Of a DNA stretch of 64,000 bases, positions 1-64,000 are shown piece after piece. A program made the position numbers and the translations under genes. Origin of the DNA: Hyphochytrium catenoides (lineage: Eukaryota; Protista; Hyphochytriomycota). Numbering within the stretch: the first letter of the stretch is position 1; the number at the start of each line of letters is the position of its first letter. The stretch spans positions 1 through 64,000 of the forward strand of contig FLMG01003587.1 of the NCBI GenBank assembly GCA_900088475.1, read 5' to 3'. The notes below the pieces were generated by a model. The model made no database searches, was not told the origin of the DNA, and saw nothing but the letters and a program-made list of their open reading frames with translations.

Positions 1-3
1 GAA

Positions 4-41
<38 letters not shown>

Positions 42-314
42 GAGAGAACTCGGGAAGAGAAGCTGCAGAGAGAAGGCAAGACAAGCTCAGGGCAAAGTTG
101 ATACAGACCTTCGAGGAGAGAACGACAAGATAACAGTGGCTTTAGAGAGAGAAAGAGAGCTGGGCATGTTAACGCAAACGTAACCTATAAAAAGAGAGAG
201 TACAAAGGCTGTGTCGATGACCGGGGAGACAGAAGAGAGAAGAGTGAGACAGAGAAAAAGAGAGAGGAGAGAGAGAAAGCGCAAAGAGAGGGAGAGAGAA
301 AATGGTTGGGGTAC

Positions 315-419
315 CTTCCATGCTTCTGCTGCTATCTGATGCGAGTATTTCATCAGCAGCTTGCCCAGCGTTCCCACCGCAGTCGCCAAAGTACTGAGAA
401 TAATGCCTACGAACCACAT
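315..419 (-). CDS. First exon of a NIPA/DMT-family (Mg2+ transporter-like) membrane protein; gene continues towards or beyond the left edge
   Basis: MWFVGIILSTLATAVGTLGKLLMKYSHQIAAEAWK is followed by an AAG|GTACCC donor at 314. The hydrophobic helix with the G-x-x-L-x-K-x-x-H pattern is typical of the first TM segment of NIPA-type proteins. Downstream exons were not resolved. Confidence 0.6.
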
Positions 420-841
420 CGTTCTCTCTCTCTCTCTCTCCGTCTCTCCCTCTATTTCCTGACGCCGCTCACCTCTGCAGCTCCGTAAAGCTCTTTGCTC
501 GCTAAAGGCGAGAGGATGTGAAACTCAAGAGAAGCTGCGAAGTGAAGAAAGACTCACGTCCCTGTGTCTCTCCTCTCTTTGTGTCTCTCTCTCTCTCTCT
601 CTCCTCTCACTCTCCTTTTTCGTTTTCTTAACTCTTCCTCTGTTACTGCATATAGGACGTCTGTTCAGAAGAGTTCTTTGGTTGTTGGAGAAGGAGAGGG
701 AGAGAGAAAGAGAGTAAAACGACAAAGGAGAATCTTTCTTGGGCTTGATGACAAACGCGCAAGGGGAAGGTAAGAACAGTGACAAGAGAGAGGGAAGAAG
801 AAGACAAGAGAAAACGGAGGAGAAAGAGAGCGAGATGAGAC

Positions 842-854
842 AGAGAGAGAGAGC

Positions 855-894
<40 letters not shown>

Positions 895-1416
895 GAGAGA
901 GAGAAATATAGAGCGAGAAAGAAGGAGGCAGAGAGAGAAGACAATTGCGTCGGGTACCGATGGCTGTTATTTATAGCTCTTATCTCTCCAGAAAGGAAAC
1001 GACATTGCGCGATGAGGTTCTTTCAGCTGGAACTTGCTGGTCTCTTTCCTTCACCTCGCGATTGAGCAAGGGAGGGCAGACAAGAGTGACGAGGATAGAA
1101 GTCCATGGGATGGAGAGAGAGAGTGTTTGGTTGTCAAGTCACTCTGTTTGGGCCACAGAGAGAGAGAGAGAGNNNNNNNNNNNNNNNNNNNNNNNNNNNN
1201 NNNNAGAGAGAGAGAGAGAGAGAGAAAGAGCTCAAAGGAACGGGTAAATAAGATCACAGGGAGGAGAGGACAGAACTAGCAGAGCAGTTGATGACCGACG
1301 TGACGAGAGAGAGGGAACAAACGAAGGACCCACGAGCGAGGGAGACAGTTGACATCGGAGAGGGGGGGAGAGCGAGAGCAAGCAAAGAAGAGGGGGGAAG
1401 GGAGAGACAGAAAGAC

Positions 1417-1502
<86 letters not shown>

Positions 1503-1802
1503 AGGATGGACTCAGACCCATCATGTGGTGTAAACGTAGGAGCTGTCTGAACAAGATCATGGGAGCGTAACCGCTGTCAGGTAGTCTGTCAGGTAGTAAT
1601 AATTGTAAGGGACAGTCTCAATAATCATACATTAAGGCCATGCTATAACAAGTAGTAATATATAATCGTGACCCAGCAGCCTTCCGTTTCCGTCGGTTAT
1701 CTGCTTCGGCGCCCTCTCTCGCTCTCTCTCTCTNNNNNNNNNNNNNNNNNNNNNNNNNNNNNNNNNNNNNNNNNNNNNNNNNNNNNNCTCTCTCTCTCTC
1801 TC
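842..1802. repeat. Dense (GA)n/(CT)n microsatellite blocks containing two N gaps (1173-1204, 1734-1787)
   Basis: Directly visible dinucleotide runs at ~842-905, 1158-1225, 1400-1500 and 1713-1802. Confidence 0.95.
968..976 (-). promoter_or_regulatory. Candidate TATA box for the NIPA-like gene
   Basis: CTATAAATA on the minus strand, followed ~30 nt later by a CT-rich leader running towards the ATG at 419. Confidence 0.3.
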
Positions 1803-2893
1803 GTACACACACACTCTCTTATTCTCTTTTTCTCTCTCTTCACGCTTCTCTTTGTCCATCTACTCTGTCTTTCTTCTCTCGTACCAGCACCTGGCTCTTC
1901 AGGTGCCATCACCTTGCTTTCTCGCGTCTGTCTCTCTCCTTAGCACGCTCTTCCTGGTCGTGATGCCTACTCCCTCCTTCTCTCTCTCTCTCCTCACTCA
2001 GTCATTCTCTCTGTCTAAGAAAGGGAAGGCCACTGTCTCAACCGTGCCAACCAGCTAAGGCGACGGGATCTCTTACAAAAGGAGCTACCTCTCACTTTCG
2101 AATCAGCAAAGAAGGAGAGAGAGAAAGAGGGAGAAAGAGAGACAAAGAGAGAGAAAGAGAAAGAAAGGAGGGAGAGAGAGGAGATTAGGAAAGGAAAGAA
2201 AGAGAGAGAGAGATCTTTTTAGCACATAAAGTTTTAGTGCTTGGTTCTTATGGTTCAACTCTGGTTCTCCTCTTACTTTGACCTTCGCCATGGAGAGAGA
2301 GAGAGACCACGCGACAGCGGAAAGGATATAAGGTTAAGAAGATCTTGTTCCCTTTTTCCGCGATCTTGCGCCCGCCTCTGTGAGAAATAAATAGCAGCAT
2401 CTATGATAAGGCAACGGCACGGGAGAGACTAGGGTTCACTCTCTGGTGGGTGAGGGAGGGAGAGAGACGACGGACCGTTGGCGGGTGATTACATTCTTTC
2501 TTGACTTGTCTCCTGAACAGCCAACAGTTAGCGAACATCCCTCTTTGTGGCAGTCTTTATTTCTTCTTTCCCTCTCTTGGACCCCTCGGATATTCGCTTT
2601 ATTCTGCTTCCCGCTTGCGTCTCCCTCCTCGCAGGCAGCTCTCTCTCTCTCTCTCTCTCTCTCTTCTACACACTCTGTCCCTTCTACATTTTCTCTCTCC
2701 CTCTCTTTCACTCGCCACACCAATGTCTGTGTCTCGGCCTCATAACCTTTGACTCTTCAATGACTATCGCGAAGTTCTCTCTCATCCTCTCTTTTCCTCC
2801 TTTCTCGCTCATCTGCACCCCTTATGCCTTCTTCTCTCGAAGGCCTACTTCCCCTTTCTGTCTCTTCTTTGGCTTGCATCCTCTCTCTCTCTG

Positions 2894-5800
2894 TCACAGT
2901 CTCACCCTCGTCAAGCTCTGCGCCTTAGCGATGGCCTTCTTCATCTCTCTGTGTGCGCCTTCGAAGCTCAGCACGGCGACGGCACTCACTCTCACAGACT
3001 TGCCGAGAGCCTTCCCAAGGCGCCTGNNNNNNNNNNNNNNNNNNNNNNNNNNNNNNNNNNNATTCGTCAATATTCGAAGCCACCACCAGGCATTTTACTC
3101 TGTCTCTCCCTCCGTCAAGCGCTCGTCTCACTTCTCGCAAACCAAAGAGAAGACGCCGATGCTTCTTTGCCTTCAACGGCTCTCCCAGCCTCACTCTCTC
3201 TTGGAACTTCATCAGGTTCTGAAGACAAGAGAAGAGAAGCTTGTTAAGCTCTTCATCTTCGTCCTGGTTCACATATTCCCGGACAGCAGAGGAGTTCTGG
3301 GGCTTGGGAAAGGACGCAGGGAGAGAGGAGAAAGAAAGAGGAACCGCATGCACCGCCGCAGCCCGCTCTCCTTGTGGTTCTTCTTCTAAGGGGACGATAG
3401 GGCTGAGGGCTTGATGTTTGTCATTGTTCTGATTCTGTGGAAGAGCTGTCTTGGGCAAACCGGATGGGAAGGGAGAGAGAGAAGCATGGTCTGAGTTTTT
3501 CTTTTGTTCTCCGTCATCTAGGATGACTTGGACGCCTAGCGGTCTGCCACCGTAGACTTTGTTCCTGAGAAGGTGAGCGACCCTTGCGGCTCGCTCTATT
3601 CCCGTCAGTCTCAGTTGGACTGCGGGTCCTTTTGAAGCAGACGAGGCTGTGAGAAAGAGAGAGGGCTTCTCCTCTACATTACACCCGCTAAGAAAGTCAG
3701 AGACATCTTGAAGATGCTCTTCAACTTCTTCTTCGTCTTCTATCTCCTCTTCCGTTAGAAGAGAATGTACAAGAAGAGAGTATGCTCTCTCCTCTCGCTC
3801 AACCAGCTGGAGAGAGAGTGTGGAGCCTCCGTACTTGACATCTGCAAGGCTGCAAAAGGCCTCTATCGCCTCTTCCCCGTCTTGAAACGTCACTTGAACT
3901 CTTGGTTCTGCCTCCTCCTCCAATGCATCGCTTACATCTCTTGCGGCAGAGACGTGTTCCCTTTTGGCTCTTGCCTCTTCCTGTTTCTTCTGCCCTGGCA
4001 ACAGGGTCATCTCTCTAACCTTCATATAGCCGCTCAGAAACTCTCTGACGTCTCTCAAATGCTCTTTTAACTCCGACTCATCCTCCAGATCCGAGGAGGT
4101 TAGAAGGTTAGAGATCAGGAGGTGGTAGCGAAAGAAAGACGACGGAACTGCTGGAGAGAGAGACACAGAGAGCTTCTCTCCTTCGATGAGAGCCCTAGAG
4201 AGGAGATGGAGCCCATCATCTATGGCGTCACTTCCTACATTCAAGGCTAGTACTCTTTCTCTCTTTGGCGCTCTCTGAGCAGGCAGAGAAGTTGCCCCGA
4301 AGTTCTTGACTGAGATGCCTCCGCGCTCAAGCGCTTTGCTCACTACTTCCACTTTCCTCTGCACTACTTCCACGGGCTGGAGGCCTTCCAGCACGTTCTC
4401 CACGATCAGAAAGTCTCGTTTTGACTCCTCCTCAAGAGAGCTAAGAGAGATATAAGGTAGATCCCAAGGGGAAGAACGGGTAGAAAGCTCTCCAGAAGCT
4501 TTTTCTCCTTTGGTTGAAGAGACCTTGGCCCTTACGATCCTTCCTCCGAATACCTTCCCATCCAGAGCTAACGCAGCCGATAAGGCCATACCGGGTTCAC
4601 TATAAGTGGCAAGAATGACCGGCCTAAGCTGCTCATCTTCTCTCCTTTCCTGAGCATCATAATTCTTTCGTTCCTTTCCCCAGGAGGGCGACCCTTCTCT
4701 CTCTCTATCACCATCACCTTCCCTGTCCCAGTCCCTCCAGTCTTCTCTGACTCCTCCCTGTTCTTCGTCTCTGACTTTGACTTCTTGATGCCGACCTATA
4801 TCAAAGGCACTGATCTCTCCATACTTCGCGAGAAGAGTCAGGACTTCTAGCTTTATCTCTTCTGCTTCATCTTCATCCTCCATCTCCTCCTCCTCTACAT
4901 AGTTATACAAGGCGAGAGTACTCTGGACCTTCTCCTCTCGCTCTCCTCTCCCCCATCTCTCTTGGCCCTCGGGAGGAGAGAGGGAAGGGGAAGGTAATCG
5001 GACATACACACGTCTCCCATGGAGAAGAGAGTCTCTTAACGTGCTTGTTATGTGGGCAGTTGCGTCCTCCGAGGGCGATTCAAGAGAGAGCAGAGGCACT
5101 CTCTCCTCTGCTTCTCTTCTAGGTTCATGGCTCTCTACTCGCTGCAACGGTAGAGGAGGGAGGGCTCTCTGTATCTCGGAAGCCAGAAAGGAGAGATACT
5201 GCTCCAGCTCTTCCTCATTGTCCATCTTCTCCTCCCTCTGCATCTCCACAGAAATCAGAAGAGAAGATTGAAGAAGTTGTCGCCCTTCTAGCCATCTTCT
5301 CTTCCTTTCTCCCAAGATAGCTGTCTTTAGCTTCGATGGCTTCTTTGGTTTTGTCACTGTCTTGGTCACTCCTCTCCTCTTCACAACCTCTCCGTTGACT
5401 AGGCGAGGAGCGGGAGGCAGTGTCTCTTCTTTCTCTCTCTTTCCGAGAGAGAGAGAAGGAGGAAGAGTCGTCTTAGCATTCTTCCCTGCTTTCGGGGTCT
5501 CTCTCTTCTTCTCTGGTTCTCCATTTTTAACTGATTGCCTCGTCTTGTCCACTCCAAGCGCTCTGTCTTTTTGCTGAATGATGTCGAGAAGAGAGAGAGA
5601 GGAAGATGCTTTCGCTTTTGGCTTCTCCTTGTTTCTTTTCCGATCTAAGGAAGGCTGCTGCTGCCTAACACTTCTGGGGTCCCATACTTTCTGACGGCAA
5701 TATAGGGAAAGGAAAGTGACGGAATTCGAAGGAAAAGAGAGAGAGAAAGAGAGAGAGAGAGAGCAGGAAAGTATAGAGGGAGAGTGAGGGTGAGGAAGCC

Positions 5801-6573
5801 AGTAAGCAACGAGAGAAAGAGGAGATGACAGAGAGAGACACAGAGAGACAGAGAGGGAGGAGGCCAAAGAGAGAGGGAAGGGCAGCAGAATAGCTGTTCA
5901 GAGTCCTGCGAGAACTTAGACCTTCGCTGCGGCGCTGACTCTCCTTCAACTTATTTGCTACCTCTCTCTCTCTCGCTCGCTCTTTGCCGCTCCCCGACCG
6001 CCCCCTTCTTCCCTTTCTCCTCTTCTCTCTCTCTCCTCTCCCCCAACCCTTCCCCCTACTTTTCTCTCTTATATGAGAGAGAGAGAGAGATCTCCTTCTC
6101 TAGTTCTCTCTCTCTCTATTGTCTCTCCCTCTTTCTCTCGTGCGTAGCACACAGACAGACCATCGCCCTCCTAAAGCCGACACCCAGCTCGCTCAGCCAT
6201 CCGACACTCTTTCTGCTTTCCCATTGCCACACCAGCTTGCTTCCACTTTACCGCGTCTTCCAAGCTTGCTGAGGCGCCTTGCCACTTCTCTTCTCTCTCC
6301 TCTCGTCTCCTGACCAAGCCTCGCTTCGCACGGACCTCCAGCCCAGCACCGTCGCGAGTGCGAGAGGAGGAGGGCAAGGGCGGATACTCCTAAGATAGCA
6401 AGGAAGAGTCAGTAAATGAAGGAGAGAGAGGGATAAGACGGAGGGGGAAGGAGAGTGACGAGAGTTCAAGGAGAAGAAGTGAGAGAGTGGGACAGGGGAC
6501 CAGAGAGAAACTTAGAACCAACGCAAAGGGAGAGAAGTGATGGAACCAGCGGATAAGAGAGAGCGGGAGAGAC

Positions 6574-6626
<53 letters not shown>

Positions 6627-6796
6627 GAGCGAGAGAATTGATCGAAAGAAAGATAAAAGACAAGAGGAGGGGAGAGTGGAATAGGCTTGACACAAGGCAT
6701 TGAAGACTGAGATATGACTAGGGAGGTTTATCGTGCCTCATCATCGATGAAGAGAAGCGGTGCCCGCTGTCTCCTGCTTTGCGACTCCCTTTCCAT
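2894..6796 (-). CDS. SECISBP2: SECIS-binding protein 2 (SBP2) with an inserted array of UHM/RRM-like domains; multi-exon
   Basis: K-rich SID motif KRRGVTKTVTKPKKPSKLKTAILGERKRR (~5295-5385). L7Ae module REYVNQ...LQNLMKFQERVRLGEPLKAKKHRRLLFGLREVRRAL...KCLVVASNIDE. After the N gap another frame gives RRLGKALGKSVRVSAVAVLSFEGAHREMKKAIAKAQSL, stop TGA 2894-2896 (a further 3' intron is possible). Predicted start 6796 (MERESQSRRQRAPLLFIDDE|EYPPL) is less certain, and exons between ~6250 and ~5690 are unresolved. Confidence 0.9.
3027..3061. other. Assembly gap inside the SBP2 L7Ae coding region (causes an artefactual frameshift)
   Basis: 35 N. The frame changes across the gap, and roughly 30 L7Ae residues expected between NIDE and RRLGKA are missing. 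Confidence 0.9.
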
Positions 6797-7087
6797 CCTG
6801 TGGCGCCCTCTTCGGACTTAGTCAGCCCTCAGGAGGAGCCAGCCCTGAAGCTTTTTCCCACACTTCACTCGCCGCTCTTCTTCGCTTTGAAGCACGCTTC
6901 ATAACTGGCCGATCGAGGGAGGACAAGAGAGAGAGAACTGAAGAGAACAGGGTAGAGAGGAGCTGAGAGAGGGTGAGGCAGAGAGACGATGAGATGTGGG
7001 AGTTTGAGGGGGAAGAAGAGAGCGAGCGAGGAAGCGAGAGAGAGAGAGAGAGAGAGCAAGCGAGAGAGAGAAAGAGAGAGAGCAAGC

Positions 7088-7131
<44 letters not shown>
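6570..7131. repeat. (GA)n tracts in the predicted SBP2 intron 1 (~6570-6622) and upstream of SBP2 (~7035-7131)
   Basis: Directly visible. Confidence 0.95.
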
Positions 7132-7132
<1 letters not shown>

Positions 7133-7360
7133 GGCACAAACAAGATTTCTCCTCCCATCAGAACCGCATTAGCCTGACCTAAGGTTGCCTCATGCCCCTA
7201 CATTTTGTATCTCTCTCAGCACTATCTTCAGGCCATAATACTCTAACATCAATAACTACCATAAAGCAGACAGAATCTGTCCTGATATTGACGCCATTTC
7301 TCTTGCTTTGTTCTGCTTCTGATGTCCCAATTTTGAGCATTTTACCCTCTGTCTTGCTAG

Positions 7361-7664
7361 AGAACCGAGCAAGCAGGAACCAGCCTCAGCAGCAGCACAA
7401 TCTTCTTTGGCGTGCGGACAAGGCAAGCAAGAGCAACCTGTTCCCGTCTCGAAGGTGGACAGATCAGAGCTTTGCGGAGGCCATTCCTTGCAAGAGCCCT
7501 TGGGACTACTCCTACCGCCACCGCCCGAAGGGCTGTCTCGGCTGCAAAAGGCTGCAGAAGACATAGCTAGGACTTCCACTCGGCGACAGCCGTTGGAGTT
7601 GCTCCAGGGAGCTATCTCAGCAAAGGTTGACCCGCTGCTGAATGTGATTGAGTCTTCAGTGTAA
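7361..7664 (+). CDS. Possible terminal exon of a hypothetical protein
   Basis: A pyrimidine-rich acceptor (tcttgctag) is followed by ~100 open codons with protein-like composition (EPSKQEPASAAAQ...LQKAAEDIARTSTRRQPLELLQGAISAKVDPLLNVIESSV*). No recognisable homology and upstream exons not found. Confidence 0.3.
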
Positions 7665-10187
7665 GGACTTGCGGCAGCATAGTGAGCTTCAGGGGATCTC
7701 ACTGCTGCCGTTGATGTGCTTCTTCTTGTTTGCACTAGCCTCTTCTACTTCTATCCATGACCCGCCGCCCGCTTACATCCTTCGCTTCGGATGCCAAGTT
7801 CATAGGCAAGCTCTTCTCACCTATAAGCAATAGCAGGCCAGGACATGCCTCGGTGAACGTTGTAGAGAAAGAGAAGAAGCGTAATGGCACCACTTGCTGG
7901 AGAGTGAGAGCGGTACAACTAGTTGGTCAACGATGCCGCGAAGAGAGGATCAGTCCACAGCCTTGACCCAGCTGGTCCTCAATTATGAGATACACTGAGC
8001 CGGCGCGGCCCCTATCTCAGCCCACCCGATATTCCCTTGTACTTAGTCCTATCCCGCGGAGCTATGTTCTCTCTTTCTTTTTAGCGATAAAAAAAAGTCG
8101 TGCAGTCGTCTCTCAGTACGGGGCCAGCAGGAGGCAGTTGATGAGTCGCTCGATCGGGCGGCGTGTGAAGGAAACAGAGAAAGAAAGGATAGCCATTGAT
8201 GGAGAGAGAAGAGGGGGCAGCAGCCAAGAGGAAAGAGTGATAATAAGAGGGAGAATCAATGAGAAGAAAGAAGGATGACAATAGGCGACACGGAACGGAG
8301 AGCGAGAAACAGAGAAGGAGGAAGAATTGAACTGCGCTCAGATCTTCCCTCTGTGGGACACGAGTTGCACCCTCATTGGCAGGACAGAGTTGCTCATTAT
8401 AAGCCATAAGCTCTATTGGACTGAGGAGATACCTCTGGCTTCCCCTAAGTCTATTGGAAAGTCAGCGTGTAATCATGGGCAGCACTTCTGCCCCGTTCGC
8501 TCTCCTCGCCTCAGATTGACCATCAACTGGAAGTAAGGGCAAGCGTCCAAGAGACCAAGATTCATTCAGTCCTCCAAAAGAATGCGGAGACAAAGTGATG
8601 AGAAGCATGACGACGTGGAGCTACCACTATGGCTACACTGCAGTCGATCTTGGCTCCACAGGGAGCTAATCCTGCCTCACTCCGCGGGCGTACTTCCCTG
8701 CCCATGAGCATAATGCCGCCCTGATAATCTTATCTTCCATAACAACCGCAGGCAATACTTTTGCAGGCAGCTGATCTACCTCAGATGCCATGAGGTGGCG
8801 GCCAATATGATGAACCGATAAAAGGAGCGCGTCGCGGCGGTTAAGGGTTAGCAGGCGATGGGAGGAAGATGATAAAGGCGATGGGCAAAAAGCTGACAAT
8901 CCTGAAGATGACAGTCTTGGGCAAAATAAGATGGTGTGCAGCAACTAAAACTTTCCTTGCCCTAGGCGCTTGAGCTCCTTCTCACGTCAGACAATCAATG
9001 GAACGACGTCAACTAACGGGAAGAAGAGCAAAAGGAGCTGCATCTCGAGCCATGAGCAATGATGATCTTCTTCTCCACGTTCCTTCTTCTCTGGAACCAA
9101 CAGAAAGAGACAAGCAGCACCTCGCGCTTGCGCAACTGATGACCGAGAGACCCCTGTGAATCACAAGGGATAAGAAGATCACCCAGCACCCAGCGTACAC
9201 GGAGGCAGACGAGTGAGGAGAGAGAAGAGACGAAGGAAGAGGACCTTGTGTGCTACATAGAAGGCAAGCTTGCTAGCTCTCTTCTTACCTCCTCGCTGTC
9301 GATGGTGTCCGATCAGATCTGTCTCTTCTACAATTGACTGTTTATTCCTTGAACCTCCTCCACCTCCTTCTTCCCTCACCTGTCTCTCGAGCTTCCTCTT
9401 CTGTTTCTGCGTCTCTCTCTCACTGCTGTCCGTCTGTCCCGCCTCTCTCTGTCTTTCTCTCTGTCTTCTCTCGTCTCTTCCCTGTTTGTTCCCTTCCGCT
9501 CTTTCCCTCTCATCACCNNNNNNNNNNNNNNNNNNGTTATCCCTGTCTTATTAATACTGCTTGTCAGTGGTCAGGGGGGCCATGGAGGGGACAGCCCACA
9601 AGCTTGGACACGATCCTTTTTTTCTCTCTCTCTCTCTTCCTATACAAATAGAACTACTCTGTCTCTTTCTCTCTCTCTCTCTGTCCTTCTCTCCCACATC
9701 TCCATAATCCGCAGCTGCTGCATGAGTGCCCTTCAGTCATCATCGCAAGGGACAGTCGCAAGAAAGACGATGGCACACAGGGGAACAAGAAACAGTGGCG
9801 ATGAGGAGAGAGAGAAAAGGCAGGAAGGACACTGATAAGCACGAGAAGTGCACCACGCACTCTCCAAAGAATAACTTGATGCACCCCAATGCCCAACGTG
9901 GGACCTACATAAAAGAGAGAGAGAGAGAGTGAAGCAGCAGAAGATCTGTGGCCAAAGCAACACTCTCTCCCCTTTCTTTTCCTACCTGCCTTCATGATCC
10001 TGCTCCTCCTCTTCCCGTTTCCTCATGCAGCGGCCTCATCTCACTTTACAATTTGCCGCATCTCTGGAAGAAGAGGAAGCCACCGCGATCCCTAGAACCT
10101 AGTCCCCATCATAGTAAACTAAGAGCTGTTAGATCTGCACCGTCCCATTCCATAGACAACAATTTGATCAGACAGAAGTAGACAAGG

Positions 10188-10805
10188 ATGAAGCTCCACA
10201 ACCTCGCTCTTCTACCTGCTCTGGCTATCGTGGCCTGCGTCTCTCTACAGCCAGCTTACTCTCAGACTACTACTCCCCTGCCGGAGCAGCCAAGTTCAAG
10301 CCCGTTCCCAGGGCCTGGTGTGCCTTCGCCAGATTTCCCCGGCGAGTTTCCCACTCCAGAGCCTACAACCGTCTTCCCCTTGCCTAGGCCTGGCCCTCCA
10401 TCCCCTTCATCACCTTTCCCAAGTCCTCCCGGATCGCCTCCACCTACGAGTGAGGAACCCACAGCCACGCCAGGGGTGCCCACAAGTGGCCTTCCCGTCA
10501 CCTCTTCCCCAGTAGGCACCTCACAGCCGGTCATAGTTCCCACCACTTCTCCTGGAAATGGTACTGGAAATGGGACTACGACGCCTACTTCAAGAAGTCC
10601 TCCTAGCACCAGGCCAACATCTGAGGGCCCTGGAGGTGATGACACGACTACGACTGAACCGCCAGCGGACGAGCCGGGCACAACTGAGAGCCCGTCATCA
10701 AAGTCCCCACAGTCATCTGCCCCGTCAAGAACGGTGGCAACGGGAACAGTAGTGGCTGTCAGCTTATCAGCCGTCTTCTCCTCTGTTGCCCACTACTTCT
10801 TCTAG
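10188..10805 (+). CDS. Intronless secreted Pro/Thr/Ser-rich (mucin/arabinogalactan-protein-like) protein, probably GPI-anchored
   Basis: Signal peptide MKLHNLALLPALAIVACVSLQPAYSQ, a P/T/S-rich body, two NGT sequons, and small omega-site residues (SSAPS) before the hydrophobic tail TVVAVSLSAVFSSVAHYFF. Start context gacaaggATG is identical to that of UGGT. AATAAA at 11015. Confidence 0.8.
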   Translation: MKLHNLALLPALAIVACVSLQPAYSQTTTPLPEQPSSSPFPGPGVPSPDFPGEFPTPEPTTVFPLPRPGPPSPSSPFPSPPGSPPPTSEEPTATPGVPTSGLPVTSSPVGTSQPVIVPTTSPGNGTGNGTTTPTSRSPPSTRPTSEGPGGDDTTTTEPPADEPGTTESPSSKSPQSSAPSRTVATGTVVAVSLSAVFSSVAHYFF

Positions 10806-11269
10806 GCTTCTTTGTCCTGATTTTGACCCTACCCTAGTCGACCTGCCGTCGTTGAGCTCATACTCCCTATATCAGCTCCTTCTTCTCTTCTCCTCTTTCG
10901 TCCCATCATCTCTGACACACATACTGCTGCAGCGAAACATTTTAACCACGCGATTAGCTAGGTGGAGGAGGAGGATGGATGTTGACACTCTTATTCTAAA
11001 GCAGTACCACCACTAATAAAGACATTTTCTTTGAGGAGCTTTTGCACTCTCGATCAGGGTGCTGGTACACCTGCCCACCGCTACATTTGTGCTCATCCAT
11101 TATCTCTCTCGTGCCAGATCTCTTCTCCAAGCAGCAGCAGCCATGAGAGTCAGAGGACTTTATCAGTCAGGCAGGTCATATTAGCATTTCCTTTTCTCAG
11201 AGAAGAAGGGAGCCAGGGAATGTTCAAGCACCAGCACCTACAAGTAGATAACAACAATCCAAGCTCTTC

Positions 11270-11772
11270 TTTTCCCTTCTGCTGCTGCTGCTGTTCTTCT
11301 TCTGCTTGATGCTGCTGCTGCTCTATTTATTGTTCGTTGGCCCTCAAGCTTACCACCATAACCATCAGAACCTTCGTTCCATCATCTTGCATATGAGATA
11401 TACAAAGCCCGACCTTACTCTTCTCTCGTCCTCCTTCGTCTTCATGTTTATGATCCTGATCTTGCCCTTAGCGTCGTGGAGTAGTAGACGACAGCAGCAT
11501 CAACAATAATGGTCATGGCTGGCTGGCGTTCAACGCCTCTGGTTTTCCTCTGCTGGATCGACCCCTCCTCATCATCATCACACAGAGTTCTCCTGCCATG
11601 TCCAACCGACGATAAGCCAAGGAGAGCAACTTCTTCTTCTTCTTCTTCAGATCATCATCAGCACTTTGTCCGTCATCACCGGCGGTCCATCCCCGCAGCA
11701 GTGGCAGGCAGCAGCGGCTCGCGCATTCACCATCATCAATCATCATAGCAGATCCTCATCTATCATCATCTA
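11270..11772. repeat. Low-complexity trinucleotide region (TGC, TCA/CAT, TCT runs)
   Basis: Directly visible short triplet runs. No credible ORF. Confidence 0.7.
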
Positions 11773-12266
11773 TAGATATTGGCCGGGCCGAACCCTCCAC
11801 TATCTTCTCCTAACATCTCAACCACCTCCAGCCTGGTACCGCTAACGCCTAGCAATCGGACCTTCAACAGCTCCTTAATACAACTATACAAGAACAAGCG
11901 ATAGCCAGAAGCCAGCTAAAGCGCTGACCGTTAGTGGTTATCAGATGTGGGGAAAAGCTGGTGGGCAGTGGCGCAAGAAGAATCAGAGAGAGGATCTTCC
12001 TCCTCGTGCCCGTTCGCCTCTAGAATGTAGGCAGAAGGTGTGGCTGCTCAGTTGAGGGCCAAGCCAATCGCTCCAGTTCTTCAAGAAGCTCAGACTCTTG
12101 ACAGCCCTTTAATTAACCCTTTGTTCTGCATGCTCTGGGGTGGCGGAAGCCTCTGGGATGCCGTAGATAGTCCCGCGCTTTGCTTCTTCCTACTTTCTGT
12201 GAGAGGAACGACAGCATCGAGTCTCTTAAAAATAGGGCAGCATCGAAGGACGGCCTTCGTGGTGTC

Positions 12267-16010
<3,744 letters not shown>

Positions 16011-16040
16011 AGAGAGAAGAAAAGGAAGCAGATTCACTTA

Positions 16041-16046
16041 TTTATT
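16041..16046 (-). promoter_or_regulatory. AATAAA polyadenylation signal for ECHS1
   Basis: About 35 nt downstream of the TAG. Same-strand AATAAA also follows the GPI gene (11015-11020 +), UGGT (30610-30615 -) and B9D2 (47679-47684 -). Confidence 0.55.
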
Positions 16047-16079
16047 AGCCATCAAAGAAAGGATCAATGGCCATCTGCT

Positions 16080-17749
<1,670 letters not shown>

Positions 17750-18024
17750 CGTTATGCCAGCGGGGCTAATAGAATCTACGTCTTGTCACCAGACCGAGTA
17801 GTCAGAGCTTTGCAGCAGTGGAAGTGCAGGTCAGTGTCAGCTTCATCTCCACATCCAAGTTCCGCTCTCCACATCATCCGAAAGCCCATCTTCAACCCGC
17901 AAGCTGCTCTGTCAAGGCCAATGACAGATCTTTCGTGTCATCAGTCATCGGAGCCGACGAGAAAACTGATTTTCAAAATTAACTAAGTTGAATCATAATG
18001 TGATAACCCTATCAGTGGGAAACC

Positions 18025-21000
18025 CTATGATAACTTCTGGAGCACCAGCCGTAGATCTTTATGAAGATTCTGGATGAAGATCGCTACTCTATTGGATTGT
18101 CTCACACTATACTCTTGTTGAGCTTCAATCCTTCTTTGCGTTATACTAGTGCTTGACGGTCTCCATGGCTGAAAGGAGGCGCGGAATGGAGACCTGAAGG
18201 CCGTTCTGTCAGGGATCAGACCATACTTGGGCAAGGGTCGGCATATCGCATTGAAAGTTCTGACTCGCGTCAGGGTGCTGGTTATGCAGACATAGTAGGA
18301 GCCACTAGGAAACCAGAGCCTAACAGGCTGCTCCGCGTGAAGGGAGAGTCTCTACCACTCTCCGCTGAGTCCGCCGCCGTCCACTTTCGAGCTCACCAAT
18401 GCGCTTCTTGAGATACTGAATGTAACTCCAAGCGGCGTCCGGTACCGAGCTATAAAAGGCCTTTTGCGATAAATAGATTGATTGAATAACTTACGTATGA
18501 CCGACAGTCTACGCTTAGGCCCAACAGGTGCACTCAGAGGGTATTGCATGGCAAAGGAGACAGAGATCTTCAGCTTTTTGACCCAGTACTTTGGGACTGT
18601 CGTTATCTTGTGCGCCACCGATGTCGCCAGAAGGTCGCTCCATGTCCGCCTGGACATCACCGTGTCGTGGTTGGATGTCGTCTTGTGGCACTACCAGTTC
18701 CTCCTGATTCCCTATCAACGTGACTTGACCGTCATGGGCAGTGTCGGACATCCTCCTCCTTGCGTTGATACTCTGAGAGCGCCTTCTTCTCTTTTCTTTC
18801 CTCAGAAGTTCCTGCGTCACCTTACTCATTCTCTCTTCCAACAACTTTTGAGCTTGTAGCTGCAATTGACGGTGTTTTTCATAGTTGGCCTCCATTCTTG
18901 ACTGCCTACGCTGTTGGCTGTTCGTGGAATGGCTCTGAAGGCTTGTTTTGTCATCCTCAGCCATAGTTTCGGAAGTACACGTCCTCGCGGTCAACGTAGT
19001 CTGAGAAAAGAGATGGGGAGCGAGGCCATTGGCACTTAGAAAGGGCAATGTATGGAGTCATAGAACTACAGCTGCACGGCATAGAAATCCGTTGCCCTTA
19101 CCAGTGAGTCCGTTGTCCTTATCAGTGGACTGCATGTCATTCCCTCTGACTCGTGAGTCTCGGAGGCCAAGGAGATAGAGGACTGTTCATGTTCTTCCAG
19201 CTGTGGCCCTGTAAAGCCCGCTCTGGACTCCTCTCCAGCTAAACCAGGACAGGGCGGATCTTGGCTTTCTTCTGCCGTTACCTTCCTCTCTACTGGCAAG
19301 GAATGGCTCCTCCCTCGCGGCTTTGGTCGCCCTGCCTCTTGGGCTTTTAATCCCTTAATCTGAACAAAGGTGTCAGGACTTATTAGACAGTATCGGGTCA
19401 TATCCCTCAAGGCTGCATAAGGTATAAATGAAGGATACAGAGGCAGCCAGAGATCGAGAGGATGGAGATGGAAGGGCAAACGGCCAGACAGGAGAAGGAA
19501 TGGACGGTCAAGAGCCAAGGAACAATGTAGAGCGTTTGTCCATCGGAAGCCACTCCCTACCTCAATAAGGTGCCAACAGCCTCTCAGATCTTTTACGAAC
19601 TCCATTCCCATCTCCGAGAGGCGGAACTTCATTCCTACAATGTGACAGCAGCCAGTTAGGGGTCGGTGACGAAGCTGGGAGGGTACTAGCAGACGTCTGT
19701 CGAAAGGAAGAGGAGGTCTGAGGAGAGAGGTACGAGTTCGAGAGCCCAAGGAAACATGAGATAGCGGATAAGTCTGACCACACTGAGCATCCAGGTCCTG
19801 CACAAGTTGGAGCACCAAGACCTCTAAGTCCTTCTCTGCCAGGACCTATGACAAAGCGCATATTAGGGGAAGGTGGTAGGGCAATGGTGAGAGCTAGAGA
19901 TTGACGAAAGAAGGAAGCTTGAGCAGAAAATGACTCTGCCTACCACTGGCAGAGCTTCTGCCCGGCACCCGTGAAGCGAGCTTGTACTTGGGCAGAAAGT
20001 GGTGGTGCGCGCGTCAGCGTCCTCTTCCCCTTGGCCAGTTGCTGGATCGGATGCTGCTTCAACAGGGGAGGAAACTTTCCACATCAAAATTGGATTAAGG
20101 GCCTTCCTCCGCCACCAGACACGGACAACCCTGGACAGGAAGGAGGGAGAGATGGGAAGAGAAGTTACCTTAGCGGGAGGACGCTAAGACGAGCTGACAT
20201 CTAGGAGGAGTTCTCCCTAGTATAAGAATAGCAGGCAAGAAGACACCAGATCGGGCCTACCACTCCCTACGATTAGCCGTTAGGTAGGCTCTTCACTCCT
20301 GTCCACTGACTCCTAGTTCTACTCTCTCTCGCTCAGTGAACCTACCAGTGGTTGGCCTCCGCTGTACTGGAGGTATACCTTTGGATGGCGAAGGAGGTTG
20401 GGAGGCTCTTGCTCCTCCGCAGAGTTCCCTCTTCGAGCTCCTGAAAGCGCTCCAAAAGCTGCAAACTACCCTGAGGGTCTACCAGATACACCGTTCTCGC
20501 TTCTTCTCAGTTGTCCTTGTTCTCCTTCCTCCTTCTCCTCTCCCTACGTTCCACTTATCACTTCCTTCTTTCCTATAAGCTAACTCTTTCCCCTGGGCTA
20601 TCTCACAGTAGTAGCCTCTCACTGATCTGGGGAAGCATGCTTCTCCTCTCCCCCGATTGTTTAATCTTCATTAGTATCTCTCCTTCACGTACCTCTCGCC
20701 GACTGTATAAAGGATAAACGGCATTACCGCCCTTCAATCTTCGAACCTTGACGACGGCAAGCGGATGGCCTAACAAGCACATGGTAAGCCAGATTGTTAG
20801 GATGCGCTAGAGGCAAGATCGGATGCAGTGTTTTTAAACAGGCGAGCAGTCAAATGAGACCGGGACCGTCATAGGGATAGATGCTTGATAATGGAGAAGA
20901 CTGGACAAGAACAGGACCATCCAACTGAGTTCTTCCCAAGGAGTCGGTTCTTTCTCTTCTCCTGCCCGTAGTTGGCCAAATTACCTACAGACCACAGCGC

Positions 21001-23464
21001 GAACTTACCTCGCGTTGTGTCTCCATCAGCCATGAGCCGGGCTATGATTGCCTCCTTATACTCTGTCATCTCGTCATGGTCGGCTAGACAATGCAGACGG
21101 ACAACATTCCTGCTTTCTCCTTCCACTCTGGAACTAAACAGCCAGAAAAATGACATCTTCCGATCTGCATCAAGTGAATGTTGGGAATCATCAGACAAAT
21201 GATGAAGATGCTAAACCAAAGACGTAAAATATAATACGCGCCGGACAGCGAGACCGCTGGCTCGAGACACAGATGGAAGAAAGAGGTGGAAGAAGCGGTA
21301 GGAATTGAAGATAGAGGGTAGAAGTCCGTCTCCATTCCCTGCTTTCGCTCTCTCCTAAGCCAGCCCATCGCGGTCTTCTCCGCTTCACCCTTTGCAGCTG
21401 TTGTCGTACCTAGGGTCTCAACTATGAACGTGTCAACTATTGGAACCTTCAATCTCACTCCGTCCAGGAGTTTGAAGAACTGTGGCCCAGCACGGAGGGA
21501 TCCCTGCTGATGCTGGAGAGAGGAGAACGAGATCACATCCAGAAGCGCTTGCTTTTCTTTCTTCTCCCTCTCAGAGAGGGCGTCTGTCACTCTCTTTGGC
21601 GGCACAGGGATCTTTGTCCTTGTTACTCGTGCCCCTTGCGAAGCGCCCTCCGTATCTGGGGCTTCAGAACGAGGGCTGCTCTCTTTCTGGGGTCCACAAT
21701 TTGCGGAAGCGCTAATGGCCTGTGCCTTATCTCTCTGCTTGGTTTTAGGGTGCTTTGCTACCTTCCTTTTGCCCGCCTTCTGCCGTAGACTGCAGGTTTC
21801 CAGTGACTCTTCGTCTCCCAGAGAATCCCTCACCTCTTCGGCATGTGCTTGAGTGAGATGAGGAGCTGTTTCAACGGAAGAATGGGAAGGGGCAGTGGAG
21901 GAAGAACCAATATCTTCTTCGCGACTCTCTTGATTGAAGGAGGAGGGAGGAGGAGAAGTACAAGGCCCCGGAAGCTGTTCCATATGAAAGCAAAGATAGA
22001 GGACGAGGGTGGGATATGAGGGTATGGACATTGCAAACAAACGGACAAGGGACAAGAACAGCGAAAGGAGGGGACAAACGATAGGACGGGGATACTGAGG
22101 AGCGAGCAAAGAGAGAGCACAAGCACTAAAGGTGGAAAAGCAGTGTGCCACGTTGATATACTGAATAGGGTCAATGTTCCTTACCCTTCCGCTTGACTCT
22201 GGGCACTCCTGATTTGAGGAACGGCATATTGCCTGTTCCCTCTGAGGGTGCTCCTTCTTCCCTCTACCTCGAATTTTATCTATGACCAAAAGGTAGTGGA
22301 GGAGTGGTCAGTGGAACAGAAAAGTTAGAGACACCAAGCAGAAGACGAAGCGCTGCGGATAAGGAGCGCTATGATGTAGGTCAAGAGCAGACAGAGAGCA
22401 CAGACCTCGCTTCCTCCCTTGTGGAACTTCTTCTCGCCGGAACTTTTGGTCAATGAGTGGGAAACTCAAGCGGTCTTCGTCTTTCTCTTCCCTCCTATCT
22501 ATTGATACTTCTCGGTCTGCCGCCTTTCCGTCGTGCTCTGCCTCTTCTGTCTCCGGCTGCGCAGAAGGCAAAAGTCTTCCCTTCTTCTGTAGGTTAGAGA
22601 GTATAGACTGTTTGATTAGCAGTCCATCGAGAGTGACGTCCTCACATTCCTTCGTAAGCGAGTTAATCCTCCTGGTGGGGAGAGGGAAAATGAGAGAGGA
22701 TAGGGTTAGAGAACAATAGGTTAGCCGGGAATCAGAGCTTAGGCTCTCAGGGGACTTGGTTAAGCGAAGGGCCAGCCGAGAACGGCAGCGATGGAGACAT
22801 GTTGAAGGTATGATGTAAGGAGACTGAGAACTCCAGTGAAAAATCCGGTTTCTCTCTCTCCCTATCTCTCTCTGTCTCGTTTACTGTCTTCTTACTCTTC
22901 AATTAGATCAATCTTCTCTACCACGCCTTCCTTCACATCTTTATTCGCCTTTCCTTGACTCTTGGCTAGTGCACCCAGAGAGGACGGTGCTCGGAAGTTT
23001 TTGGCATGATCAATGAGCTTCAGGAGCTGGCAGAGTGTCGCAGGGATGGAGTCCCAAACGGAGGCAAAGGATTGGCACGTAAGATCATTGCGGAGAAGCA
23101 CAGGTGACAGTCTAGGGCGTCCGAGGAATAACAGCGAAGGCAAGAACGAAATTGGAACGAGTAGAGATGAGCAACAGAGAGAAGGACCCAGAAGTAGGGG
23201 AACAAGAAACTGCAGTAGAATTAAGAGAGAGAGAGAGACAGGGAGAGAGACAGGGATGGGGGAGAAAGAAAGAAAAGACACAGACAGAAAGCGAGGGCGA
23301 GAGAACCGAGAGAAAGGAGCCACAGTGAGGGTGTTTATTTTCCAATCTACCTTGGCTGCTGCTTTCCTTCTGGCAGCTTCACTAGCTGCGGTCGCCACCT
23401 GAGAGCTAGCAAGCTTCCAGGCCGTCGACTTATCTGTCCGCAGATGGTTGACGAGATCTGCCAT
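18025..23464 (-). CDS. Multi-exon hypothetical protein with a divergent ATP-grasp (TTL/RimK-like) core and coiled-coil tail
   Basis: In-frame spliced segments LKVPIVDTFIV, SFAIQRYT, W|VVRVWWRRK and LSEMGMEFVKDLRGCWHLIE|IKG. Donor TCACTG|GTAAGG (~19101) joins the 18515-19048 frame. The 5' and 3' ends are uncertain. Confidence 0.6.
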
Positions 23465-24044
23465 CCTCACTGGAGAATCAATTTCCAGATCAGGCTTCAG
23501 CGGTCTTTCTTCGGAAAAGTCCTCTTCGAGGCCTGCTTGTCCCTAACTTTCCTCAATTGTTCGCTCTTCCTTCCCAGAATTTATGCCAAGCGTACGAGAG
23601 CCTCCTCCATGTTACATCGCTTGGAAAGCAAAGAGCTTTGTGTTGACCGGGAGAGCCTAACTATGGACAGCGCATATATAGGGAAGGACCACAAGGTTGA
23701 GAGACGTGCAGAGGAGGTGAAGACGATAACAATCTGGGGGAATAGAGCCAAAGGATGGAGAGGCTCCAGAGACCTCAGTATGAGAGCAAAGAAAGACTAG
23801 ACAGCTCTGAGATCATGAGGGCAGGAAAGTGACAGGACCAAGAGCACTAGAAGAGAAGAAAAGGCAGGACGTAGCATTGATGACGACAAGGAACAAGAAA
23901 GACAGTCGCAAGGGGGAAGGGAGGTGGGGAAGGAATATGCAGGAAGAGAGAGCGGAGAGAGAAAAGATAGAGAAGGAGAGAGAGAGAGAGGGGGAGAGAG
24001 AGGAGAAAGAGAGAGAGGCCTAAAAGTAGTGAGGACCTTGCGCA

Positions 24045-24050
<6 letters not shown>

Positions 24051-24102
<52 letters not shown>

Positions 24103-24470
24103 GCGAACCTATTGAGAGCAAGTTGAAGTCTGCGTCCATTATCGGGACGCCATCCAAATCGTGAACGTAAGATACTTCTTCGCAGAATAACGGGAATAGT
24201 TACAATACGGCTTCCAAATATGAGGCATAAAAACTGCCAGAAAAGACGTTACCAGCTGGCTTACGGTTTCATTCCTGATTGTAGCATAGATAATTCCCAA
24301 TATTTGAAATCATTTCCCGCGCAATCACAAACCGTAAGGCCAACCCTGGAGCACTCTCTCTCTCTCTCTCTCTCTCTGTTTTTTGTCTCTGTCTCTCTCT
24401 TTTTCTCTCTCTCTCGCTCTCTCTCGCTCTCTGGCCCCCTGCTCTCTCTCCCCTCTCCCCTCTCTCTTTG
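24051..24470 (+). repeat. (CT)n tracts in the divergent promoter region upstream of RECQL4
   Basis: Perfect run at 24051-24099 and an imperfect run at 24355-24470. Confidence 0.95.
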
Positions 24471-24771
24471 CTCCCTCCAACTTTCTATCATCGAAATACA
24501 TCTCACCTTTGACATCACTGTTCTGCGGACAGTCCATGCCTGGACTTCGAAGCTTCTCATCTCTTGGGACGTCTCTGTCCAATGTGTTCTCTCCCCTCCA
24601 CAAGCTATCACCGTCATGTGACTTGGCTCCTGGCCGATCTTTAGTCCTATTCCTTCTCACGACTGCCTGTTTTTGATGAGAGCCGCAGTGTGACGGATCC
24701 TCATCGTCATAGTGTGCTGTCTCTTGCTCGGTCTATCTCAATATATCTTAGTGGCACATTGAGGAAACAGG

Positions 24772-27700
24772 ATGGTGGGACTTAGCGATACCATGATCAT
24801 ACCAGGCACCCCACCAAGGGGAGCGCAGAGCGAACAGAGTGTCAGTAGCAAGGCAAAACCAGAGGAACTCCTCAGCAGTCACAGTGCCTCTGCTGCTCTC
24901 AAGGCTCTCCGTCAATCTCTTTTGACATGGGAAAAGACCTTCTTCCAAACCCATGGAAGACGACCAGCGAGAGAGGACATCGCGAATGACCAGCGCATGA
25001 AGGAGCAATACTCCAGATATAAGAGGCTCAAGACCGCACAAGACCACCAGCCGATTACTCAGGTAGCTGGATCGGAGCAAACAGCGCCTAAGAGAGGAAA
25101 GTTAGAGAACGATCCAAACAGAGAAGGTCCAGATAGAGCCGGGGAAAAGAAGACTGCGGATGCCGAAAGATTTAAAGATAGAGCACTACCGATGAGAGAA
25201 AGAAATGATCTCAAGAGTGATGAAAGTGGGACCAGTCGGCCATGGCTGAGAAAGTCAGAGCTATTGGCACAAGAACAGAGCAGAACAGGTGGTGGGAAAC
25301 TGGAAAGTCATGAGGAGCGTGATGGTGGCGGCTCGTGGCTCTCTCGGGCTCTGAAGAGGAAGAGAGAGGGAGCCAAGCCGAGCACGTTTGACGCCCGGTC
25401 ACGAACACAGATGCTGAGGGCGGCTGCCGCAGCTGGAGTGTCTACTAAGTCTGAGGGCCTCAAAGGTAAGTCACCGACACCGAGTACCCGTGCTCATAGG
25501 AGAGTAAGAAACTCCTGGGGAAAGAGGAAAGAGATCTCAAACGTTGAAAACCTTTCTCCAGTTCTTGGGCCTAACTATGACCTTCTTCGTTTGCTTTGCT
25601 CTACAGCCTTTAAGCGCGGAAGGCCTCTTTGTGTCCCTCCTAAAGGGCAACAAGAGACCGAGAGCCGGAGTGCTGCTAAACCTCTTCTTACGTCCCCGCT
25701 ACCCGTGGCTTGGCAGCGGGGAGAACCAGAATATGCGGCTACTGTGGACGGGGTGGCTCCAGGGCGAGGTAACGTACCCTCAGCTCCAATAGAAAGCAGA
25801 CCTGAACGCCACCAGCCAGCGCCAAATTCTAAAGCAACCAGCGGGAACGTTGGAAGGGAAAGAGAGGATGCAGAGGTGACGCCTGTCGCCAGTGATTATG
25901 GTTTGGAAAGCGAGAACAGACCCTTCTCCGCGGAGCAACTTCGCATTGGAGCTGCGCTTAGTGTAAGCCGAGCCTCCAACCCCTTCCGTCGCCGGCTGCA
26001 GGACGTGGCACATGACACAGAGTACATGGCCAGAGCATCTAGAGCACTGCACACTCTCTCCAAGCGGAAGGAAGAGGAAGACAAAAAGGTGGCGAGGGCG
26101 AGAGAAGAGAACAAAAAGGGGGATGCAGAGATACTAAAGGGGCTGCCGGATGCAGGAGAGAAAATAACTTCGTTTGATCATCACACTGACGAAGCCAACA
26201 AAGAACAGACGGGTCCTAGGACGCTACTCCCAGATAGCAGGCAAGGCAAAGTCTGTCCTGACCTGGAAAGCGGGACGAAGGACCAAGCTGGCGAGAAGCC
26301 ACTCGCGGAAGAGAAAGGAAGACAAGCGAAGGAAAGAAAGAGAAAGATGGTGGTCAGCGACAACTTCGTCCGCATGGATCTGAAAAAGAAATACAAAGGT
26401 AAAAGGAAGGTCAATCGTCGCTCTGATTGGGGCACTCGACACTCCAACCGCGAGCTGCACTCAGAGTGGAACTCTGACGAAAAGCGCAAAATGAAGCAAA
26501 GGAAGCGACAAAGAAGCAGAGACAGCGAGCTGCAGGATGTCATAGCTCACTATTTGGATAGGGAAGGACGGCCAGCAGACCCACTGCCTCCTTCTGCGCT
26601 CTCAAGTTTAATCTCTACCTCCCCTTCTTGTTTTGAGCCTCTGTGCTATGGACACGGCATTCCTGGCAAGCTTTTGAAGGTTAAAAAAGCAGGTACGTTT
26701 ACTTTGCTTCCCTTCCTCTGCTAGTACGATTGACTTGACTTTATCCTGCACAAGCGCTAACATAATAGGCATTCCTATTCTGGGCTCCAGCCTGAGCTGT
26801 CTCTTTCACTTTTGTTGTCGCTGTAAGACTTGGACTCGGATCTTTCTCCCAGCTAACCTTATCTTCATAACGTGGTCAGGAATGAACAAGGGACGTCCCT
26901 TCTACGTCTGCTCCCTTCCTCGTGAGATGCGATGTGACTTCTTTCTTTGGGCCGATGACGACTACAAACAAGCCCTAGAAAAGCTATCCAGACTCTCTCA
27001 AGAAGAGGAAAAGACCAGTGGAGTTGCAGCTGTGCGATGGGTGAAGGAGGAGGAAGAGGAGTGGAAGCGTAGGATGGAGAGGACACTCACGGTGAAAGAT
27101 GTGAAGCGCATGCTGAAGAAGACGGGTCTCACGTTGAATGGTAAAAAGAAAGAGATGATCCAGAGGCTCAGCGATTACAGAGCGGCAAAACGGCTCAAGA
27201 GTCTTCAGCCCAGTCCGGAGGAGATAGGGCCAAAGGAAAAAATGGCCACTGACAATGTTCAAGGCGATGAATTTAATGAAAAGGAGACGATTCAGAATGG
27301 CGAGCAGACAATGGGGATGGACGTAGACGAAGATCAAGTAGAAGAGAATTGCTTGAAGGAGGGCTGTAGAGACAAGAAGACTTCCAAGAGACTGCACTCT
27401 CTCCTTAGGTCGGTCTTCGGGTGCCAAGAGTTCCGGCCTGGTCAAGAATGGGCTATCTCTCGCGCTCTTGAAGGAAAGAGCTCATTGCTTCTTCTCCCTA
27501 CCGGAGGAGGAAAGTCTCTCACTTTCCAACTCCCTTCTATCCTTCTCCCTCATCTCACTCTAGTTATCTCCCCGTTGGTATCACTTATGAGAGATCAGGT
27601 AGATAGATTACCGCCAGAGGTGCCAGGCGCGTGCTTGCGCAGCGGGATGAGTGCCAAAGAGACTGCCTCTGTTCTCTATAGCTTAAGGATGAAGCTTGTT

Positions 27701-30502
27701 AAGGTACGGACCCGCATTGCAGATAAACCTTATTGCTAATCGTGCATGACACGCTTGGTTATTACTGGACCCTACATCTTTAGTGTGTCCATGTTATCGC
27801 CTTGGATGTCCACGTGATCGTTGTGGTTGTTTCTACCCCTACCCTGGACATCTAAGAATGAGCTGCTGTTGAGAAGACGCAAGCCCTAGCTTCGATGTCC
27901 ACTTATGACTGTCTAATTCACCTTTAAAGTCAGCCTTGTCTATCCTGTTATCTCGTCCTCCTCTTCTGCTTCTTAAAAAGAGAATCTCCTTCGGCCCGAC
28001 GCTAACCTCACCCTCATGCCTCCCTGTTATAGGTTTTGTTTATATCCCCGGAGAAGCTTGTTTCTTCCTCTTTTCTTCGACTGGCTGCTAATCGAAGGTT
28101 GTTCCCCGATCTCTCGCTGGTCTGCGTTGATGAAGCTCATTGCCTCTCCCAATGGAGCCACAATTTCAGACCTGCGTACTTTAGGGTCAGAGAGGTGAGA
28201 TCCTTCTACCCTTCGCTCGTTCAGCGCATCCCTCGTTCAATCCTCACATTATCACCTGGTCCGGTCCCACATGAGCTTTTCTTTTTTTACACACAGGCTC
28301 GAACCTTCGCTTTTTTAAACAGCGTATCTGACTGTGGCCTGCGCACGTCTGCTCTCTTTATCAGGCACTGGAGCACATTGCTAAGCTTCGAGGTCAACCT
28401 CCTCCCCCAGTGTTAGCATTAACGGCTACCGCTAGTAGGATGGTGAAGGAGGAGATCTGCTCCCTTCTAGCTATCGACCGAAAGGAGGCTGTACGAGAGG
28501 AGAAAGTTGAACGGGAGAACCTTGTCCTACTTGTACACCGTGTCAACTCCGAGGAGGAAAAGCGAGGTCTCCTCCTGTCTCTTCTCAGAGCAGCATCCCA
28601 TCCCCATAGTGGGACAGCGAAAGAAAAGCTCGGTTCGACCGTGATATACGTGCAAAAGCAGAGTGATGCCATTGACTTGACTGCATTTCTTCAAAACGAG
28701 GGCTTCGCCTGTGCCTTCTACCATGGTGGCATGAAGGCAGGCGATAGAGAAAAGGTGCAGGGCGACTTCATGAGAAACAAGCTGCCTCTTCTTATCGCCA
28801 CTGTAGCGTTCGGTATGGGCATTGACAAGGAAGATGTAAGGAGAGTGATACACTATCATCTACCACGGAGCTTGGAGAACTATGTCCAAGAAGTAGGAAG
28901 AGCTGGAAGAGACGGGAAAAGTGCGCAGGTAAATGGACCTGGATACTGCCAAACTCTCTGGCGGACGTTGTTTTTTTCTCCTGTTGTCTTATCGCCACTT
29001 GGACAATCGCTAATCCGCATTCCGTACTTCTCTTGCTTCTCTGTCTTCCTTCGACACTCTCTCTGTGGCAATATGACATGTTAACATCCTTGCCCTCACT
29101 TGCCTTATAGCCATAGTGTTCCCTCTTTGACCATTTAAAGTAAAGACTAAACTTCTTAAACCTCTCGTTTTTTATTGCTGTCTTCGTCTTTTTTCTGGCA
29201 CTATCTGTATAGTGCCACCTCTTCCTCCAGGATCATGATTTTCTGCAGCTTCACAGCCTCAGCCATGCAGATGGCGTGGACCAAGAAAACGTAAAGTTAT
29301 TTTTGGAGACGCTCAGGACCGCAGCTGAAGAGGTTAGCAGACGCAGAGGGAATAAGGTCCTGCGGGACAGCAAGGAAAATCAAACAGTGAAGACAACGAC
29401 GCAACAGGCGTTCAGCACATTCTACCTTCCTGTCCAGGGCATAGTGGACAAGACAGACATCAAGGGGGAGACAATTGAGACACTTTTTCACTTCCTATCT
29501 CTCTCGCGGCTAACTCCCTTCGTATACTGCGGCGTGGTGTTCTCGGAACTCATCGTTAACATCAACCCAACCAAGCTTTCCCTACTTCGATCTACTGAAC
29601 CGCTCATGGAGGCCATCACGAGAATAGGAGAAGAGGTGACTGAAGGAGGAGGAGGATATCAGTCGCAGGTGTGCTACCGCATACAGCTTGATGACCTCTT
29701 CATAGCCATGCGTCCCACAGAGAGTTTAAGCAAGTCAAAGTGTCAGAGTGTGAAGGTCCCGGATGACGATGGTGGCTTTGTCTTTCAGGAGCTTCGTCGA
29801 CTATCGAACCTCAAACATCTCACTTTTCAGCTAGAAACACCCGCGTACAAGATCCAATACTCCCTGCGTGCGGAGGAGGAGCCACAGACAGATCATGCTA
29901 CTGGTGGCGTACTAGATTGCGAGCGTGAGGAATCTCTCTCAGCCCGTTTCAATGAGCTAGGTAGCTATTTGACGGCGAAGCTGGGGGCTGTAGAGCGAGA
30001 TCAGGTAGAAAAACTGGAAACAGCCTACCAGATCTTTGCATCGGCTGCCATAGAAGAGCAAGAGAAAGCAGGTTCTTGCAATGCAACCTTGCACAAGTAT
30101 ATCTCTCGTTATTTTCTGGAGCCAAGAGCGGATCTCCTCCCAGGTCAGTTCCTGTCCGTTATTTCTCACCTCCTTCACCTCGATCTAAGTGTGTCTGCCG
30201 TGTTCCAAATCGATTCAGATCTTGTCGGCGTTCAGCTCCCATTTTCTCAACCATCAGCGACAGAGGAAGACCATATACGCAGGGACGCTCGCGTTCTCTT
30301 GTCTGATGAGAGAGTGAGAGGGAGGGTAACTTTTGAGGAGCATGGCCTTGTCTCGCCTCGACTTTTGGCTCGACTTATGCATGGACTTCCGTCACCTCTT
30401 TTCCCCACAGAAGAGTGGCGAGGAAGTCCCTTCTGGCGTCGACATGTGAATGTTGCCTTCGGTGACCTTTTGCGGATCATTGAGGCCGAACTGGGCTTAT
30501 AG
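24772..30502 (+). CDS. RECQL4: RecQ4-type helicase (Sld2-like N-terminus, GRF zinc finger, SAP domain, RecQ core, RECQL4 C-terminal domain)
   Basis: Sld2-like LLTWEKTFFQTHGRRPAREDI...YSRYKRLK and SDNFVRMDLKKK. Helicase motifs FRPGQEWAI, LPTGGGKSLTFQLP, CVDEAHCLSQWSHNFRPAY, LALTATA, ATVAFGMGIDK, YVQEVGRAGRDG. RECQL4-type tail ARLMHGLPSPLFPTEEWRGSPFWRRH. Confidence 0.93.
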
Positions 30503-30801
30503 ATAGCAGCAATTTTGTACCAACATCTCCAAGATTAACGGGTCTCAGAATCTCCGTCCGATGGCACCTACCTGATGACAAAAGGCCCAGAACTCTTCAG
30601 TACAGTCTATTTATTGATTATTGCTTGTGGCACCGCTAAAGGCATTCGGGGTAGAGATGGTAGCTACCGGAGTCGGGTTGTCTCTCGCCTCACCCTCGAG
30701 CTTTTGCCTCATTAGGCACTCTAAAGCGCCTAGATAGTTCTTATGTGTACGTATCTGTAGAAAGTAGTACGCTTCCCTTACTAAGTTCAACGGGCAAACC
30801 A

Positions 30802-33800
30802 CTATAGATCTTCGTGAAGGGACTGGTCTTCCGTAATCTCGGCCTGTCGGGCTGTATCGCTATAGACTTCACCTTCAGTTCGGTTCCATTCAGGTCCTCT
30901 GCGGAATGCCTCCTCGGCCAGCCTGATCTGTTCGTCCAACTCAACCCAGCTCTTGTCAAACAGAGAACCGCTCACCACTCTCTTCGCCATCTCTAGTTTT
31001 GGTTCTTTATGCAACGGATTGTTGCAGAGATCTATAGTCTTGGCCCTTCTTTTGCTATCATCGGAACACCAACTCTCGCACCAGAGCCATTCTTGGGGAA
31101 GAGAGAAGATGGGAATGTGATGCTGAGCATAGTTCGGTAGATCTTGGTCCAAATTAGCCAAGGAGTTGGGGTCGGCACTCAGCTAATCAGATGAGAGTAG
31201 GTGACAAGCAACAAACATAAGCTTAGAGTTCCAAGGATGAAGCTGACAAGGGTGAGCCAAACGTGGAACTAAATAGAAATTGGACCCTAGAACGACGCAT
31301 AGACGTACTCCTGAAATAGGGATACGTGGCGGAGACAGAGAGAAAGGGAACATCCCCATACATGCGTGCAAGACCCTCTTCCTATGTGACTATTCATTTC
31401 ATGGAAAAAGTCGCCGGACAAACTTAGCACTCGGTCTAGGAAAGACTCTCCTACCTCATGGTAGATAGCGCGCAGCTGGTCCCCAGCTACTTGCAGTCTA
31501 AATTGCACTAAATCCACCACGTAGAGAGCAGAGATATGGTAAGGCCGTCCCCTCAGATGGTTGGCCCAATAGCCTTGGCGCCAGAACTGGAATCCCAAAG
31601 TCTCTTCTCGGGAAGTGCAAAAGGGAGTGTAGGCATAAGGGGCACCGCCTAGATCGAGCTCCCATAGCTCTTTCAGATCTGCACGAAGAACCTGGGTATG
31701 TAGTGAGGTTAAACACCCATAAAGGACACAAGAGAAGACAACGACTTCTTAAGACTCAGGTTCCTTTAATACTAAGTCCTCAACCCTTTCTGGGCGAGGC
31801 ACTAGTCTCCTACATTGCCCTCTAGGTATTGACAGCTCACCTGGTCCGCGTCAACATAGATAATCTTCTTGAGATCTAGGGGGAAAAGGACGTCCAAGAA
31901 AAGAATTTTGTATCCCCAAATAATTCGCTGCTTCTCTGTTTGTTGTCTCAGCCAATGCGGCCACTTATACGTAACAAGCTCGTACTCAAAACCAAAGGTC
32001 TGGGCTAAAGCCTCAATCGATACCTATAGAAGCAACGATGAGGACGGAGTCTTAGGATATGATTCGGGCTAGGAGGACTGGGTGACCTAGGCTACTTATA
32101 TAACCTAGAACACCCATCATAAGCTGTCCATAGAGGTGCACCAGCGCGCTCCTCTCTCTTGTCTTCATACCTTGAAAGATGGAGAAAGGAAGTTCTCTAA
32201 CAGCCAAAACTTGACCGGCTGCGACGTGTGGGAAGAAACCGAGAGCATCATAATCTTAAGGAATCGCTCGTACAGGTGTCCAGAGGCAAGAGAGAAGACG
32301 TGGATGGTTTCCCCTGGAGCGCAGAATGGACATAGGATAAAGGTACCGTCAGACTTTAGATAGAATCGATGCGCACATTTGATAAGATCTATGACGACAA
32401 AAAGAGATAGCACAAGCCTTCAAGCACTGGAAAGCGCTTAAAAGGGCTACGATCGGCCGACAAGAAAGGGACCAGGACCCCAACCATAAAATAAGGAGAC
32501 GAGATGAGGCAGGAAGATGGGAAACTGGTGTTGACAATGAATTGGCATTCAAACGAAAGAAGCAAACCAGGAAAGCCCATGATGGCCTGAGAGATCACTG
32601 TCCAGTGTACCTTGCTTATCGTGAGACGTTAGTTTGGGATCAGCTTTCAGGCCAACGTACTGCAACAAAGAGGACCAAATGGATGGGCGATGCTGTTGCT
32701 TCGCTTCCACCTAGTCGTGTAGAGGAAGTCAGTCTCACGGTCAAAATTGCTTGGCGAGAAGAATGGAGAGGGCTAGGCAAACTTATTATGGAAGGAGAGA
32801 GGACACCACCAGACTTTGGTCAGGCGTGCAAATGCGAGGGACTGAAGCTCGGGAAGAAGGTGATACCTGCAAGCTTTTGGCGTCTCTCAAGAAGGCTTCT
32901 TTGTCCAGGAGGGGAACTTCTTCCATCCCCGGCCTTTTCTTGGCCTCTAGACGGTAGGGCTCTCCTAAGAAATCCTTCACAATTATTGGAACAGACAGCG
33001 AAGCTTGTCCTTTCTCATCAACCAGCTCATAGACCTCTCTTGCTCGTCCCTTCGCCAGGGAGAGAGACCACACGCCAGGATTGGCCTGGAGCTGAAAGTA
33101 ACCTAAGTTCCTCATGACCAAAGAGTCTACACGCTTGTATCTTGAAGCATGCGTCACGTTTTGCCCCGTTGCACCTGTGGCCTCTCCCGTGAGACTTGTG
33201 GTCTTTTCTCGGTTTAGGACAAGCTGAAGTCCTGATGGTGGAGGAGACCAAAAGGTCGTTACATCGGCACAATGGCCGCTTACCAACAAGTTTTTTAACA
33301 GATACTCTGCCATTACACTGAGATCAGCCTGAGTGGTAATAAAAGCTTGGTAAGTCAGGGACAGGGAAATCTGGCCTCAGGTGAAGGAAGAGGCAGAACC
33401 AAGAATAAAGCGTAGGTTTTAGGTCCAAGTATTGGGACAGTCTTGGCAACTCCAGGCACTTTACTAGAGCAGAAGCTTTCAGCGGGAATCAAGTAAGAGA
33501 GGGCCTTAACAAGAACGAACCAACCAGGTCACCATGGAGCGAAAAGGACACCAAAAGTAATGCAAAAAAGAGAAGATTGGCACCATCTTCTACCTTGCTT
33601 TTCGGATCCACCCGCAGATTGTCCAAGTCATGAACAGCCACTGCCGCCTGTACATTCCACGGTTCGGGTGTCTCCACCTTCAGCGTCAGAAGAGGGTGCA
33701 TCGGGAGACGGCGAAAGACAGCAGACGGTGCCAGCGGCGAAGATGACGGAGACCGAAAGACCAAGCGATAAAACCGCTTCAACGGGAAATCTCCGTAGCC

Positions 33801-36800
33801 TGATCCAGGCAGCTAAGACAAAGAAGCATAGATATCGTCAGACGAGGTGAAAAAGAGTTAGTGACGAATTGCATGGGCCTAAGCCCTCAAATGACTTATG
33901 ACCCTAGCGAATTGTCTCAATAACACCTGGCAGGGAGAACTTGTCGATTCGATGGACGAATACGAAGTTCGAAACGAAGGTTTTGTTTCGGTTAAGCCGT
34001 ACCATGTAGACAGTTGTGTCCAGACCAAGCCGATCCCTTAGTAGCCGAAGGAGAGGAGTTACTCGCTGCGCAGTCTCCGAAAGAGGGTCAAGTACCGCGA
34101 CCACTTTCACCGGGGAAGAGGACTTGGACTCGATTTTCATCCATTTGCTGTCGGTCAGTTCCTGTGGGACAGCTACCCTCGGTTTTTTGTCGGTAAAGCC
34201 GAGGACATTGCTCAGAAGCATGAGTTTGTCCGAGATCTTTCGGGCTTCGCGGGGCGAAGACGGAGCCAAGTTCAACCCAGAGATCTTACTTGCAATTTCC
34301 CTAGTTCTTTCCGTACTTCTCTGTTCCTCAAGTGACGCAAGGAGGAAGAAGTCCTCTCCCCTCACCACGTTCGTCCCATCTACATGTTGCTTCCCAAATG
34401 TGCCTGCATCCTCATCTAAAAGAAGCCTTCCATTGACCATGACGTGGGCCCTCTGAGTTCCAAGAGCTAGTTGGCGGCTAAGTTTCGCACCCACAGCTAT
34501 CGTCTTATCCAAGGAGGTGTTATAAGACAACAGAGTGGCCTTGACCTTATCAGCCACCTCCTTTGACAACCACTTGCCTGCCAATTGAAGAGCCATCTCC
34601 TTCTGAGCCTTCAAGGTCCCCTCTGCGGAGACATCGTCGAGAAGCGAAGCGTAGAACTGGTACACTTTCTTGTCTGAAACATCCCCAAGCGCTGCATTAA
34701 CCGCCATGAACAGGTCCCCGAATGTGGTTTCTCTTCCATTGCTTCCCACAATTGTTTGAGATGGCACATGTAAAAAAGCGAGGCGAACCTTCGACAACAC
34801 CGTGGGAACAGAGTCCTCATCTCCACAATTGGCACAAGACACGAAGTTAAGAGCTTCCTTGGCCTGCTCCTTTCCTGCCTGGGTGCTAAGATCGCTGAAG
34901 ACCAGCAGGGAAATGTGCTTGGCATGGTCAAGATCCTTGCCCAAAACATGATGCCAAAACGGTATCTGCTTCTCTTCGTGGTCGCTCTCGTTCGTGAAGT
35001 GTGGCGAGAGCGAAAGATCTACCCAGCTGGCCGTTGCCTTGCTTTCCGTCAGTATCCTATGGTAGCGAGAATATGCATTCAAGTCTCCTAGGATGACTGC
35101 CTGAATATCAGACTCCTGCTTGATCTTGCCTTCCTGTATCAGGCGTCCCACTACTGCTTGCTCCTCCCTGATGAACTGTATAAGATTGCCCTGATACTCC
35201 AAGTTCTTTGTGAGCAGACCGTTCATAAGGAAGCAGTTGGAAGGGACACTCTTGGAACTGACAAATCTTGCCATTTTCTCTGCTCGACTGGCTCCGGTTT
35301 CCTTTTGCCGTAACACTTCTAAGCCCTTCAGAGTGAGACTCTTTCGGTACTTCTTTCTTTTGGCAAGAGCGTCATACTTGCTGATAACGAAGCCCACCGT
35401 CGGTTTGCCTTCCACTGCCGAAAGAGCCAAGAGGAAGTCGTTGACGGCCTTGTTTGCACCTTGATCCACCATGTAAGAAAGAAGCCGAACAAGGTCCCAG
35501 CACGAAATAGCGCTATCTTTTTGCTCTAGATTGGAGGCTCTCTTCTCGGGACAAGAGAACAGGAGCCCGAAGCGGAACGGTAGCATTCTCTCCTGGAACA
35601 TGAAGTGTGATTGAAGTGCAGTCTTGAACTCCGTTAGGGTAGGGTCAACCACAAAGATGCTGGTATACAAATTCTTCCTTATGACACGGAGGGAGAAAGT
35701 AGGAGCGAAGAAACTCTCTACGTTTGGTGGAAGAGGCTCGTACTGGGGATCCTTCTCAACGTCATTGAGGTAGATAATAAGGTCCTCTGCTCCCTGTGTG
35801 ATATCAATACGGAAGGAAGCCTCCCCGGTCTGTTCTCTTGGACTTGACTCAATAATCGTCTTCACTATACTCTGCAGATCATCATGACGGTGCCCTCTTT
35901 GCTCCTTCATTACTTCCTCTACATCGTTAGCAGAGCCAAGCGTCCTTCTGAGCCTCGCCATATTGTCAATCTCATCTCGGACAAGCTTGAGAACGGTGTA
36001 AGGGTTGAAGGAAGTCGTTTGCGCCTGTGCAACCTCAGCCCCATTAATAAAGAGGAGACCTTTGAACTCTTCCAGATGAAACTTGGCCGCTTTCACCTCC
36101 TCTCTGAGATCGTCGGGTACCTTTATCTTTGAGAGACGATGAACTAAGACAGGGAAGTTCTGAGAGAGGAGTTGCAGGCGTAAAAGAGGATCATCTGCTT
36201 CCTTGACATCTGCAAGTGTTGCTAGTCCAATATCTCCTATGTCCCAGGCGTTAAGCTTATCCTCTTCTTGTTGCTCGCTTAGTGCCTCTTTAAATCTGAG
36301 AATGTCCTTTTTAAGCTCCGGCTTCCGCTTTAGAAGTTTGTCAAAGAGGAAACCGTGAATATCCTCCTCCTCTAGCAGGAGGCCATCCTCGTCATCTTCG
36401 TCGACTTCATGCGCTTCTTCATCTCCCTCCGCCTCGCTGTTGCCTAACTGGCTGACAGGGTCATCGATATTCTTGTACTCTAAGTTCTTGATATCCAGAG
36501 CTACGCCAAAGCCTTGAAGAAGAGTCGGGAAGCCTTCGGATGGCGGCATATGCCTGAAAATATACCGTACTTTGCCTTCGGCAGATTTCGTCTTCAACAG
36601 GTTATGGAAGGAAGCAAACGCAGGAGACCCCAGCTGGCCGTACACAATGACTGTCTTACTCTGCCTTCCTGCCGGCGAAAGGTAGATGTGGTCGAAAGAG
36701 AATATCTCAAGCGAAGAGCTGATATTCTCTGTGCTTTCATTAGAGTTCAAGAGCGGCCGCTTGGAGATAAGGCTGCCGAGTTCTGCAACGGAGCATGCTA

Positions 36801-37452
36801 CTGACGTCGCACCTTCAACCAATGCTAGTGCTCCCGTATTCCCACAGGCATTCTCGATTTCTGAGAAGAGCTGCAGACCGATTAACGTCAGTCCTGGAGT
36901 ATTACCCCTTGCATAAGGCTCGCAGCTCTAAGCTGACCTGGTAGTAAAGCTCTACGGTAGGAGCATAAGCTCTGGTATGCAACGCCACTTCCAGCACCTG
37001 GGTCAAGGTTCCACACCTTAGACGGTAAGGTAACCAAGTGACCAAGATACCTTGGGGCAGCTGCTCATACCTTTTGCATATCCTCGTCTAGAATCCCCGA
37101 CGACATGGCAAGTGACCGCTGCACTAGCTCCTGATAGATAGCCTCGGACGACAGGGCTTCTACCTTCAAACTCAGAGGCTCGGCCACCCATCCCTCAACA
37201 AACTGCCAAAAAGCCTCTCCAGAGGCATCCGCCAGAAATTGACTGCATATGAAATACTCAGGGATAAGCTGCGCCATGAGATAGAGCAGAAGCCACTGGA
37301 ACTTACCTTGTTTCAAAAACGGGAGATAGCGCGCTGCTCTTCCAAGGCGCCTTCAGCTTCACAGTAACCTTCCTCGCTTGTCCATCAAGCAAGGAGCCAA
37401 GAATAAGGACTCCAAGGAATAAGAAGGTCCCAGCGGCAGGGAACCTCGTCAT
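30802..37452 (-). CDS. UGGT: UDP-glucose:glycoprotein glucosyltransferase
   Basis: Signal peptide [37 protein letters not shown]; [16 protein letters not shown]; [11 protein letters not shown]; [19 protein letters not shown]24 domain [29 protein letters not shown]...[47 protein letters not shown]-terminal HEDL ER-retention signal. Confidence 0.97.
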
Positions 37453-38236
37453 CCTTGTCCGTCCTCGGATAGGTGCCAATGCACCCTTTTCCTATCTTCT
37501 CTTTACACAGATCCCCAAAGAGTGCCCAGCTCACCTGAAAGGCATCAACGCAACCCGCTTTCCTTCCTCTCTCTTTGATCCGAGCCGGTGCTCGCCCGAG
37601 GCAATAGCCTTGGACGCTAGCCTTGGACGCCACAAGAGGAAGTCCAAGCAGGCGCTGAGATTCTGGACGCCTTTATATGGAGGTTGCAGCGCCTACCAGT
37701 GGGGCGCCTTGGTCTCTCTCGTGTGCTGACCGAGTGAGTTACTGTCTGGCTACACGGATGAAGATGATAGATGATGATGAGATGCGCTGGCAAAAGTAGT
37801 GCGAAGAATGCTCCTCGAGGTATCTTTCTCGTTGCTGTGCAGAATCAGATCTGCCAATTGATTCTACCTCTTCCGGTAGTAAAAGCCTTACAAACATTAG
37901 AAAGATCTATGGGGAAATCTCTCTGTAATAGTAACTTTTTAGTTCCAGGGCCTCTATAATGCGAATACTTGTTGACTCGTGACAGACAGAAGACAGAGCT
38001 TTTCTTTTGAAGAAATCTGTGGGCGGCAGAGCATAATTTGACGATGACTCTGTCCTCCTCATCAGCTTCCCAATGGTAAGAGCCGATGACAATGGATTGA
38101 TTGATTACCTGCAGCAGATAGGTCTCTGCGCCTGGTCCACACGATGCAGGCAGGTCGCTAGAGGAGTACAGATCAATTGACAGAGGCTGATACGAATGGC
38201 GTGAGATTAGGTCTATAGGTCCCTCTCCCAGCCACG

Positions 38237-41200
38237 ATGTTTGGAAGCGGGCAAACTCCAAGCTTTGGTGCGCCCACATTTGGTGCCTCAAACCCGGTAT
38301 CTCCTTCCCCGTTTGGGAGTGCAAATCAAGCTTCTCCATTTGCAGCATCTTCGGGGTTTGGAGGATCAGGAGGGGCTTCAGGCTTTGGAGGAGCGGGGGG
38401 TTCTGCTTCTCCATTTGGGGGAACTTCGGCGTCCTTTGGCCGAAGCGCCGTGGGTCAGCCTAGCGCAACTCAGAGCCCATTTGGCTCTGCCGCTCAACCC
38501 GCGTTCGGAGGCCAAGCCGCCAGGCCGACGACAGGCTTTGGAACTCCTACGGCAGGAGCCACGGCGAGCCCTTTCAATTCTCCATTTGCGTCGACCACAG
38601 CGACTACTACCGGGACCTTTGGCCAGCAGTCCGGGACTCGTCAGGATGAAATGATGGACACGGGCTTGGGAGCAGGATCCATCCAAGCTACGCAGCCGAC
38701 GTTTGGCACTCCTTCTCCTTTCGGTTCCTCGGGGGGTGCGGTCTTTGGCAGAAGCGGGCTCGGTGGTGGTCCTTTTGGCTCGTCAGCTTCTCCTTCTCAG
38801 ACTACTTGGGGGGCGGCGGGCCAGCAATCGGGTGGCAGTCACCTAATCCCGTCCGTAAGTACTTCCCCATTTGGAAATATTTCTAGTGCCCCACTAGGAC
38901 CTGCCAAGCAATCTAGCTTCGCTGGCACTTCCTCTGGGTTTGGTGTCCAGGGTCAGTCAGGTTTTGGAGGAGGAACAACCGCCAATACTTCGTCTCCCTT
39001 TGCCACTCCCGCCGCCCCTGGGCCGAGCCCCATGTCAACCCCAACTTGGGGTCAAGCAGCAGCTTCTCCATTCGGCTCAAATAACACAAGTGGAAACCCC
39101 ACGAACAGTCGTGCTGTACCATTTGGCTCAGGAGCATCAGGAGGCTTTAGTCTCCCTACTCCAACTCCACCAGCAGGAGGTTTCGGTGCTGGTAGCAGCA
39201 GGACTGCTCCTACAACGAGCAGTGCCTCTTTCGGAGCTTCTGTTTCTCCATTTGGGACTCCGAGTCCGTCTCCTAGCCCGTTCGGAACTACCTCCAGCTT
39301 TCCTAGTTCAGCACCGTTCGGATCTTTCTCCACAACTCAACCTGCAGCGAGTGCAGCATTCACAGGTTTTGGCCCCTCCCCGTCTTCTACCGGTGCTACA
39401 ACTTCCGCAACGTCCACGTCGACTACCACTTCTGCATTTGGAGTTCCAGGCTCTGTGGGACAGCCTATTTTTAATGCTTCTTCTGCTTCTGCTTCGAATA
39501 GCCAAGGAAGCTCTTCGCCCTTCGGCGGCATTGCCGACAAGAAAGCCCTTGGCGCACCCATTTTCGGTGCCTCAAGCGCTGGTGGAGCAGTTACTAGCGC
39601 CCCTCCTGTATCATTTGGTAAACCTCCTACTTCAACCACACCTTCCAGCACTCCCTTATTTGGTTCCAGTGCGGTGGCGTCGAGCACTACTTTAAAGGAC
39701 GAGACGGAATCCGCTGCTGCCTCGAACAGACCAAGAGATGCAGGTCCCAAAACCTTCGGCGGACGTGGGGCAAAAAGGGGAGGCTCTTCTATCTTTGAAA
39801 GATTAGGAGGAGGACAAGAGGAAAAGTTAGAAGAGAAAGCCGAGGAGAAGAGTTCTGAAAAGGCTCTGGTACCAGCACCACGGGGGATGCAGAATGAGGG
39901 AGGTAAGCAGTATGGCCACGTTCGAGGCATGATACGAACATCTGCTGTGGCTGCGAAGTGCTTCTCGTTTTACTTATCTTTGTCATACTGTTTCTGAAGA
40001 ACTGTTTCTGAAGAACTTTAGATATTTGCCGTGGTCGTGAGCACTAAGACATCGGGACTTGACCTTGCTGCAACCGCTCTCTCATCAGCTGCTCCCCCCA
40101 CCTCTTACTCTTTCTCAGTCGATGTGGAAGACACTGCTCCTTACCTGAGTACAGGAAAGAAAGAAAGAGCGGCATGGGTGTACGTTAACCATTGCCCAGC
40201 TGAGATAAACAATAAGAAGTCAATCATGAGCATGTTCAAGCGGATAGGGCAGATAGATCAGATAATATGCAGACCAGCTAAAAATTTGGCTATTGTCAAG
40301 TTTCAAAATGAGGTAGGCTTTCGGACGAAGATCTCTATGGGCTTGGTCCCACTTCTTACTTCCGGCCATTCAGTGAAGAAAGGGTAAATCAATGGTTTGA
40401 TCAGGTGACGGAGATCAGTGGTGAAAGGAAGAGGCTCACTCTCCTGAGGTTTCGTTTGAGTGGGGCAAGAGGAGATGCTACAGTAGACAGTGGGTTCAAA
40501 GAGACTTATCGTCCGTAAAAAGCAGTGAAAAGCTCAAAGTATCTCTCCAGGCGGATGCTCAGACTGCGAAGAAAGCTGTGAGTCTAAAGGCGTATGGCGG
40601 CCGGGATGGACCTCCTAAACGTGCTCCAAAGCCCAAGGCCGCTTCCCCTTTCCCGGCGCCAGGTAGCGCTGAAGAGGAGTAGGACGTCATCTCGTGTTAC
40701 TGGAAAGCATGAACTCTTACGCCCATTGAAAGGCCTAAACTCCTTATCCTATGCATGTGTGACATTTGTCGATCTGCCTCACGCATGTCCAGAGGGCTTC
40801 ATTTTGCTTTCTGACAGCTCTCCCACTTTTCCACGCTCGATGCTTCAGCAGAGTCGTCGGAACTCAGGAATCAACCACCACTAGCCAGCTCGCAAGGGAA
40901 GCTTCTCCCCTTAAAGTCTACCACCAAGACTGCAATCTCCATTCCGGAAGGAGTTTCCATTCCGGCGGGGCTGCCGGAAGAAGATATTCCTTCATATTTG
41001 GAGGCAATAGGAGCGCAACATTCCTTCGGCACGGCTGCGCAAACGAGCGAACCCAAAGTCTTGAAAAGCGGTAAGAAACAGAAAGCCCCACGGAAAAGTG
41101 CACCATCCGGACAGACTCGGATACCGCCAGGCGTTAGCATTCCCGCTGGCTTGCCGGAAGAGGAGATTCCGGCGTACCTAGAAGCCATAGGCGCCCAACA

Positions 41201-44200
41201 TGGGTTTGGTAATGAAGTCGACGATGACAAGACCACCCTTCCCTTCAAAACACTTCCCCCGAAGAAGCAGGCAGAGGTGTTTCGTGCAGGCAAAGGCAAA
41301 GGTGGAGCTGAGTCTCTTAGCAGAGCGAAGCTATCTTCATCCGGGATGTCACCCTTTTCCTCAAGCGTAAAAACGCCGATGGCTCGACAAGAACTTGATG
41401 CTGAAGGTGCAGTGGCAGCAGCAAACCAGCTACCCTCGCCTTTAAGGTACGACATCCAGAAAGGGATCAAAGGGTTAGAGGAGGAGTAGGTTGGAAGGGA
41501 ACCGGAGCCGTAAGAGATGGTGGCAGAGTAGTGGGTTGCACAGTGAGGTACAAACATCGCACAAAACTTAGACTACAGTGGGGTGATCCTCTTCGCGTAG
41601 TACCTCATGAAGACGGGGCCTCACAGTTGCTATGTAGGTCCAGCAGTATGGCTGAGGAAGATGATGAAGAAAGTGCTCTAGGACCTGACGGCGTGGGCAT
41701 AGTGGGCATCTGTACAGACATGTGTCCGGCAGATGAGAGAGAGAAAAGGAGCCGCACGGAGGAGTTGAGTGCCTTTGAAAGGGTAAGTTTAATGTGTCGC
41801 AGGCTCTTATTCGGCTGATTCAGACACATTGATGTCTTGATTAGGAACATCCCTCCATCCCTCTTTCTCTCAGAGAAATGGCTATCAAACGCTTTCAGCG
41901 TTCGTCAGCTGACCATAAGCTCAACATTCCCGAACACGTCCGTCCTCCCTCAACACTAAGGCGGACTCTAAGTTACATCGAGGATCATATCATCAGTAAA
42001 GACTTGGAGGGAGCAGACCCTCGCATTGTGGTTAGGGGCCCTGATGGCAGTCTATCCAGCCGCTCGCCGACACCCGTTGAGGTAAGTGCTTGACTACATA
42101 TCCTACGCTTCAGTTTGTTTTCTTTCAAGCCGCCCTTAATTGAGAAACCGAGTACTCCAGACTTAGCTTTCAGTCCCAAGTCTACCTCTATGCCTTCCTT
42201 CGATCGATTGAGCACATGATGCCCACTCTGTGCGCCAATCTAATGCAAACACGGCTGCACCCTCTTTCTCCAGGTGTATAACTTTGTTTGGGACCGGACT
42301 AGGATGATCCGTAAGGATCTTATCCTTCAGAATTTCCGGGCTGGGGGCCGACAGGACCAGGTGGCAACGGAAGTAGTTGAGCGGATAAGCCGCTATCACA
42401 TTATGATGGAGCATCAACTCTGTGAGGAAGAAACCTTTGGATCGCAGCAGAACATAGAGCAACTAGGACATGTAAGTGGAGATAGATATAACGTTGAGTT
42501 ATGAATAGGACAATGGAAACTACGATAGGGACTTTAGCAATCATAGTGAACGAACAAGAGAGTAAAAAGGCATAGGTGTTGGACTGAGGGGAAAGAAACG
42601 ATAACGCTTACTTCTTCGCTGTTGCAGGCTCTAAAGACGTTGAACGAGTTTTATGAGGAAGCCTACCGGCAGGGTCGGCCTGAGCTCTTTAGCGACTATG
42701 AGTCTGAATTTCGCTGCTACTACATCCTCCTGACTCTGCACAATGAGGGCGGATTGGACGTTATGAAGTATGTCAATGATCTCAGGCCGCAGGTCTTCAA
42801 GTCTAAGGAGGTACATAGCTTAAACTCCTATCTCCGATATCTCCCGTTCATACCGCTCCCTTCTTCTTCTGCTTATGAGACAATATCAGCTCCAAGGCTT
42901 CAGTGCATCGTGTACGATCCCGCTTTCTTAACCTTTGTCACTCCCTGACAGCTGCTCACATTTAACCTCCTAATGGTACTGCAGAACGCTTCTTTGGACT
43001 AAGTAACCCTCTGCTTCCATTCCCTTCTCCAGGTCCAGTTCGCGTTGGGAGTCTTCGCAGCTCGGAAAGTACGTAACTATGCATCTTTCTTTAACCAGCT
43101 TCGGAGAGCTACATATTTGCAAGCATGCTTGATGCACAAATACGTGAGAGAAATGAGGGAATACGCACTGCAAGTAATGAATAAGGCAATGAGAGAGGAC
43201 TTCCCTCTCTCTGCCATGGTCTCTTTGCTTTGTTTTGAAAACGAAGAAGACGCAATTGAGACATGCGAGATGCATGGCCTGTCAGTGAACTATGAAGCAC
43301 AGACGGTAGCTCTGGGGCCAAACAAGGCCAGGGGGAGGTTCATTACGATCAGGGAGATGGAGACCAAACCCAAAGCGAGGAGGATGGACCGCTGGATCGA
43401 GTCAAAGATGCAGAATTATACCAGGAGGGACATCTGTTTGGGTTTGGATCAAGAGAGAGGTAAGCACTCAATGAGTGGGCGAAAGTAATCTAGAATGCAA
43501 TGGAGCGGCCCAGAGGCGCTGCGATAGTAACACCAAGTAGGAGTATGGAAGGATAGGCTATTCAAGCCGCACTATTTGCCAGCACAACCTTTAGTTGCAG
43601 ACTGACCTAATTAAATTGGTACCAGATGGTGAACCGGTTGGCCCAAGCTCTGGAGATGCCACTCCTCCCTTCTCTGGCGAGCACGTGACTGTACTACCAC
43701 CGCCAAGAGAGAAAGCCAACGAGTCAGACTTGGCGGTGCTTAGGGCGCAAGAAGAACTGAGGGCTGCAGAAGCTCACGCAGCGGCAGAAGCTCGAGCAGC
43801 GGCAGAAGCTGCAAGAAGACAAGAAGAAGAGGCTAAGCGGAGAATGGAGAAAGAAGCTGCGGAAGCAGCGATACGAGAAAGGGAACGCATAGAGCAGGCC
43901 CGAAGGGAAGCCGAACTTATAGCTCGGCGTAGGGCAGAGGAAGAAGCCCAAAGAAGAGAGAAAGAGGAGGAAGCCAGGCGGGTGGCGGAGGAAAAAGCCA
44001 AAAGAGAGGCTGAGATACGACGCCTACAAGAAGAGAGGGAACGCCTCCAAAGAGAAGAGATGGAACGGAAGCGACTTAAGGCAGCGGAAGATGAAAAGCG
44101 ACGTCTCTTAGAGGAGGCCGAAGCCCGAAAGAAGGCTCAGGAACGGGAGGAAGAAGAAAGACGTCGCAAGGAGGAAAGTGAAAAGCAGAGAAGACTACAG

Positions 44201-47200
44201 CTCGAACACCAGCGACGCTTGGAGGAGGCTGATAGGAAGGTAAACGGTTGTTGAATATCCTCCATCTTTAGCAACGCTCAGCTAAATAGTCACCATTTCA
44301 ACCACATAGGAGAGGGAACATCGACTGGCGGCGCAACGAAAGAAGCAGGAAGAAAAAGAAAGGAGAAGGAAGGAGAAAACGAGGATTGCCGTTCAACGTT
44401 TTCGCTTTTACATCTGGAAGAAGTTTATGATATCCACTCACGAGAATAGAAGGCGACAGATTATCAGCTCGTTGAGCAGACTCGATGAAGTGGCCGAGAG
44501 CTCCATATTGAAGAGAAAGAGGTAGGTTAGCGTCTAGGGTGCATGAGACGTAAAGACCTAAGGGCCTTTGCAAGCAGATTCTTGGGTTCATACAAGCCAG
44601 TGGTAGAAAAACGTTCACGAAGAAGAGGGAGGAGTCTTCTGGGCATGGACATGAATCAGGTAAGCATGATCCAATCCAGCACCCGGTTTTGTCTCTCTCG
44701 CCCATAGCCGCCGTCGGGTGTTAGATCCATACGCCGTTTTTGCCACGGTCTCATCCTAAAGGTTTTTAGCTCTCGTGGCCAGTGTTGATCCATGCTCGGC
44801 TCCTTACGTCCTACTGGTTAGCGTGACTAGCAGGCTGTATCACTACCTTCCCGGTTGCTTTTGGTCTGTTTTCTCTTCCTTGTTCTTTCCACTTAAGTGC
44901 CGACGCTATGTTGGTTGCCGTTGGAGGAGGTTACCACTAGGGACTAAGGGCACCAGCACTCTGTGACAGATAACTAACGAGATGTTTTCCAGCTGTCCAC
45001 TGAGTTTATTGACTTGGGGACAGCGGTGCTGCCTATCCTAGAGAGGCGAGATTCGAGCTTTATCTACTGGAAGATGGTCTTCGTTAGAACCCAAGAAACG
45101 CGCCCCCTTCCGGCTACACTGCAGGACTACCTGAATAAAGCCTTCTTCCATGAATGTGAATTTGGCGGCTCAGGTCTATTTTCATGGTGGGTGCAGAAGA
45201 ACCTAGAGGAGACCGACGCAAGCAATAGCTACAGACTGGTAGCTGTACGCTCCCTCTCATCGGAGGAGGGCACTACGGAGGCGATTCAAGGCTCGTCATG
45301 TCTCTTCCTTCCTCTGGTGGTAGAACCCGGAACAGATTGGGGTAAATCAAGGGATGACTTGCGGCTCTTTCTAGATAGAGCCAAGCAGCCGCTAAAAGTA
45401 CTACTTCTCGTTGTGGAGGTCGAATCTGAAATCGGGGACCAAAGCTGGATCGGGAGGCCCGAGGTAGAGGAACGCTGTCTTTTATGACATTCTCGACCAT
45501 GCTTTCTAAAAGTTCAGACGGTTCCCCACCAGATGAACCAGAAGTACGAACACCTTACCGATATGTTCCAATTCTTCGACGTGGTCGATGCAGGTGCTTC
45601 AAAGGTTAGCGTTGGCCAGTCTTCCAGAGAACAACGTTGTCCTTCGACATGTCTGTCTAAGAAGAGGCGAAGATGGAACTCTGCTGACATCCACTCTTCC
45701 CCAAAATATAAGGAGCGCGGTAGAGGATGGTGCCGCGGAAGTATCTACCTTGCAGGAAATGGACATACCAACCCCGCTCTCCTGCAGCAACTTACTTGAT
45801 CTTGTAGAAGATCTGACGCATACAGCTCTCTGGGAAGACGGCGCTTGCAGGTAAACTCTTCTTTCGAGGATGGAGTTTCTCTGCAAACTAGCTGTCCTTG
45901 CTCTGCAGTCTGCACTTGCAACCTCGTCCTTGGCATTCATTGTCTCAAGCCTCTTTTTCCGCCTCCACTTGCCCCTCAGACATACTTCTTTGTTGCCTTA
46001 ACGTTTGGGATCGGGTAAACCCTAAATGCTTCTGCCCTTGCGTAGGTCGGCTGGGGAATGCGTAAGGCGGTTCAACGACGTAGTCCACAAGGTGTTGAAG
46101 CGAGCAACTCACAGCAGCCTTCGCCAAATTGCTTGGCCTCCTCCCGAAGAAGAGGTGTCGCTTATTCGTACGCTTGTCCCACAGGAACAGGTAACCATAC
46201 CCAGCAATCCAGAAAGAGATGGGCCATGGTCAAAGAACTCACCTTGCACTTTATATTAGCAATGGGAAGGGATTTTCACTCCCGATGGATGGAACTCTGA
46301 AGTTACCTTCAGCATCCTCCACGAAGCCCTCTCTGCCATGATACTCCCTTCATTTCCTTCAGGTAAGGACTCCGTGCCATCGATTCCCTTACTTGCATGC
46401 GTTGATTCTGTCACGATCTCCGTTCCAATTCACAGTCCACATTAAGGAAGAAGGACCTCTGGGTTGGCTTAGTGCAGCTAAGGAAGCCTCTCTTTCTTAT
46501 GCCAACAAAATCAGTGCCAACGAAGGACGGGCGCAACATCTGATCCGAGGTGTGAACTCGGCCTACCGCACAACTGAGGCATGGCTCAAAGCTACTCAGC
46601 AGGTCGATGTGTCCAGTTGGTCAGGTATAGGAGACCTGTACATGTTGTCCAATCCTTTCTCTACTATTGGAACCTATCAGCATCGTGTTATTTTGCTAAT
46701 CAGAGCCTTTATCTTCTCTCTACTCATTGGGGTTTCTCCACATTTCTCTTAGACACCAATAAGGACGACATCATTCCGTGGAAGAAGCTCTTCGATTTGT
46801 TCTACGCAGAGAGACTCATAGTTCTCCGCGAACACCTGCATCGCCACCACCACTCAGGCTTCATCTTCCATCGTTCTACGACGTTCTCCTCTCTGTGGAT
46901 CCCGAGCAGCCCAATGCGAAGAAACGCTGGACGACCCGAATATCGCGTAGCTCCTTTATTGTCGCTGAGGTGAGAAGTTTGTGTTATTCTCATGCTCAAT
47001 GCTTTCGCTTTACCTTCAATCCAGGTCTCTCGGCAGATTCGACTCTTTCCAATAAGTCCCTCAGACCGCCTTCTGCTCTCTCCTGCAGCCCTCCACCTTC
47101 AGCTCCAGAACCTGCAAAGACTGCAGCGAGTATAGCTATTGAGCGGCTTGAGGCTCAGACAGACAGCGTGAAGATAGCAGAACATCACCAAGATGCCATC

Positions 47201-47519
47201 TCTCGCCTTCTGGATGCCGTGAAGGAAGAAAAAGAAGAACAGGACTACATGGAGAGCTTTCTTGCTCCGGATGTGTTAACTGAACTCATTCCATCCAGTA
47301 CGCATGACACTTCCCCTCTTAGACCCAAGAGAAGAGGGGGAGAGACGAATAGTGCAAGTGTGTCTTCTCTTTTGAGGAGCCTTCGAGAGGCAAAGGATGA
47401 GATGAAGCACTTTGAAAAGGTATATTTCTCGGTGGCCAGGACTGCTAAAGTTTGATAAGCTAAGTCTCTCTCTCTCCCTCTCTATGCCACAGGTACTCCA
47501 TCGGGCCTTAGAACTATAG
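38237..47519 (+). CDS. MCM3AP: SAC3/GANP (TREX-2 scaffold): FG-repeat N-terminus, RRM, SAC3 domain, coiled coil, GANP-type C-terminus
   Basis: About 500 aa of SPFG/xxFG repeats. RRM (VYVNHCPAE...FKRIGQIDQI...AIVKFQ). SAC3 motifs GICTDMCP..ER, KRFQRSSA, VRPPSTL, YNFVWDRTRMIRKDLILQN, ERISRYHI, ESEFRCYYIL, YLQACLMH. C-terminal IYWKMV, IAWPPPE, IPWKKLF. Last exon VLHRALEL* with TAG at 47517-47519. Confidence 0.92.
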
Positions 47520-47767
47520 GTAGGCTGTAGCCATTGCTAGAACGACATCATTCACATTGTCGTGACCCCTGACACAAAGCCATCAGCGGAGCACTGCCAA
47601 GTAGTCTGCCTTCCTACGGCGAGGTGGGAGGTTGCGTGCGCCAGGGACTGTAGATAGGTCCAGTCAATAGCGTTCATATTTATTTTAGGATAAACAGAGA
47701 TCAATTCCTCTCAGTTGTAGGCTTCACCCGAGCCTGTATCTTCCATCCCTCATGTGCTTGAGGATCA

Positions 47768-48893
47768 TCAAATTCTCGTCCCGAGCGTTATTCCCTGTCT
47801 ATTAAATCCTTTTTGTAGGATTTGGACATGCAGATGGACGACTCCCCCGGTCTCTGTCTGGAAGCCGAAGCGGTTGCTCGGCATGTAAACCGCTGTTGGA
47901 TCTTGAAGCACCGGGGGAATGCCTAAGAAACTTGCTGTGCAGCACGCCTCAGGTTAGCCGGGCCAATGATAAACTCAAACCAGTTGGACGCAAACCAGTC
48001 AAAGCGCACAGAAATCAAATCAAAAGTAGAGCTTTAAATATCTACAGGACTGACTACCTTGGAGCTGTTGAGCGAAGCTGCCCTTTGGCCTCCAAGTCAC
48101 GACCTCAAGGTCATGCCAGCCGCTGGTAGTTGGAAGATGGCAAAAGCCGTAGCCCACTGCAGTATAAGACGAGGAAAGCTTCAGTCCGCGTGCAGATGGA
48201 AGGCATGCGTTAAGTTTGGATGGAAACAATAGATTCAACATCGGCCTTCAGTGTTTGTCATAGCCAAGTGGGAATAGAAAGTATCTGTGCCGAAGAGCTA
48301 CCGATAGTGTTCCGTGAGTACTCATCCTGGCTCCAAACCTATACATGGGCTTAGTGTACGCGTTGTGCCTAAAGGTCGCAAGAACTCCATACCTCTACGT
48401 AAAGCTTCGGCCAGCCTCGGACAGAGTTGCAACCAAAGAAGAGGTCTATTGGACTGGACCATACAGTCTCACAACCGCTGGCGTCTGGGGTCAGCTCCGC
48501 ATAGCCGGAGTTCTATATGTACGCGGATATCGAAGGCAAGGAGAAGGACAGCTATTTAGGGATGATGTACTAATGCAGCCTGAATAGAAAGGGTAAGGAG
48601 GAATAGGATCATACCCCTCCTATGTCAACGTGTGAGCTTCCGGTGAGGTCGCCACTAATCAGCGTCCAGTGACTTGAACCAGAGATAAACTTCCAGCGGC
48701 AGAATAGGTTCCTCTCCTGGAACTGGGATGCCCCTAGGATCTCCCCTATGATATGCACTGCGTCGGACCAATAACAGCAATTAGACCTTTAGCCTTGCAA
48801 CAGTCAGACGAGCATTAAGATAGCCATGAACAGAGGAAGAACGTTGGGATTAGTCTCATTGATCATGTTAACACAAAGCTTACCTTCAGGCAT
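47768..48893 (-). CDS. B9D2: B9 domain-containing protein 2 (ciliary transition-zone MKS complex), 6 exons
   Basis: Spliced: MPE|VHIIGEILGASQFQERNLFCRWKF...GSSHVDIGG|NSG...VWSSPIDLFFGCNSVRGWPKLYVE|VWSQDEYSRNTI|VGYGFCHLPTTSGWHDLEVVTWRPKGS...|ASFLGIPPVLQD...RFGFQTETGGVVHL...GFNRQGI. All introns are GT-AG. Confidence 0.93.
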
Positions 48894-49116
48894 CTTACAC
48901 TGGTCTCAGCCTTGCCCTATAATAGACGAACTTCCTAGCCCCTGATTTTAGACATAGCTAGACGCACTCCCATTTCTTTGAGGTCTGAACCTCGAAAACA
49001 CTTTTGCGAGCGGAGACCCTACCCTTAGCAGAATTTATACCTCTTCTCACATTAAGAACCTAAGCCATATGTTGCGCGCAGTGGTAGTCAAAGTTGCAGC
49101 GTCTGCGAGCCCATAA

Positions 49117-50234
49117 ATGATAAGAGGTTTCTGTTGGTGGCACAGCCCAATAGAGGCAGGCCGCTTGCCGCACTGCTTGGTCCTTCAACCTTCAACTTCC
49201 GTCTTCCTCTCCACTCGCAGCTCTCCACTGGCCGACGCTGTGGGGCGTTATTGTAACCCTTCAGAATCGCTCCTCTGCACCGCCAGCTACACCAGCAAGA
49301 ACCGCACAAACTACACAGGTCGACTAACAACATACACACAGAATTCTGATAGTAGCCATTACCGGCTATCGAGCAAAACAGTAGTAACGGAGATGAGGAT
49401 GTCATGTCTGATGAGATGAGCGCGTTCCTACGTCTGGGATCCACGATCGCTGGGCTCTGGGGTCGCTGGAGGCTTTTCAAAGGGACCTAAGCAAGAGCTC
49501 TGAGAAGGCTAAGCTCGGTGTAAAGAATAGCGGCGCCTCCGGCTGTACTCGTAGGGCCCAGAGCAGTAGATGTCCCCTCGACGAGAGCACTTTATGCCAT
49601 TGACTCGCAGTCCCACAACCACCCAACCACCCGCGGTCGGTAAGTGGCTCTTTGCTCCGTGGAAAGAGATAAGATACTTTAAAGGTCAAGTTCAACACGG
49701 GGCTCACAAAGATCTTCATAGTTGAACGTGGTCGTAACTTATCCCAGTGGCAAGCAGTAGGTCGGCTAAAGAAGTTGGGAACGAAGTTATGCAAGTATGG
49801 TAGAGCAGCGCATAGAAGACGTTATGGCTTTCCGTAAGCCAAGGCAGGCGAGGGCCTTACGACAACAGAGAGGTGACCAAGATGTAGGTTCTTCAGCCCG
49901 CCGACAGAGCACTGGGAAATGTCGAAAGGAAGATCTTGGTCCTAGCGAGCCCGACTTGTGAGGGTGAATGCGTAGTGGGAACTTGACGGTGGTAAGAAAG
50001 ATAGGAATGCGAGAGAGTACAATCAGCTAGTGCATGATCGGACGATCGTTCCATTTTGACCCCATCGGGGACTGCTCGTCTCACGCAGGAAGTGCTACAG
50101 TCCCATCCAGAGCTCCCATTTGAGCATAAGAGCGGTACCTAGTGAGTTATTTTGGTCGGAGTGGGCCCCGCTTCATAGCTGTTGTTGTCCTAAATGTTCA
50201 ATGGAAGAAACTACGAACAAAACGTATGAATAAA
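49117..50234 (+). other. Possible orphan plus-strand transcription unit
   Basis: Plus-strand splice-like sites (AGAG|GTTTCT, ctcgcag|, CG|GTAAGT, CC|GTAAGC, GTG|GTAAGA) and a plus-strand AATAAA at 50229, lying between two minus-strand genes. No convincing protein was assembled. Confidence 0.3.
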
Positions 50235-50371
50235 TAGTGTTAAGGGAAAGAAATGCCTCCGCATCCTGACTATGGCAAGATGCGTCCAGGTCAAGGCTTT
50301 TTACTCAGCGCAAGGTGGAAAAAGCAAAAGAGTGGGTTAGCAAGAAAAAAACGGGAGACACGCAAGACCAG

Positions 50372-53300
50372 TTAATGCATGCTGAAGAGGTTGAAGACAA
50401 CAATGGGAACAGAGAGCTCTCGACGCACTTCCGCCACCACGCTAAAAATCCACTGTTCTGGGTAGAAAGAGGTCTCGGAGTGCATGGAGGATGAGCTGTC
50501 CAGAAGCGACGCAACAATCTTCTCTATGGCGGGAGTATCCGACGCCCTCCGGCGATGGGTGGGAGATGGTTTAGGGCTGTCCCGTTCTCTCTCCACGACA
50601 TCTTCTTTCCCTTTCAGCGGCCTCCCACTGACTCTTTCATATATGCGCCTGTACTGAATCTTAAGGACCTTAAATACTGCTTGGATGGAGCCGTTGGGCA
50701 CGAAAAGTAGCACGCAATCGGGCCGATAAGTCATCAGATGGTAGACATAAGGTGAGGGGTCTACCAAATCCGCGAAGGTGAGAAGGACAACCGGAAAAAG
50801 AGAGAGAGAAGCCTGAATCTGTCGGTCCAAGCTTAAGAGATCGTCCTTGGGGCTCCGCTTTTTCTCCTGAACCCTTCCTCTCTCTCCTGTCCCAGAAGTC
50901 TTGGACACGTCAATAAAGTGTAACATTCTGTCCCTTGCTAGTTCTGTTCCAAAAATGCCCTTTTGCATCACCAATTGAGAAGTGTAAGGGAAGACAGAGG
51001 GACCAACTGAGCTCACAGAGACCGAATAACGATCAATCGAGCATTCCGAAAATGGGAAGAGCTCTAAGGCTGAGGTTAAGCGATGCTGTCTAACTTCTTG
51101 GGAACTCTCTCCGCCCAGAAGGCTTTCCTGAAGGTTAGGCCTTCGCTGCGCTTCGTCGGCGCAGAGAGCGTGATAAGAAGGGAAACGAATAGTAGACGCT
51201 GACTCGTGGAGTCGTCGGGCTGGTGAGGAGAGCCAACGAGCAAGAGAGAGCAGCGAAGAGCAGCGGCTGAGCTCTATGGAGCCGCCATCTAGCATCGTTT
51301 CCCATGGAAAAGCCCCTAGTTGAGGGCTGCAGATCAGTGGAATTGCTCTCCCCTGACTTCTGCTAACACCGGCCTCCCGAAACACCTTCCATCTCTTCTT
51401 CCTAGCGTTAAGCTTGCCTAGCACCTTGCTCAGCGGAGCTGGGACCTCCTTCAGAGAAAAGCTCCTGCGGGAACGCACAGGAATGCCCTCGGTATCGTCT
51501 CCCGGTGTCTCGATTAGATTGTTATTGAGCTTTTCTTCGGTCTCTGCCATTATCTTTCCCCCATCGTCCGTTCCTGTTCTTCCTCTCGTTTCCTCGAAGG
51601 CTTCAAGGCTGTCACCGCCGGTGGTTGCGAGTTGATCTATCACAGTGAAGAACAGTAGAGGTGCTCGAAAGAGTGAGTTGAGTCTGCCTTCTACGTAGGC
51701 TTTTCTAGCCCTTACGCCTCCACCCCATGATGACTTCTTTGAGAGACAGGCATCCCGCATAAAGTGTCTTAGTACTTCTATCCCTTCGCGGGGGACGTCA
51801 TACATATCGGAGCCCCTCCTCAATTCCCCCCCGTTCTCCCTTAGTCGCTGCTGAGGGCTCCGTGGAGGCAAAGGAGAAAGACGCCCAGATGTTTCTTGGA
51901 GCAGGTCGTCCATTGGAGAAGGCTCATCAGCCCCGAGCTGATCAGAAGGAGATCCGTCTACCGTCCTGACTCCCTGGCTTCCTTCTCCTTCTGTGACTAG
52001 TAGATTCTTCCATCCTTGAGGAAGCCTAAGGTATTTCGCCCTCTCGTCAGAGTCAGACGAGAAAAAGTCGATTATTCTCTGTGAGAGCATAGAACCGGAG
52101 AATGGAGAGTAGAGAACGACGAACCCGTCAAAAGTGATAGCATAAGAGAGCCGAGAAAGGAGAGAGAAGTCTTCTCTATCTTCTCCTCTACTCTCCTTTG
52201 TGTCGAAGAACGACAGTAATAGAGGTAACATCGAGGGTGGAGACAGGGCTTCCTCCTCAGAGATCAGAGACAACCTCTCCATGAAAGTGTGAATGTTCCT
52301 AATGGTCTGCAGAAGAGCGAGCCAAGTGGACAGAATGTCAAAAGCCTTTTATTGGCGGCGAGGCAGGACGGTCGACTCAGACCTACATAACCCTAGAAAA
52401 ACTGTAAACTCAAAGCCCTAGAGAGCAAAGCAGAAGGGTTGTGCAATGAAGATCGGAGAGGGACCTACCCTGAAAGAGCATCTCACGCTCTCACTGTTTC
52501 CAGAGTCTCTGTGGCTTATGATCCCGGCGCGCGAGAGTTCTTTTGAAATTTTCACCACTAGTCTCTCATTCGAGCTGGTTGCATCCTTTACTTCGTCGCG
52601 GCTATCTCTTCTGCTGGGTGAGGGTGAGCCTTCGACGCTCCGTCCACTCTCCTGCTTTTTAGAGCACATCGGTGGCACTTGCAGATTAGTGGGCGGAAGA
52701 TAGAAATCTATGGGAGAATCTAAGTAGTGGTGGTAGGTCCTGAATATGCAGGGCAGATGTCACAACCCTATTTTCCAGGAAGATGTCGGAGGCCATAGTG
52801 CAAGCAATCTAGTGGTTCATTTAGTCAAGTCGTACCAGGATGGATGAGTTTAGCACCGACGGATCCGGAGCTATGGGAGGATATGTTCCTGAGCGTCCAC
52901 GAACCGGGACAGCTGGCTGGTCCCTAAGAATCAGTCTGAGCGTTATATCTCCAATATTTCCGTCAACTTGACGCACAGGACTTGAATGACAAGTAGGGGA
53001 GGACAGAAAACGAACGCAAGGCAATGATAAAGACGGTGTTGTTGATGAAAAGACAGACCTGCGGAAGCTGAGGAGAGGGTTTCCCGTGTCACTCTTGTTT
53101 CTTCTATGTGTTGGCCCTGGGCCACTCTGGGGGGGATAAGGTGTATTGTGCGCAGCAAGAGAAGATCGACGGATTGAAGCTGGAGAGAGAGGAAGGGGAG
53201 GTGGAGGAGAAGAAATGCTGCCCAGGGTAGATGAGCTCTCTAGCCAAGCCTGAGCGCTCGAGACGCCTCCCAGTGCCTCCATATGGTCAGAACAGCTATA

Positions 53301-56300
53301 GCCCCTTTGAGTTTCTATCCTGCTCTCCCTCCTCCTCCTCTGCACTTGAGACTGCGCCGAGATGAGAAGGTCCAAAAGGGGGAGGTGGGTATTCACCAGA
53401 TCCTTCCCAGAGACAAACATGAATCGAACGAGCTGGGCCAAAACCTCTAAAACCTTTTCCGCTAGTGAAAGTGAACAAACATTGAGCGTAGGGATAGCAT
53501 GATTCGCAGAGAAGAGGGAGCAGAAGAGCTCTTTGGCCGCTTGCCAATGTGCTTCACCATCCTTCGTTTGGCCCTTCAAAACAAAAATCTCAGCGTCATG
53601 AAGCTGGAGCGAGAGGAGTGAAAATATGTCTAGGGGCAGTTCCTTCCCTAAATTCTTAGCAGATACCAACATCTTTTCCACTGTCGTGAGGTCAAGGGAC
53701 CAGCACGCACCGACATCTCTACTCTTGTCGTCCTTTCCTCTAATTTCTTTCTCTTCCCCTTGGGCCGTTGGAGGAGGAACTCCTTCCAACCTTCCCGGAC
53801 TCTCCGAATGATCGCTCCAACTATCCGAAGCCTTGAAGAAGGAAGTAGGCTTGAACGTCATACTCAAACTCCTCTGGATGGGAGAATGCTTGCCTAAGCT
53901 CCCTGTTCTTCCTTCCCCTGTCACGATATGGGCAGTCACGTCAGGTCGCCGAAGTCGTACCGCAAGCCTTTCTTTCTGTTCGGCCTCATCCTGTTTTTCT
54001 TGCAAGAGCCTCGTCTGCGATAGAAGTTCGCCCATAGAGAGAGAAAGTCTTCTCCTCAATGCCTTACGCTGCATGCGATCGTCTCCTGCCTGTTTGAAGC
54101 CTTCAAACGCGACATCGTAGCTCCGTAGAGCATCCCACAGAAGCTCACCCTCTGTTAGATATTTGGGGACCCACCAGCAAGTCAAGGAGCTAGGTGGGAG
54201 GCCAAAAGGGGAAGAGGAGAGGAAGCATTAACTGGCAGACAGTATCTTCGGCGTCATTGCAAAAGCGATTGCCAAGCGGTAAAAAGTGAGCAGGATGGAG
54301 ACGTCTGAGGGATCACCAACTCACATGTTTGCATCTTTTCCCTGTTTTGGACTGAGCGCCAGGAGGGACATACCAGGCGGCTGACAGATCAAAGGAAACA
54401 TAGGTATGGAACGAGAGGCCTGAAACACTCGTTGCAAAATCTTTGCCCTAGAGAATAAAATAGTAGGCAGATCCTGCAGCAGGACATTCCGTTAGTGGTA
54501 TGGAGCTCATCAACAACCTCTTTCTTGCCCATAGTTCCGTCAGCCGTATACTAGTTCTCTCTGATGTACAACATGGCCAGTCTCATCTTTGTGCTCACCG
54601 GAGACAGCAAATCGTGCGCCATTTGGGCTGTGGCCGCAGCCCAGCCCAAGCTTTGGCCCCACTGACCCCGTTGAAGGTTGACCTTGGCTTGTAGAATACC
54701 CAGATCGCCGTTTGAAGAGGCTGAGACAATAGCAGAAATACGGGGAAGGCAGGACTCCAACTGGTTCCCTGCCAAAATCGGTTATAGGGAAGCATACGGT
54801 GGAGACAGAAGGTACGGCCGTGAAGGGGACAAAGAGACCAGAACAACGATACGTTAAGGAGCTATTTTCCTACAACGGCGATGAGTCCTGCCTCACAATC
54901 CCTCATCTTCCCGTACCTGCGTACAACGGTGGGGAGGTGGACCAGCCTCGAGGTCTGTTCAAGGTGGGCGATTGAAAGGACTGTCTGAGCCCACTGATTT
55001 TGTCGATAATCCTAAGGGCTTGAGAGGGGCTTCCGAGACGAAGGAAAGCCTGACAGATGAGAATCAAATATCGACAGCAATAAGACGAGGCGGAGACTAG
55101 ACAACGTTCGGATGAATGAAGGCTCAGACCCTCGAGAGATTGTCCATGGAACATACGAGACAATACAAAGCAGTTGCGAAGAATAATATCTAGGCTCACA
55201 ATAATCGAGGTAGCAACGAAAGAAGAGCGCCTCTATCATAAGCCATGGATATCGAGACCATCACACAATTCGTAAGAAGGGGCAGCTGAGTACATACAAC
55301 GTCAAATAGGCAAGGAGATTGTTAGGATCAATGTCAAAAGGGCAGTGCGTGTACCTTAGCTAGCCAGGAACAGACCGCCACTTTTCTGCTCATAAGGTTT
55401 TGGCTTCCTCCGCCTGCCATTCCACCCCTATACGCTTCTAACTGACACAGCAGCTGCTGAAGCTGGCGGATTGCGCTGGAAGTATGACCCAGCTTTAGGC
55501 GCAGCTGAGCACCTTTCAGGGTCAATTGCTCGAGGCGCAGGCCATATTCATACATCTCAGCCTTCTTAGCGTGGACCAGCCAAGCATCAGAGTATCGATA
55601 GTCAGTAAGCCAGCTCTTCAAGAAACAGAGAGGGCAACCACACAGGCAAGTGCCTCAAAACAAATATAGGGGTTGGGGTAAGATTATAGATGGAAGAAGG
55701 GGTAGATAAGCCATTATGGAAAGGAGTGCGGAGGAGAAGGAAAGATCGGGGATGAAGCCGCAGACGACACATACTTCGTCACTCATGCATTTGAGTTCCT
55801 CTTTGAGGTATCGCACGGCTTTTTGAAGCTCTTGAGAAGCCGCTTCAAAGTCTCCTAATTCTAGATGACTTTTGTAGAGCACGTCAACGATGTAAGTCAC
55901 CTTTAGGAGATAGTGTGAGATTCGAAGCGTCAGAGTCATGTCCTTCGCAGAAATGCACTGGTCACCATAGAAAAAGGGGCATCTGTACGACTAGGGTCAT
56001 AAGAGCTACGACCGTGGAAAGACGTAGGTTGCGCTGGCCAAGAGCGTAAAGAAGAATAGAAGAAGACACCCGAGTTGTTCAGGCAATCTGTTCAGGAATG
56101 TACTATCGAGAGAACCGAAACATCTGTGACTTATGTGAGACAGTTGACCACAGCGATCTGTTTTACTATCTCTTCTCACCTCGTTGCTGGAATGCTGCCT
56201 CATACTCTCCTCCATTATTAGTCTATGGTAGGCTATAGACCGATGCAAGTCTGCAGTATCAATCGATAGGGTGGCTATTCTCCTTCTCGTCCTCATAAGT

Positions 56301-59300
56301 TCGTCCACTTCTCTGCCCGTCTCTTTGTAGAACTTTTCCATCTCCTGCAGAGTCCAGATTGCCATCTGGAGCTGTCTCGTTCCCGTGAAGCACAGCGACA
56401 AGCGGGACAGGAAGTTAAGAAACAAAATTGGGGAGAAGACGGCCGCAGGTACTGTCAAAGATGACATCAGTTGACTTGCCCACTTGGTGTCATGGTCCTC
56501 ATTTCTTCTGGTGACCCAATCTGAGAGGTCGCTGAAAACTAGGTCGATTGGAGCATCTCTCCACAATAACGAGAAGCAGGGAAGAAGCGGATACGAACAA
56601 TGCAGCATAACGCGCAGCTGCGAGCAAAGGCTCACAAGAAGAGTTTCCATCTCAGCGCATGCTCCAGCGTCGTCGAAAGAAAGCGAGGATACCAATGCCG
56701 CGCCAACCTTCAATCTTGGAAAAGACGCTCCATTTCTGTTGTCCTCCTCTTTCGCTTGCACCAGGCAAGACCAGCACCGATGCAGGAAGTCAGTCCTCAG
56801 ATACCTTAAGCGAAGTTGTTGAGCTGGGCTTTCTGCCTCCAAACTTCCTAGGGCGGAGGATGGAGGAGATGAGGATGATGCACCTGGAGTCCCAGAGTGC
56901 TCCCACGATCGTCCTAGGAGTACTTTAGATCAGCTCAGACAACTGTAGTCTCGGTCACATACGACTGGAAAAGAAAGGAGACACGCTAACGCAACTTCAA
57001 TGCTTCAGGAAGAGTTGGGCGAGCAAGATCTAAATCAAGATAGATCCACACATGGACGAGTGGATAGCAGCAATTACCATAGTGAGAAGCTTTCCCAGAG
57101 TCTCGCAGTCCCTCCTCCCCGACTATACTTTCCCCTTCTCTCAACTCTGAGAGGTCCTCGAACGTCAAAGGGGACACCCGTTGCTCATATAATTCATAAG
57201 AAGAGAAAATGCTGGCTAGAAGTGGATCAGTAGGATCCAAAACCGTGAGTCCTTCTCTTTCGCCTACACGCGCTTGAAGAACTTCAAGAAGGAGGGAGGA
57301 TAGTCTGTCGTGGATGTCATCCTGCGGCTTTGAAGCTTTTAAAGCGCAATGCGCCTCGACGTCAATCTTCACCAAACGAGAGGGAAAGGAGACAAAGAAA
57401 TGGTGAGTGAAACGGCCCCATATGATTTGAAAGAGTGAGGGACGCTCCGGCTGCCAAGCGGCGAAACTTAGACCGGGCAGAGGATCAGGCCCTACTTTAG
57501 CTAAGCGAAATGCGAAAGTGGATGGCAATGGAACGATGCGGACGTTTGAGGATGTGAAGCAGATCGCACAGGACTCAAAAATAGAGCAGTGGAGAGGTCT
57601 GACCTGAACAAATTTGAATATGTGGTCCAACGTCAGCCTCTCATCTCCCGTGTGCCTCAAGAGATTAACAATTCTTTCGCTTAGGACTTTTCCTAGCGCT
57701 TCTGACTCATTCTCAGAGCCCTGCTTTTTCTCCATCAACACCACGAACGCCACCAATTGAACTGCGAAGCCAGGAACATGGTCAGACAAGATAACAATCC
57801 GACGGAGAGGAGTACGAAGGCAAAGTCAACGCAGTGGACCCAGAGCATGAAGTACAAAACTAAAAATGTGCTATCAATTAAAGGAAGGCAGGCACGCTTA
57901 TCGGGACAGGGGCCAGAGTCTATAGAAGGTACGATGAGCGGTCAGTAGTTTTCTCTTGGTACCATAGAGGTGCATCAAACGACTATTTCCATCGACACCA
58001 GTGTCTACGATGTTAGGGCACTCTCGGTAGTGTTGCACGGCCGTTTGAGCTGACGACTCATCCGCAAAGACCACCAAACGCCTACTGAGAGAGACCATAC
58101 GACTTCCCCAACCCTGAAGTGAGACAGCAATGGGAGGGTTAGGTAGAGGAGGGAATAAGGCCCTAGGAAACTTCTAGGAACCTACAGCGCTTGTTGTCAC
58201 TCTTGCATCGGTAATGTCGGAGCTGCTAGCTTCATTTGCAGAAAGGAGATCGGGAAAGAGGTCATCCCAGTCGGGCACTGGCTGCAGTAGGGACATGAGA
58301 CAAGCAGAGCACGGGTAAGGTCACAAGGTATTGACGACACAGAGAGACGCTCTTCCATCCCAAAAGAATGAATAGATTTCCTATGTTGGAGGTCCCACAA
58401 GAGGTGACATTGACGAGCTTGAACAAGACGAGAGCAACTTCGGATCGAGGCTCTAACATAGATATTTTCCCTATCAGGCTCATCTAGCGAGCAAGGAGGG
58501 GCCACTAAGTAAAGTAACAAAAAGAAAATATAGCAGGAGAGAGACTTTGTACCACTAAGGGATCTTCTGCTCCTTGTGAAGGAGGCACTAGCTCTTTAGT
58601 TGAGATATCTCCCCGTAGGTATTGAAGAAGCCGCTCAGCGCTAAATCTGGTCTCTTCCTTCTCCACACGAAAGCTAGAGGCCGTCTGATGAAAGAAGTCC
58701 CGATAAAGAGTGGAAGGGCTGGGGATCCCCTCTGAGCCGGCGTCATTGAACTCTTGATCCCAATCTTCCTCTTCTTCCTCGGCCTCCATCTCTTCGATCG
58801 TCCTTGGCTCTCTTTCCTTCCCCTCGCCGTGTAGATCAGTGCTCACGGTTATTGTCAGTTGCGGAGGGGGAGAGAGCTCTATGTCCATATTTCTTGCCCA
58901 AGTGAGCGCCTGCCATGCAACAGCTCTTGCCTCTGAAAGAGATGTGCAGAGAGCGGGGCGATTTGAGAAGATAGTTGTGCTCTTCGGAGACTTGAAGCAG
59001 TCTAGCAGGAGCCCTAGCGGTAGGTGATCGTCGTTTCCTAAACCTCCAACTGGTCCCATCTGTCCTCTGTTCCCAACAAGCGCCATAGAGCTCCTTGCTA
59101 GCCTTAATCCCACGGACCTTAAACCTATGGCCACCAGATACGTCCCCATAGCCACGATGCCAAGACAGATTTCCTTCACTGAGAGGACCCCTGAACATAT
59201 TCCATTCAAAAGCAGCGCCGCAAAAAGAGAACTTTCGATGGTTTCTAAAGTGTCCCGGTTAAGATCTTCGGCTACGTTTGAGCCGAGCAAGGGAGCTTTT

Positions 59301-60471
59301 GAAAGCGAACCAGTCTCGTCCTCTCCACCAACAGGGAGCACCGATGACATGGAAGAGAGGAGTCGGAGAAGGGTTGCTTTCTCCTCCTTGTCTGGCGACA
59401 GTAGCTTCTGCTGCCAAAAGAGCATCCCGGAGACAATTAACTCCATCCTTCTGAATGCTTCAATTAATGAGAAGTCCAACTTGTCGATCTCTCGCCCTTC
59501 CGCCAGCCCATATTCAACGCTTAGTAAAAGATCGAGAATCAGCTCCTTGAGTGGAGTGTCCTGTCCATTCGCCAGATCTCGGGAGGGAACTAGTTGGCTG
59601 CTCAAAGTAGGAGGCGGCTGAGTCTTCTCATCTGATAAGCGCCACCTGAAGAGAGCGGACACAGCCGCAAGCCGATCTCTGGAATCCTGCATTGATAAAA
59701 AGAAAGAGCAAATCAACTATCCGCCATACAATTCAAGGAGAGCACAGAGAGGAATGGGAGAGCAACATTGATCAACAGCGCAGAGGAATTTGAGAAACAG
59801 TTGATAGAGAAGCACGTGATCTACCTCATCATCATCTTTGAGGACCAAAGAGTGGGCTTCACAGTGACGCTCCAACGCAGCTATTGACATTGTTTATGAT
59901 CAGGTAAGGCCGAGTGGTGCGAACACGAATTCTTAGATAGCGAGAGAAGAGAACTGGATTGGTTGAACAGCCAAGAACAGTCCTTCGCAGAGCAGAGAAA
60001 GTGACAGCGCGGCGAGCTGAGCATCAAAAAATCGCCGAAGGACATCGAAAGGAGCCCAACGAACAAGAAGTAGGACGAAGAAAGCAATTGCCGACACAGT
60101 ATCGTTTTCATCCTCCACCTGCAATAGCTCCACAAGCATCCTCTAGCGCCCTCACTAGAAGCTTCGGCGCCCTATACGTCTTCTGGAAGTCTAGACGATA
60201 GCAGAAGAGTGAGCTAAAGTCATTCACTCTTAAAGAGATCGCATCGTACCGCTTCTCTCTGGGATCGGCTCATTAGGAAGGGCTTCAAAGTGAAAATCTT
60301 GGTCCCAGGATTCTGCAAGGAAAGCGCAGTGAGAAAGTGCGAAGCAATGAAGGGAGAGAGATAATCTGCCAGAAGGTGCGAGCACTAGTGGAAGCAAGGC
60401 AGTTTAGCAAAGATATAGCACGTTTAAGGTATAGCAAGAGAGAAGCATGCGCTACCCTCAGCCTCCGCCAT
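50372..60471 (-). CDS. Very large multi-exon helical-repeat (TPR-like) protein with acidic WDxxF motifs and a CHAT/separase-like C-terminal segment
   Basis: Start MAEAE|ESWDQDFHF, then in-frame spliced exons into long Leu/Ala-rich helical ORFs (58505-59716, 56006-56842, 52821-54185, 50372-52282). A second motif EEDWDQEF is present, and LICSPQLGAFPWETML lies near the C-terminus. Internal exons were not all resolved. Confidence 0.7.
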
Positions 60472-61248
60472 GGCTAATCCACTTCAGTCCATCCTTTTGA
60501 CGTCCTGCTGCCAAAAGCGCTGGCACTAGCGGCGTCCCATCAGAGTCTAACGTCAGCGGAAGGAAATCTCCCAACCTAGAAGTTGGTGCTACTATGACAA
60601 CAGCACCAAAGACGTTCTTTGTGAAGGTAGTAGATGGTGAAGAGCAGAGCGGCCGCTGCTGTGCAGCCAATCTACCAGACAACGCTCTGCTGAGCCATGA
60701 AGTGGAGGACCTAGGTCACAAGAGATACGAGCAGAAAGAGGAATCAGGAGTAAGAGCTCCCCTGGTAGACTTAACCAAGGGATCACTGACCGACAAGTCA
60801 GACAGATGGTGGTGAGTGAGCTCAAGACAGCCCGGGCAGCAGCGGAGATCACACGCGGGACGCCTGCCTCCCGAAGTGAGACATCCTTTCAACAAACCTT
60901 CACCCAACATCAAGTGGTGACCCATGGGTGTACCCAGGTCTACCTATCTCATTCTTAATTCATTGTACCCATGTTACCTGGACGCTACCCCGCCCCTACC
61001 CAAATAACACCTCTGGCCTTTGGGTTGATGTGAGCGCTGTTGGAGCTTTTTAGAAGATCAAGAACCCAGTCCATCGACGGGCACACGATCCGCAAGGGGC
61101 CAGGCGACACGCACATAGCACTGCCTAGAGAGAGAGGCCTTCAGATTGCGCGCAGAGAGCTGGTCATGGCTGTAGCTTGCTCAGTGCTGCTCCAAAAAGG
61201 ACAATGGGGAGTCACTAGGCTTCGAAGGTAGGTAGAGTATAGCAGCTC

Positions 61249-62306
61249 ATGTCTGGAAAGGCAAAGCTTTCGGCTGGCCAAAGGCAGGAGTATGACTGGC
61301 TTCTCCCGGAACCCAAAGCCGAAGCAACCTCTGCTGGCAGCTGGGAGCATGTACACGAGGCCAAGGAGATCACTCGCCCCAAGTACAGGACCGGCAAAAA
61401 GGAGACTGCTGTCAAGGTGTATACGGTGAATCAGGAGTCAAGGTGCCACTACTATTATCTACTTACTCCCTCGCTACTCGTCACTCAGGTCGTGAGTCCT
61501 CGTTGCCAGGTATCTCGTCATCAGCAACATTCCCTCTATTGGGCATGGAACTCTAGAAGAGCTCTTGTCGCGGTTATCCGCGTTCGGCGTCATAGAAGAG
61601 TAGGAGAAAGGTCCGCCTTATCTACGTCGGTTGCAATCCTTCTAAGCACCATTCTGTGGCGTTTGCAGGCATCGCGTTATGGATGAGGTCGAAGCTGAGC
61701 CATTTACGGATATATTGTGGGTCAAGTATAAGGAGATCACAGCTGCAAGGTTGGCTTTCTTCAGCGTTCAGCCTGTTTTGTTCTTCCGACTTGAACGTCC
61801 CATTCGTTTTGTGCTCCTGTTATGGTGCAGAATATGCAGGGCGAAGATCAAGCAGAAGCCTTTCTATGGACACCTTCTGCACATCCGCTATGCCCCAGAG
61901 TATGAGGACGTGCGAGATGTCCAAGAGAAGCTTAAGCAAAGAAAGGCTCTAATTCTTGATAGATATCGAAAGTTCCAAGGTGCTCTACTGGTTTCCTCTG
62001 ACAACGTTGGGAGTGGCTCACGCTATAATCTATCGCCTCTTTGGAGCAGAGTTCCATGAGCATAGACGGCAAGCAGAACAACAACAGAGGAAAGAGGCCA
62101 GACCCACTGGAAGTATTGTGAAAGCGATGACTCAAATGGACAAAACGACCTCCAGCGGAGGCACTTTCCCTCCCAGACCAGGAGGTCAAAGACGTCGGGC
62201 TGATGTTCTGCGGGATGCTGTCCGTCAGAAGCTCAGCCAAAAGCCCGGACTGGATAGGAGAGTCTCGCCGAAGAGTCCACCCAGAGCTAAGCGAAGGCGA
62301 AGTTGA
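61249..62306 (+). CDS. RBM48: RNA-binding motif protein 48 (minor-spliceosome factor), 5 exons
   Basis: RPKYRTGKKETAVKVYTVNQESR|YLVISNIPSIG...LSAFGVIEE|HRVMDEVEAEPFTDILWVKYKEITAAR|...KPFYGHLLHIRYAPEYEDVRDVQEKLKQRK matches the RBM48 signatures AVKVYT...ES.YL and LHV.YAPE.E...EKL..R. Confidence 0.92.
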
Positions 62307-62463
62307 GAAGACATTCACAGCCCTTCGTCGTGTGTCCCTGTCGCTCTCTAACTATTGTCCTGTCGGATTTAGGTCTTGCCAGGAAAATTTTCGTAGATGT
62401 AGCTAGTCTTCGTTACCATCAAGCTGATGGTCTGAGCAAGAGCCCTTGCCACCTTTTTTAGCT

Positions 62464-63765
62464 TTATAAGCTAAGGCCGGTGCCTCCTAGATTCTGCGTA
62501 GTGCCAAGTCCCATACAATCGAGATACATTATAAAGGTACCGTAGAAGAGTCGGGCAGGTCGGTGTATCAGAAGTTGAAGGAGCTGATCAACAGGCGACT
62601 TCTCGATACCTCTGTTCTTTGGTGCCGGGCTTCTGAAGATGGTGAGGTCTGGCATCCTGCTCTTTGCTGTCTTCTCTTGCTTGAGAACGGGAGTAGACAT
62701 CTTGCTTCCTCTATCCTTAGCCCTTTCAGCACTCTTGGGCGCTTGCGAAATCGTCAAGCTCAGGAAACTGAAGGAGAAATCATTAGCCTTGTCAGTGAAA
62801 GAGAAGCTGAGGGCCAGAAACTCTGTCTACCGTGGATGATAGGGGCTGTCAGAGTCGAAACACTCATTATTTGTGAACTCTCTGGGTCTGCTTGCTAGGT
62901 CCTGCTTCGCAAGCTTGGTTTTGGACTTGGTTGTGACTGTCGAAGATCTGGTCAAGAGGCTCAACTGGCGGCCTAGCGACGCCTCCCGCATCCTACTCTT
63001 TCTTAGCTCAAGGCCTAAATTGAGTCGCTCCACAATTGACTGCTGAAGAGCCAGCTCTAGGGTGATGTGTCCCTGCAAAAGATTCAGATAGTGAACCATC
63101 ATTGAAGGCACTGTTTAAACATGCAAGAGAAAGAATATGACGGCTACCGTCTCAAGCTTAGCTTCAACCTTGTCTCCAGCTCCCAAATCTGCCGCGATAT
63201 CTACTGCTTTACCAGTTGCTCTATCCTTGGCCGCCTTTAGCATGGCTTCTTTGATGGTCAGAAGCTTTCTCAGTGAAAGTACCTGAGGTAGGAATGGGAG
63301 TCAGTTAAGGAAAGAGGTGAACACAAAGAAGAATGACCAGGCACTTTGGCACCTCTTCTCCTAGGCTTTGAATTTCCTCATAGAGCAGTCGGGAAGATAT
63401 GCCTTCATGATCCTGGTGGTCTGTCGATTACCAGTCACGAAGTTAGCGCGCGGAAGCACGAGAGCGTATAGGAGACGGAGCACATATACCAATAGGCTCG
63501 AGAATGCCAGAGAGTTCTTGTCCCTGTTCAAGCGGTTCAATACAGTCTTGATGGGAGTTGTCCTTATGATGTTCCTCTTCGAGCATTTTCCCTGTAGCCG
63601 TATTCAAAGTAAGGAATTCTGTCCGTGACAAGTCACCTCATAACAGCAAAGTTGTCTGATTAAGCCCTTTAATTTGTGCCTACCATCAGTATGGCTCTGT
63701 GACTGCGCTATCGCTGCTGCGAGCTCGGCGTCTTCTTCTTCTTCACTATTCCACTCGTCGGCCAT
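62464..63765 (-). CDS. Hypothetical coiled-coil protein with an N-terminal ubiquitin-interacting motif (UIM)
   Basis: MADEWNSEEEDAELAAAIAQSQ, then GT-AG spliced exons (EFLTLNTATG..., LLYEEIQSLGEE|VLSLRKLLTIKEAML..., GHITLELALQQSIVERLNLGLELRKSR). The 3' end is uncertain. Confidence 0.6.
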
Positions 63766-64000
63766 GTTCGACTACCTCCCGACATCCGACTCACACTGAT
63801 ATCTAGGTTGAAGGCGACGCTATGCGCTCCTCAATGTACCTTCCTTTGATTCAATCAAGTCTAGCCTCCGTGCTGGGGAAGGCAAGAGGGCCCTGATGAG
63901 TACTGAGGAGAAGTTTTCTCTTGGGCCCGTACCTACAAGAAGCCAAGGTAGCGCTACCTATCCTCTCACCTTCCCCGCGGGTTAGGCTCTTGGAGGATGA

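Follow-up and report, generated by a model that had tools for sequence, protein, structure and literature searches.

The SBP2 locus of Hyphochytrium catenoides

The window (the whole stretch of DNA analysed, 64,000 nucleotides of contig FLMG01003587.1 of H. catenoides) contains the middle of an SBP2 gene, and the SID, an array of repeated units and the start of the L7Ae module all lie there in one exon. An uninterrupted minus-strand ORF of 980 codons (2925–5867) holds the SID core motif, the array and the L7Ae start, the parts that an earlier sequence-only reading had assigned to one SBP2 protein. In the reading of UGA as selenocysteine SBP2 is the central factor, and its accepted domain map (N-terminal region, SID and RBD) derives from animals. 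The features of the locus are the following:

2894–5690, minus strand: SBP2 coding exon, from a putative splice acceptor to the stop codon (2894–2896)
5268–5444, minus strand: SID core and K-rich segment, KKPSKLKTAILGERKRRW (phmmer to 7zjw_B residues 495–548)
4989–5255, minus strand: segment read earlier as a degenerate unit ending LHGRRVYVRL, modelled as a helical SID extension and disorder
4512–4928, minus strand: unit A, RRM 1 of 4, UHM-like (homologue profile, AlphaFold2, alignment to unit 1 of homologues)
4149–4421, minus strand: unit D, RRM 2 of 4, decayed, ends IEGEKLSVSL (AlphaFold2, homologue alignment)
3792–4139, minus strand: unit B, RRM 3 of 4, UHM-like (homologue profile, BLASTP, AlphaFold2)
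3513–3791, minus strand: unit C, RRM 4 of 4, UHM-like (homologue profile, AlphaFold2, Foldseek, VIA-align)
3063–3326, minus strand: pre-L7Ae block and N-terminal part of the L7Ae (K-turn-binding) module (phmmer, Pfam)
3027–3061, no strand: run of 35 N inside the L7Ae module (sequence)
2894–3025, minus strand: C-terminal part of the L7Ae module (RRLGKALGKSVRVSAVAVLSFEGA...) and stop codon (translation)

The putative acceptor (cag/aaa at 5691/5690) was read off the sequence, and no upstream N-terminal exon was found in the window by tblastn with the N-termini of homologues as queries. About 28–30 codons of the family consensus are missing at the N-run, and the reading frames on its two sides differ. 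Beyond it the frame resumes, with a product (2894–3025) that fits the family consensus KRxLGKAxGKxIKVxVVGIQNADGA and terminates in AQSLTRVRL before the stop codon. An SBP2-type C-terminal L7Ae module with its preceding block is present, the remainder lying beyond the N-run; the window protein scores 16.8 bits against Pfam Ribosomal_L7Ae, below the cut-off of 22.1, because the N-run truncates the module.

Judged by sequence, the ORF product is an SBP2 homologue. The product of 3063–3326 matches residues 616–699 of human SBP2 (7zjw_B) in phmmer with an E-value of 4e-7, the only L7Ae-family match in the PDB at E<10, and the SID core motif KKPSKLKTAILGER pairs with human KAKKPTSLKKIILKER. Within this core AILGE is the counterpart of human IILKE, whose role is cited in PMC2746813, and the aromatic tail residue is Trp. 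An exhaustive search with the SBP2 query returned 262 relatives, most of which align over the pre-L7Ae/L7Ae segment. The motif [KR]KxSxLKxxILxER is kept throughout the family alignment, and homologues carry SBP2 names at JGI, in line with this identity. The human match and the family-conserved SID motif together bear out the earlier assignment of the gene. As a separate observation, a UGGT-like ORF neighbours the SBP2 gene; its matches, from plants and Dictyostelium, reach only 25–31%.

RRM folds between the SID and the L7Ae module

About 650 aa separate the SID motif from the conserved pre-L7Ae block, close to the ~590 aa estimated earlier, and four RRM-fold domains (A, D, B and C, in this order) lie between the SID and L7Ae. 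The sequence-only reading had proposed about five UHM/RRM units, three clear and two degenerate. RRM folds in the array were supported and the number was revised: the three clear units sit where it had placed them (A, 4512–4928; B, 3792–4139; C, 3513–3791), the degenerate unit ending IEGEKLSVSL has an RRM fold in AlphaFold2, and the one ending LHGRRVYVRL is modelled as helices and disorder.

In the AlphaFold2 model of 776 aa, units A, D, B and C have the beta1-alpha1-beta2-beta3-alpha2-beta4 topology and the segment 4989–5255 does not, so that the four are predicted to be RRM folds. The strands and helices of unit A fall at model residues 156–293 (pLDDT 80–95), with a disordered low-complexity insert (4632–4787, pLDDT <50) in the beta2-beta3 loop; unit B has the RRM topology at residues 422–531, with a helical insert of roughly 30 aa in its beta2-beta3 loop; and unit C, modelled alone, reached a pLDDT of 88.2 and a pTM of 0.78. 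Against a unit profile built from homologues only, units A, B and C gave E-values of 1.5e-18, 9.4e-17 and 1e-12, respectively.

Unit D is best described as a decayed copy that is predicted to retain the RRM fold. It has no acidic helix A signature, EGE replaces its GG, and it was missed by all HMM profiles (hhalign P 0.077). AlphaFold2 nevertheless gives beta-alpha-beta-beta-alpha-beta at model residues 327–412 (pLDDT 82–95), from an input alignment that has true homologue RRMs at this place, and unit D aligns to unit 2 in 29 of the 30 four-unit homologues of the alignment. The segment 4989–5255 was rejected as a fifth unit: its HMM score is −2.7 bits and its in-register hhalign P 0.041, the model has helices at 20–54, 59–76 and 108–122 and no strands, and it aligns to no unit of the homologues.

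The profile of 125 family units found 465 PDB matches (E up to 1), and the best 60 of the 465 are all RRM/UHM proteins, with E-values down to 5e-22. Pfam RRM_1 is matched by 66 of the 125 family units. Neither the window protein nor any of its units taken singly has an RRM match in Pfam, and units A, B and C are similar to RRMs only via the family profile; we set this blank aside as an argument against the RRM assignment, since the homologue-derived profile and AlphaFold2 are clear. A fold search with the whole array returned, after SBP2 relatives, multi-RRM RNA binders, for example PABP. Between the units themselves, B and C are significantly similar (BLASTP E 2e-6) and A and B are not (E 4.5). 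No DNA-level tandem repeat was found in the array; the repetition is therefore ancient and confined to the protein level.

Likeness to UHMs and to other SBP2 proteins

Among RRMs, units A, B and C fall in the UHM-like branch. All nine best PDB matches of a three-unit profile are UHMs, and the best single-domain PDB matches listed for the 125-unit profile are the UHMs of U2AF65 (5e-14), Tat-SF1 (1.7e-13) and PUF60 (1e-9), together with U2AF35 (1e-9). The acidic N-terminal 30 positions of this profile are aligned by UHMs only, among the matches listed. For unit C, Foldseek placed the UHMs of RBM39, Tat-SF1, U2AF65 and PUF60 on top, and VIA-align mostly UHMs, although structure barely separates a UHM from a plain RRM (Z 9.7 for the U2AF65 UHM versus 9.5 for the TRMT2A RRM). 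In all, UHMs (U2AF65 RRM3, Tat-SF1, PUF60, SPF45, U2AF35 and RBM39) are the best single-domain matches listed, with profile E-values of 5e-14 to 2e-7 and fold Z of 8.8–9.7, and they share with the units the RRM, the long acidic helix A and degenerate RNP1 and RNP2. The N-terminal half of unit A aligns with the U2AF65 UHM in phmmer, and the likeness to U2AF65 runs residue for residue from beta1 through helix A (NxL-x-EE-L-DDEE-x-EE...KYG).

Helix A is long and strongly acidic in unit A (EEEMEDEDEAEE), unit B (SSDLEDESELKE) and unit C (EEEIEDEEEVEE), but not in unit D, and its family columns reach D 99%, E 94% and D/E above 90%. Both RNP motifs are degenerate in units A, B and C, in this order: RNP2 position 2 is A/L/L, RNP1 position 3 is V/R/A and RNP1 position 5 is L/Q/Q, with no aromatic at any of them, and the RNP aromatics are absent from most family units too. 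The remaining hallmark is different. A UHM is defined by Arg-X-Phe in the alphaB-beta4 loop, forming a pocket with a helix-A Glu, and the Trp pocket that binds ULMs in SPF45 and PUF60 consists of an Arg-Glu salt bridge and the Phe (PMC7648758). Among 31 four-unit homologues, L/M/T take the place of the Arg (no unit has R or K in more than 4 of 31) and I/L/V that of the Phe (aromatic in 2–6 of 31), so that the family has L/M/T-V-I/L/V at this site. The window merely approximates the motif, with K-V-F in unit A, V-K-Y in B and K-V-Y in C; the aromatic is kept in all three and Lys in two, and Arg occurs in none.

The UHM assignment of the sequence-only reading thus holds for the nearest solved relatives, the acidic helix A and the degenerate RNP motifs, and its "RXF-like hairpin" fails as a UHM signature on the residues of the 31 homologues. 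Because Arg-X-Phe is absent from the family, the Trp clamp is not a family trait and the known UHM mechanism is not simply transferable. UHMs also differ in context: there one C-terminal domain belongs to a splicing factor, whereas here a tandem of four lies inside a translation-recoding factor. The UHM-like RRM branch is thereby extended beyond splicing, in a form without the Arg-X-Phe clamp, which bears on ligand recognition.

Vertebrate SBP2 (SECISBP2, 7zjw_B) has the SID core (KKPSxLKxxILxER), the pre-L7Ae block and L7Ae in identical order. In the human protein the SID spans aa 408–545 and the RBD aa 623–784 (PMC2746813), leaving a domain-free linker of about 80 aa, in contrast to the roughly 650 aa with four RRM folds found here; a further difference is that no N-terminal region turned up in the window. 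In Aedes aegypti the SID and RBD are encoded as separate proteins (PMC2746813). The junction that is split there is the one that holds the array here, broken into two genes in the mosquito and expanded by inserted domains in Hyphochytrium. Since the SID and RBD work apart in other species, their junction tolerates a large insertion.

Proteins with the same architecture are visible in the databases yet unstudied. Those with both RRM_1 and Ribosomal_L7Ae are uncharacterised and include CAH0368056.1 of Pelagomonas calceolata, CAM9808295.1 of Ectocarpus fasciculatus, and A0A1Z5KEV5 and A0A7S2VB86 in AFDB; Atlas clusters with the two domains come from Oomycota and Bacillariophyta. These entries and clusters bear out the earlier mention of RRM-bearing SBP2 proteins among stramenopile predicted proteins. 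Among nine full-length homologues, eight have RRM_1 and L7Ae above the Pfam cut-offs and one (P0024) RRM_1 only. The ochrophyte and oomycete proteins share the architecture and the unit family with the window protein, whose units pair one to one with their units 1–4, and their C-terminal regions group with it on the tree. They differ in overall sequence (21–34% identity to the window protein), in being mostly aliphatic at the Arg-X-Phe site where the window has Lys and aromatic residues, in the decay of unit 2 in the window, and in about 90 residues that the window adds between the SID and unit 1.

A scan of 151 SBP2 sequences (150 representatives and the window's own) found units in 85 of them, usually 3–4 per protein. 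The named unit-bearing sources are all ochrophytes (Ectocarpus, Laminaria, Chrysoparadoxa, Pelagomonas and Bacillariaceae). On a tree of the C-terminal regions, built without the units, unit-bearing sequences cluster (4 changes versus 38.8 after shuffling), with fragments as the exceptions; the pattern looks like a single origin of the units. In ochrophyte stramenopiles the array is the standard SBP2 layout of a clade, usually with 3–4 units, and oomycetes probably share it. It is now apparent that SBP2 has a construction unlike that of animals in a large, ecologically dominant clade of algae that includes brown algae, diatoms and pelagophytes: precisely where the SID and RBD join, it carries three to five UHM-like RRM folds. 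A literature search found no paper that describes this SBP2-RRM array or links SBP2 with UHMs. The finding is one of an unstudied architecture rather than of a new principle.

Predicted role of the array

As a whole, the locus is best explained as an ochrophyte-type SBP2 with a UHM-like array at the SID/RBD junction and a predicted docking role, which we consider probable, with some reserve. Since the aromatics that contact RNA are lost and the acidic face is the best conserved (D 99%, E 94%), the units would most likely serve for the docking of proteins or peptides. In an alternative of the same kind, the array would supply the acidic side of an intramolecular pairing with the basic SID and K-rich segments. 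Under both readings it would loop out from between the SID and RBD, and these two still have to come together on the SECIS. Very large selenoproteomes occur among diatoms and pelagophytes, which makes an added interaction platform on SBP2 a concrete, testable lead on how recoding is organised or regulated there.

SBP2 itself binds RNA, and the units might do so as well, through non-canonical surfaces, making SBP2 bind the SECIS, the selenoprotein 3'UTR or ribosomal RNA more tightly or more specifically. The RRM_1 matches of about half of the family units and the multi-RRM RNA binders in the whole-array fold search point this way, as does family unit 1, where 28 of 31 proteins retain an aromatic at RNP1 position 5. 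However, the window units and most family units lack aromatics at RNP2 position 2 and at RNP1 positions 3 and 5, and the best-conserved feature is a dense acidic helix, expected to repel RNA, so we regard RNA binding as unlikely, if worth keeping in view. The sequence-only reading had instead taken the units for true UHMs capturing Trp-containing ULM peptides of SF1 and SF3b155, by which SBP2 would become a multivalent platform linking the assembly of selenoprotein mRNPs with splicing or NMD. ULM-binding UHMs (U2AF65, Tat-SF1, PUF60 and SPF45) are indeed the best matches in both sequence and fold, and the three clear window units keep the aromatic at the Phe position, two of them with Lys at the Arg position. 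Yet the Arg-Glu bridge and Phe that make the Trp pocket in SPF45 and PUF60 (PMC7648758) have no conserved equivalent in the 31 four-unit homologues, and the literature search found no link between SBP2 and UHMs. As the family does not conserve the clamp, capture of Trp-ULM peptides in the classical way is doubtful; the true-UHM assignment is distinctly improbable, and coupling of SBP2 to SF1/SF3b155, splicing or NMD is speculation.

The tail of the SID might supply another partner. The position four residues past the SID 'ER' is aromatic in all 57 unit-bearing homologues (W 86%, Y 14%), and in a regex sample, which is not phylogenetically independent, the SID-tail aromatic was present in 15 of 15 unit-bearing versus 8 of 26 unit-less proteins. 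The basic, Trp-ending SID tail (ERKRRW) could then dock into a UHM-like unit and keep SBP2 closed until released by the SECIS or a partner. However, the aromatic also occurs in unit-less SBP2 proteins, for example that of Batrachochytrium (KARF) and several unit-less groups near the unit-bearing clade. It does not, therefore, depend on the array, and its co-occurrence with the array was rejected as proof of coupling. In ULMs acidic or polar residues follow the Trp, unlike the basic residues past the SID-tail Trp (W-R/K-E). The tail segment is, moreover, modelled by AlphaFold2 as a long helix, and the family has no Arg-X-Phe clamp; we judge such a switch quite unlikely. A conserved [DE][DE]W motif follows unit 1 in the family; its Trp was rejected as a second ULM, the preceding residues being acidic and not basic. 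A reading of the array as a mostly neutral spacer that is decaying in this lineage would account for the lost family signature of unit D, for the long low-complexity (A) and helical (B) inserts, and for the failure of every window unit to reach Pfam RRM_1. Such a reading is very improbable, as the three clear units still reach E 1e-12 to 1e-18 against the homologue profile and preserve the near-invariant D, E and GG positions, the frame is open over 980 codons, and brown algae, pelagophytes and diatoms all retain the layout.

Within the docking reading, it is possible, though unlikely, that the array represents a new functional class of UHM-derived domains, in which an aliphatic pocket takes the place of the Trp clamp and would read aromatic/basic motifs of the Sec machinery (the SID W/Y tail, [DE][DE]W) or motifs of ribosomal or eEFSec partners. 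If so, SBP2 in these organisms would have a built-in multivalent regulatory switch that is absent from animals.

The SBP2 gene

The minus-strand gene is SBP2, as the sequence-only reading had claimed. In a phmmer search of all PDB sequences, human SBP2 (7zjw_B) was matched at E 4e-7 from the block before L7Ae into L7Ae, with no other L7Ae-family protein in the PDB at E<10, and a second local alignment set KKPSKLKTAILGER of the window protein against the human SID core KAKKPTSLKKIILKER. Exhaustive searching of 1.84 billion representatives with HMMER found 262 relatives, several named SBP2 in their source databases; the best match is only 34% identical. The family alignment shows conservation of three elements: the SID motif, the block preceding L7Ae, and L7Ae itself.

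The uninterrupted minus-strand ORF (2925–5867) has 980 codons, and a stop-free stretch of that length at ~50% GC is no chance event. Since the ORF opens with ~59 codons of CT repeat that end, as read from the sequence, in a plausible acceptor (cag/aaa at 5691/5690), the start codon would lie in a separate upstream exon; tblastn with homologue N-termini as queries found no such exon. A run of 35 N (3027–3061) breaks the ORF inside the L7Ae module, which carries on past it in a different frame to a stop at 2894–2896. About 28–30 codons of family consensus (YGAIDxKLQEILDLAxxExVPVFFE) are absent at the run, which resembles a gap or mask in the assembly rather than a gene defect. SID, array and L7Ae start all lie in one exon, and homologue MMETSP transcripts labelled 'complete' have RRM_1 and L7Ae, so separate transcripts for the three are unlikely.

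Around the gene lie dense (GA)n/(CT)n microsatellites (226–299, 820–938, 1402–1499, 2639–2699, 5736–5859, 6556–6636 and 7017–7136), the source of many spurious 'LSLSLS' and 'ERERER' ORFs on either strand. Inside the array, the DNA itself contains no tandem repeat. Two neighbouring ORFs were assigned. Among the candidates scored, no relative of the UGGT-like ORF exceeds 31% identity, which suggests from sequence comparison that the source lineage is poorly sampled.

Neighbouring ORFs in the window
33904–36822, minus strand: UGGT-like ORF; thioredoxin-like domains 12–15, E down to 2e-33
24772–26724, plus strand: ORF with Drc1/Sld2 replication-checkpoint domain, E 3e-11

Number and fold of the units

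RRM-fold units, in order from the SID to the L7Ae module
4512–4928, minus strand: unit A; E 1.5e-18 to the homologue unit profile; model residues 156–293, pLDDT 80–95 outside its insert
4149–4421, minus strand: unit D, ending IEGEKLSVSL; missed by the unit profile; hhalign P 0.077; model residues 327–412, pLDDT 82–95
3792–4139, minus strand: unit B; E 9.4e-17; model residues 422–531
3513–3791, minus strand: unit C; E 1e-12; model residues 536–624

The profile behind these E values holds 122 units, all from homologues, with the window units left out. It recovered A, B and C where clear units had been read (~4922–4520, ~4127–3800 and ~3782–3515), and detected neither the IEGEKLSVSL unit nor the LHGRRVYVRL segment (4989–5255; hhalign P 0.041). 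Pairwise similarity is significant between B and C (E 2e-6) and not between A and B. The AlphaFold2 model of the SID to L7Ae residues (60-row alignment, mean pLDDT 70.3) contains four beta-alpha-beta-beta-alpha-beta domains, A, D, B and C, and unit C modelled alone reached pLDDT 88.2 and pTM 0.78; the expectation that the units model as RRM folds was thereby confirmed for these four. In this order they align with the first to fourth units of homologues that have four (D in 29 of 30 aligned), and the putative fifth aligns with no homologue unit, so the count is four rather than about five. Unit D is predicted to be an RRM fold by a model aided by homologues with a real RRM at that place. The LHGRRVYVRL segment, modelled as helices extending the SID plus disorder, is unsupported rather than disproved as a fifth unit, since profile, alignment and model are negative where alignment depth is lacking.

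A low-complexity insert of ~50 aa (4632–4787) occupies the beta2–beta3 loop of unit A; Arg, Asp, Glu and Trp are abundant in it (…REDWRDWDREGDGDRERE…), and its pLDDT of less than 50 predicts disorder.

Resemblance to UHM domains

With E values up to 1 accepted, a profile of 125 family units matched 465 PDB sequences, and RRM or UHM proteins make up the best 60 of the 465. Pfam RRM_1 is matched by 66 of the 125 units, and RRM_1 and L7Ae both pass Pfam cut-offs in 8/9 full-length homologues (P0024 has RRM_1 only); the window's own units fall short of Pfam RRM detection. The best nine PDB matches of a profile from three window units are all UHMs (U2AF65 1e-3, Tat-SF1 5e-3, SPF45 6e-2), and the best single-domain scores of the 125-unit profile fall to the UHMs of U2AF65 (55 bits, 5e-14), Tat-SF1 (54 bits), PUF60 and U2AF35 (42 bits). 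Its positions 2–30, strand 1 plus the acidic helix, are aligned by UHMs only, canonical RRMs joining from ~30 onward. For the unit C model, the Foldseek top 20 are mostly UHMs of RBM39, Tat-SF1, U2AF65 and PUF60; VIA-align Z is 9.7 for the U2AF65 UHM, 9.4 for Tat-SF1, 9.3 for U2AF35 and PUF60 and 8.8 for SPF45 (85–90 residues aligned), against 8–9.5 for plain RRMs (75–80 residues). Structure sets the UHMs apart only slightly, and the sequence evidence weighs more.

By the published definition of UHMs (PMC7648758), the RNP motifs are degenerate, and acidic helix A, the family's best-conserved feature (D 99%, E 94%), is present in A, B and C and absent in D. The Arg-X-Phe motif is lacking: in 31 four-unit homologues, tallied separately for each positional unit, L/M/T stands in place of Arg and I/L/V in place of Phe, with an aromatic residue at the latter site in only 2–6 of 31. 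In SPF45 and PUF60 the Trp pocket is built from an Arg–Glu salt bridge and the Phe (PMC7648758). The known ULM-binding mechanism is therefore not simply transferable. At this motif the window units (K-V-F in A, V-K-Y in B, K-V-Y in C; Arg never) are nearer to UHMs than those of their relatives. The proposed U2AF65-type identity thus holds for best matches, helix A and RNP motifs but not for Arg-X-Phe, and we class the units as UHM-like RRMs, not proven UHMs.

Family unit 1 follows a consensus of its own, DELEDDDEYEEI…PAFVxF…ACWxGLVxGG, and has an aromatic RNP1 position 5 in 28/31 proteins, unlike units 2–4, which argues that the four positions are old and individually specialised.

Distribution and possible role of the array

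Units occur in 85 of 151 scanned sequences, a set made up of 150 listed representatives and the window protein: three units in 35, four in 31 and five in 2. The named bearers are all ochrophytes (Ectocarpus, Laminaria, Chrysoparadoxa, Pelagomonas, Bacillariaceae); in the ESM Atlas, clusters combining RRM_1 with L7Ae belong to Oomycota and Bacillariophyta, and one of them bears the automatic name 'SECIS binding protein 2 family protein'; the best two AlphaFold DB cluster matches are such proteins with uninformative names. In a tree built from the C-terminal region, which holds no units, the unit-bearing rows group together (4 changes, versus 38.8 with labels shuffled), and the window protein sits on a long branch with brown-alga and Chrysoparadoxa sequences. 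The three unit-less rows inside the group are two short fragments (198 and 295 aa) and one homologue (P0084, 569 aa) on a long branch.

No paper linking SBP2 with RRM or UHM domains was found in the literature searched, and a 2009 evolutionary survey of SBP2 (PMC2746813) does not mention them; the architecture is uncharacterised there, as anticipated, though RRM_1 plus L7Ae is already visible in domain databases. Novelty is therefore limited to the units' membership of the UHM-like branch, the fixed four-unit positional structure, the lack of the Arg-X-Phe clamp and an apparently single gain at the SID/RBD junction.

The SID/RBD linker of human SBP2 spans ~80 aa (SID 408–545, RBD 623–784; PMC2746813), whereas that of the window protein is filled by four RRM folds. 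Aedes naturally encodes the two sides of this junction as separate proteins (PMC2746813), so the junction tolerates separation. Because RNA-contact aromatics are lost and the acidic face is conserved, the array would more likely be a docking platform for proteins or peptides than an RNA binder. Alternatively, it could pair with the basic SID and K-rich segments of its own chain. Docking of a ULM-like SID tail in cis would draw on an aromatic four positions past 'ER' in 57/57 unit-bearing homologues (W 86%, Y 14%; window ERKRRW, 5286–5309). This reading is weakened by the tail's modelled helicity, by flanking residues that are basic, not acidic, and by the aromatic's presence in some unit-less SBP2s, such as that of the chytrid Batrachochytrium (KARF), which makes it independent of the array. 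Coupling to splicing or NMD factors, also suggested from the sequence, is speculative: what speaks for it is the units' family resemblance to splicing-factor UHMs.

The linker that follows unit 1 contains another conserved Trp (4452–4475; window SSPWDLPY). Its motif, [DE][DE]W-x-x-x-[CVL]-L, occurs in 48/54 homologues and is not ULM-like, since acidic residues precede the Trp.
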